A DNA stretch of 64,000 nucleotides from Flaccisagitta enflata (Eukaryota): the NCBI GenBank assembly GCA_965153355.1, contig OZ231126.1, positions 45,632,001 through 45,696,000 on the forward strand. The letters are read 5' to 3'. Of this stretch, positions 1-64,000 are shown piece by piece (within the stretch, counting starts at the first letter, position 1; each line of letters starts with the position of its first letter). The notes below the pieces were generated by a model that saw nothing but the letters and a program-made list of their open reading frames with translations, had not been told where the DNA came from and ran no database searches. Both the position numbers and the translations under genes were made by a program.

Positions 1-413
1 GGTCGTGCAACTATATACACCCCTGCTTTTATGTACAAAAAATTCCTTATTATATCGGTTTTAAGAACTGGAACGCTCCTGGGGACACTCTCAGACAAAG
101 GCTCTGCATTTTCTATACAAAATCATTGATAACCATTTTCTCTCTTTTATATTCATTCCAGAAATTTTTCATGATTTCTTTCTCGTTTTCGTTCTTCTTT
201 CAAATTCTTTCAATGATTCGCTTTCTTTTTTTCTTTTTCATTTCTTTTCCAATTCTACAACTGCAGGATGCGCTATTGTGATTGTGCAGCGGTCCCAAGC
301 GACAAAACGAGGAATTAATCACAAAATGGACGAAACAAAAAGGCAAACGGCGATTGTTCGCTTTCATACGTTGTTGTTGTTGTGCAGCTTCTTTTTCTCT
401 TCTTCTTCTTCTT

Positions 414-631
414 TTTTTAGTCGCGTGCACGCGACTCTACAACCCGCTTTGTCGGTCCGTCCATCCGTCGGTCCGTCGGTCCGTCCGTCCGTCCGTCCGT
501 CCGTCACACTTTACTTTTTTGGGTTTTTGCGGTCTTTGGCCTCACTGCTCCTGCCCAAATGATGGAGTGGTCTCAAATATGGCCCCTGCCCACCCGCACG
601 CGACTTGGGTAGCCGTGTATCCGGCCTTGTT
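414..631 (+). mobile_element. Non-autonomous Helentron/DINE-1-like element (HINE), family A
   Basis: T-run, then AGTCGCGTGCACGCGACT 5' palindrome, (GTCC/GTCG)n tract, 3' subTIR GCACGCGACT, hairpin GCCGTGTATCCGGC and CTTGTT end; no TSD. Confidence 0.8.
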
Positions 632-652
632 CTTTTTCTTTTTCTTTTTCTT

Positions 653-821
653 TTTTAGTTGCGGACACGCAACTCTATAATGGGCTTTGTCCTGGTCGGT
701 CCGTCCGAGGTCCGCTGTCCGTCATCCATCGGTCCGTTGGTCCGTGAGCACGAATCAAAAGGGAAACGCGCATATCCGCCCCTGCCCAGTCAGCTCCTGT
801 ATGCAGGTGTATGGCCTTGTT
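653..821 (+). mobile_element. HINE-like element, family B (AGTTGCGGACACGCAACT)
   Basis: Same architecture as the copies at 8640, 38768 and 50335; degenerate 3' end. Confidence 0.7.
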
Positions 822-1699
822 TCTTTTTCTTTTCTTTTTTTTCTTTTTTCTTTTTTCTTTTTCTTTGTTCTTTTTTCTTTTTTCTTTTTTCTTTTTTCTT
901 TTTTCTTTTTTCTTTTTTCTTTTTTCTTTTTTCTTTTTTCTTTTTTCTTTACATCTTCTTTTTCTTCTTTTTCTTCTTCTTCTTCTTCTCCTTCTTATTC
1001 TTCATCTTCTTCTTCTTCTTTTTCTTCTTCTTCTTTAGCCCATTTGATATTTTGTCCGTTTGTTTTTCTATTTTGCACGCCAAATACAATCGTCCCTTGG
1101 AATCCCTTCCATTTTTTTTTGTTCTCTTCTCTCCGATGGTTTTGATTCATTTATCCCATTCAGAAATAGAGAACGGCCGCTTGGACAATCGTTCTTAGTT
1201 TTTGTCGTGGACAATTGTAAGAATTTGAATAGCTCCTGGGTCTTGTCTCTCCTCTTTTTCTGCATTCATTTGTTTATTCGTTTGCCGTCTGCTTTCAGCG
1301 GACAAAAGAACTACAGTTATACCCCGCTTTAACGGGTCCTAGAGCAACTATAACAGGTATGAGTTTTTGGTACCTTCATGTCATTTTTTTTTTTTTTGAA
1401 TATTTAAGTTGGCAATAATGGAAATACGCCTATAATGGATGAAATTTGTTGGTCCCATGACAGCTGTTATTGTAGGTTAAACCTCGCTCCAAGGGAACCG
1501 CTTTTAACAGAATTCTGCTTGTAATATATGCTAAGTTTTTGTTTCTTCAACTTGTTTTCTTTTATTTCATATCACATATGTTTGCTCAAACACAATGCTC
1601 TTTATGACAGATAAGATTAGTTTGTCCCTTGAAATCCATTGGAGTGGGATTCAACTGTAGCATTTTTCTTTCTCCTAGTTTTTTGTGTGATTATAATTC

Positions 1700-1905
<206 letters not shown>

Positions 1906-2219
1906 TTTTTTGATGATAATAGGAGATGCCTTGTTGCCTTTGAAATTCTGCGAGGTCTCATGACGCCCCTTATTAGGCCATGGCATTGATATTTTTTTCA
2001 TGAAAGACTTGTCAATGCGTGTCGATATCATGTCTGTATGAAAATAAAGCATATAATGATGAAAAAAAAAAGCATATGAATATTTTCTTACCCATGCCGA
2101 AAGATCCGAATAAAACAAAAATTCATTACGTGTATAATTTCATAGTTGTTGTTGTTTTCTCACTTTTCTCTTTTCCTTTTTCTATTGTTATCCCTGATTT
2201 CTTTTTTTTTTTTCTTTCA

Positions 2220-2256
<37 letters not shown>

Positions 2257-3717
2257 GCACTTCATCTCTCCCTCTCTCCCTCTTTTTTCCCTTTCTCTAC
2301 TATTTTTTCTCTCTCTTTGTTCTAACTTGGTGGTTCAGTCACCTTTGAAAATCTCTGCAAGTTTACTCAGGCGTAACAACTGTCGCACCTCATTGGACAT
2401 GGGATTCTCCAATCAGGTACTAAGGGAAGGGGGGGGGCTCTGAAATAGACTGAGGGGGGGGGATGGAGTTGTGGTGGCCCAGCACTGATGGGTGTCATAA
2501 AGAAAAAAAACTTGAAGTGAAACCGGTGAGGTGGGAGAGAGGTTGGTTGTGCCGTCTTGTCCATAAAATCCTAAATGAACGGACAGCACAAAAGAAGCGT
2601 AAACATAAAAAGACAGTGAAAGACTGTAACTGTTAGACAAGTAAGACTACAATAACCGGATTTGTGCCATTTCAAAGAGTTGTTTAAAAGCTTCAAGGCA
2701 ATCTGGAGAAAGTAAAATGGAAATCGTTGAACGTGGTTGGGACATAACACTTTTCTCAGGAGTGTATTGGATGAATCTGTATGATGTGTGCAACAATTCA
2801 TCCTATATAAAACTCATACAATTATCCAAATAAGAAACATTGAACTTTAAAGAAAATCTGAAAAAATACGGACATTTATATAGTGTAAGCTTCCATTACA
2901 TACACATACATACCTAAAATATGGTTTTTTGAAACGCTATCAAAAATCCTCAGGTATATACTTTTTACTAAATGTGTCATATTTCTTCTATTTAAAACAA
3001 AATTTTAAGAGCATTTTAGAAAAATATATAAAACATTTTAGGGGAAGGGTATAGTTAGAGCTGTCCTATGGGGTGGATGGGGGGGGGGGGTCGGAGAACT
3101 GTTTGGGTAGCAGAGAGGGTAAATAACCCACGAACAGAACAGAAAGCCGGAGATGGTGGGTGAATGTGATAATGGCAGGTGCCGACAAAGGAAAAAAAAA
3201 AGAGGCGGAAGAGCTTGTTGGTTGCGGTACTCGCTGGAATATTTTTACTTTTAACAACTTCACTTTTACTACTTGACGACTACACCGACGACGCCAACAA
3301 CAACGACGGCGACAAAGGTGACGACGATAACGACGATGACGACGAGGAGCTACGTTTTTTTTCAAACTTGCAAATGATTTGAGGGCCGTAAACGTGTGGA
3401 GTTACTCTCAGGCTCTCGGTTGCTCTCAGTTGCTCTCTGTTCTCTCGATCTCGCGAAGGTTCCTCACCTTTTGCGTAGGAGTGGCTTTTTTTCGATTGAA
3501 AGAACAGACCTTGATTTAGATTCGCTGAGAACCTACGTGAATCGTGTACGTGTCTGCGTGTGTGCAAGTCTGCGTGTAAATGACTATGCGTGTACGACAT
3601 TGCGTGTTAGAGGCAACGCAAAAAAAAAAAAAAAACTACTCAAGCGGACACAAACGCGCGCCTCACGTGTAGATTGCACGCATTATCTGTGGCTTGGGCT
3701 TCACAGACTTTATTAGC

Positions 3718-3807
<90 letters not shown>

Positions 3808-4124
3808 TGTTGCCACACATGATCATCCACGTTGCCGGTATTTCCGCTGGACTGGAGTTCGAAAACGTTAACGACGCGAACGGACGGACGACGAATAACG
3901 AATGACGCTCCCGCATTTCTGATCATACCTCATTACACAGCTTTGTTTTATGACAGAAGATGCACCTCGAGTGGTTTGCTTTATGGTGAAATGTCAAATA
4001 GAGTTGCCTTTTCTCTTTATCGTCTCAGGAGCGCTTGCGGAATCAGTCAGTAATATCAAGAGTCCACACGTCCACAGTTCTCTGGTCTGCACTAACTCTT
4101 TAGTAGCCGCGCACGTCATTGCAG

Positions 4125-4333
4125 TTTTTAGTCGCGTGCTACGCGACTCTACACCCCGCTTTGTCGGTCCGTCCGTCGGTCTGTCTGTCCGTCCGTCGGT
4201 CCGTCCGTCCGTCACACTTTACTTTTTTGGTTTTTTTTGCATTCTTTGGCCTCACTGCTCCAGCCCAAGTGATCAAGTGACCTCAAATACGGCACCCGCA
4301 CGCGACTGGGGTAGCCGTGTATCCAGGCTTGTT
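4125..4333 (+). mobile_element. HINE-like element, family A
   Basis: Highly similar to 414-631 over its whole length. Confidence 0.8.
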
Positions 4334-4422
4334 TTGGGTGCATCTATTCCTGATACTGCCTAGTCCTACCTTTCATGCAATTGCAAAACTTGCGTTCATT
4401 CCTTGCTATCAAGCTCCACCTC

Positions 4423-4492
<70 letters not shown>

Positions 4493-6180
4493 TCATTGGC
4501 ATACAGTTTTGTCATTCGCCAAAGCCGCTTGTGTGTGTGTGTGCGGCTCCCGTGAATAGGAGGTTTTTTGAATCTACGGTTTGAGTCTATGGTGAATCAA
4601 ATTCTACATCTTATTCTTCATCTTATTCTTATGCTATGGAATTTCATTTCAATCTCTCTTTCTCTAGCTCACTCTCTCTTTCCTCTCTCTCCGTCTTCTG
4701 AATAGGAGCATCGGTTGTATGATGAATTTTGAGACTATTCTCGTAACGAGAAAGAAGTGTTTCCTGCGTTACTTCTACGGCAGGTTTACCCCCCAAAGAT
4801 ACAGTTACGGCACCACGCGCAGATAAGCTGCAAGCGCGTCTTCGGATCTTTTCACGTGTTTTGGATGATCATATTCTTTTACCTTTGGGACTCGAAGGAG
4901 AGAGAGAAAGAGAGCTGGGTAAAGGGAAACGGGTGAAACGGTGAAACGGAGAGTTGGAAGATGAAGAAGGAAGCTGTGAAGAATTTGGGACACTGTTGTG
5001 TAAATATGAATGTGAATTACGGGTGGCAATTATCGGAGGCAATTGGCGGGGACGAGGGAAAAGAATGGGCTGGGTAGTAGCCCTAGAATGTACGCATACA
5101 GGGATTGGGGAGGAAGATTGGCTGCGACATACTGTCAAATAGGGACAAAGCAATGTAAAGAGCTAACTTCACAGTTCGCACATGGAACGAAACGGAAAGT
5201 TAGCAAGATAGTGCAGAGACCAATGTGTCGCATTTAGGTCCCTCCAAATCGTCCAATGTCCGTCTGTCCGTCCATTTACCTGCCCATTCTTCCATCCGTA
5301 AAATCATAACATTGTTTGTGAGTTTTAGATGTTGTAGTTCCTCTCCATTTCCCCCAAAAAATAACCTCCATGGAAATACTATGCAGAAAAATAAAAGAGT
5401 ATTTTTCCTTCAACTTTATTATTATTACGCGAATCACAAAAAAAAACCGCACCTCTTTATCCATTGATAAAACAGATGAAAAAATCATTTGAACTATTTT
5501 TAGTTGAGTCATTTTCAAAGACTTTCAAAAACATCTTCCATTCTAGACCAGTCCCAGCCTCCCAGGTCTGTATCTCAAACAGTTTAGAAGCTAGAGCTCT
5601 GCAAAGAGAGGCACTATTTTGATAAAATGCACTTTTTACATAAGGATTGCAAAACTGAAATATGCAACAAATAAATAACAAACTACAAACTACAAACTAA
5701 TAACGTTTCTAAACGAAAAAAAAATGCCAGATTGGCTTCAAATGAAAGTACTTTCAAAGGGCTTCAAAACGGTCAAAGATTTTAATTAGTTCTTCCAAGA
5801 TTGATCAGTAAAAAAAGCTATTCAAAAGTGCGTCTTTTTTAGTCTTATGGTACTAGTATTCTGGTACATTTGGTCGCATTGCTTAAAAGCACGACTTACC
5901 AATGGACGAAAGGACGAACAGATTGGCCGCTTCTATAAATGGGAGGGAAGAAAGAAAACTTGATAAGAAGAGCCATATTACGAATCAGATAAAGAAACGT
6001 AAGAGCGGGACGTGCTGGCGTGGGCAGAGGCAACGAGTGTGCACGCAGACACACGCTCGTGGGCCGTAGGACGTGCGGGGATGGGACGTGCCACGTAAAA
6101 AGGCTTTTGTGAAGGTGAGTAAAAATACTACTATCATGAAAATATCTCGTTCTTTTTTTTTTCTGATGAGAGCCGAACCG

Positions 6181-6317
<137 letters not shown>

Positions 6318-6475
6318 AGGTCGTCTATCGGAGGGAGGGGGCAGAGCAAGCGTCTGAAAGATCCATTGAAGGCGAATTTCTTTGTCAGGTTGCTTCAAGC
6401 GTCTAGAGAGTCAAGGTTGTGACCCCCTTTAGTCGGGTCACACCTTCAGACGAGCGAAAAAAACGTGAGTAGCAG

Positions 6476-6567
<92 letters not shown>

Positions 6568-7400
6568 GGGTGAAAATAGCTTGAGGTGGAGGATAAGGTG
6601 GGAAAAAAAAATTAAGATACATTCTCATACAAAAAGTCATACACTTATTTCTTTTTTTCGCTTGGGGGTATAGCTAAATGCGTAGCAAAGGACCCACCAC
6701 CCATGTAGATCCGTCAGTTGTTTCATTTCTGTCGTTTCTCATAGCCTTTTTATCTTCCCATCTTTGTTCCTCTACAAAAGAAGTTTTTGTTAGTTTTACC
6801 TTCTGTCATAGAAAAGAATCTCAGACCCGGCCGAAGCCGAACAAACTGGGCCATCGATTTTATCAGTGGATCCAGGGCAAAAATTCGTCTCAACGGAAAG
6901 AATAACAAACAACTTTGCTAATCGATTATTGATTGAACACTTTTTTTCCTTTTCTTTTCACCTCGTTCTTGTGAATACTCAACCTCTTATGCTTCTTCTT
7001 CTTCTTTTTCTTTTTCTTCTTCTTCTTCTTCTTCTTCTTCTTCTTTTCTTTTTTGCATGATGTGTTCCTTTCTTTGAGGGGGATATTTATGCTCCCAATA
7101 TAGTAGTCATGGAGCCAAAGAGTAAAAAGATTGTAAAGATTGCCTCACGTAAAGAGTTTCAGTTCAATCTTTCTTCTTGCGTATTTTTTCTCATATCTGC
7201 CTCATTCTCTCCTCTGTCATCCTTCTACCTTTCTTACTATTCATTTGTATTTGTATGTTGATGTCTTATATTTGTCTGTATGTCATTCTATTCATCGGGA
7301 TGACTCCCACTTATTTCCATCTGTAGTCTGTGTAATTGTATTACTTTGTCTGTCTGCGTCTATCTCGCTACCTGTACCTCTTCTCTGTCGCACTGCCTGC

Positions 7401-7492
<92 letters not shown>

Positions 7493-7815
7493 CACACTTT
7501 TCTTTCACCTTTTCTTGCCATTACGAGTTGCATCATCTATCATGGGCATCAAAGGCTGGCCTCAAAACGAAAAAGGATTTCCCTTCAACAAAACCTCGCT
7601 TGATTTTTTTTTTCTTGTTAAATATTTAAATTGCAATCATCGTTGGTTTTGATGCGGAGGGCGTAGTGCGGAGTGCAGAGTGCGGAGGCCAAACGTAAGC
7701 TGATTACTTCCGGGATCCCACCTTTCATGTATGCCTTGCATATTTTCGGTGTACAACTGGACGGCAAATATCACTAGAAAAGGTTAAAAACACACCATGG
7801 TAGTTCATGCAATTA

Positions 7816-7990
7816 CAAGTTTCACCCCGCTATAACGGAACCAAAAGTAACGGCTGATGATGGACAAAGAATCTTTGTCCCTTTCATGACAGGTTTTTTC
7901 AATTTCTTTTACTGGCAATAACAGAAATCCGCCAATAACAGAAAAGATTTGTTGGTCTTTAGACATTCTTTATAGCGGGGTTCAACATTA
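7816..7990. mobile_element. Short pogo/Tigger-like MITE (duplicated at about 10083-10257; relatives at 1312-1659, 38950-39003 and 43500-43544)
   Basis: ACCCCGCTATAA ... TTATAGCGGGGT inverted termini. Confidence 0.6.
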
Positions 7991-8639
7991 CTAGCTTAGT
8001 GGCGGGTCAAGCGCATTGAGCTAAGAACTAGAAAGGAATCCCCATTTCAAGGAATGAATAAACTACTATACCATTTGTCGATCCATTACAATCTACTGTA
8101 ACATAACAGAATTCAGGGAATTGTTTTTATATTTTGCCACCCGTAAGGGTTATTCACCATCTGTGCACGCCACTCTCACAGTAAGAGTCCCACTTGAGAG
8201 TTGAAAAAAAAGTTGGATCTCTGTAAATCTACATAGACTATCAACAAGACTTCAAGTTGGAATACGCGCACATACGCTCACGCACACACGCACACACGCA
8301 AACTTAGTTGATGGCAGGCAGAAACTGACACGCACAATCACGAGCACGTAATGGTATACGTGCGCGCAGCTATGAAAGCAAAATGGACAATACACCACGG
8401 ACAAGATGGGCTCCATGGACCTGAGAGATATACTTATTCACGTTTTTTTTCCTTCGGGGTCAAGAAACGTTCTGCAGCCACATTCACTTCTTTTCTTTCT
8501 GTATGTCTGTCTCTGTCTCTGTCCCTTCGTCACCAACCCTCTGTCTCTCTTCTTGTCATTCTATCGTCAGTCTCTGTTTCTAACAATATGTCCCCGCCCC
8601 TTCCATTCCATGTCTCTCTGTCTTCCTCTCTGTTCTTCT

Positions 8640-8784
8640 TTTTTTGTTGCGGACACACAACTCTATAAGAGCCTTTGTCCGTCCGTCCGTCGGTCCGTGA
8701 GCATGAGTCGAAAAGTGTGAAAACGCGCATTTCCGCCCCTGCCCACCCGTCCGCAACTGGTCTGGCCATGTATCCGGCCTTGTT
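8640..8784 (+). mobile_element. HINE-like element, family B
   Basis: TTGCGGACAC...GTCC tract...CCGTCCGCAACT...GTATCCGGCCTTGTT. Confidence 0.75.
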
Positions 8785-8850
8785 TCCGTCTGTCTGTCTG
8801 CCTATCTGTCAATCTCAACACTTATTCTTTTTCTTTGTAACATTCACACT

Positions 8851-8931
<81 letters not shown>

Positions 8932-9141
8932 CACTTTGACCTTTGGTTCGTAACAGGATTCCTTTACAAATTTTTGTTGAGGTCATTCCTCCTCTTTTTT
9001 TCCTGGTCTCATATTATCTAAAGAGAAATTCCTGCTTCTTTCGCTTTCTTGCCTGCCAGTGATGATCTGGAGGTGATGGATCTTTTTTGCAAAAGAACCT
9101 TTTCTCTTTATTTTGCTTCCTTTTCTTCTTTTTTTTATATC

Positions 9142-9615
9142 CTTCTTCTTCTTCTTCTTCTTCTTCTTCTTCTTCTTCTTCTTTGTCTTCTTCTTCTTCT
9201 TCTTCTTCTTCTTCTTCTTCTTCTTCTTCTTCTTCTTCTTCTTCTTCTTCTTCTTCTTCTTTTTCTTCTTCCTCTATTTCTTTTTCTTCTTCCTCTTCTT
9301 CCTCTTCTTCCTCTTGTTCCTCTTCTTCTTCTTCTTCTCCTTCTTCTTCTTCTTCTTCTTCTTCTTCTTCTTCTTCTTCTTCTTCTTCTTCTTCTTCTTC
9401 TTCTTCTTCTTCTTCTTTTTTTTCTTCTTCTTTTTTTTCTCCTACCTAATCTTCTAATTCTTCTTCTTAAACTCCCTCTTCTTCTTTTTCCTCTGCTTCT
9501 AGTTGTTCCACTGCTTCTTTTTCTTCTTTATCTGCTTCTTCTTCTTCTCCTTCTTCTTCTCTTTCTTCTTTTTCTTCTTCATCATCTTTTTTTCCTTCTT
9601 CTCCTTCTTCTTCAT
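9142..9615. repeat. (CTT)n microsatellite and degenerate extension
   Basis: Direct inspection. Confidence 0.95.
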
Positions 9616-10458
9616 GTACTTTTCTTTTTCCACATCTTTTTTCCCTCCCTTTTGTGTTCCTGCGTGGAAATGTGGATATATAAGCTCGTTGATGTGCGTG
9701 ATCTCTCGCTGCCGCTGCCGCAGCGATCAAAGGCCAAAAAACGGTTCTAAATGGTTTAGCTTAATAATATGGCTTGAGCAAAAAGAAAAAAAAAAGAGCA
9801 TGATATCTCACAACGGATGCTGTTTTTCTCAAAGATTGTAAAAGAATCCAAAAACAAAACTTAGGTTTAAAGCTAAAGCTAGTCTTTGACTAAGAGCGTG
9901 CATGTGCTTATCAATTTTTGGATGCGCAAAAAATTTAAAAAAAAAAAGAAGAAAAAAAACTATGTAGGCCACTTTTGGTCGATCTGTCCGCCATCTCATT
10001 TTATGAGTGAAGTAACGACATTTGTGGACGGCAAATATCACTAGAAAAGGTTAAAAACACACCATGGTAGTTCATGCAATTACAAGTTTCACCCCGCTAT
10101 AACGGAACCAAAAGTAACGGCTGATGATGGACAGAGAATTTTTGTCCCTTTCATGACAGGTTTTTTCAATTTCTTTTACTGGCAATAACAGAAATCCGCC
10201 AATAACAGAAAAGATTTGTTGGTCTTTAGACATTCTTTATAGCGGGGTTCAACATTACTAGCTTAGCGGCAGGTCAAGCGCGTTGAGCTAAGAACTAGAA
10301 AGGAATCCCCATTTCAAGGAATGAATAAACTACTATACCATTTGTCGATCCATTACGATCTACTGTAACAGAACAGAATTCGGGGAATTGTTTTTATATT
10401 TTGCCACCCGTAAGGGTTATTCACCATCTGTGCACGCCACTCTCACAGTAAGAGTCCC

Positions 10459-10489
<31 letters not shown>

Positions 10490-11684
10490 CTTCTTCTTCT
10501 TCTTCTTCTTCTTCTTCTTCTTCTTCTTCTTCTTTTTCTTTTTTTTCTTCTTCTTCTTTTTCTTCTACCTAATCTTCTTATTCTTCTTCTTAAACTCCCT
10601 CTTCTTCTTTTTCCTCTGCTTCTAGTTGTTCCACTGCTTCTTTTTCTTATTTATCTGCTTCTTCTTCTTCTCCTTCTTCTTCTCTTACTTCTTTTTCTTC
10701 TTCATCATCTTTTTTTCCTTCTTCTCCTTCTTCTTCATGTACTTTTCTTTTTCCACATCTTTTTTCCCTCCCTTTTGTGTTCCTGCGTGGAAATGTGGAT
10801 GTATAAGCTCGTTGATGTGCGTGATCTCTCGCTGCCGCTGCCGCAGCGATCAAAGGCCAAAAAACGGTTCTAAATGGTTTAGCTTAATAATATGGCTTGA
10901 GCAAAAAGAAAAAAAAAAAAGAGCATGATATCTCACAACGGATGCTGTTTTTCTCAAAGATTGTAAAAGAATCCAAAAACAAAACTTAGGTTTAAAGCTA
11001 AAGCTAGTCTTTGACTAAGAGTGTTTATGTGCTTATCAATTTTTGGATGCGCAAAAAATTTAAAAAAAAAAAAGAAGAAAAAAAACTATGTAGGCCACTT
11101 TTGGTCGATCTGTCCGCCATCTCGTTTTATGAGTGAAGTAACGACATTTGTTACCAGATCCAAGACCATAGGCTGGAAAATGTTGCCATTTTGTTTAAGA
11201 AATGCAACCCTTAACCCTTAATACTAGTCTACAGTATCTAAGCTCAGAATGGAGTCCATAGTTTGATTGTATGTCCCACCTGAGGCCCGTACAGGCCAAG
11301 GCTTTTCCCGGCTTAGAAAATGTGTAAAAATTGTTGTTTCCCAGATCTCATAAATAAACAGGTCATTATACAGCATGGATTTTTGGTTAAATTTCCCAGC
11401 TAATTCCTACTGGAGTTTCCCATCCATGACCGATAGGTGGTGAGATTTTCTACGTAATCGAAGCACCTTATTATGCCATACTTGTACAAAAGTACAACGG
11501 CCATGAAATTGACTCTTATCATCTGTGCTTCCGCTGGTGTATTGAAATGGCTAATGTTGCTTGTCTGAGTGGTAGTAGTAATTATTTTGCTAGCCCTGAG
11601 TAAGTTTTCTTTGGTTCTATGGCTAACAGATTCGGCATTGTATGGAAAAAACGATGAAAAAGTCAATACTATGATTTTGATTGT

Positions 11685-12064
11685 TTACTACACCCCGCTT
11701 TGTCGGTCGGTCCGTCCGTCCGTCCGTCCGTCCGTCCGTCACACTTTACTTTTTTTTGGGTTTTTGCGGTTTTTGGCCTTACTGTTCCTGCCCAAATGAT
11801 CTGGTGACCTCAATTTCTGCCCCTGCCCACCCGCACGCGACTGGGGTAGCCGTGTATCCGGCCTTGTTAGTCACAGACGCGAGTTTTTTATCAGTCCGCC
11901 CGTCCGTTGGTCCATCCGTCAAGCTCGAGTTTAAAAGGGTGTAAACGAGCATTCAAGATGCAAAGGTTTTGAGTGTGTGGGGGGGGAGATGAGAGGGGGA
12001 GGGGGAAGGGGTGTTGCGCCCCTGCTCTTGTCTGCGACGCTATTGTAGCCCCGCGCTACTTGTT
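11685..12064 (+). mobile_element. 5'-truncated family A HINE followed immediately by a long family B variant
   Basis: 11685-11867 matches the family A body and 3' end. 11866-12064 matches the long variant seen at 23501 and 24512 (G-rich middle, CCCCGCG..CTTGTT end). Confidence 0.65.
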
Positions 12065-12590
12065 GATAAGCAATAAACAATATTCATACCGCTACGACTA
12101 TGCTTGTACTATATTTTTTTCTTATCTATTTAGAATAAAGAAAGAAGAAAACTTCAAAGCGACCGAATTGGAATTGTCCCAAAAATGTCTTTATCTCGAG
12201 GAAGAATCTCAAAATCCGTTTTGAAAAACAAGAAAATGATTCGTTTCTCCCTGAACGAAGTTAAGGCGCTCGGTTGTGTTTTGTTCTAATTCTGTGTGTT
12301 AACTGCGAGGCAAAAAAAGTCCAGAACGAACGGACTACCGAACTAACACCTCAAAATAACCTTTACTTCAGAGGAAAGAAGGGGATGAACAAGTTGTCCG
12401 AGGATCGGAAATGCCCCGCGGTATTCGTGTCCTGCTCAGTCTAGATCGCAAGATTCTGGTTTTGAGGTCATAATCCAATGTTTTAATGTCCATTTCAAAG
12501 TCCAACGATGATGATATATGGATATATTGATGTATGGACATGGTCAAGGAAATTTGCCCCGGTCTTTAAACAAGATATCATCACCGACAA

Positions 12591-12767
12591 AACAAGGCCG
12601 TATACACTCCCCCCCAGTCGCGGACGGGTGGGCAGGAGTGGAATGGCGAGAAAACGCGAGAAAACGCGAGAAAACGCGAGAAAACGCTCCGACTTTGTTT
12701 CTGTTACAGACAGACCGACCGACAGACCGACATAGCAAGTTCTAGACTCGCGAGTCGGCGACTAAAA
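12591..12767 (-). mobile_element. HINE-like element (A/C-related variant)
   Basis: Reverse complement of the GTATACGGCCTTGTT end and of a TTTTAGTCGCCGACTCGCGAGT start; GACC/GACA tract. Confidence 0.65.
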
Positions 12768-12935
12768 CGTAAAAGGTCCACGTCCACCGTTGGCATCGGT
12801 CTAGGTAGCAAACGAGCGGGTGAATCAATAACCTTAATTTGGCCCCTAATTTGCCCTCTTACTCCCGATTCAAGCTACTTCTGACTCGGGAACGAAGCGA
12901 AGAGAGACCTGTCCGTGCATTTCTTAAGCGAAGTA

Positions 12936-12988
<53 letters not shown>

Positions 12989-13465
12989 CTATTTTGACAG
13001 ACAGAAAAAGAGACAGCGATACAGAGGAGCAAACAGGCAGATTAACAGGCAAATGATAAAACAGACATATAGGCTGAAAAACGGGCACAGACAGACGGGC
13101 AGAATGACAGGCTGATTGACGTACTCATTGAAAGACAAAATCATAGACAGATTGACAGAAAGACTGAGAGATAAACCGACAGAAAGAAAGAGAGTGAGTA
13201 TGTGTAGTGAAAAGGGAAGAGGACAGGGAGTCAGTGTAAGAAAGATGTAAAAATCCATGCGCAGAAAGGGCAAATAAAGTAAGGCGAGGATACCGAATCT
13301 CGGCTTTTGGGTTTTTGGGTTTATATCTATGGACCGAGTCATCATTGGTGGCGATGGGTAATTTTATTGAAAAACCGATCAGCCTACAATTTCTTTTAAT
13401 CCCTTTCGGGGCTGATTTCTGAATAAATCCCGTTGGTTTCGACCTTTTTGAAGATGTTTTTGCTG

Positions 13466-13641
<176 letters not shown>

Positions 13642-14028
13642 TTTCTTGTTTTTATTGTTGTTGTTATACACATCTCTTTGCGGCTCTTTCTTCTTCATGT
13701 CTACTCATCCCTCTCAGACTATAACCACGCAAATTCTTGGTTTCAAAATTTGCTTGATCGTGATTCATGAGTCATCTCGAATCGGAATCAGTCCAAGAGG
13801 CTTACAATCTAGATTAAGATCAAGGAGAATCGACAAACGTGGTGCAGCAAACTGCGTTTTGTTTGCCGGATTAGGAGACGGTTTGCATTTGGTCACCGAC
13901 TTTCATGACTGCAGACTTAGGCCCACTGATATTGTTGTAAAATACAAAAGCTTCACTGAATATAGTGATTTATCATTTGGTCCTTGCAATAGTTCGAAAA
14001 TCCCCTTTTCGATTATTTTTCTCTTTTA

Positions 14029-14137
14029 ATTTGCGGCATCGCATCTCTATAAGAGGGTCTGTCCGTCGGTCCGTCTGTCCGTTACGCTTCCTCTAATATC
14101 ACGCAGATGACGCATCGATTTGCCCGCCAGGGCTTGT
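14029..14137 (+). mobile_element. Short HINE-like element, family D
   Basis: GCATCTCTATAAGAGGGTCTGTCCGTC...GACGCATCG..GCCCGCCAGGGCTTGT, as in 19211-20127. Confidence 0.55.
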
Positions 14138-14379
14138 AAATATGCTTACCCCCAAATGATTTCGTGCACCCAAACGAGGGCTTTTTTAAAGCACAGTTGA
14201 ACCTTCAATTTTGCCAGTCTTTTCATTCTTTCGTTGACCCTAATCACCCTCCTCTCTTTCGTTCATTATCCACCTTAAAATATTAACACCAAGTCACAAG
14301 ATGGATTTTGATGATTTCACCTTCGACACCCTTACTCCTCTCCACCATCAGTGATCAGTGATCAGTGTCCATCATCTGC

Positions 14380-14720
14380 CATCGTCACTATTTCTCCCTC
14401 TTCCCTTCCACTTCTCTATCCACCATCATTTCCTTCCAAACCCCCCCTTCACAACTCCACCTTCTCCACAACCACCGCAACCTCCCTCTACCCTTCCATC
14501 GTCACTATTTCTCCCTCTACCCTTCCCCCTCTCGCCACCATCATTCCCTTCTTAACCCCCACCCACAACACCACCTTCCACACACACCCCGCAACCTCCC
14601 CCTACCCTTTCATCGTCACTATTTCTCCCTCTACCCTTCCACCTCTCTCCACCATCATTTCCATTTTAACCCCCACCCCACAACTTCACCTTACCCACAC
14701 CCACCGCGACCTTCCACACT
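14380..14720 (+). repeat. C-rich ~115-bp tandem repeat, 3 units
   Basis: CATCGTCACTATTTCTCCCTCT recurs at about 14380, 14497 and 14611. Confidence 0.8.
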
Positions 14721-15938
14721 TTCCATCTTTCACTCTTTTCACTCCCTCTCTGTTAGGCGCAGACAGAAGGTTTCCCGTCGTCCGTCGTAGTCTATCATCG
14801 ACTGCTGACGGTGACGGTCGTCGATAGGGTTAAAGTCGTCGTTGCGATGGGGTTAAAAGAAACCTTCTCGGGCGCGCGCCCGCCTTTCTTACACTTGGAA
14901 GGACAACTAGACTCGAAAGAGTTTCTTGGCTTTTGTTGTCGTCGTTGAGAGTGAAATCGGCGCGCCTCGGCTCAGCTCAGGTGTGTATATCATCAGTGTC
15001 AAGTCGACTGTATCGACTTTATTGTGTCTCCAAGCTTACAGCGTCGAAACAGATTTGAGACATGATGAAAGTCCTTGAAAAGTCATGAACAAGTTAGAAA
15101 GCTGTAAATTCTAGACTACAAGGGATCCGTTGATTGGGGTCAGTTTAAAATCAAATAGAGACCAATAGTTGAAAATTCAACATTCACTTCTTTCGAAATA
15201 CGGAAAATTTGCAAAATGACTGGAAATTTCGTTTCGGATTATCGGATATCTAAAAACTAAGTTAAAGTGGGAACATTTCCTGACGTCGTTTACAAGCTTT
15301 CACCGCACCCAATTGAACCAATTTACCTCAACAGACGTGAAAAAGAAATCCAGGTGGCGTCAATTCCAAGTAACATCGCCATGTCGTAACTAACGCTTTT
15401 GACAAACAAATCGTCTCGGTGAACGTCTTCGTCGTCATCGACATCGTCATTATCTTTGTCGTGATCGTCATCATCTATACACCGTCATTGCAGTTCTGTT
15501 CATCACTGTCGTCGTCATAGTCACTGTCATCGTCACAACCGTCATCCTGAGTCCGTCACCGACGACCGGAAACGACGTTTTCGGCGCCTCTCGACGCCTT
15601 CGAAGGCGACAAACGCGTTGACGCGTCATTTCTCACGTGAGAAACCAATTTCATTCCTTCTTTACCCAATCGGTAATAACAAGAATGAAGTCAAAACGTT
15701 ACAAAATGACTCGATTTTGAGTACCGACGAAGCTTTTCCTTTCCTAAATTACCTGCAATCAAAATTCACTCTCGAAAATTTTAACGTCAGTCGATTACAG
15801 CAAAAAATGTGGGCGTAGCGCGAGCGAAGAAGGAATAGGAGCACTTTTTCCCCTTTCATGTGTTCCGGTGTTTATCGTCGGTCTGTCTATCTGTCTGCCT
15901 GTCTGCCTTTGTGTCTGTCTGACTGCGCTTAGAACTGT

Positions 15939-15988
<50 letters not shown>

Positions 15989-17518
15989 ATTCATTATTAA
16001 AGGAAAAAAACGATTTTGAAGTTTTGCTCTCTGATATTTTCCCCCGGTGGCTTGGTGGCCTCTCGATTTCTTACACGAGGTTTTATTAAACGTTGCCCAA
16101 AGTTGCGTTTTGGGGGCACTTATTTACCATCGTTTTTGTTTTCCTTTTAAACATTACCGAAGAAGTTCATCCCTCCCTCGCCACCATCACCACTTTCTTA
16201 GGCGTCTTTACATAGTCAATCTACCGCGCGATTTAGGACCCTGACACTCAAGTGTAAACGTTGCCAATACCATCAACTATCCTTCGTTTGTCTTTAAGTC
16301 CGATCGAACCGTAGATACAAATACAAGTCATAGATTTTGTCCAAACCATGAAACACGCTTTAAGACGAATCGTGAATCTCCACTGCACCAAAATGTCATT
16401 TCTTGAGAATTCCCACCTTTCCCACCAACCAGGCTTTCCCCCTTTTCACCCATCTTTGCCTAGTTACCACCTTCTCCACCTCCGCATATTCCACCGGCCT
16501 GCCTAAAATCTGGTTAACCTCTCAAGGTGACCTCTGGGAAAGAAGAGAAAAGTTAAAATCAAATCGAATCTAATTTAGAATTGCAATTTTTGGCGTCGGA
16601 ACGAGAGCGGGGTTGGGCCGCGGTTTTCGGTAACAGGCATTATTTTAAAAGAATCAAATGAATATTAACGGAACAATCACGTACACGTTTTAATAGCAAA
16701 TTAGTCAAATAAGTTTTTGAAAGATTCAAATTGCTCTTTCTGTATTTCCATCATAGCCACAAAAGTAGTCTTTCTTTCTGTCCACTTTATCAGTATTTTC
16801 AAGATCACAAAAGTGTCTTTTTCTTTTTACAAAGATATCGTCTTAAACAAAGACTTGGATCATCTGACTTTTGTATCCATTTTGGACCGCTTTATCAAGA
16901 AATAGCAAGTGTGTTTAAGCGATTCGTTTCAAATGATGCATTTCACTAAGAGGCAAAACATTTCATTTTAACAATGATTTGATTGCAATTCTATCTACTG
17001 CTATCTGCCGGATACCGTCAGTTTTTTTCTGTCCAACTCTAATGTTCCATTCTTGAACTTTAACGGTTTATTGTTACTCATCACGGTATTCTTTGACGGT
17101 CACGCCCGAAGTAGCTGGTTGATCGTACCAGGGAGTTGGCGCGCGAGTTGTATAATCATAATTTCCCTCGATACACTGCAAATCCAGACACGCACACACA
17201 AAATATTCTTTTCCATTTTCTGCTCATCAAAGTCCCTGGAACCCTAGTTTTCCCTGACAACTTCGTCGTTACCTCATAAATGACCTCATTAGCCTACAAA
17301 TGACCCAGTCACCTTCCACGAAAGAGAGAGAAAGAGAGATGAAACGTGAGCTGAGATGCCATCGCCAGCATTTTTGGCCCCAGACGAAAGGCGACCATAA
17401 AATCAGAAAGCGAGAGTAAATAATCACTTCCAATAACGAATTTTCGTGCGATTGCCCTCACGAAATAACGCCTCTTGCTCCACCTTTAAATACGAAATGT
17501 GAGATAACCGGAGAGGGA

Positions 17519-17624
<106 letters not shown>

Positions 17625-18015
17625 GAGAACCACAGACAGACAGATAGACAGACAGACGGAGATAGAAAGACACAGACACAGACACAGACACAGACACAGA
17701 CACAGACACAGACACAGATAGAAAGTGTCGGGCAATTACACAATATGGTACACAAACACGCACAGTGTTAATGGCCGTTTTACAATTTGTTTTTCAAGAT
17801 TTTATGGGGAGATGTCGAGGGGGTTTTGGAAATTTCAAATTGAAATACGCACACAAATACCGACATATTACACATACCCAAAAGCGCACGTAGACTCGCA
17901 CAGAAGCGCGCACAAAAACACACGTAACAGGCATCTTCCCACCAAGTGAACAAATTGAAAAGATAACCTGACTCGAAAGGAAATCCGTTTACACGGCTCA
18001 ACGCCTGCCTCTGGG

Positions 18016-18490
<475 letters not shown>

Positions 18491-18548
18491 TGTGTACGTG
18501 CTTCGTATTCCAGGTTCCAGGTTTTTCGTTGTGTGTTTTTGGTTTGTT

Positions 18549-19140
18549 TTTTTTAGTCACGGACTATAAAAGAGGCTTTGTCCAACCAGGGGGGGTACGC
18601 AGGGTACCTAAACTGCCGGAAGAATTGGTTCCTCCCCTGACTCCCATAGAATAATGTTTATCTAAGAAAAATCCATGGTTAAATCAATTCTTCCGGCTAT
18701 AGAAGTAGGAATAAAGTGAGGTCGAACATGTCAACAAGGAAAGAAAAAAATAATTAACAGCAATCATCATAACATTCATCAACAGAGCATTTTGTTGTTT
18801 GACAAACTTTATGCACAGAGTAGTCAATCGACACTTCTCTACTTTTTTCATAGCACTATGACTCACAACCAACGCGATCATCTGTAATCAAAGACTAGAA
18901 ACTGACCAAAGAATTTTCTGATAGTTATTTTTTGATTCATAAAATGAAGCAAAATGCCACAAGAGATCTCGAATTCAGTCGGTAAAAAATAATGGTACCC
19001 TAAAAATGTCATTTACACATCTAAGGCTACGTTCGTCGTCTGTTGTCCAACCGTTGGTCCATCTATCTGTCCGTGACAATACAGTCCAAAAGTGTAGAAA
19101 CGCGCCTTTTGGATATCCTGCCCATCCGTCCGCGACGACA
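18549..19140 (+). mobile_element. Family B-like HINE interrupted by a 456-bp TIR element (18587-19042) with a 9-bp TSD
   Basis: TTGTCCAAC is duplicated at 18578-18586 and 19043-19051; the insert has degenerate CAG...CTG termini; removing it restores the family B body. Confidence 0.65.
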
Positions 19141-19210
19141 TTAATCTTTATTAAGAACTAACGCATCATTGAAATATCGTTTTCATTTTCAAATTACCTG
19201 TATTTTGGTA

Positions 19211-20127
19211 TTTTTAGATGCGTCCGTCAGGGACGCATCTCTATAAGAGATTCTGTTCATTGGTCCGTCCGTTCGTCCGTCCGTCCGTCCGTCCTTCCGT
19301 CCGCGGTCAGTCCGTCGGTCCGTCGGTCCGTAACGCCTGTGCGAAAACCGCATTTCTTAGCTGATATAGGCCACGGTGAAATCCTGTACTGAATCTAATG
19401 ATCAACAGGTCGCCCAAGGGCAATATGTGGTCAGCGATACCCGTTGCCCTGCTGTGCATGATTGTGAATTTAAGTGAGGGCAGGCAGGGCAGCGGCCCCG
19501 AAGGGGACGAAGTCCTGTAAAACACAGGGGGACTTTCGTTTGTGCGTTCCTCCATCCATACGTTTGGGCTGAATTCAGGTCTAAGAGCGCTGAGGTAAGG
19601 TTAGAAAGCCAGTTGGGGGCTTGAATGGGCTGACTTGAGGCTTGAAAGAACTGGATCAAGGCTTGGAAGGCCATAGAGAACTGACTTAAGGATCAGATAG
19701 CTGATTTGAGGCTTGAGAGGCCTAATCTAAGGTAAGAGGTTGAATTTGAGGCCTTAGAGGCCAGATTTAAGGCCTGAGAGGCCAGATTTGAGGCCTGAGA
19801 GGCCTGAGAGGCCAGATAAAAGGCCTGAGAGGCCAAATCTGAGGCCTAAGGGGCCAGATTTGAGGCCTGAGAGGCCAGATTTGAAACCTGAGGCGTCTGA
19901 GGGGGGGACGCACGCACGTACGAACGAACGAACGAACGAACGAAAGTCCCCCTGTGTTCTACAGGACTTCGTCCCCTTCGGGGCCGCTGCCCAAAAACGT
20001 GTTTTAAGAGCCTTCACTATTCTCTCGCTTCATCTGTCTGGCCATCGTTATCTCCAAATATGTCACATATTTAGTCAATACTCGCAGAGACACAGTCCGG
20101 ATACATCGTTGCCCGGTCGGGCTTGTT
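19211..20127 (+). mobile_element. Family D HINE (AGATGCGTC...GACGCATCT) with a nested minus-strand family E element (19404-19997)
   Basis: The flanks join to match the uninterrupted D copy at 48981-49261. The insert has a GGGCAGCGGCCCCGAAGGGG inverted repeat and a 21-bp minisatellite. Confidence 0.75.
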
Positions 20128-20223
20128 CCTTATTGTACGGTTCATGTTTCACGTCTGTTGTATGTCAGCTTTTCCTGTTGTTCTACTTGTCTGCCTATCA
20201 GTTTTTCTGTCTACATGTCTACA

Positions 20224-20319
<96 letters not shown>

Positions 20320-21408
20320 GGAGGAAGGCAGAGTTTATGTGACGCCGAAGATTTGTTAGCGGCGTTGCGAGCCACAAATTGCGCGGATTTAACCCAAAAG
20401 GTTTTAGATTTTTCACCTTGAGTTTAAGCTTTAAGTGCTTTTCACGTTTCGATGTAATAAATTTAAATTTTGTCAAGGCCTTTTTCTCGACAAAAGCTTT
20501 GCCATTTTTTAGAAGATAGGACGGAGAATTAAAAGAATGAAAAGATTTGGAAAAGAGGAAGGCGCTGACTCTCATGTTTTAGTGCCTTTACATGCCTCCT
20601 TCATTTCTAGGCGCCTAGTTGGTAACATTTCTTTTTGTCTCTCACCCCTTTATTCGCCCTCAGTGAAATGAATTCGTGTTGATTTTTTTTTAAACACTGC
20701 AGATAAGCGGTGGTCATTTCGCGACGATTTTTTTGTATGTATTAAACGTCTGACATAACGACATGTGATCATCGAAAATTTTAGGTGGTATTTATGTCAC
20801 GAAAATTCTGAGAGACAAGGCCTAACAGACGAACCCAAGGCTCAAGGCTCAAGGCCCTCATGCAATCACTACCCTTCGCGTAAGCTGGATATCGCGCCAT
20901 AATCACGTCGTGTTTTATACGGAATAAAAATCGTGGATTTACCCTCTCGGACGCTCTTTCAAAATAATGGAATAATGTTAACAACGAAATGACAGACTGA
21001 CACTGCCTATTATAGATATTCGATGACGTACCTTTAAAAAAAATCTCGGTAATATACTAACCTCCATATAATGAGGAAAAAACAGAGAAAGAGAATTTGA
21101 GCAATGAAATTTTTTTCTTCTTCACATCTTTTATCAGGGGGAAATAAATGAATTGGTCTGGCAGAAGCTTTGATTACATTTTCTCCCTTTCTCCTTCTCT
21201 CCTTGAAAATGGTTCCCAGGCCTCGGTTCATCGGACCCCCGCCTTTGTTCGCCACGTGGGTCCTGAGTGACCAAGGTCGGACAACTCCAATGATGAGCCG
21301 GGAAAAAACAGACAGAACCGACAAAACTGCCAAAACGAGAAAACGAAATATCCAAAGTTACTTTTTCCCTTCTCCTTTTCTTCCCACGGAAAATACATCT
21401 GAAAAGTA

Positions 21409-21917
21409 CAGTAGATGTCGTCTAGACTTGGAAATACAGGGGAGCTCATAACCTGAGCATCAGTACAATGAGGGGACTGATATTTTGCTAGTGTAATGTA
21501 TAGACCTTAAGGGGTTGACGATGGGGTATGGCATCCCTCTACGGCTTACCTTACAAAAAAAACTTTTAGTATAAAACATTAGGATCAATCACTTTTATGG
21601 CAGAATTTCAGCTTTATCTATTTGCTTAAGTTGAAAAACCAGCCCGGGGTCCGAACCTGGAACCTTTAAAGAAATAAACGACTGGCAATAAATCTGAAGT
21701 TAAGTGAGTTAACCACTTGACCAATATCGACAGCTGTTCAAGTGGAGCTAATATGATTTAGTATATTCAAAAGAATTTTCTTTCTAAAGAGCTGCCATAC
21801 CCCATCGTCAACCCTATAGGACATAAGCATTATACACACACAGTTTCATTTCACTGGCATAAATGGTAGTTATGGTATGAAGGCCCCCGTATTTCCAAGT
21901 ATAGACGACATCTACTG
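21409..21917. mobile_element. Tc1/mariner-type MITE, TA TSD
   Basis: TIR CAGTAGATGTCGTCTA(G/T)ACTTGGAAATAC at both ends flanked by TA; second internal inverted pair GGTTGACGATGGGGTATGGCA. Confidence 0.85.
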
Positions 21918-22016
21918 TAGATCTATAAAAACAGATTTAAAATGTAGCCGAACGATAAAAAATGAGCTGTTTTTTCCCAAGATTAGACCCACCACCTCTT
22001 GGGCAGATGCTCTCTA

Positions 22017-22622
22017 ACAGGGTGAGCAAAAAAATTTGCACAAACATATGGGTATAGAATCAGCACTTCTAGATGCCCTGATAAGGTGAAATTTGAACCA
22101 TAACCCCACAATTAGTCCTACTGGACAGTAGTATGGGCCGTCATTCACTTTTCCAATTTCTGTTTCCATTGGGAGGCATCAAAGTTGAACCGCACTGTCA
22201 GATTTTGCATGAATTTTACTGGCCAAATTTAGAATGATGGAAACTCTACTCAGTCTAGTGTTTTTCTCCTGCTTGGCATCTTCTGCAAGTCATTGTCATA
22301 CACAACATGTAACCTTGACGTCAGATGGTCATAACAATTGATAATAGGGTCAAGGGGCTTAGATATATCTCACAAAATGAAAAAAATAATCATACCACTT
22401 CATAAAGGGAACAGTCAAAATCATGGTACATAGACAGTATGTGATAATGATAATAATTCATTTTCTAGACCATATATATAGCCTATAGTCATTGTATTGG
22501 TTCATTAGTATTCTTGATTACTAAAATTAAGTATTCAGTGCATATCATGATAGTATTTGCTCTACATTGCATTATTTTTCATTACTTTATCAGAGTTGTG
22601 AAAAATTTTTTGCTCATCCTGT
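22017..22622. mobile_element. Tc1/mariner-type non-autonomous element, TA TSD
   Basis: Left TA|ACAGGGTGAGCAAAAAAATTTGCACAA; right TTGTGAAAAATTTTTTGCTCATCCTGT|TA. Confidence 0.8.
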
Positions 22623-23142
22623 TATCCGCGCCAGTCGATCGATCCATATTCAAAGTGATCGTAAGATAGAAATTGACTCGTATAAAATTTGTGAAATCTA
22701 CATTCATTGTACGTTTATTAAAATTATTGACAATTTCATTTCAGTTGCAGAAAATAATTCTTTTTTGTCATCACTCATATGTGAACTGTTGTGCGTATGC
22801 CTGTCGAGGTCGCATCGTGGTTTCAACGAAAACACTTGTTCTAATTCTCCTTCAATTCTCACTTATTTTTTTTCTCTCTTTCATTCAGAATCAGTCATTA
22901 ATCTTGGGTATCATTCGGCCATCAAATTCTGACGTTGGATCTTCGGTCAAACCCACAGAAGGATTGGCTATATTAGTGGAAATTCCACTTTTCATTATCC
23001 TTTTTATTTCATCCGTCACTTTCGTGTCAAGAAAAAAAAAGGATAAAAAAATCTTTGCTTTTCCTCTTTTATTACCTTTAAATGAAAATTTCCATTGGTT
23101 CAGCGTCCGACTGCGCAAACTGACCATCAAACTTCACGTCTA

Positions 23143-23408
23143 ATTTGTAGTCGCGTGCACGCGACTCTACACCTTGCCGTGTCGGTCGGTAAGTCGGTAG
23201 GTCGGTCCGTCCGTCCGTCCGTCGGTCCGTCACATTTTTAAATTTTTGACATTTTTGGACGTTTTTTAACATTTTTAAACATTATTTAACATTTTTTAGC
23301 ATGTTTAACAATCTTTAACATTTTTTAACACTTTCTGACTTTTTTGGCTTTTTAACATTTTGTCTGTCATTTCCAGACGCACGCGACTGTTGCCCTCTTG
23401 GGCTTGTT
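23143..23408 (+). mobile_element. HINE family A variant with internal TTTTAACA degenerate repeats
   Basis: AGTCGCGTGCACGCGACT start, 3' GCACGCGACT, then GCCCTCTTGGGC hairpin and TTGTT. Confidence 0.75.
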
Positions 23409-23500
23409 TTTTCTCACTCTAACTAAAATTCTTTTTCTCATTCATTGTTATTGTTCTTTCTGCTTTTCCCTTTCGTTTCATCATCCTATATCATCTTACT

Positions 23501-23740
23501 TTTTAGTTGCGAACAAGCAACTCGATAAGAGACTTTGTCTGTCTGTTGGTCAGCTGGTCCGTCATGGTGATCGTGTTGAAAAATGCAAAAACGCGCATTT
23601 TCGAGGCTCCTGTTGTGACTGTGCAATGTGCATGTGCATGTGCATGTGTGTGAGTGTGTGTGTGGGGTGGGCAAGGCTGAGGCTGGGGGTTGGATGCCCG
23701 TCCGTCCGCAACGATATTGTGACCCCGCGTCACTGGTTCA
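23501..23740 (+). mobile_element. HINE family B, long variant
   Basis: AGTTGCGAAC..GCAACT start; CCGTCCGCAACGATATTGTGACCCCGCGTCAC end. Confidence 0.65.
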
Positions 23741-23956
23741 GTTGAGAGTTGAAGTGACTTGACTGTTTAAGAACGTTCATCCCATTTCTTTCATTCAGTC
23801 GCGTAACATGAATGGATGTAAGAATTTGCGTCGTTCGGTCTGTGTGCATTCAGCAACGGATTTTCATTGACGCTGCCCAATGTTAACGTTTGATATGGAG
23901 TCACATCTGAGCTACTACCCTCCCGCGATAAAACAGATAAGCCGGTCTCTTCATCC

Positions 23957-24108
23957 TTTTTAGTCGCGGACACGCGACTTTAGAACCTTCCGTGTCGGTC
24001 CGTCCGTCGGTCCGTCGGTAGGTGATAGTTTTCGAATTGCGAGCGGTTTTTGCATTACTGCCCCTGCTCAACCGTCCGCGACGGTCCCGCCGTTTATCCG
24101 GCCTTGTT
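23957..24108 (+). mobile_element. HINE family C (AGTCGCGGACACGCGACT)
   Basis: 5' palindrome, GTCG/GTCC tract, 3' GTCCGCGAC subTIR, ATCCGGCCTTGTT end. Confidence 0.75.
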
Positions 24109-24511
24109 TCTGGGGGGGTGTTACTTAATACCCACGGTATCCTCCCTTGGAAAGGATTCTTTCTGATCATATCTTTCCAGATCACGCTTTCGTTCTATCC
24201 CCAACTCCCCTGAATCTCACTCTCTACTTACCCTCATTGTCGCGACGTCGGTGTTCTTCACGTTCAACTTGGCGCGAGCGCAAGCCGTGTATCTCACCTT
24301 CATTTCACTCCGGCTTTTATGAGCTTTACTCTTTTATCTTTCGCCTTTTGTTTCATCAACGACATCTACTTTTTTATTCCTTCATTCATTACGTTGCTCT
24401 TTTCTTTTTTCTTTCTTTCTCTTGCGTCTTTCTATTGTCTTTGTCGTGTTCGTCTTCCTCATCTTCTTCACCTTTTCTTTGCAGCGCCTTTTCATTCTAT
24501 GCCTTCTACGC

Positions 24512-24756
24512 CTTTTTTGTTGCGGGCATACAACTGTATAAGAGGCTTCGTCCGTCCGTCCGTCCATTAATCCGTCCGTCAGTCCATTACGATTGAGTCA
24601 AAAAGTGTGAAAACGCGCATTTGAGATGTACTGCGGTTGTGTTTGTCCGTGCGTGTTAGTGTGTGTTAGTGTGTGTGGGGTTAGGGAGGGTGTGGATGGG
24701 GGTTGTGCGCCCCTACCCACCCGTCCGCAACGATATCGTGACGCCGCGTCTCTTGC
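24512..24756 (+). mobile_element. HINE family B, long variant
   Basis: Collinear with 23501-23740. Confidence 0.65.
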
Positions 24757-24855
24757 TCTACCCGACCATCATTTTGCTCCTGTCATTTGTTCTTTCAGAA
24801 TGTAGTCAAGAGTTAGCATTTTTCCAACTTGTATCATATGTCCCATGTCCCTTTA

Positions 24856-24916
<61 letters not shown>

Positions 24917-24920
24917 CTCG

Positions 24921-24977
<57 letters not shown>

Positions 24978-25452
24978 TGCTCATATCCGCACTACGTGTC
25001 ATTTTCTAATAAAAGTATACTTGGAGATCGGTCGTCATTACAATTCACATTCCGCCAATCTTATCTCTGTTTCTCACTAGTTAAAATGAGAGAAATTGTC
25101 TCAGTCTGTTTGTCTGTCTTTATCTGGCTGGCTGACTATCTTCGTCAGGGTACGGCAAAGTGCCTGAGCACGCGAGCATTGCTCGTAGGCAGCAAAGTAT
25201 TCTTGTAGGCAGGAGAGAAAAATATATGAAAAATTTATTATGGAAGTATGAAAAAAAAGATTTTTTAACCTGAACATCATAATTTTGTTTTTCTGAGTTT
25301 CCAATTAGTTTGATTTGAGAAAAATTTTAAATAAATTTGTAATTCTGAACCTAGAATGTATCAAAAACGTGTGAAAATTATTCAATTCTATTGTAGGCAG
25401 GAAGCGAATGGAAAATCCTGCTTGTGGGCGGCCAAAAATTTGGCCGGACCCT

Positions 25453-25487
<35 letters not shown>

Positions 25488-25876
25488 CTCTTTCGTTTCT
25501 CATATTTTTTTCTCATCTGAATTTTTTTTCCTCTCCCTATCATCATCTCAACGATTTCTATTGTTCTACCTTCAAACACTTTTTTCTCACTTTCATAAAA
25601 GCTGTCATCCTCATTTCCAGGACAGGAATGACTGAAGCTTAGACTTAATGGCTTTTACAGCAGGTTTGAGGCAAGATCCGACTCATGGATATCCCGATGA
25701 TGCGAAAGATGGGGACGTGCTTTTGCTGCTATTGCTACTAGTGCTAGAGTGCTACCGACGCGACGGTGATAGTTGTGATGATAATGAAAGGCCTCTAACC
25801 AATACGTTTTTCAGCTGTAATGCTTCATCAGGGTATGAAACGAAATACAAGATCGCAGATAATCTATGGCAAATGT

Positions 25877-26150
25877 AACAAGCCCGATCAGGCAACGATG
25901 CGTCCTGACTGTATTTCTGTGCGTAGCGACTTTGGCACTAGTTTTGGTTTGACTGACATGAAAAGACTTATTATCAGATCAAAAGAGGCTCTCAGAACAC
26001 TCTAATGAGTGATTGGCTTGATTCTAGACATCCTCGCGGCTGAAAAATGCCAAAAACTGCGATTTCCAAGGAGGCGTAACGGACGGACGGACGGACCGAC
26101 CGACCGACCGACGGACTGCCTCTGATAGAGATGCGAGGCTGCATCTAAAA
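25877..26150 (-). mobile_element. HINE family D
   Basis: Reverse complement of the TTTTAGATGC..GCATCTCTAT start and GACGCATCGTTGCC..CGGGCTTGTT end; GGAC/GACC tract. Confidence 0.65.
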
Positions 26151-26456
26151 ACATGGTCGAAATGGATCCACGATTAGCGACGATAATAAGTCATCTTGAT
26201 GGTCTCCTTGGTGGTGAAGAGAGGCAAAAAAGTTTTTTTGAAACAAAAAAAGCTCATTGGATTTTCTTTCTACCACGAGCAAAGTAAGACCTCAATTTGA
26301 GATACCTCGAGCCGGCGATAATTTGGATTGTTCACGTGAGTCCGATGTTCTCCAGCTCGATAACTGAACCCTTTCCCGTCTCACCGATGTAAGTACGTTA
26401 ACAATTGGCGCAGACACGTAAATATATGACGTTTTTTTAAGTTTGGCAAGGTCATA

Positions 26457-26488
<32 letters not shown>

Positions 26489-26495
26489 AATGATA

Positions 26496-26536
<41 letters not shown>

Positions 26537-26555
26537 ATGGATGATGATGGTGATA

Positions 26556-26628
<73 letters not shown>

Positions 26629-26635
26629 CCGGAGA

Positions 26636-26724
<89 letters not shown>

Positions 26725-27077
26725 CATAAGTAGGCGGATTTAATTCTCATTTGCATATTGTTGCAAAATTATCAATAATATTTCATAGAGAAAAGCTGGT
26801 TCGGATTTAAGTTTTACGGTAAATTCAGGATGTCCTAATTCAAATAATGGATGTCATCATTTAAAGATGATTCTTAGGCCTGAATGTTTGTCTCATATTC
26901 TAAATCAAAACGGTTTTGTTACAAAAATTCATCATAAAGCTTTCGAAAAATACTTACTCGCTTTCTCACCGAATGCATTCTTTGAGACTTTGACACTTCG
27001 TATGTCAAAGCTATATAATGATGATGACGATTATGATGATGATGATGAGGATGAAGATGATGATGATGATGATGATA

Positions 27078-27226
<149 letters not shown>

Positions 27227-27628
27227 ATGATGATGATGATGATGATGATTTTATTCTCATTTGCATATTGTTGCAAAAAGTATCAATGATAATTTATGGA
27301 GAAACACTGGTTCGGATTTAAGTCTTTTTGGTATATTCAATATATCCTCATTTGAATGATGGATACCATCATTTAAAGATGATTCTTAGGCTTGGATGTT
27401 CGACTCCTATTCTAAATCAACTAAATTGTGTAACGAAAATTCAATATAAATCTTGCGAAAAATACTTCAAAGTTAAAAAATAGAAGTCTTCGGATCGTTT
27501 CTGTACGACTAGTTTACTCGCTTTCTCACCGAAAGCTTTCTTTGAGGCTTTGACACATGTTTGTCAAAGTTAGTTGACGTTAATGATGATGATGGTGATG
27601 ATAATTATACTGATGACGATGATCAGTA

Positions 27629-27707
<79 letters not shown>

Positions 27708-27852
27708 AATAATACACAGGCGGATTTCATTCTCATTTGCATATTGTTGCAAAATCATCAATGATGATTTATGGAAAAAAATTGGTTCGGTTTATTTTAG
27801 ATATCATGATTTAATTCTTCAACGACGGCATCTTTTGTATGGGCGATTATAT

Positions 27853-28080
27853 TCAAAAAACGAAATGAACATCACATATGAGGAAAACCATAAATGTAAT
27901 ATGACAAGAAGAGCCAAAAATTTTCGATTATTTTAACATAATCATGTTCACTTAGCAAAGTCTTTGTCAAGTCTTTGCCAAGTGAACATGATTATTCTAG
28001 AATAATCGAAAATTTTTGGCTCTTCTTGTCATATTACATGTATGGTTTTCCTCATATATGATGTTCATTTCGTTTTTTGA
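27853..28080. mobile_element. 228-bp near-perfect palindrome (foldback MITE)
   Basis: TCAAAAAACGAAATGAACATCA...CATGTTCACTT is mirrored by AAGTGAACATG...TGATGTTCATTTCGTTTTTTGA with a very short spacer. Confidence 0.8.
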
Positions 28081-28090
28081 TCATGATTTA

Positions 28091-28667
28091 CAGTGGGGTT
28101 CGTGGAATAACAGCCTAAACTGGAGGAAGGTATTTAAGTGTCTTAATTTCATTTGACAAACTTGATATTTGAAATATAAGTTATTCACTTGATGCTTTTG
28201 TCCCTGAGTTTTTTGGTTGCTATAGAAACCAAAATTATTTTGAACATTTATAACAATAACTTGACAAATATTATCAGGGAACATTGCTCAATTAAATTTG
28301 TTACACTTTCCCAGTATGTCCTGTAAGAATATTTGTTTGGCCGTTGCAGGGGCATCACACCTAGCAACCGCTAAATGATGCTCCCTAGCAACGGCCAAAC
28401 GAGCAATATTCTTACAGGACATACTGTGGGAAAGTTGTAGCAAATTTAATTCTGAGCAATGTTCCCTGATAATATTTGTCAAAATATTGATATTCTAGTT
28501 GTTATAAATGTTTGAAAAAATAATTTTAGTTTCCATAGCAACCAAAGAACTCAGGGACAAAAGCATCAAGTGAACAACTTATATTTTAAATATCAAGTTT
28601 GTCAAATAAAATTAAGACACTTAAATACCTTCCTCCAGTTTAGGCTGTTATTCCACGAACCCCACTG
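28091..28667. mobile_element. 577-bp fully palindromic Tc1/mariner-type MITE, TA TSD
   Basis: TA|CAGTGGGGTTCGTGGAATAACAGCCTAAACTGGAGGAAGG... and its exact reverse complement ...CCTTCCTCCAGTTTAGGCTGTTATTCCACGAACCCCACTG|TA; the arms pair almost to the centre. Confidence 0.9.
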
Positions 28668-28673
28668 TAAGTA

Positions 28674-28829
28674 CACTTTTTATTTTTTATAAGAACCTAG
28701 TTTATAAGAACATCAAGCCTTGAAAACGCTGAAAAATTAAGAACATTGTAGTTATTTTATTAGTAGCTATCTCTATCTCTTTTGAAGGCTTCAGAAAAAA
28801 AATGACGTTCTTATAAAAAATAAAAAGTG
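28674..28829. mobile_element. 156-bp MITE, TA TSD
   Basis: TA|CACTTTTTATTTTTTATAAGAAC ... GTTCTTATAAAAAATAAAAAGTG|TA. Confidence 0.85.
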
Positions 28830-29745
28830 TAATGGATGTCATCATTTAAAGATAATTCTTAGGCCTGAATGTTAGCCACATACCGGGACTGGGAAAAAGT
28901 GTTAAACTTTTGCGCTCAGCTGCTTCTCCTCACTGGTCTGGAATTTGTTTTCTTTTATCACGCTCCTCAATTTGGCTTTTTATTGGAAATAGGATAAAGT
29001 ATGGCAAAAACTCCATGAATGCGGTTGTGTTTCTATCTTATTTGGTAGTTTTTAGGTTACAAGTTCCTTCTTCAAGCAAAATTTATCTCTGGCAGCTTTT
29101 TTAAAGACTAAACGTCATGAAATGCTTCTGTATCTGTAAGGTTCTATCGCTTCCAGAAATCTAACATATTATAACATAGCAAGACGCAAAGCGAAACCCA
29201 ATCTTGCTTTTTACAACTTTTTAGAAGGTTTTTTTTTTCAATAGCTGGTCATTACATTGGTCGGTCTGTCCGCTGGTGCGTTCATACATTACATTAGCTC
29301 CGAATTGCTATTTTTGATGTTGTGAATGAAAAATAAAATTGTGTTCATGGAACTCTGATTTGACCCTAAGACCAGAAATTAACAACCGCATTTGTGGAGT
29401 TCTCCATTGTATTTCCACCAAAAACCGAGGGTGTTATAGTACCATGTTTGAGGTTTTTGTGTCAAAATTTCATTGGTCTGAGACTCTTAGTGGACACGGC
29501 GATGGTGATGAGGAAGAGCAGTAATGGACTTAGTATTTGTGTTAACTAGTCTACGTCATTGACGCTGATAACTGGCATAATGTAAACCTATTTCGTTAGA
29601 TATTGTTAAAAGCCTCAAAAGGTGTTGATATGTTCATCGTTGGTGTCCACTTTTACAGAGTCGGCGTTGTTGTTGACTTCGACTTTCTCCTTTTGGTGTC
29701 GGTGACGTCCTTCTGGCCATCGTTGAGATCAGAAAGTGATGAGAG

Positions 29746-29901
29746 TTATTCTTGGTTACGATATCGACAGCATTTGCGGCGGCGGTGGTAACGGTGGTGG
29801 TGGTGGCAGCGGTGGCAGCGGTGGTGGCGGTGGCACGGGTGGTGGCGGTGGTGGCGGCTACGGCGGCGGGTTTGACAGCGGCTTTTCCTCTCTCTTATCA
29901 T
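29746..29901 (-). CDS. Candidate small Arg/His/Cys-rich (protamine-like) protein, 51 aa
   Basis: MIRERKSRCQTRRRSRHHRHHPCHRHHRCHRCHHHHRYHRRRKCCRYRNQE*; caaaATG start context; TATAAA at 29965-29960. Overlaps a (GGY)n low-complexity tract, so it may be spurious. Confidence 0.3.
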   Translation of the reverse strand: MIRERKSRCQTRRRSRHHRHHPCHRHHRCHRCHHHHRYHRRRKCCRYRNQE

Positions 29902-30003
29902 TTTGATTTCACTTTTCTCCTGTCTTCTTCCTACTTCGCCTGTCCAATGTCCAAACAGGTTTATATCGCGCCTCTACAGCACCAAAATTTCTATCTCTCT
30001 GTT

Positions 30004-30055
<52 letters not shown>

Positions 30056-30702
30056 TTCATATATCAGTATGTAATATAATCCTATTTCCTGTCCACACGC
30101 TTACATCGGACAATGACCATGAATGACGGGCTGATGACATCGATGACGGCGATGACGGCGACGTTGGTAACGATGATGATGATGATGACATCGATAAAAA
30201 TGGGTGACGATCGATGACGTGGTTTAATCGGATTTATCAGAAGCTTTTTGGGATGCCTACCTCAATGTCCATATCCCCGGCCACCATGTTCCAACCCGTT
30301 GAGTTTTTTTTCTGAGCCGGAAGCACCGTTAGTTTTATACCATGGGCGGAAAAGTTAAGCATATAAGAATATGGGGGGGGGGGGGATAATAAGTATTTAT
30401 CCTCTTTAAAATATCCCAAAAAATTGTTCCGTTATTAAACTTGTCTTCTTTACTGTCACCTAAACCTACTCAATCTAAAACCCTACTCCCACAGCAAGGC
30501 TCACGCAGCCTTCATGTCCACAGCAACGCAATATGGTTTCTCTCTTCTGCATCTTCTTGCTACGTATCACCTATCTCTCTCCTCGGTCGATAATAACGTA
30601 CTCTCATGGCCTAGCTTCCTTTCCTTTCTTTCACACCTACCTCTCCACTAAGTTGCTTTTAAATGACGACTCTCCGTGGTTCATCTCCCTCTTTCTTCTT
30701 AG

Positions 30703-31253
30703 GACGGAAAATTCATGAAGGAAAATGAAATGTTTCACCATACTTTTTGCATTATCATCAGGGCCACAATGAAGCAGGAATGCCTTTAATGGACAGATTG
30801 TCTCTGAAGACACTTGGTGCATACATTTTTATAATTCTTTGACTTAAAATGTAATTTGAACTATGCGATTCACATGAAAACAAGCATGAAAATGATGGGT
30901 TTTTTTTTTTTTATTTCTGCTTACACTTTATTTCATTTTTTGAGGTCGAAATTCTAAGATAGCCAAACACAAGTAAATTATGCATTTTGAAAAACATAGA
31001 TCTGTCTGTAATCTATTTGGGAAGAGTTCTTTGTTTTGTTTTCTTTTTTTTTTTTTTTAATTTTTAGTCGGGGACACGCGACTCTACACCTTGCCGTGTC
31101 GGTCCGTCGGTCCGTCAGTCCCATAACCTTTCCAAATTGCAAGCGGTTTTTTGCATTACCGCCCCTGCCAAACCGTCCGCGACTGTCCTGCCGTGTATCC
31201 GGCCTTGTTTCATTTCCTATGCGAATTTAGAATTTCGACCAGCCCCCTGTCAG
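30703..31253 (+). mobile_element. Right-truncated copy of the GACGG-terminal element (see 56570-57178) containing a nested family C HINE (31060-31209)
   Basis: Collinear with 56570-56959 (GACGGAAAAT..GAAGGAAAA..TGTTTCACCATACTTTTTGCAT...AGCCCCCTGTCAG). Confidence 0.75.
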
Positions 31254-31290
31254 CGCTCACCTATCTCTCTCCTGAGTCAGTATTGATTAC

Positions 31291-31935
31291 TAGCTTCTAC
31301 CGAAATGACAATAAACAATAAAATCAGAATTCTACAAGTAGTTCTTGTTGTGGGGCTGTCTTGGGCTTCTAATGACATCAATTTCAGTTTGAAAATTTTG
31401 CATCTTGCTGGCCGCGCCTTACCTTGAAATTTCCTTTAGCCTATAGGAAACCAAAAAATACAAATTACTAAAATCCCATTTTTGACTGCATATTTGAAAT
31501 CTGCATGAAAAACTGATAATTGAAAGTGCTCTCCTTTTTTCAAAATTCCTTCGGGATCATAGTCAAAATTCATCTTAAAGATATGACAAAAAGGTAAGTT
31601 CGGCGATTTTACAAAGAAATAAAAGAGAAAGGTAAGTTTTGCAAACTTTGACGCTTATTTTGAGCACCTTCTAGTTGGAATATTGAAAAAAGGAAAGCAC
31701 TTTCAATTAACAGTTTTTTCTGCAGATTTCAAATCTGCCGTCAAAACAGATATTTAAGCACTTTGAAATTTTTGGTTCCCCATAGAGGTAGGTTTTACCA
31801 AGGGTGAGACGCGGAAAGCTTAAAGTAGGATTTGAGTAGCAAAACTGATCTTAACAGGAGCTCAAGACAACCCCACAGCATAAAGTTCATGTGGAATGAC
31901 AAATCTATCACTTTTTGTCATTTAGGTACAAACTA
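31291..31935. mobile_element. hAT-type foldback MITE with 8-bp TSD TTGATTAC
   Basis: TSD at 31283-31290 and 31936-31943. TIR TAGCTTCTACCGAAATGACAA versus reverse complement TAGTTTGTACCTAAATGACAA. Inner inverted arms at about 31480-31549 and 31677-31746. Confidence 0.85.
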
Positions 31936-32696
31936 TTGATTACCCTCCATGCTCCATCTTTCTCTTTCCTCTGATTCCCTACTCACCTATATCTCTTCTC
32001 AGACGCAACAGACGACCATTTATGGTCCATCTCCCTCTCCTTAGTCCATGCTTAGTGCTCACATATCTCTCCTCAGTCGGTATTGACGATCCTTCATGGC
32101 TCATCTTCCTCTGCTTTCATCCTCACCTATCTTTTACTAGAGTCGGTGTTGATGACCTTCGACAACGTTTGACCTTGAGACGTGACCTGAGGGCGATGAC
32201 CGGGTGGATGACCTCTCCTCGTGAGAAGTGGCGGACGAACATCACACAGATGACCAACAAGGTTGCGAAGATGAGCGAAGGAAGGGGAAGCTCGGAGGTG
32301 GGGGTGGGGGGGGGGGGGTGGGCATGGCCGCATGCCGAATGGAGGAGGGTTGGAAAATAACATGCTTGACGCGAAGGAAATGTAGAGAAGGATAAGGGGG
32401 GGGGGGGGCAGGGGCACTGTGAATAGTTTCTGAAATAGCTTATGAGGTGAAGCATTGTGAAGGAGATGAAGCGATTACAATATTACTTCTTGGATTGCAA
32501 AAAATGAATATATAGATTGCTACTTGAAAAAGACTTTCATTGTCACAGGAGAAAGGTAGGTTCTTTTCATCTCGGTTTGGAGTAGAAGAGCAGAGGAGAG
32601 AAGGAAATGGCGGGGATAAGGCGGATAGATGAAGAACGTTGATGACGAAGCTTTGATAAGGTGATCGATTGTGATGAGGTCCCCCGTGTCAACCTC

Positions 32697-32819
<123 letters not shown>

Positions 32820-33427
32820 GTATTTCTGACGGTAGGTGCTCATCATTGTGTTAACATTGTAATGGAGGAAATTGTTTTGGTACTTGTATGGCACAATAGC
32901 GGTTTCATTATAACAATTAGTAAATCACAATGCAAAATTCGATTTCAATTTTCTTTTAGTCCAACATTTTACTGACCGATCTCAAAAAAAGAAATGAGAG
33001 AAAACATCTAATCACATGTTGTCTAGAATACTTTCTTTTCTTTTGAACGCGAGGACGTTCAAAGGAGGAGATTGGATAGAGAGATATATGTTCGATACAT
33101 AAACGCTAGAAAAAAGGTTCTTTTTCCCTTTTAAAGATTTTACGATTTTCATAAAAATCCCTTTGGAACTGTTAACGTGAACCCCCAAAGAGTCTTTAGT
33201 ACCCCCTTTTTTGTAGAAATAGTCGGCAACAAGAACGAGTGGCGGCGCAAAGCGGCAAGGAAGAGAAGCACAAAAAGTGAGAAAAGAGAAAAAAAAAAGG
33301 TAAATCGACCTTTTTTTCAAAGCCGAGGTGAAAAGAAGGCACGAAACTCAGGGGAACTCATTTGTGCTACGAACTACGTACGTACTAGTAAGAGAGGAGA
33401 AAGAAAAGACGAAAAAAAGGAAAAAGA

Positions 33428-33489
<62 letters not shown>

Positions 33490-33579
33490 TGAATGAAAAG
33501 AGGAGGAGGAGCAGGCGCAAATTAAGTAAGAGTGCAAGTAACACAGGAATAATCAAAGGATCAAAAAATAATCTCTCTA

Positions 33580-33751
33580 ACCCGTTATGTCCATCGGTCG
33601 GTCGGTCGGTCCATCGGTCGCTGTTAGCTTTTCTGACGCTCATGGGCGATTTTACCATGACTGCTCCTGCCCAAATGCTTGTGTTAGCCTTTGTTTTCAC
33701 TGCCCCTGCTCACCCGCACGCGACTTTGGTAGCCGTGTATCCGGCCTAGTT
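33580..33751 (+). mobile_element. 5'-truncated family A HINE
   Basis: GTCG tract, CACCCGCACGCGACT..GTAGCCGTGTATCCGGCC end. Confidence 0.65.
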
Positions 33752-34064
33752 TTATTAACATTCAGAAATTCAGAAAACGGTTCATGGTTCACGGTTCTTT
33801 ATAAAATGTTTCTTTGACAAAATGCGAACTAAGTACTTGATTTATGACAAGGTTAAGCATTAAAGACTTTTTGTTTGCTTCATAAGAAGACATTTCAGTA
33901 GCTAGTTAGATTTTCATTGAACTAGTCAGAAGTCAAGCTAAAAGTATAATTTAAAAAAACCTTATTTTTAGTTGGCTTTAATACTTTTTAGCATGATGGT
34001 ATAATGCCAATGGGCAATGGTCATTGACATGACCATCGGTCAAAGGCATAAACAATCGTTCCAA

Positions 34065-34838
34065 AGTGGACTACCGCCTTTTCGTCACCTGATGTAACGA
34101 CATTTCAGATTTAACATCCAGGTTTCTATGGTCCCAAATTTTTGCAGGCTTTTGTAATGTTGATTTTACCTGATTTAGCGACACTGGATATAACAGCCAA
34201 ACCTGGTTTAAAGTCGCTATTTTTGGGTCCCTTGAAATTTTTTTTCCCTGATTCAGTGACATTGACATCTTGATTTAGTTATGTGTTTTTTTACATTGAA
34301 TTTTCATTGAAGCTTTCATACATAATAAAATTAAAGAAAAATATTTCAACATAAACTGAAACTTTAAACAAAAAAGTGAACAAGATAGCAGCTAAAAAAT
34401 GAAAAAAACTATGAGCAAAAAGAATGAAATATCATTTGTAGATAAACTTTTTATTGAATCGAAATCGGCTATTCTTTAACAATATTTTCATCCCACAAAT
34501 CTTATATCTATCTTTTACATAACATTGTGAGTTGTTACAAAGCTACATTTATCTGCCTGTTTTCTTTTTTTTTTTTTTTTCTTTCTGTCTGTCTGTATAT
34601 CTGTTAGGCATTCTGTTTGTCTTTAGCTCTGAGCCTCTGACTGTCGTAATGTCTGTTGAGCATTTGCACAAATACTTGAATACTAACTATGATAATCAAT
34701 TAGACACTGATGCTAGCGTTTATTGCCTATGAAACAGTTTAGATCAATGAAAGAAAATTATAAATTCGATTTAAAAACTTTCGGATTCAACGACCAAAAA
34801 TCCCTAGTCCCTTCAAGGTCGTTAAATCGGGTTCCCAC
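34065..34838. mobile_element. Degenerate pogo/Tigger-like non-autonomous element; relative of 61405-61817
   Basis: Right end TTCGGATT.AACGA.CAAAA...AGTCCCTTCAAGG.CGTTA.ATC.G.TT.CCACT and left end AGTG.ACTAC.GCCTT are shared with the 61.4-61.8 kb copy. Confidence 0.5.
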
Positions 34839-35149
34839 TAAACTTCCTAAATCATCGTTGGTTGAGCACATGACGACGATATTTCAATTATAAAATGCGT
34901 GGGAGAATCGAAAAAAATTATCATTTATTACAAAATGATCGTTTGAAACACCAAAAGGTGACGATAACGCCAACAATGGAACGAGTTGGCGGTCAGTCTT
35001 GATATCTCACCCTGAGGCCATGGCACCCTCGATTTAAAAGGTCATTTTGCTGTAAGGAAAGAAATGGTTGTCAAGGTCCGGACAACGTCATCGCTTTGAA
35101 TGCAACCACAGTGACTTGGGAAGAGAAGGCGCTATCACGGTTTGGCAAG

Positions 35150-35203
<54 letters not shown>

Positions 35204-35559
35204 GCAGACGGGCAAACAGAATAAACGACAGACAGGCAGACAAACAAACACAAACAGAAATATGCTCTCCATGCAGTTATGCAGACAGAAAAAGGGAACC
35301 AAGGACAGACACAAAAGCAACGAGAGACAGAGGAAGAGATAGAATCGGAGAAAAGAAGAAAGGGCAGAATTGCGAATGGAGAAACAAAGATGAGTACAAA
35401 GAGACGGACAAAGGCGACAAGAGAAATGCAGCGACTCTTGCGGTTAGATAAAACGCTGGCCCGTTGCTAAGCGATTCCCCTTCACAACTGATAACTCTGT
35501 AAGATTTCATGCGTGGAAATTCGATGAAATCATCAAAGTTGTAGTCAAATGTAAAAGAA

Positions 35560-35703
35560 ATGAGGCCGGATACACGGCAATCCAGTCGCGGACGGTTGAG
35601 CAGGAGCAACCGGACGAAATTCAAAAATGTTATAGAGGGACCAACCGACGGACAGACCGACCGAAACCTTAAGGTGTAGAGTCGCGTGTCCGCGACTAAA
35701 AAA
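35560..35703 (-). mobile_element. HINE family C
   Basis: Reverse complement of TTTTTAGTCGCGGACACGCGACTCTACACCTT and of the GTCCGCGACTGGATTGCCGTGTATCCGGCC end. Confidence 0.75.
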
Positions 35704-36107
35704 TTGAAACTCGTCATTTATAGTACTGATGACTGAAAGATGCGACACTTCTTTTTCCTATTGGCCTGTAAAAAAAATCACCCAAGGTTCTCAATTTATC
35801 GCAACAAACAAGTGAATAGTGATCTCTAATTAGCTTCTGGACAATGAATTATCAAAAGCCATTTTCATTTTCCAAAGCGCCCGGGTGCTACTTAAAGTAT
35901 AAAACGCTATTGATGAAGACAAATATTCATCATTATCGCGTCATTAAAAAAAAAAACAAAAAACAGTGAACAAAACTCATATGTCGAAATTTATGAAACG
36001 CTAAACTTCGTTTTTCTCTCGTGTCGCCTGACTGTCCTAGACTATCTCGTTCGGAGGATCTCTATTTCACTGCAGATCTACGTAATACGCATCATTGGCA
36101 TCCACCT

Positions 36108-37495
<1,388 letters not shown>

Positions 37496-37879
37496 AATCC
37501 AATCCTGTTTTATTAGATTCTTAAATGAGAAAAGCGATTACCACGTCCATGCCTCTGTCTCTGTCTCTGTTTCATTCTCATTTCCCCCCCCCCCCTCTCT
37601 CTCTCTCTCCTTTTTTTATACCAACGAACCTTTTGATTCTTCCTTTAATTGTTTAATTGTCCACGAGATGTCGTGACAAATCGAACGACAAAAAAGGAAC
37701 GAAACAAAAGAACAAAAACAGAACTGCAAACAAAAAGATCATTGAGAGGATTGAAAAAAGATCCCCCTCGAGAGTTTTCTCCAGGAATAACAAGAACGAG
37801 GAGTAGAAAATGGAGCCTTCATTTGCGTAGGAAAGAGAAGGAGAAAGGATTTGAAAGCCGTTAACATTCAGTCGTGTAG

Positions 37880-38070
37880 GGTTTGGACAGTGGCTGGGAC
37901 TGCTGTTGGGTGAGGGTGGGAAAAGTTGGAGCTGGGACATAGATTAAATAAGGAGGGGGGAGGTTGGGGCTGAGACCTTGGTTGGGTAAGGGTGGGAACG
38001 GTTGGGGCCGGAACCGCGATTGGGTAAGGGTGGGAAAGGTTGGGGCTGGGACCGTGGTTGGGTTGAAGTA
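37880..38070 (+). repeat. G-rich degenerate minisatellite (TTGGGTAAGGGTGGGAA.GGTTGGGGC)
   Basis: Unit recurs about 4-5 times with GGG runs. Confidence 0.65.
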
Positions 38071-38513
38071 GAGGTTGCAAGCATGTTTAGGCTGGATCAT
38101 TGTTTGCTTGGATCAGTGGCTCTGCTTAGGCTGGGGTTGCTCTTTAGTACAGCCCACAAATCGCTCTATTCGAATAAGAAGAAGAAGAAGAAGAAAAAGA
38201 AGATTAAAAAAAGAAGAAAAAAAAAAGAAAAAGAAGAAGAAGCGTATTCATTCGAAAACATCTCTCCAATCGATTCCATCGCTACCCTACCTCCTACTCT
38301 CTCCATATCTCAACCTCATTTATGTCACCCCCCACCACCTTGTACCCCTCTATTCCACCGCCCTCAAACCCTGCCACTTGTGCGTTTCTAATTTAGCCAT
38401 TTGTGAATAACTCTCTGAGTCTATTGGTTGACCGATTGCCCGAGAGCAAATCGGTCACAAACAACAATAGGATCCACCCTTAACAATGAACTACGGGCAA
38501 CAATGAGAATGAG

Positions 38514-38617
<104 letters not shown>

Positions 38618-38767
38618 AGAGAGAGAGAGGGGGGGGGAATCAGAGGAGGAAGGAAAGAATGTTATGGGACATAAAGGAAGGACGTAGTAAGGTTTCTAGT
38701 TTCTAATACAAAAATTACCATGAAATTCATAGCTGAAATCGATTCAATCTAAACACAGAATCATTTG

Positions 38768-38927
38768 TTTTTAGTTGCGGACACGCAACTCTATAAGAGG
38801 CTTTGTCCGTCCGTCCGTTGGTTGGTCGGTCCGTCCGTCCGTAACCATCGAGTCGAAAAGTGGGAAAACGCGCATTTCCGCCCCTGCCCACCCGTCCGCA
38901 ACTGATGGCCGTGTATCCGGCCTTGTT
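38768..38927 (+). mobile_element. HINE family B (intact)
   Basis: TTTTTAGTTGCGGACACGCAACTCTATAAGAGG...CCGTCCGCAACTGATGGCCGTGTATCCGGCCTTGTT. Confidence 0.8.
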
Positions 38928-39281
38928 TATCCTTATTTTAGCAATATAAACCTATAACAAATCAAATTAGTTCCTTGAAATCCGTTATTGCGAGGGGTTC
39001 AACTCTTTTTAACCGGGCTCCCATTTACAAGCTGTCTACAAACTGACTTCACGCACTTAGCAATCATAAAATTCTTTGGACGTTCCGCTTAGGCGTAGCC
39101 CGCTCTGTTTTGTATAGCCAAAAAGTGTAACAATCCACCACGTTTCGGAGTAAATAGTTGTTTTCACTCATTCATTCAACTGAATTTTTTTCTATACTGC
39201 AAGGAACTTTTACAAGCGTCTGTACGCTTGCGAATAGTCCCCGCATGCCGCAACCTGTTTGTTTTGAAAATGAAACGATTC

Positions 39282-39404
39282 TTTTTAGGTGCGACAAAGC
39301 ACCTCTATAACTGGCTGTGTCCGTTGGTTGGTCGGTTGGTCGGTTGGTAACGCATTCGTTCGACGATCCACACCGTCGCACCTATTGGCCTACTTGGCCT
39401 TGTT
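39282..39404 (+). mobile_element. HINE-like element, family F (AGGTGCGACAAAGCACCT)
   Basis: 5' AGGTGCGAC and 3' GTCGCACCT subTIRs, GTTG/GTCG tract, GGCCTACTTGGCC hairpin, TTGTT end. Confidence 0.7.
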
Positions 39405-39670
39405 TTATGGGAGAATTGATTTGGTCAAGAAATCAAGATATGAAAATATAACAAAGCCCAATGTCAATGGACGTTAGTCTCCTTGTTGTGAACTTCTTAT
39501 TCAGTTTCATGATTGACTTTTAGCATTAATAGATTCTTGCATGGTCTCAATTAAAGCAGGACAGCGAGTAGAATTTTGTAAGCAGTATTGCTTGAACCCT
39601 TTGGTACAGTAATATCATTCCTTCCATTGTATTACATGAACAAGAATGGATTTTTGCTAAGTAAGTTTTG

Positions 39671-39997
39671 CAGGGGTGTATATTCTTGAGTGGCTTTTGA
39701 TCTTTTCCCCCCCCCCCTGCCTTTGATTTTCTTCCCCGCGACGCGTCGCATCGCATTTTTATATCCATGATTTTCTTCCCCATATAACAATAAAACTATG
39801 TGGTTATGGTTTAAATAGTGTTAAATTGTGTTTTACTAATTGAGTTTTATGATTTGGTACTGTAAAAAGTTATATTTTCCCCAAATTTCCTTTTTTTCTC
39901 TTTTTTCCCCCTTTGATTTCCTTCCCCATCTCCAGACCCTTTGATTTTTTCCCCCCCCACCGGGGGGGGGGGGAAAACTCAAGAATATACAGGCCTG
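39671..39997. mobile_element. hAT-type MITE with 8-bp TSD AAGTTTTG
   Basis: TSD at 39663-39670 and 39998-40005; TIR CAGG(GG/CC)TGTATATTCTTGAGT. A related right end (TATATACACCCCTG) is at window positions 13-25. Confidence 0.88.
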
Positions 39998-40392
39998 AAG
40001 TTTTGCTAAATGGAAAACTAGAAATGATGCGCGTAGTAACTATTCAGTGAGGGCTTACAAGGCCCTCTCTCATATTTTTCAGTTTGGGTATGTTGAGGGA
40101 TATTGTTCCACCTATCATAGCTGCATGAAACCAGGCGTAACACTCTTTTCATGGCATGACATGAAACCCCCTCCCCCAACAGAACATCATGATGACAGAA
40201 AACCTGGTTCAGTACCGCATGATCATGATATGTCCAAGATATGTAGATGACATGAGACGTTTTAGTTAAGTATGGTACATGATAACGACATGAAACCTAG
40301 CGCAGTGTCACGTGATCTTGACGTGAAGCTTCTCGATGCATCACATGATTACTTCGTGTCACGCGCAAAATCGATACGCCCAACAACAGATA

Positions 40393-40499
<107 letters not shown>

Positions 40500-41192
40500 A
40501 TTCTTCCTTCTTCTGGCCATACATATACTCACGCGAGTAGATATGGCGGGGTTGCTTGCAAGAGGGCGGGGATGCTGCTAATGACTGTGAGAAGGGAAGA
40601 TGTTTTCAGTAAGATAATTGGGGTTCTCCGTTTCTCCTTTTAACTGGAGAATCAGCGTCCGCGTAGGTTCTACGGAGAAGGGAAGAACGTGGTTTGGCGA
40701 TTGCCGACAGTAGGTAGGCTTGAGGGTGTGAGATGGTGTTTTCTCACATTCTGTAGAGTTGTATCGTTGGAATAGCCTTTGCGTTTGCGTTTAGGTAGGC
40801 TCCTCCATCGGTTTATTGGCCGGACCTGTTTCTGCGTTCTGCTGTTTTGACTTCTTTGGCCTCACTGGTCCTGCCCAATTGCTCTCGTGACCTCAAACAC
40901 GGTCCCTTTCCACCCGCACGCAACAAGAGCAGCCGTATATCCAAACTTGTTTTATGACCGGCGAGCATGGACAGGAAGCTGAGGTACGGTATAATAACAT
41001 TTCAAATTGCAAATATTGGAGTAGAGGCTTATGAAAGTTGAAACAACATTGCCCTTACAAAAGGAGGCCAGAACTCTACAATTTACAAAGGATGAAAGCC
41101 TTGCAAGCCTTCAATGGTGTTTACTCCGGATTGTTTGTACATTCAAATGCTACAAAATGCTACGACTTGACCGAGCATAACAGCATGACACA

Positions 41193-41240
41193 CACCTGGT
41201 CACCTGGTCACCTGGTCACCTGGTCACCTGGTCACCTGGT
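41193..41240 (+). repeat. (CACCTGGT)6 octamer array
   Basis: Six perfect tandem copies plus one more at about 41249. Confidence 0.9.
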
Positions 41241-41873
41241 CTCTCACACACCTGGTCTCTTTTCAAGAATATATTTATGTGACGACACTCGGGGAAGCGC
41301 ATACATAATCATGGCGTTGAAAAAAATATCGCTGTGCCAAATGGAGCATTTCCAACAAATACCAAGGCCTCGCAGCAAATACAAGTACTGAAAAGTAATG
41401 AAAAGTCAAGCTCTGATCTCTGCCCTAATGCCCGAGCGAAAGACGCGCGAGATTCCTTTACCATCAACAAGGGCATTATTACTAAATATACTCAAGTGCC
41501 TCGGTTGGCTACGTTTCTTTCATGGAAGATGGACTTCAGCTTGACAAATGGATGATCGGTTGGATGAAGATTGTCAATGCCGCGCGTCCTCAAAATGGAG
41601 CCATATTGTTTGACCAATCAGGGGCGGAGTTCGATCCGTAGCTTGGACCAATCAAAAGTAGGAAAGTTAGTGATTTCCTTCACGAAAAGAAAGGAGGAGA
41701 GATGGAGGAAAGAAAGCAGAAAGAAAGAGAGAAAGATAGAAAAGAAAATGAGAGAAGCGGAGTGAATATAAGTGATCAACACGAAGCGCGTGTGCGAGGG
41801 TCAATATAAGACGAATCGAAATGCGGAGAGGAGGCCCCTAGGGAACAAAGAAGGAAGAGATGAAGGAAAGGGG

Positions 41874-41982
<109 letters not shown>

Positions 41983-42269
41983 CAGATTCAAACAAAAACA
42001 AAGAAACAAAACAAAAAAACAACGTGCAGAATGAAAACAGATGAAAAACAAACATAGACAAATGGGACAGATAAATAAACAGAGACACCGACTCACAAAC
42101 AAAGAAACAAACACATAACTCGGAAGGAAAGAGGAGAAGAAGTATCGACGCGGTTTGGTGAAGGTTAACCGATAGAAAAGGTCAGAAAGGAACTTGAAAG
42201 GTCCGCGCACCACACATCACAGATTGTGACATAGTAACATTAAAGAGAAAATAGGTTGTTGCCAAAAAC

Positions 42270-42538
42270 CGCCGCTGCCGCTGCCGCCTTGGACGCTGCC
42301 ACTGCCTTCTTTGTCGCCTCTACCGCTGTCACTGCCGCCGCTACCGCTGTCACTGCCGCCGCGACCGCTGTCACTGCCGCCTCTACCGCTGTCACTGCCG
42401 CCTCTACCGCTGTCACGGCCGCCTTCACCGCTGTCACTGCCGCCTCTACCGCTGTCACTGCCGCCTCTACTGCTGTCACTGCCTCCGCTTCCGCTGTCAC
42501 TGCCGCCTCTACCGCTGTTACTGCCGCCGCTACCGCCT
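42270..42538. repeat. 21-bp GC-rich minisatellite (ACCGCTGTCACTGCCGCCTCT), about 12 units
   Basis: Direct inspection; the unit length is a multiple of 3, which gives stop-free frames on both strands. Confidence 0.9.
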
Positions 42539-42886
42539 CGCATCTTCGTCCACACATCAACCTTCAAGTCTACGTCTCTTGCGCCAGAGCACTGGCCACG
42601 TCTTCCGGTTTGTAAGAAGTTGAATGTTCATGAGGTTCTAAATGGAAGATTACTTAAAGTTTCATCCAAGAAAAATACCCTTTATGTTTGGAATAACCAG
42701 GGTGCCCAATGGGCATATCCTGAATATGCATGTAGGATGTGTGTGCATAGGGTTTACAGTTTGGTATGGCATTTCTATGGAGTACACAGTAACTCGAGGC
42801 AATAAATGCGATTGTTAATTGCCGATGCGATGGTTGTAAACCAATTCTAAGTGATTTTCCATTGCCACAGACCACTATCAGTAAAA

Positions 42887-43147
42887 AACAAGGCCATTAG
42901 ATCGACCTATGTCCCGTGCGTCGGCAGTTTCAAAAAAAGGTCAGGCAGACAGACGGATAATTTTTTTTTTTTCAAAAGCACTTTTTAAAAGGCTTTTTAC
43001 TCCTCCAAGTTTCTTCTCTGCCATTCAGAGCCATCAAAAATGCGATAAAAAGCCTTAAAAACGACTTTGTAACGGACTGACCGACCGACTGACTGACGGA
43101 CCGACCGACAAAGTGGCTTATAGAGTCGCGTAGCACGTGACTAAAAA
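42887..43147 (-). mobile_element. HINE family A variant downstream of RPLP1
   Basis: Reverse complement of the TTTTAGTCACGTGCTACGCGACTCTATAAG start and GGCCTTGTT end; GACC/GACT tract. Confidence 0.65.
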
Positions 43148-43550
43148 TCTTTGGCAAGTGATCGCTCCAGCTAAGCAAATTACTTATGATGAGTTCCAGC
43201 GATTGATACGCCATGAATCTTTTAATAACATAAATCTAAATAAAACACGAGCTTTCGCGAAGTACACATGATAAATCACTCAAAGGTAAATGTTAAAAAA
43301 AATGATAATTCATCTTTCCAAGAACAGTTACATCGTGCAATAACATGAGGACCTCGTCCTTAGTGTGGAGTAGTAATGTTGTCCAACTTTCATGTCTCAA
43401 GAAACAATTTTCACCAGTTGTTTTTTTTTTCTTTTTACATGATACGAGCAATAAAAGGCAAACAATTTGAAATGGTCGAACAATTTCTATCTGTTGTAGA
43501 ATGATTTTCATAAATTTTGCATCCGTTATAGTGGGTTTCCACTGTGATTT

Positions 43551-43693
43551 TTAGTCGTCAAATAAAGCGAAGCCACCACAACTACTATCAGAATCTTCAT
43601 CAGATTCTTCCTCCTGGACTTCTTTTACTTCTTGTTTGGCAGATGTTAAATCGGTTCCAGCATCCGCGCCGTTAACAGCGCCTCCGACATTAC
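43551..43693 (-). CDS. RPLP1: RPLP1-like coding exon 3 (hinge plus acidic tail ...[20 protein letters not shown])
   Basis: Acceptor aatttcAG|; phase matches exon 2; TAA at 43553-43551. Confidence 0.92.
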
Positions 43694-44714
43694 CTGAAAT
43701 TGGTCAAGAATTTATTGAATATCAGAGAAAATATTTTCATGTCTGAATCAATAAACATTAAACGATGATTAATTATTGTTGAGCAGGGGCCATACTTGCG
43801 GTCTTCAGAGCATTTGGGCAGGAGCAGTGACACAAAAGACCGAAAAAACATAAAGAATAGTAAAACGTGACCGAACAACCGACGCGATAGACGGACAAAG
43901 CGGAGTGTAGAGTCACGTAGCTCGCGACTGAAGATATATACATTGTTTATTAAGTGCGGGTGAGCAGGGGTGGCGAAAAAAAGGAAAGTGTGACCGACGG
44001 ACGGACGGACCGACCGACGGACAGATCGGGTTATAGAGTCGCGTGCACGCGACTAAAAAAACAAAGTTGAACCCCGCTCCTACAAACCCGTCGATTACAA
44101 ACTTTTGCCTGTTTTCAACTCCGCCCATGGTGAACTAGGATAAATTGTTTTCCAAAATTTGTTAAAGCGAGAGTCAAAGTAACGAAGAGCTTTCATGTTT
44201 TTGTCGGAACTTCTATCAGAATGCTGTATATTTCAACAATTGTTGCCGTTCTTATCATAATTTCTATACTATAGGCTATAGGCTCTTACCGGCGCTGACA
44301 ATCGAAGCCGCAGACCCAAGGGATCCGAGAAGTGCCCCAATGTCCGTGCCCTCGAGAGCTTTGGCAAAGAGGGTGGGCCAGTACGGCTCCACGCTTACAT
44401 TAGCAGCTTTTAGAATGGTCGTGATTTTGTCAGCCGTGATGGGAATACCTGAAATACACATGAACTAACTTTTCAAAAAAAGAAATGTACCCTTTTATTA
44501 CCCTCCAAATGATCGTGTGCGGTTGAACTGGCCTTAGCTGGGGCAGTACTTACGGACGGGCGGACAGACGGACTGAATGAAACTTCGTCTCCGCTGCAGA
44601 TTGCAGAACAAATGTAAATACAACTTGGAAATTTGTTTGAGTAAATTAACACTTACCGTCATCATGAAGGATTAAAGCCGCGTAGATGCAGGCTAACTCG
44701 TCGTTGGACGCCAT
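43551..44714 (-). CDS. RPLP1: 60S acidic ribosomal protein P1 (P1/P2 stalk family), 3 coding exons: join(44714..44657, 44448..44290, 43693..43551), 119 aa; divergent C-terminus
   Basis: Manual splicing gives 58+159+143=360 nt in frame with two phase-1 GT-AG introns (208 and 596 nt). Protein: [119 protein letters not shown]. The [14 protein letters not shown] and VEPYWPxLFAKAL motifs are diagnostic of eukaryotic P1, and the acidic tail ends in FxLFD. Confidence 0.95.
43780..44060 (-). mobile_element. Two family A HINE fragments in RPLP1 intron 2
   Basis: AGAGTCGCGTGCACGCGACTAAAA at about 44035-44058 and AGAGTCACGTAGCTCGCGACT at about 43909-43929, each with a GGAC/GACC tract. Confidence 0.7.
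44290..44448 (-). CDS. RPLP1: RPLP1-like coding exon 2 ([34 protein letters not shown]...VSA)
   Basis: Acceptor tatttcAG|, donor G|GTAAGA; overlaps ORF-track entry 44276..44461. Confidence 0.95.
44657..44714 (-). CDS. RPLP1: RPLP1-like coding exon 1 ([19 protein letters not shown] + G)
   Basis: ATG in gaaaATGG context at 44714; donor G|GTAAGT at 44656. Confidence 0.93.
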
Positions 44715-44870
44715 TTTCTCGTTGGTTTGAAAAAAAGGTGCTTTCAAATTTCGATTTTGGCGAAATATTTATAGAGAAATGAATTTGACAGTCTAGATGA
44801 CGAGAACTTTGCCACGAAGAGTGACTTAAAAAATAAAAGATTTCATGTATTGCGAAATGATGAAGAAACG

Positions 44871-44884
44871 AAAAGAAAGAGAAA
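44871..44884 (-). promoter_or_regulatory. Candidate TCT/5'-TOP pyrimidine initiator of the RPLP1-like gene
   Basis: Minus strand TTTCTCTTTCTTTT fits the YYC(+1)TTTYY TCT motif typical of ribosomal protein genes, about 165 nt upstream of the ATG. An upstream ATG in between weakens this call. Confidence 0.3.
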
Positions 44885-45347
44885 CGAAATTGCCTCGACA
44901 ATAGGGGTTGACTCGACGTCGAAAGCGATGATAGTTCCTCAGTGTTAGGCAAAAATAGAGGAAGTAACAAAACTGATGATTCTCTTTTTCAATTTTCTAT
45001 ATCAACCTGCACTTTCTGATCGCGGACTTGCGGCTCTATAAGACGTCGAGTCCGTCCGTCGGGCTGAAAAAACAGAAATACAAAATGATATTAAGACAAA
45101 AGGACGGAATGAGAGAAGGACAGAAAGGCAGAAAGGCAGAAGGACAGAATATGAGAGAGACAAAATCAGAGAATGATAAAGGGGTAGATGAACAGAAAGA
45201 CAGAATCACAGAGAGAGACAAAGATAGAGTAAAGATGGTATACTTGGATAGAAAAGCGGACGTTGTTGGTGTCCATGTGGAAGAAGAGACCATGCATCAT
45301 TTGTTGTCCTTTTCAAAGCCGCTTTTGGCGGCGACGGCAACGGCGAT

Positions 45348-45402
<55 letters not shown>

Positions 45403-46557
45403 GGACGCCGATGACGCCGCACGCACGGGGCGCCGACAAGGAATGGATGACAACGCCGAGGCAAAGAAAGAGCAATGACAAAGGCGCGGATATGGTCACA
45501 ATTACAATACTATTTGAGGGGGTGGTGATAGAATAATAGGGGCAAACCGAGCGATCGAGGACAAATGTGAACCAAATAAAAAAAAGTATCTCATCAGCAA
45601 AAATTTATAATTTAGAACAATTTCCTTTTTTCATTTTCAGTCCCGGCATCTTAAAAATAGAAATACTTGCCTCGTTGAGCTCACATTAAAGATTCCAGAT
45701 CAGCATATTGTTCTCTTCCACTAGGACGACGGTTTAAATTTTTCTCTTTTTCGTTTAGGAAAAAACAACACATTAAAAAAAACTGAGATGATCCTAATAG
45801 CTAGTGAATAAGAGGGTTATCTAGGCAACGAGTGAAGGAGCTTTTCCCCAATGATTCAACCCGTTGACAGAAAAGTATTGGACTATGTGACAGTGAGACT
45901 AGTAACCGAATCACAAAGATACAGTGGAGCACTACAAGAGTGCTCTCGCTGATAAGGCACGCCCGCATATAAGGCATACAACTTATAGTCCTATGAGAGA
46001 TTTTATAATCACTTCTATGTTTGGCAATAAGACAGCTTCTTTTTCAGTTTGTTTCAGTCTCAGTCCCTGAACATGCATTCCAGCGAAGTTCAACTGTAAT
46101 TGCAATGCATCGTTGGAAGAATGACATGAAAAGGGAGGAGAACGAGGATGTATGAAAATCAGCTTCTTAGTTAGCCAAGAAAGAGTCTTGTAGCATGTAC
46201 ATGTGCAGAAATGTCAATGCGTGGAACAGTCTTCATGCTTTTTTATCATCAGTAAAAATCTTCTCTTAAAGATTAGCCTTAAGTAGAGAGAGAGAAAATA
46301 AGTTTAGAGAGAGAGAGAGAGAGAGAGAAATATGTTGGGCGAGATGTAGGGTTAAGATGTGGGCGAAAGGACAGCAGAGGCAGCCTGGCAGATAAGTCGC
46401 ATTTGCCAAGGCTTAAAGTTTAAACATGCCATTTTCTTTCCTCTCGGACTCTTAATCGATGGAAGAATTGGAGGAAACCCTATTGGAACAAAAGAAAGAA
46501 ATGAAGAAAGGCAGGGGATGTGGAGGTGGGGGTGAGGATGAGCAAAACACACACACG

Positions 46558-46665
<108 letters not shown>

Positions 46666-47415
46666 CACACACGTTATCTCCTAGGGAATCTTAAGATTAA
46701 GGGGAGGACAAGAAAACTATTAGAATTTGCTTTGTAGGAAACGTCACTAAGGTTTTATAGTTTTGCCGATCGATTTTTCATGTCATCCTAATTTCACATG
46801 ATTAACGTTGGATTTAGGAATTTACAAGGATTTTTTAGTTGGATTTTAACGTCGTTCATAAACGTAGTGAAGGAGAGGGGGGTGGAGGAAGGAGGGGTAG
46901 AGGGCGTTTAGTGGGGAAGAAAACGGATGAACAAAAGGGGAAGTGTAAAGAGGAAGGCGTTGAAAGGATAGAAGAGAGAGGAGGGTTGATGGGAATAGTT
47001 AAGAGGATAGAAAGGGTAAGAGAGAAGTGAAGAGAAAAGGAGAGAAAAGAGGAGAGGTTTTGAAAGTGATAAGAAGAGCATTCGGCACAAGTACAACGAA
47101 GAAGGAGGAGCAGCGCTCTCGAGTATCTTGGCTAAATATCATCAAAAGCGTCGAAGAGGTTGTCCAGACTTTGACAAATGGGCGCGAGGGTTTCCGGGTT
47201 TTGATTGCAGATAGCAATTAAGCCTCTTGGAGCTGCGAGCGCAAACAACGACCGCCAACCCTATTTTCGTAAAGCAGATAGCATGGCGTTCTGTCTTTCT
47301 CTCTTATTTCTGAATGTTACTTTTTTCACTATCTTTGTCTTGTGTCACTTTCACTCTGTCTTCCTGCCTTTTGAGTCCCTCTGTCTCTCTCTGTCTCTCT
47401 CTGTCTCTCTCTGTC

Positions 47416-47461
<46 letters not shown>

Positions 47462-47844
47462 CTTTGTCCATGTTTGTGTCTTTGCCCACTCTGTCTCACT
47501 CTCGCAGCCTGTGGGATCTGATAACGGAATCGATACCTTGAGAGACCCTCTTCTGACAGGAGTGTATCTTGGTCGGTCCGTTGGTTCGTTGATGCATGAT
47601 TTATGTGTCCCATGACGAAGTGAACCACGGTTGGAGGTGGAAGTGTTGGAGGAGGTAGAGGAGGCAGAAGAGGAGGAGGAGGAGAAGACGTAAGATTGTG
47701 TCGACGCCCTCTCACTTTTAGGCGTTAGCGTCATACAAGGATACAGCAGAAAGAACCGAGAAATAGTTTTCATCTCTCTAAGTTACTGCTGTTTCCGTTT
47801 TTGCTCTCTCTCTCTGTTTCTCTTTCGCATTCTCTTACTCTTTC

Positions 47845-47953
<109 letters not shown>

Positions 47954-48173
47954 TCCTTAACTGATGATCTGATGTGACTTTTAATTTTTAGCCACCGTGC
48001 TTATGTTATCAAAAGTCTGCTTGGGAACCTCCGACCTCGATGATCACTTCACTCATTCTTCACTTCTTCGAGCCTGAAAACCAGCCTGAAAATAAAGGTT
48101 CAACATTGAGGAGAGTGAGGGTACTTTTTCACATTGATGCGGGCTACTAGGTCGGTTTGCTTCCTTTATTTGC

Positions 48174-48768
48174 TTTTTGGGCAGCGGCCCCGAAGGGGCC
48201 GATGACCTATGCTTTCACACAGGAGAAATTTCTCCTCCTCCTTCTTCTCCTTCTTCTTTGAACCCCCCCCCCCCGACTCCTGGCCCATATCTCAGCCTCA
48301 AGACCCAAATCCCAGCCGCGAGGCTCAAATCCCAGCCTGGAGGCTCAAATCCCAGCCTGTAGGCTCAAATTCCAGCCTGGAGGCTTAAATTCCAGCCTCA
48401 AGGCTCAAATCCCAGCCTTGAGGCTCAAATTCCAGTCTTGAGGCTCAAATCCCAGCCTCGAGGCTCAAAACCCAACCTCGAGGCTCAAATTCCAGCCTCG
48501 AGGCTGAAATCTCAGTCTCGAGGATCAAATCCCAGCCTCGAGGATCAAATCCCAGCCTAGAGGCTCAAATCCCAGCCTCACGGCTCAAATCCCAGCCTCG
48601 AGGCTCAAATCCTAGCCTCGAGGCCCTAATTACAGCCTTGAGGCTTAAATAAAAACAGCATAGGTCATCGGCCCCTTCGGGGCCGCTGCCCCTCTAACCA
48701 CCTCACACACACATAAACTCACATAGGGGCAACGGATACCGCTGACCATCTAACGCTTTTGCGACTAT
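48174..48768 (+). mobile_element. Family E HINE-like element carrying a 20-bp minisatellite (AGGCTCAAATCCCAGCCTCG)
   Basis: Perfect 35-bp inverted repeat GGGCAGCGGCCCCGAAGGGGCCGATGACCTATGCT / AGCATAGGTCATCGGCCCCTTCGGGGCCGCTGCCC, then a tail ending CGCTTTTGCGACTATT. Confidence 0.85.
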
Positions 48769-48884
48769 TAAAGTAACAAGGGTCAAGGCCGAATACATAG
48801 CAATCCAAAGTCAAGCATCAAGTTTGGTAAATGCAGCGCTGGGACGAAAACAATTTCATCATGAGGTTAAGCAGCTTATTAGTA

Positions 48885-49318
48885 TTTAGTCACGGACATG
48901 CAACTCTACGCCTTGCCGTATCAATGCGTCCGTCCGTCCATCGTTCCGTTGGTCCGTAACATTTTTGAATCGCGAGCCGTTTTTATGTGCGTCTGTCAAG
49001 AGGGTCTGTCCGTCAATCGATCCTTCCATCCATCCATCTGTCCGACCGTCTGTCCATTACGAGTATGCAGAAAACGCGTTTCTCGGCTGCTTTTGGCCAC
49101 GGGGAGATCCTATATTGGATCAAAAGATCATGTTTTGAGAGCCTCCTTGATTACTCGGTCGTTTCATCTGTCTGTTCGTCCATCTGTCTCTCCATATATG
49201 TCACATGTTCAATACACACAGAGACACAGTCCGGACGCATCATTGCTCGGTCGGGCTTGTTGCTTTACTGCCCCTGCCCAACAGTCCGCGACTGTCCTGC
49301 CGTGTTTCCCGCCTTGTT
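48885..49318 (+). mobile_element. Family C HINE with a nested family D element (48981-49261)
   Basis: Removing the insert restores GCGAGCCGTTTT|GCTTTACTGCCCCTGC, matching the family C body at about 24040-24066. Confidence 0.7.
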
Positions 49319-49382
49319 TTTTCCCTCCCCATACCTCCCCATACCTGTTTTTCTGTGACAAGCTGAACAACATCTGAGAAAA

Positions 49383-49571
49383 TAAGGCCGGGTACCGAAG
49401 TCGCGTGCAGGTGGGCAAGGACCATATTTGAGGTCACCAGACCATTTGGGCAGGAGTATCGAGGTCGAAGAAATAAAATCATAAAAAAAAGTAAAGTTCG
49501 ACCGACCAACCGACCGACCGACCGACCGACGGACAAAGCGGGTTATAGAGTCGCGCGCACGCGACTAAAAA
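49383..49571 (-). mobile_element. HINE family A
   Basis: Reverse complement of 414-631 with a small 3' deletion. Confidence 0.78.
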
Positions 49572-50181
49572 CAACCCCTCGAAATCGATGGACGAACATA
49601 CAGATGGACAGACAGTTGGACAGACAGAGCCTCTCATAAATTTGCGTGTCCACGACTAGAAAGAAAAAGGAAAAAGAGGGAATCTGAAAGTGACGATGGA
49701 AGATAAGCTGTTGAAGTTAATGTCAAGATATCATTTGCATATTGCAGTTTCTTAATGACTACTCCATTGTAACTTCGTTAATTTGCCATTCAGGCAATTT
49801 GAATTAAAATCATAACTTTAACAAAACTTTTGTTTTGCGTAAGTATTAAAACAAAATCTTTTGTACGTTTTAAAGTTTTCAACATCGTTTTGTGTTTCAT
49901 GTAGCTTACCATGACTCAGATTTATACAGATGAGTAGATTCGTGAAAATTTGGGTGTAAGTGGTAACTTTGTGTTTAATGACGCTAATCTTTTGAGATCA
50001 ATGGCCCGGTTAGTCGACTAATCATAAATTATATCGGGCGGTCACCAGTGTTGGTCAACTGGCAAAAAGGGGGTCCTTTGTAATTTTCCAGGTTGAAACT
50101 GGAAGTGGTTTTTTGCAAACAAATTATTTGCAGCAAGCGTCTCATATATTACACTACGAAATAACTGTGTGTGTGAGTGTG

Positions 50182-50500
<319 letters not shown>

Positions 50501-50631
50501 TCTCTCTCTCTCTCTCGTCCACATTCTTACTTTTTCTCTTATTCTAACTCCCTCACTCTGTTGTTGTTGTTATCTTAGATTTGCTCTCTATTTTTCATGC
50601 ACAAGCGTGAGCAAGCGTACTTTTCAGAGCG

Positions 50632-51099
<468 letters not shown>

Positions 51100-51388
51100 T
51101 TACTTTCACACACTCCCTTTTATCTGTGGTTGGTGTTCAGGGAATACAAAATTCGCAAATTACATTTTACACCAATCTACAAGACGACAGCCTGATAAGG
51201 CCTAATTGGTCTTGTGAATCAAATTTGTTTGACCTCGGCCCTGATTCGTGAATATTTTAGGGACCTCTGCGGTGTTAACCTATTTAGCCTCTTGCCACAA
51301 CGGCTACTACGACGGCCACTACATGATTCAAACTTCAGGTTAAAAATTGTCAGGAGCCTCTGTGACCGTCCTGATTGAGGAAGCCAAG

Positions 51389-51444
<56 letters not shown>

Positions 51445-51671
51445 CAGGGAAGGGGGAATTCAATTATCTTTAATCGATCTGTTCACAATACCAGCAGCTT
51501 TGACTTTTTTCTCTTTCTTATCTCCTGTTTAAACAGTTTTCAGGACCACACTCCAAGTGTAGATTCAGGGCGTAAAAGAAAGAAAGAAAGAAGAAAAAGA
51601 CAGGAATCGAAAATTTTCGTTTTCAATCGATCACAGATGCACCCGAAACAGTATCTTGAAACTTCAACCCT

Positions 51672-51761
<90 letters not shown>

Positions 51762-52331
51762 ATTTCTACCCGCATCTACAAAATCAAGTCAATCATGTTC
51801 ACACGCCCCTCCCCCATCGTGCATTGGTCGTCCCCCTTTCCCCTTTTTAGTTGCGAACACGCGACTCACCACCTCGCAGAATCGTTCCCTTTTGGGTCGA
51901 TTCCTCCGTAACACCTTTGAATTTCTGTAGTTTTTGTCTTTTTATGGGGCTTTAAGTCAGTTTGAGTTTTGCGCGTGTGTGAGATTGGGAGTCTTTTTTC
52001 TTTTTTGATACTGCCCTTGCCCAACTGTTCGCGACTCATGCCCTTTGAAGGGGCCCTTGCCGGGCTTTGTAGGGCTTGTTTTTTTTTCAACCGCCTCTTA
52101 TGCAGCTCCATCAGAAATTTTGTTTGCAGGTATATCAGTTTTTTTCGATACTTTTCCATACTTGAATAAGCCTGACCGGGCAACGATGCTTCCAGACTGT
52201 ACCTCCGCGTGTATTTGAATTTGCATATATTTGGCGCTCAACATCTTTTTTAATTTTTGTTTTCACTAATACGCCTGAAAGCAAGGCAACTGTTATGCCT
52301 TGTATTGTCCTTGCTTATTTTTTCGCTTTCC

Positions 52332-52399
<68 letters not shown>

Positions 52400-52470
52400 T
52401 CCTCTCTCTCCTCTTCTCACTTTTAGCGTTGTCTTTCCTTTTACCTCCTTCCTTTAACCTCCGCCCCTTT

Positions 52471-52730
<260 letters not shown>

Positions 52731-53734
52731 AGAGGCAGAGAGGAAGAGGGACAGAGAAGCAGTGACTGCAAAAGAAGAAGTGAGAAATAGAAAGAAAGAA
52801 AGAAAGAAAGAAAAAAAAGAAAAAAAAAAGAGAGGCTGCAATAGAGGAGGCGTGTCTTAATAAATTCCACCTGTCACCACTGTGTCAGTCTTTCTGCAAC
52901 AGATTCCCATTGACTTCCATGATTTGGATTCTATTTCGCTCTGTTTTTGTCTGACCTGTGACTCCGAATTTGGACATGTGATTTTCCTCGTTCCCGCTGC
53001 ATTCAGTCATCATCGAGCCCAACTGTGTAACATTTTCTCCAAGACTTGCTCTGTTACGTTTGCCGCGATTTCGACGTTCCGTACCTGATTTTTATCGCGG
53101 GCGTTCACGTGACGGCAACGTGGTTGATTTCTTCTCGACTCCGCGGCAGATTTTTCGTCAGAGTTTTTGTCTGACTTGTCTTCTTTATATCAGGATGAAT
53201 TGAGTTTTCTTTCTCCTCCGGCTTTTTCCATTTCTTTCCTTTTCCTTTTTTTCTTTTTTTTTTTCTTTTTTGTTAATTCTTTTTTTCTTCTCTTTTTTCT
53301 TCTTTTGGCCTTCATGGATTTTATATCTTTTTCCTTCCCTCTTTCTTTCGCGTGTTTTAGCACTTTTTTTTGCAGGATTTTCTCTTTTTTTTCTGGCTTT
53401 TTCCTTTTTTTCGCGCATTTCGGTTTTGCTTTGGTGATCTTTCTTTTTTTTTAACTGCACGTTGTGACTTTTCTCAGAATTTCTATTCAGTTGTCAATTG
53501 GCTTTAGTTTGGGGGTCCGCTTTCACAGTAAAGCATCAATGACGCAGTTCAGGGCAGCAATGATTTTTTCGCAAGAAGCTCACATCACCATTGCACAATC
53601 TTTTCTACTCTCAAAGATAAGAACTCACAGCTAAACAGCATTTGTTTTGTTTTGTTTTGTTTTGTTTTGTTTTGTTTTGTTTTGTCTTGTCTTGTCTTGT
53701 CTTGTCTTGTCTTGTTTTGTTTCGTTTTGTTTTG

Positions 53735-53789
53735 TTTTCGCTAGCAAAGCGATTCTATGAGAGGCTTTGTCCGTAGGAAAGAAAGAAGG

Positions 53790-53840
<51 letters not shown>

Positions 53841-54056
53841 GAGGAAACGAAGAAAGGAAGCAAGGAAGGAAGGTATGAAGGTCCGTAACGCGAAATTTCG
53901 GGTGACGTAAAATCGCCTTAAATACTGATTTTACGGTATTAGGGCCGATGCCCAGCCACATCACAGCCCGCCCACCTACATACTACCCCTGCCCACTCGC
54001 ATTACTGCCCCTGCCCACCCACCAATTACTACTGATTGGCCATGTATCAAGCCTTT
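53735..54056 (+). mobile_element. HINE-like element with (AAGC)n/(AAGG)n in place of the GTCY tract
   Basis: CGCTAGCAAAGCGATTCTATGAGAGGCTTTGTCCGT start and CCCTGCCCACCC...GGCCATGTATC end resemble families B and C. Confidence 0.5.
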
Positions 54057-54183
54057 CTTTTTTTTGCTAGCAGTTTGATTAAGTAGAACTATCTATCTCT
54101 AAATATGCTGCCAAAATTTTAAAAGTACCAACATGATCACAAACTCGTATCTGTTTTTCTCATGTCTATTATTATCATTATTA

Positions 54184-55483
54184 TTTTTAGTCGCGTGCTA
54201 CCCCACTATGTTGGTCCGTCGATGCGTCGGTCGGTTGGTCGGTCGGTCCCTCCTTCTCCTTCTCCGTCCACCCCCTTCGGAGCTCATATTCTAGCCTTGA
54301 GGCTCAAATCCCAACCTATAGGCCCAATTCCGAGTCTCGAGGCTCAAATTATAGCCTCAAGGCCCAAATCCTAGCCTCAAGGCTCCAATCCCAACCTCAA
54401 GTCTCACATCCCAACATCGAGGCTCACATCCCAACTTCGAGGCTCATATCCTAGCCTATAAGCTCACATCCCAGCCTAGAGACTCAAATCCTGGCATTGA
54501 GGCTCAAATCCCAAACTTGAAGCTCAAATCCCAGCCTCAAGGCTCAAATCCTAGCTTCAAGGCTAAAATCTCAGCTTCAAGGCTCAAATCCCAGCCTCGA
54601 GGCTCAAATCCCAGCCACAGACTCTCATCCGAACCTCAAGGCTTAAATCCCACCCTCGAGGCTGAAACCCCGAATCCCAACCTCGAGGCTAAAATCCCAT
54701 TATTGATGCTCACTTTCAACCCTAGATCTTCAGAAACTTACTGAGCCCCTTTGGGGCCGCTGCCCCTCTCACCATCACACACCCACATATACTCACATAG
54801 GGGCATCGGGTGCCGCTGACCATCTAACGCTTTTGCGACTATTTACTTTTTTGGCGTTTTTGAGCTTTTTGGGCAGCGGTCCCAAAGGGCCGATGTCCTG
54901 TAGAATACAGGGGGGAATTTCGAGACGTCCGTCCATCCGTCCTTCCGTCCCCCCCCCCGGTTGATCATCAAGGCCTCAATTTAGCCCTCCAGGCCTCAAA
55001 TAAGCCCTCTTGGCTTCAAATCAGCCCCTCCATGCCTCGAAACTGCCCTCCAGACCCGAAAACTGCCCTTAAGACCTCAAATCTGCCCTTCAGCCCTCGA
55101 AGCATAAGACCAGCCTTCGAAACCTCAAATCAGCTCTCTGTGCCTTGATTATGCCCTCCAGCCCTCAAATATGCCTTCAGTGGCCTATATCAGCCATCTA
55201 GAGCTCCCTCAGGATAGACAGAAGGACGGACGTCTTGAAATTCCCCCCTGTGTTCTACAGGACATTGGCCCTTTGGGGCCGCTGCCCTGCTCTCACTCCA
55301 CTTCTTCACTGGATCACTCCCAGCAGGGCATCGGGTACCGCTGACCATGTGCGATCCTTGGATGACTAGTTGAGCATACGGCTCCTGCCCAGTCTGGCTC
55401 CTGCCCAGATGCCCTAGTGACCTTCTTCAGCACTACTCCTGCCCACCCGCACGCGACTAGGGTAGCCGTGTGTCCGGCCTTGT
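54184..55483 (+). mobile_element. Family A HINE containing two nested family E minisatellite elements (about 54251-54843, 5'-deleted; about 54867-55370)
   Basis: Family A start at 54184 and intact A end (CCCGCACGCGACTAGGGTAGCCGTGTGTCCGGCCTTGTT) at 55483; family E termini and 20/21-bp arrays lie in between. Confidence 0.75.
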
Positions 55484-55997
55484 TTGCTTTCAGGTAATGT
55501 TTCTTGCGTTTCAGAATCGCAAGAATGACATATATCTTGACGCCTCCTAAGCCGGTTAGAATTTTTCCTGCGTTCATCCATCTCCTTATTCCTGCAAAGA
55601 GACAAAAAATCCTGCTCTACGTCACGTTCAAATTAAGCTTCCGACTTATGGCTAATTGAATTAGGAAAGTAAAGTAAGTGAAAACTAGAAAAAAAATCCT
55701 CACCCCAATCCTATCTTTATGCTGGGTCATCAGTTCGGGCTGTCTTTCCATCTATCCAAAATAATGAATAAATTGGGATTTATTTAGTGACTGCATTGGA
55801 TGTTGCCCTCGCACCTGTATACCAGAACGCCACCATCTGGCTACTTTGCGATCATGTCACTATTTACCGCCAGTATTCCACTCCGGCGCCACCATCTATT
55901 TTTGTCTATGATTTGGCGTGAAAACAATTGGCGACTGTCTGCCTTTTCTATTTTTCTGTTTGGGTGTCTATCTTTCTCTATGTCCATCAACTGTTTA

Positions 55998-56288
<291 letters not shown>

Positions 56289-56569
56289 GTTTTGAATCAT
56301 TTCCATCGTTGTCTCGCCTTTCTGGGTTTCCGGATTTACCGGCCTTCCTTCTTGTCTTTCCTGCGGCTGAACTTTGACCCCAGAAAAGAATCGCCCTCAT
56401 ATCAAAGGTTGACCGACACTCCGAAAGTCCTATTTCAGTTGGCCGACAGTCCTATGCCGGTTTACTGACACTCCGATATCCTATGTCGTGTATGTAATGC
56501 CGGTTAGCTGACACTCTACCAGCCCTTTGTTGGTTGACTGACACTCATCAGCAATTACAACAGTCCTAC

Positions 56570-57178
56570 GACGGAAAATATTGGAAGGAAAACTAAGTGT
56601 TTCACCATACTTTTTGCATCATTTTCTGGACAATAATGATGTAAGAATGATTTTAAAAGATAGATTGTCTCTAAAGACATTTGGTTTATACATTTCTATC
56701 CTATTCTGACCTCAGAAGTAATTTTGACAATGCAATTCACATGAGAAATACAAAAAAATCAAGGTTTTAAATAAAATTTTGATTACATCTTTTTTTTGTT
56801 CTTGCCGTTGAAATTCTAAAACTCTCAAAAGCAGGGAAATTTTGCATTTCCAAAAACATAGTTCTCTTTGTAATCAATTTTGGAAGAGAACTATGTTTTT
56901 TGTTTTCTCATTTTTTCATTTTCTATGCAATCTTAGAATTTCAACGAGCCCCCTGTCAGTTACCAAAAATGAAATTTTCAGTAATTTGCATTATATTTTC
57001 TTCATTAATTATAGCTTCATTTGGTTCTTTTTCATGTTTGAATTCAAGTTATGCAAAGAAATATCAATCATGATATATCTCAATGATTATTTTAGTTTGA
57101 TCATTTAGTTTCAATCATTTTAATTTTTTACTTTAGCTCCTGTTGAAACATAAATGTAGCCTTCGGAGGAACGCCGTC
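56570..57178. mobile_element. Unclassified 609-bp DNA element with GACGG termini and an apparent 4-bp TSD (CTAC)
   Basis: CTAC|GACGGAAAATATTGGAAGG ... CCTTCGGAGGAACGCCGTC|CTAC; second copy at 30703. Confidence 0.65.
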
Positions 57179-58031
57179 CTACTTGGGTTGACCGACATTT
57201 TGATGATCACAAGCAGGTTGACTGAAACTCCATCACTTTAATGGCAGTTGACAAACGCAGACAAACAAATACTATCTTCACAAATAAAATCTTCACACCT
57301 GAGAACAAACAATTAGTTTGGAGGAGTACTGTTTCTAAATAGTAAAGGTGCTGACCCCAGATTGGTCGCATTTGAAAGAGTTAAAAAAGTTCTTTGAAAT
57401 GGGACTAATCTGGCTGTATTAGCTTTATTCATTTAAAAGCAACACTCTTCCAAAGTTGATGCTTGTTTTCAGTTGTGCAGATTTTATTTGTGAACATATT
57501 ACAATCAGTCTTGTGCTGGACTGACACTTCGCCTCAATGTACCGATGATCCTGTGTTCGTTTACCTGAAACAACGTTTTACCAATTGCCCAATACTACCA
57601 TAGTTCTTAGACTCGTATTGAGAATGCTAGTCAATATAAGATCTATGACACGTCACCTCTCATTGATAGATTTGAACTTTTGCACATGCATTCGAGGTCT
57701 TATGTTCTTTTTCTGTTGGGCAGTCGGTCCATCAGTAACAACTAGCTTCCTCGACCATGCCTCATTGACACCTTTTTAAATCCCCCATTCACCCCCGCCC
57801 TTCCATCTAGTCTCCTCCGCCTCTTTTCTCTCGTACGGTGTTTTTGGCGGTCAATCCTCCTTTCCAATCTCCTATTTTTCCCACCGCGAATGTGGATTCC
57901 AGGAAAGGATTGAGTGGTCAGTTGCGCCGTCTCCTACGAAAGGCTTTTCCTCCCATATTTTCCAAAGAAATCCATCACAATATAGACAGAACGCGAATCA
58001 AGCGAAACCATCTTTTTCCTGGGAGGTGCTT

Positions 58032-58068
<37 letters not shown>

Positions 58069-58070
<2 letters not shown>

Positions 58071-59186
58071 TTGCAGACACGCAACTCTTAAAATGCCATG
58101 TCTGACGGTCCGTCGGTCTGTGAGCTCGAGTCGAAAAGTGGAAAAACAAGTGTTTTGTTTGTTTTTTGTAGGACTCGCAATAGTTAATTTTAACTAGCTA
58201 ATTAATTGGTTGAAATTCTGGAAACCCATATAGTTAATTATGAGAAATTAACTAGTTAAATCAGTTATTGCTTTTTATGGTAAATTGAGGAAAAATCACC
58301 TTTTTTTTCTTTTAAATGACATTATTTTTTGTAAATCTTTTTGGCATTAAGAAAAAATAGTTGGATTGTAACACAGAACCATGGAAACTTAAAGATTTTT
58401 AGCCTCAAACAGTAAAATCAGTACTAAGATTATTGATAGATTTAAGAATTGTATCAAAATAATGACAATCTTTAAGAAATTCTGTCTTTTATAATGTGAA
58501 ACTTTTAACTATGTTACAAGGTGATTTTTTTCAAGTGGGGGAAAGTATTAAGGCATCAAATTTTAATTATGAGATTTTAAGATGAACCAAAGTTGGTTTA
58601 TGGTTGCAAACTACTTGACATTTACTTTTCAAGAAAGAAAAAAATATTTCTGACAAATTTTGGTGATATAATCATCAAAACAGAAATTTCAGGAAAATCA
58701 ATGTTTTTTATACTGAAAAGCTGAAATTACAAAATCTATGTGAAAAACTGTTTTGAATAAAAACGAAAGTTAAAACATTCAAATCAGTGATAGAAATAAA
58801 CAGATATTCAACTTTTTGACCAAAAAAAATATATTTTTGTGCATTATTCAAAAAATCATTATTGTGAAAAAATGATCAGAATCTATGCTAGATTGAAGTC
58901 AAAACTGGTCAAAAATATTTTTTCTTTCTTGAATATTAAATGTCAAGTAGTTTGTAACAATAAACTAACTTTGGTTTGTCTTATAATTGCATAATAAAAA
59001 TTTGATGTCTTGATACTTTCCTCCACTTGAAAAAAAATCACCCTGTGGCTAGTTAACTAGCGAAATTTTTAAGTTAGATAACTACTAACTAGTTAATTTG
59101 CGAGTGGGGGGGGGATGGGGCATGGGGTGTAGATGGGGGTTGGACGCCCCTGCCCATCCGTCCGTTACGACCCCGCGTCACTTGTT
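58069..59186 (+). mobile_element. Three-level nest: long family B HINE > ACTCGCAA-terminal element (about 58173-59105) > mariner-type MITE (58517-59045)
   Basis: The HINE 5' half (58069-58170) and 3' half (59106-59186) flank the inserts. The inner MITE has >130-bp TIRs starting CA(A/G)GGTGATTTTTTT(T)CAAGTGG. Confidence 0.75.
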
Positions 59187-60324
59187 TTTCAGTTGTTCTC
59201 TTCCACTCTCTCGCTTATTGTCTGTCTGACCATCTATTTTCGCCTCTACCTGTGTATTAGTGTGTTGGAGGGAGGGGAGGGACCGTTTTTGTTTCGTCAG
59301 TCTGCCCATCAATCTTTTTTTTTGGTCTATATCTGTCTCCCTTTGTGTCTGCCTATATGTCTGTGAGTCTGTCTTCATAACTGTGTGAAATGAATGATAA
59401 TGTAAACTGCAATCATTTCTAGGCAACGTATCATTGAGTGCTGTTAATCGATTAGCTTTTGCACTATGAAAACACTTTGCTGTTGTGGCTGACTGGCTGT
59501 ATATTTGAATATTGAGTCTGAGAGTACTTCCTGACCAAAAAAGGGCAATGAAGAAAGGGATTGTGAGACGAAATTAGAGAAATGCACTGTGTCATGAGAG
59601 GTCAGCCAAAAGCGCACCCACAGCCCCCTCATGAGGCATATGAGACCATAATATTTTTCTCAACAATTTATTGTTAACTATCCTAAATCTTACACCCTGC
59701 TATCTGCCGTTTCTGTAATGCTGGGCTGAAGCAATCAAAAATTCTCTGATATTGAGAGGCAGAAAAATTCGGAAGGGCCTCGAGCCGTCAGCTTTACACT
59801 TGGCCAAAAGTGCCTATATTTCAATGATTGAAGATGAACATTTGTCATTTCCTTCAAACAAAAGGAAAAAGGTAATTTTTGAAGCTCATTTCATACTTAT
59901 TTTCTTTTGAATTATTTTAATTGAATCTGCATCCGCCAACTCTTGCAACCCTTCCCATACACCGCAGAGTATGGTAATATCATACAGATTTTTTTTTCAA
60001 CCAGATCCCAGTGATAAAGGTTCTTTTGGCGACAGTCGGATTTAAATACGGTGAAGTATATAGCCATAGAACAATTTTTGGGCTTTATTCCGACATAATT
60101 GACGTCCAACGTGGGACGTAAAAAAGTGGCGTCAGTCGGCGTCACGCGCGAGTCGAGATGGCGTTTCGGTCGGAAGGTCCGACCAGCTAAGGTCAAACCC
60201 AAGGTCAACCGTTTGACCCGACGTTCGAGCCGGTACTGACCCAAGGTCAAGTCCCGCACCAAACTTGCGTCACGCGATATCTTTTCTCCAAGGAGTGGAG
60301 AAGAAAAGGTAGAACAGAAAAAAA

Positions 60325-60347
60325 AAAGAAAGAAAAAAAGAAAGAAA

Positions 60348-60423
<76 letters not shown>

Positions 60424-60448
60424 AAAGAAAGAAAGAAAGAAAGAAACT

Positions 60449-60547
<99 letters not shown>

Positions 60548-60550
60548 AAA
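60325..60550. repeat. (GAAA)n microsatellite
   Basis: Direct inspection. Confidence 0.95.
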
Positions 60551-60991
60551 AGTGAAGGAAAGAAAAAGAGGGAATGGATGTAGGAATTCGGTCAGGTGAC
60601 GGTATAATCAACTTTATGCGAAAATTGGTTGGCTGTTTTGGTATAAAGAGAGACTCTGGAGATAAGTGTCACAAATGAATTTTGTCCAGCGCCAGGGACT
60701 ACATGTCTCTACCACAGCACCCAAACCTCTATCAGCCTCTATCAGCCTTATTACGTCACTTCTTCTGCCCACGCTCGCGATTTGCCCCGGCCCACTAGTA
60801 GTGGGCCACTACTAGCGCCGTCAGATCGCCAGAGCGCGAGCGTAAGCGCGAGAGTGGGATGGAGATGGAGAGGCGCCACGGGGACAATTTATACAGCACT
60901 TCACGTGCGTCAGTGCGCCGACAATCGTCTGGCCAGTTGCTGGCGGTGTTTACGTTTCTTCTTTTTGGTGACGAGAGAGAGACAGAGTGAG

Positions 60992-61112
<121 letters not shown>

Positions 61113-61115
61113 TAC

Positions 61116-61200
<85 letters not shown>

Positions 61201-61404
61201 GCATTGAGGGCATTTTAGTGAGATTAGACGCGTGAGGGCATGACGGTGTTTTAATAACGTCGGCGCCTGGATGACGTCACGGTGGAACAACGCGAAACAA
61301 GAAATCATGTCTTTATGACGGTGGATCTTTGACCAAGTAGATTTCTGGGTCACCTTTTTTTCGTCTGTCTGTCTGTTGTTAGCTTGAGAATGTCTTTCTT
61401 AAAA

Positions 61405-61817
61405 CAGTGCACTACTGCCTTATCGGCACCTAATTTAGCAGCCACATAGTTATTTCTTATCTTTATGATCAACCATCATTTAATAAACATTTTATATTAT
61501 GAAAATAAGCAAAGAGGCAAAAATTTGCATGGAGTAAGAATTGAAAAAAAAACTTTCTAAACTATTGTGTCTTTCTCCTAAGCACTCTATAAAAAATGAT
61601 GGTTCAAAGATATGTCAAAGCAGGCCTATCAGTTTTTTCTTGATAACAAGTGACTAACCTTTGCAATTCATTAAGCATACATGTTTGCCTATTCGTCTTA
61701 GTTTCTTTTTTTTTCTACAAAAATATATAAAAAGTTAATAATTTGATTTATCAACATTCGGATTTAACGAACAAAATTTCTCAGTCCCTTCAAGGCCGTT
61801 ATATCAGATTTCCACTG
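61405..61817. mobile_element. pogo/Tigger-like non-autonomous element
   Basis: CAGTGCACTACTGCC left end, ...GATTTCCACTG|TA right end; termini shared with 34065-34838. Confidence 0.55.
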
Positions 61818-62272
61818 TAAATAGATTTTTATATTTTTGGTCTGTTTGATGATATTACTCATGTACTGTAGATGGGTCCTATCTGAAGCTAATCATTCAG
61901 TCATCACTCGGGATGGTACAGAGACATTTGACATGAGCTGTATCACGCTTTAACAACAGTTAGGTTAAATGGAAATTGAAGAAATCAACTAAAAGAAAGG
62001 CAGTTTTTCTTCAGCTTTTTTCCCTTTCTTTTTCTCGCTTATGTCATTGAATGACGACATTGCCATTCCAACTGAACGTAAAAAGCTAGGCCTTTTCTCT
62101 CTCTCTCTCTCTCTCTGTCGTTTTCATTTGACGTATGGGTCATCGTCCGTTCGGTCATCTTTACGTTTTGCCTCTTTTTGCCGATCAATAACCCTCACAT
62201 GCGATGGAAAAGGATCGTCAAAAATTCATCTGCAATAAAACGCCACTTTATCATATATGAATCAAACACGTA

Positions 62273-62344
<72 letters not shown>

Positions 62345-63394
62345 CGCGTGACGTTTCCTGTCTTTCTCGCGAATCTTGACCTTCAGTCAATCTCATCCAT
62401 TTTTACCTCGACCACTTGGATTCCCTCAATTGAGCACCCCCTCCAACATGGCCTCTGTTGAACCCATTCCTCCCACCTTCCTTCTTCTTCCTCCCTCTCT
62501 TCTCCCCCCCCCCCCTTCTCTCTATCACATCAACCCTCAAGAGAGCGATGTACCTTTCAGCTGAATCCGAGGTCGACTGTACGGAAAAACGATGAATAAG
62601 ACATCCGTGATCGTTTTTCGCCTCTTTGACCAATACAATCTGAGCCCGACTCCCAATCTGAGCCCACATCTCCCCCATCCCCGCAGAGACAGCCTTTCTT
62701 TGAACCTGCTTCCAGCCGAAGCTCCTGCTGCGACATATTCTTTTTTTCTATCCCCCCAACTCCCCCTTAGAACCCACGCAGTAGCATTAAGAGTCCCCTT
62801 TGACCACTGATCCGTTCTTTGCGGATCAGAAAGTTATTCCCCCGCTGAACGATCAGAATGGTTAGAGCGATTTACTCTTTTGAATATTTGAGTTTGTCAT
62901 AAATCAATCGCTTTGTAATTTAACTCTCTTGCCTCCACTTATTTTTTCGTCTCGCCTCTGAAAATACTCTCGCTACTGACGCTGTCAGATGAGTCATCGC
63001 ATCTCCGATTGTCTGTCACTCGGGTGGTTATTTTTTGGGCACATGGCTATTTTCGTTACATCGTTCCGTCGCTCCGTCACTGATGTTCACATTTTCTTGT
63101 GTGTGTGTTCGCTGCCCCTGTCGACCGTTTGCGTCGGTAGATCTACGATGTTATCTTAGGTTGTGAAATCGGCTTTGTCCGCCGATGGACTAGTTAAGCC
63201 TTGGTAAACGTCTGAATAATTCTCACGACCAATACTTAATACTTTCCAAGGAAGAGGGGAGGTAATTAACAATGGACCTTGATCGCACATTGAATTACCC
63301 ATACCGTCGTTAGGAAAAAAAGACTTAGGCGCCATGGAGGGTCAAGAAAAAGGAGCAAAATAAAGGTCAAAAGATGTGTGACCAAAAAATGGAC

Positions 63395-63438
<44 letters not shown>

Positions 63439-63623
63439 ATTATCAATGCTAACTGCGCACTTTCTAGTGTCATTGCCATTATCCACGACTGGATTTTTCT
63501 CCTGCGTTTCCCTTATTTAAACAAATGGTTATCGTCTGATAGGAAATTTGATCCACGTATCATATCAAATAATCAAATAATGATCAAAAAAGTAAGCCGA
63601 CTCTCTTTGCACTTGTGCCTCTC

Positions 63624-63731
<108 letters not shown>

Positions 63732-64000
63732 AATCTCATGTAAATGGCTACGGTGGTGCCCACATTTGAGAAGTTGATAGCTAAAGCTTTTGTGCCAATG
63801 AAGAAATATATTTGTAAGGCTTTTGGTGAATGAAGCCATCGACATATTCCCCGGACGGTGCCTGTATCATTGTGTAATTGCCGTGTCCCGGAGCGGATTG
63901 ATGACTATTATTTGCAAACATAACCCGGATTTATTCAGGAATGTTTACTTTGACGAATCCTCTTCCCAACTTTCGTATTTGTCCCGAAGTCTACGATTTT

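Follow-up and report, generated by a model that had tools for sequence, protein, structure and literature searches.

Does the gene at positions 43551-44714 of the Flaccisagitta enflata DNA analysed here (a stretch of 64,000 nucleotides, referred to below as the window) encode a working ribosomal stalk protein P1 with a rewritten C-terminal tail, or is it the remnant of a duplicate? Few peptide motifs of eukaryotes are as conserved as the last residues of P1 and P2. This tail is described as the ribosome's handle for recruiting translational GTPases (PMC4267659).

Gene structure and assignment to P1

Scripted splicing yielded a minus-strand gene of three exons separated by GT-AG introns, which encodes a P1 of 119 aa (Table 1). 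The joined exons comprise 360 nt in a single frame ending in TAA. Both introns have T-rich acceptor tracts, and the exon 1 donor reads G/gtaagt; a 'gta' repeated at both sides leaves the junction of intron 1 uncertain by 3 nt. The first-pass annotation had described an intact, intron-containing P1, and its coordinates proved exact, the hinge and the tail that it quoted both being recovered on splicing. It had also argued against a processed pseudogene, which is indeed excluded because two introns are present; their GT-AG ends are intact, and two wild-population DNA contigs (P0090 and P0091) run across exon 2 and its intron borders just as the window does, with 100% and 98% amino-acid identity to the window in exon 2. 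These two unspliced genomic ORFs were the only database entries with the exon 2 variant of the window, the spliced protein being absent from the database. A second haplotype in the DNA run of the same organism (X1), covering 44034-44548, differs from the window at eight listed positions, all eight in introns and none, among the rows listed, in exon 2. The repeat inside intron 2 has 22 further partial matches within the window.

Table 1. Features of the P1 gene and their positions in the window
Feature	Positions	Strand	Description
5'UTR	44715..44811	-	minimum length; genome-collinear; X4 record 15 (44654-44811, 0 mismatches)
Contig span supporting the 5'UTR	44654-44804		X5 record 21, 1 mismatch
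Exon 1, coding part	44657..44714	-	ATG, 19 codons and 1 nt (first base of Gly20)
Intron 1	44449..44656	-	208 nt, GT..AG; absent from X4 record 15 and X5 record 21
Exon 2	44290..44448	-	remainder of P1 N-terminal dimerisation domain and start of hinge; from Pfam, PDB and identity
Intron 2	43694..44289	-	596 nt, GT..AG
High-copy interspersed repeat	43740-44109		inside intron 2; X1 depths up to millions
Predicted exon 3	43551..43693	-	divergent hinge, acidic block, non-canonical tail, TAA (43551-43553)
Rewritten tail	43554..43613	-	20 codons; resembles 0/75 tails of relatives

Exon 2 scored 42.4 bits against Pfam PF00428 (Ribosomal_60s; cutoff 28.1, E 1.1e-10), and exon 3 alone scored 20.6 bits, under the same cutoff (E 6.6e-4, profile positions 51-88 of 88). 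In a search of 5.8 billion sequences, exon 2 matched P1 proteins with E values down to 1.6e-18; all named matches were P1 or P1-like, or else carried the unspecific NCBI label 'hypothetical protein'. Furthermore, the sequence matches in PDB were P1 chains in 7 of 7 cases, which points to a P1-type rather than a P2-type N-terminal dimerisation domain. Judged by these matches, the homology to P1 is far above chance. Among the 20 long neighbouring ORFs there was no Pfam match over the cutoff, and an Rfam search likewise gave no match.

The C-terminal tail and hinge among relatives

The N-terminal domain of the predicted protein is 84-87% identical to P1 proteins of what we call the arrow-worm type, the sole named such match being Spadella cephaloptera. 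Residues 1-20 are the same as in the Spadella P1 (P0029) and in all 36 arrow-worm-type relatives. The C-terminal end departs from this pattern. Of 89 relatives, 75 terminate in [ML]GF[GS]LF[DGE], the other 14 being truncated or read-through ORFs that lack a tail, and the 36 full-length arrow-worm-type relatives all carry the canonical ending ...SD[ED]DMGF[SG]LFD. The terminal motif in the window is CGGFALFDD, outside the pattern that all 75 tails fit. Met stands before GF in every tail of the relatives (Leu in 1 of the 75) and is gone from the window tail, which also has a Ser/Cys/Gly insert and ends in one additional Asp; both the acidic block and the F-x-L-F core are kept. The tail had been called an outlier at first reading, and none of the 75 tails resembles it. 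Since the terminal motif does not fit despite the F-x-L-F core, we place the protein in the P1 family as a paralogue, on grounds of descent, and do not count it as a canonical P1. Lineage-wide drift of the tail, which the first-pass annotation had named as a refuting outcome, is ruled out because the relatives do not have the window tail; the canonical endings in 36 of 36 contradict it.

The hinge had likewise been described as Gly/Ser/Asp-mixed rather than Ala/Pro-rich, and composition bears this out: the C-terminal half holds 5 Ala and Pro residues versus a mean of 11.2 in the 36 canonical arrow-worm-type sequences, 2 Lys versus a mean of 3.8, and one Cys versus none in any of the 36. The hinge segment is of low complexity and rich in Gly, Ala, Asp, Ser and Val. 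Searches for relatives of exon 3 gave no scoring match from 17 candidates in 5.8 billion proteins, none among 592 pattern matches in JGI metagenome contigs and none at E<=0.001 among 1.84 billion representatives; these negatives are weak because the query is 46-50 aa long and of low complexity.

Transcripts of the window copy and a second P1 exon 1

In the polyA RNA run of the same organism (X13), of which 12.2 million reads (~6% of the run) were examined, exon 1 was covered by ~450-570 reads (~300x; bin depths ~144+175 and 54+69). These reads differ from the window at four exon 1 sites (44664 A>G, 44667 A>G, 44675 A>G and 44697 C>T), all synonymous, and the letter of the window appeared in only 0-2 reads per site (counts of the other letter, 200/201+228/228, 201/201+228/228, 226/226+261/263 and 248/249+318/319). 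Moreover, they diverge from the window just 5' of the ATG (loose end at 44718, 388 reads, agreement 1) and carry a 5'UTR unlike that of the window. The same four letters were found in 2-6 DNA contigs of X1. Thus, a second P1 exon 1 with a distinct 5'UTR is abundant in the RNA and present in the DNA of the organism, as the interpretation of the window copy as a paralogue had predicted. The proposed check for a second, canonical RPLP1 was borne out as far as this exon; the tail of the expressed second P1 is presumably canonical, judging from the 36 of 36 relatives. A tblastn search with two canonical P1s revealed no second P1 copy in the window itself.

The same RNA reads included none that were >=99% alike to the window copy (12.2 million reads, ~6% of one polyA library), and depth on exons 2 and 3 was 0, save 0.62 in one bin. 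Transcripts of the window copy were instead found in two marine metatranscriptome runs from a single study (X4 and X5), each of which yielded a contig in which exon 1, preceded by the copy's own 5'UTR, is spliced to exon 2 (X4 record 15, 453 nt, depth 9.26; X5 record 21, 376 nt, depth 5.03). In these contigs, 44654-44811 and 44654-44804, respectively, are joined to 44287-44445 with 0-2 mismatches per piece, and the difference listed, 44399 A>G, is synonymous (AAT to AAC). A canonical-type P1 contig in X5 (record 22) had a depth of 17.7, of the same order of magnitude as record 21. Silence in one polyA library of the organism together with spliced contigs in two metatranscriptome runs is consistent with restricted expression. 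Small word shares were also recorded in the marine DNA metagenomes X3, X6, X7, X9 and X12 and in the RNA runs X8, X10 and X11, but they enter none of the conclusions here.

The 3' part of the transcript is less straightforward. Record 15 leaves the genomic sequence precisely at the donor of exon 2 with 136 nt remaining, and X4 depth is 0 over 43666-43739; therefore, these last 136 nt do not align to the 5' end of exon 3. Depth arithmetic for the next two bins (2.38x74/9.26=19.0 and 0.63x74/9.26=5.0) places only ~24 nt of record 15 on exon 3, at 43587-43610, within the acidic block. For record 21, the depths would fit ~49 nt on exon 3 at 43633-43681, a placement derived from the same kind of arithmetic and not from a listed piece. 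Accordingly, the RNA check proposed for both junctions succeeded for exon 1-exon 2, in two contigs, whereas the exon 2-exon 3 junction is among the listed pieces of neither contig; no X13 read supported either junction. Exon 3 thus stands as the predicted tail exon of the gene. Besides exon 3, no stalk-tail-like coding stretch was present in the six frames of the window: the motif scan returned 43560-43574 and a GFSLF that occurs by chance at 53375, in a frame rich in Phe and Leu, and a search with the 24-nt acidic block (<=3 mismatches) had one match, exon 3 itself.

Selection, competing explanations and known systems

At least nine metagenome loci match exon 2. One of them, L001, could serve as a canonical cDNA of the arrow-worm type. 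L009 is partial with an in-frame stop, and L002-L008, whose N-terminal domains show 44-61% identity in tblastn, were left unused. Over codons 1-73, comparison of the window copy with L001 gave dN 0.097, dS 0.97 and dN/dS 0.10, a pairwise and not a branch-specific estimate. Exon 1, with 11.3 synonymous and 45.7 nonsynonymous sites, shows 8 synonymous and 0 nonsynonymous differences from L001, and 4 synonymous and 0 nonsynonymous differences from the same-organism paralogue, the latter comparison resting on those 4 substitutions; the likeness of exon 1 between the copies could come from gene conversion. The suggested dN/dS check thus covers the N-terminal domain, at ~0.1 against L001; the nucleotides of exon 3 could not be aligned reliably, and no orthologue was found.

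In a tree of the N-terminal 75 residues (60 rows kept; 35 dropped for lacking a tail, exceeding 125 aa, starting without Met or being duplicates), the window copy falls among the arrow-worm-type rows, and no starred branch contains it. Its end branch measures 0.15 changes per column versus 0-0.085 for the canonical arrow-worm-type rows, which fits relaxed selection. The pairing of the window copy with P0018 (94/76) comes mostly from one hinge residue, and therefore the tree gives no duplication age. Pro22, Thr29, Asn36 and Glu52 of the window are outgroup states; an ancient duplication, considered from these four residues, is without tree support, and reversal could also have produced them.

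With moderate confidence, we interpret the gene as a divergent P1 paralogue of a marine arrow worm (chaetognath), still under selection, beside at least one highly expressed and presumably canonical P1. The opposing interpretation, which we regard as possible though rather unlikely, is a decaying or functionally dead duplicate whose expression is mostly lost and whose hinge and tail have drifted beyond use, the conserved N-terminal domain reflecting too little time or patching by gene conversion. The absence of X13 expression, the long N-terminal end branch, the lost Met and atypical hinge, and a tail common to no orthologue found all speak for decay, as does the EST survey of Spadella, whose Table 1 gives a single P1 type (117 aa, 4 ESTs) with no isoforms (PMC2020476). 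However, the 360 nt are free of stops and frameshifts, both introns are intact, every length change in hinge and tail preserves the frame, and the F-x-L-F core and acidic block are kept; codons 1-73 have a dN/dS of 0.10 with dS near 1, and exon 1 has no nonsynonymous change. Spliced transcripts with their own 5'UTR also occur in two metatranscriptome runs, at a depth within ~4-fold of that of the canonical P1 contig.

Two further explanations concern the 3' exon and the number of P1 genes. The gene may be active while 43551-43693 is not its (sole) 3' exon, so that the tail is a relic and the real last exon lies outside the window or at a near-identical second locus. This would account for the exit of record 15 from the genome at the exon 2 donor, the zero depth that follows and the ~24 nt of acidic block that are all of that contig accounted for on exon 3. 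We consider it improbable, given that tblastn, the motif scan and the acidic-block search found no other stalk-tail-coding stretch in the window, that the exon 3 acceptor is good and in the right phase, and that the X5 depths would fit record 21 entering exon 3 and ending at 43633, as a collinear 376-nt record would; Logan contigs may, moreover, be chimeric. That the window copy is the organism's only P1, with its tail a product of lineage-wide drift, is scarcely credible. A single P1 copy does lie in the window, but the RNA and DNA of the same organism contain another P1 exon 1, highly expressed and preceded by a distinct 5'UTR, and the tails are canonical in all 36 arrow-worm-type relatives; X13 and X1 already refute this explanation unless their reads represent a contaminating species.

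The divergent paralogue is thus probably constrained, and a specialised function is plausible. Its N-terminal domain appears conserved enough for pairing with P2 and seating on P0. The hinge has lost most of its Ala/Pro and Lys. The predicted tail keeps its acidic block together with the core through which GTPases are contacted, F-x-L-F, while the Met is lost and the Ser/Cys/Gly insert and the extra terminal Asp are gained. Transcription may be confined to some stages, tissues or conditions, and the product would serve as one of the P1 copies of the stalk, its tail having an altered affinity or regulation for eEF1A/eEF2-type factors rather than being dead. In its strongest form, a stage- or germline-restricted P1 whose rewritten tail makes ribosomes recruit eEF1A, eEF2 and other stalk clients differently, this scheme is speculative and on present evidence unlikely; if true, it would place specialisation at the GTPase-recruiting arm itself. 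The redox-tunable, phospho-tunable or toxin-evading stalk suggested by the first-pass annotation is conjectural. If the copy is selectively maintained, it represents a natural P1 with a different handle, and hence a ready test of which tail features matter, as well as a concrete instance of stalk-level ribosome heterogeneity. A decaying copy would instead be an ordinary outcome of the gene duplication that this phylum is reported to have undergone. The literature listings consulted describe neither a P1 paralogue in chaetognaths nor a tail-altered RPLP1 paralogue, although the supplement of the chaetognath genome paper might include such a gene.

The closest known system is the canonical chaetognath P1, represented by Spadella cephaloptera A8E668 (P0029), 35 further arrow-worm-type sequences and L001. 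The window copy shares with it the first 20 residues, an exon 2 that is 84-87% identical, a lineage-specific 14-residue segment, the length (119 versus 114-121 aa) and the order of N-terminal domain, hinge, acidic block and tail. It differs from the canonical consensus in seven exon 2 replacements, in a hinge poor in Ala/Pro and Lys, in the tail, rewritten relative to the canonical ...ESDEDMGFSLFD and with one Cys where 0/36 have any, and in being undetected in X13, where a canonical-type P1 is abundant. The N-terminal domain also matches the human/eukaryotic P1 of the P1-P2 heterodimer (PDB 2lbf, 4beh and 4v6x; E 1.4e-11 to 3.1e-11, chain residues 22-67). Compared with the human tail, which ends in the canonical GFGLFD (PMC4267659), the window tail lacks Met-Gly in front of Phe and is longer by one Asp at its end.

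A more distant likeness is to the archaeal aP1 of P. horikoshii. As described by Ito et al. 2014 (PMC4267659), its tail has Ala right before the strictly conserved Leu-Phe, as does the window tail; the hydrophobic residue three positions before Leu-Phe is Leu103 in aP1 and Phe in the window. The C-terminal carboxylate of aP1, one residue past Phe, forms a salt bridge with aEF1A (PMC4267659), whereas two Asp follow Phe in the window tail. This resemblance is confined to the tail and is no evidence for common descent of the feature.

Finally, duplicated ribosomal protein genes have been described in chaetognaths. For Spadella, ESTs were reported to include more than one kind of mRNA for a given ribosomal protein, and one kind usually predominates in expression (Barthelemy et al. 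2007, PMC2020476), an account partly disputed by Marletaz & Le Parco 2008 (PMC2566580), and two classes of rRNA and ribosomal protein genes have been reported for the phylum (PMC2678813). The isoforms listed in PMC2020476 differ in length by 0-13 residues. The gene described here resembles these paralogues in that more than one gene exists for a ribosomal protein, and differs from them in that the functional tail itself is rewritten.

Gene structure, surroundings and relatives of the window P1

Splicing of the three minus-strand exons yields a 360-nt frame encoding a 119-aa protein and ending in a TAA stop, and exactly reproduced the coordinates, hinge and tail that the first-pass annotation had quoted for a ribosomal stalk protein P1 with an altered tail (window P1). 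Both introns start with GT and end with AG, with T-rich acceptor tracts. Exon 2 matched Pfam PF00428 (Ribosomal_60s) at 42.4 bits (cutoff 28.1), and its PDB sequence matches were all P1 chains (7/7), with no P2; exon 3 by itself scored 20.6 bits, under the cutoff, covering the last 38 profile positions.

Features of the window P1 gene, its surroundings and the sequences aligned to it
Feature	Position	Strand	Observation
Exon 1, coding part	44714..44657	minus	spliced frame
Exon 2	44448..44290	minus	spliced frame; PF00428 above cutoff
Exon 3, predicted	43693..43551	minus	spliced frame; ends TAA
A>G	44664		X13 reads with other letter, two read directions: 200/201 and 228/228
A>G	44667		same count: 201/201 and 228/228
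A>G	44675		same count: 226/226 and 261/263
C>T	44697		same count: 248/249 and 318/319
X4 record 15, 5'UTR + exon 1	44654-44811		453 nt, depth 9.26; 0 other letters
X4 record 15, exon 2	44287-44445		2 other letters
X5 record 21, 5'UTR + exon 1	44654-44804		376 nt, depth 5.03; 1 other letter
X5 record 21, exon 2	44287-44445		2 other letters
TATAAATA	44766-44773	minus	5' of ATG
T-rich tract ending AG	44826-44825	minus	candidate trans-splice acceptor
Intron 2 repeat	43740-44109		core ~43990-44060
Intron 2 repeat, further copy	43074-43147
21-nt tandem repeat	42315-42536		10.6 copies, 90% match
(CT)25 microsatellite	45350-45400

Intron 2 holds a short interspersed repeat built around a GACCGACCGACGGACG-type core, and another 22 stretches of the window match this repeat in part. 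Its summed depths reach millions in X1, a DNA run of organism A (the window's own organism), and it collects many reads in the RNA runs. This repeat is probably SINE- or MITE-like and very abundant in the host genome. A tandem repeat lies ~1 kb downstream of window P1 and a microsatellite upstream. Rfam gave no match at gathering score in the whole window, and Pfam gave none above cutoff for 20 long stop-to-stop ORFs. Window P1 appears to lie in repeat-rich DNA without recognisable neighbours.

Searching 5.8 billion proteins with exon 2 returned 89 matches. The top ones (84-87% identity) were mainly unnamed marine sequences, the sole named protein in this tier being the P1 (P0029) of an arrow worm, Spadella cephaloptera. 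The first 20 residues of window P1 were exact in 36 full-length matches, Spadella included (arrow-worm-type sequences). No relative of exon 3 was found in sequence searches. Judged by these best matches, a chaetognath is the most likely source of the window. In keeping with this origin, X1 contains 70% of the sampled window words, and small shares also occur in several marine metagenomes and metatranscriptomes. Moreover, two proteins from ENA metagenome contigs (P0090 and P0091) are unspliced genomic ORFs spanning exon 2 together with the adjoining intron borders, with exon 2 retained at 100% and 98%; one of the pair carries a Thr-to-Met change in EGTD and the other an intron indel shifting the downstream frame. 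Both ORFs place the window P1 locus, in polymorphic form, in wild marine samples.

A second P1 gene and transcripts of the window P1

Four runs were aligned to positions 43000-45200, the 80% likeness threshold also admitting reads of related genes. In X13, raw polyA RNA reads of organism A of which ~6% were sampled, exon 1 had depths of ~144+175 and 54+69 in two bins, and almost all reads differed from the window at four sites, all synonymous (4/4). Furthermore, 388 X13 reads leave the window sequence just 5' of the ATG (loose end 44718, agreement 1), and the X13 exon 1 letters recur in 2-6 DNA contigs of X1. Beside window P1, organism A thus has one or possibly several other P1 genes, at least one of them highly expressed and preceded by a 5'UTR of its own. 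The reading of window P1 as the sole P1, altered by lineage-wide drift, is therefore ruled out by a second P1 seen in both X13 RNA and X1 DNA, and the proposed intron-containing paralogue is borne out by the two GT-AG introns and this expressed P1 beside it. Because six X1 contigs carry the paralogue letter at 44697 (summed depth 706, versus 137 for the window letter), organism A may hold more than two P1 exon-1-like loci or retrocopies.

In the X13 sample (~6% of the run), no aligned read was ≥99% alike to window P1, and the depth over exons 2 and 3 was 0, save 0.62 in one bin; in this sample the window P1 transcript therefore reaches no more than a few thousandths of the level of the other P1. 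X4 and X5, two marine metatranscriptome runs from the same study, each contain a contig in which the gene's own 5'UTR and exon 1 are spliced to exon 2, with pieces offset by 3 nt from the predicted borders ("gta" stands on either side of each junction). The sole exon 2 difference displayed, at 44399, is synonymous. In X5, the depth of 5.03 for record 21 compares with 17.7 for a contig of canonical-type P1; where present, the window P1 transcript is therefore not rare, as judged from the depths of this mixed-species run. Window P1 is thus transcribed in wild samples and spliced there at least from exon 1 to exon 2, and it is silent in X13, the only organism A RNA library sampled.

TATAAATA falls within the transcribed 5'UTR of the metatranscriptome contigs, which extend to 44811, and is therefore not the promoter TATA box of that transcript. 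The T-rich tract further upstream could be a trans-splice acceptor. Trans-splicing is common among chaetognaths, and the 2025 genome paper (PMC12460157) reports it for almost half the genes of Paraspadella gotoi.

None of the pieces listed for the two contigs lies on exon 3, and its coverage was read from bin depths, as these reproduce the listed pieces exactly. For X5, depths of 2.25 and 1.09 translate into coverage of 33 and 16 nt by the depth-5.03 record at ~43633-43681, and 43633 is the expected end of a collinear 376-nt record; this fits the predicted exon 2-exon 3 splice, with some mismatch beside the junction. In X4, depth over 43666-43739 was 0, and the next two bins, at 2.38 and 0.63, account for just 19 and 5 nt covered by the depth-9.26 record at ~43587-43610, in acidic-block codons only; the final 136 nt of record 15 are therefore mostly unlike exon 3. 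This 3' end may stem from another, nearly identical locus or allele that carries a different 3' exon, from a chimeric contig, or from alternative splicing to an exon beyond the window; against an alternative 3' exon inside the window stands the lack there of any tail-coding stretch other than exon 3. Mainly because of this mismatch, our confidence in window P1 as a divergent paralogue still under selection is moderate.

Selection and the rewritten tail

Pairwise comparison of codons 1-73 with one canonical arrow-worm-type cDNA (L001) gave dN 0.097, dS 0.97 and dN/dS 0.10. Over the 11.3 synonymous and 45.7 nonsynonymous sites of exon 1, window P1 showed 8 synonymous and 0 nonsynonymous differences from L001, and 4 and 0 from the same-organism paralogue. 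In the N-terminal 75-residue tree, the window end branch was 0.15 versus 0-0.085 for canonical rows, its position being fixed by no well-supported branch. Among the differences listed for a second X1 haplotype over 44034-44548, all 8 lie in introns. The dN/dS, the long end branch, the intronic haplotype differences and the retention of exon 2 in P0090 and P0091 suggest purifying but relaxed selection, a claim confined to the N-terminal domain. The dN/dS check proposed in the first-pass annotation, made here as a pairwise comparison, is consistent with constraint on codons 1-73; exon 3 could not be reliably aligned at the nucleotide level.

The pattern [ML]GF[GS]LF[DGE] closes 75 of the 89 relatives, the remaining 14 being truncated or read-through ORFs, and the 36 arrow-worm-type sequences all end in ...E(E)SD[ED]DMGF[SG]LFD. 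In window P1, the Met is absent, with a Ser/Cys/Gly stretch instead, Ser/Gly is changed to Ala and a second Asp is added; the acidic block and F-x-L-F core are retained. Extra Ser residues may be linked to CK2-type phosphorylation. The first-pass interpretation is supported in part, its redox, phospho and toxin-evasion roles for the tail being hypothetical. The C-terminal half has 5 Ala plus Pro and 2 Lys, versus means of 11.2 and 3.8 in the 36 arrow-worm-type sequences, and a Cys found in none of these. The predicted tail is, as first described, rewritten, and unique among all relatives seen. Because all 36 arrow-worm-type tails are canonical, we infer a canonical tail for the expressed second P1 of organism A.

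For Spadella, two or more mRNA types were described for many ribosomal proteins, and P1 was listed as a single form (117 aa, 4 ESTs) (Barthelemy et al. 2007, PMC2020476). Marletaz and Le Parco 2008 (PMC2566580) contested the PCR evidence for paralogous copies, the allopolyploidy claim and the promoter motifs, the 5' motifs being shown to be trans-spliced leaders. The literature listings searched contained neither a P1 paralogue from a chaetognath nor an altered-tail RPLP1 paralogue.

In silkworm P1/P2, L110S or F111S lowers eEF1A-dependent GTPase activity to one third; archaeal aP1 has Ala immediately before Leu-Phe and forms a salt bridge with aEF1A through its C-terminal carboxylate (Ito et al. 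2014, PMC4267659). By analogy with these stalk proteins, factor binding by the window P1 tail could persist, with a strength probably altered by loss of the Met and displacement of the C-terminus.
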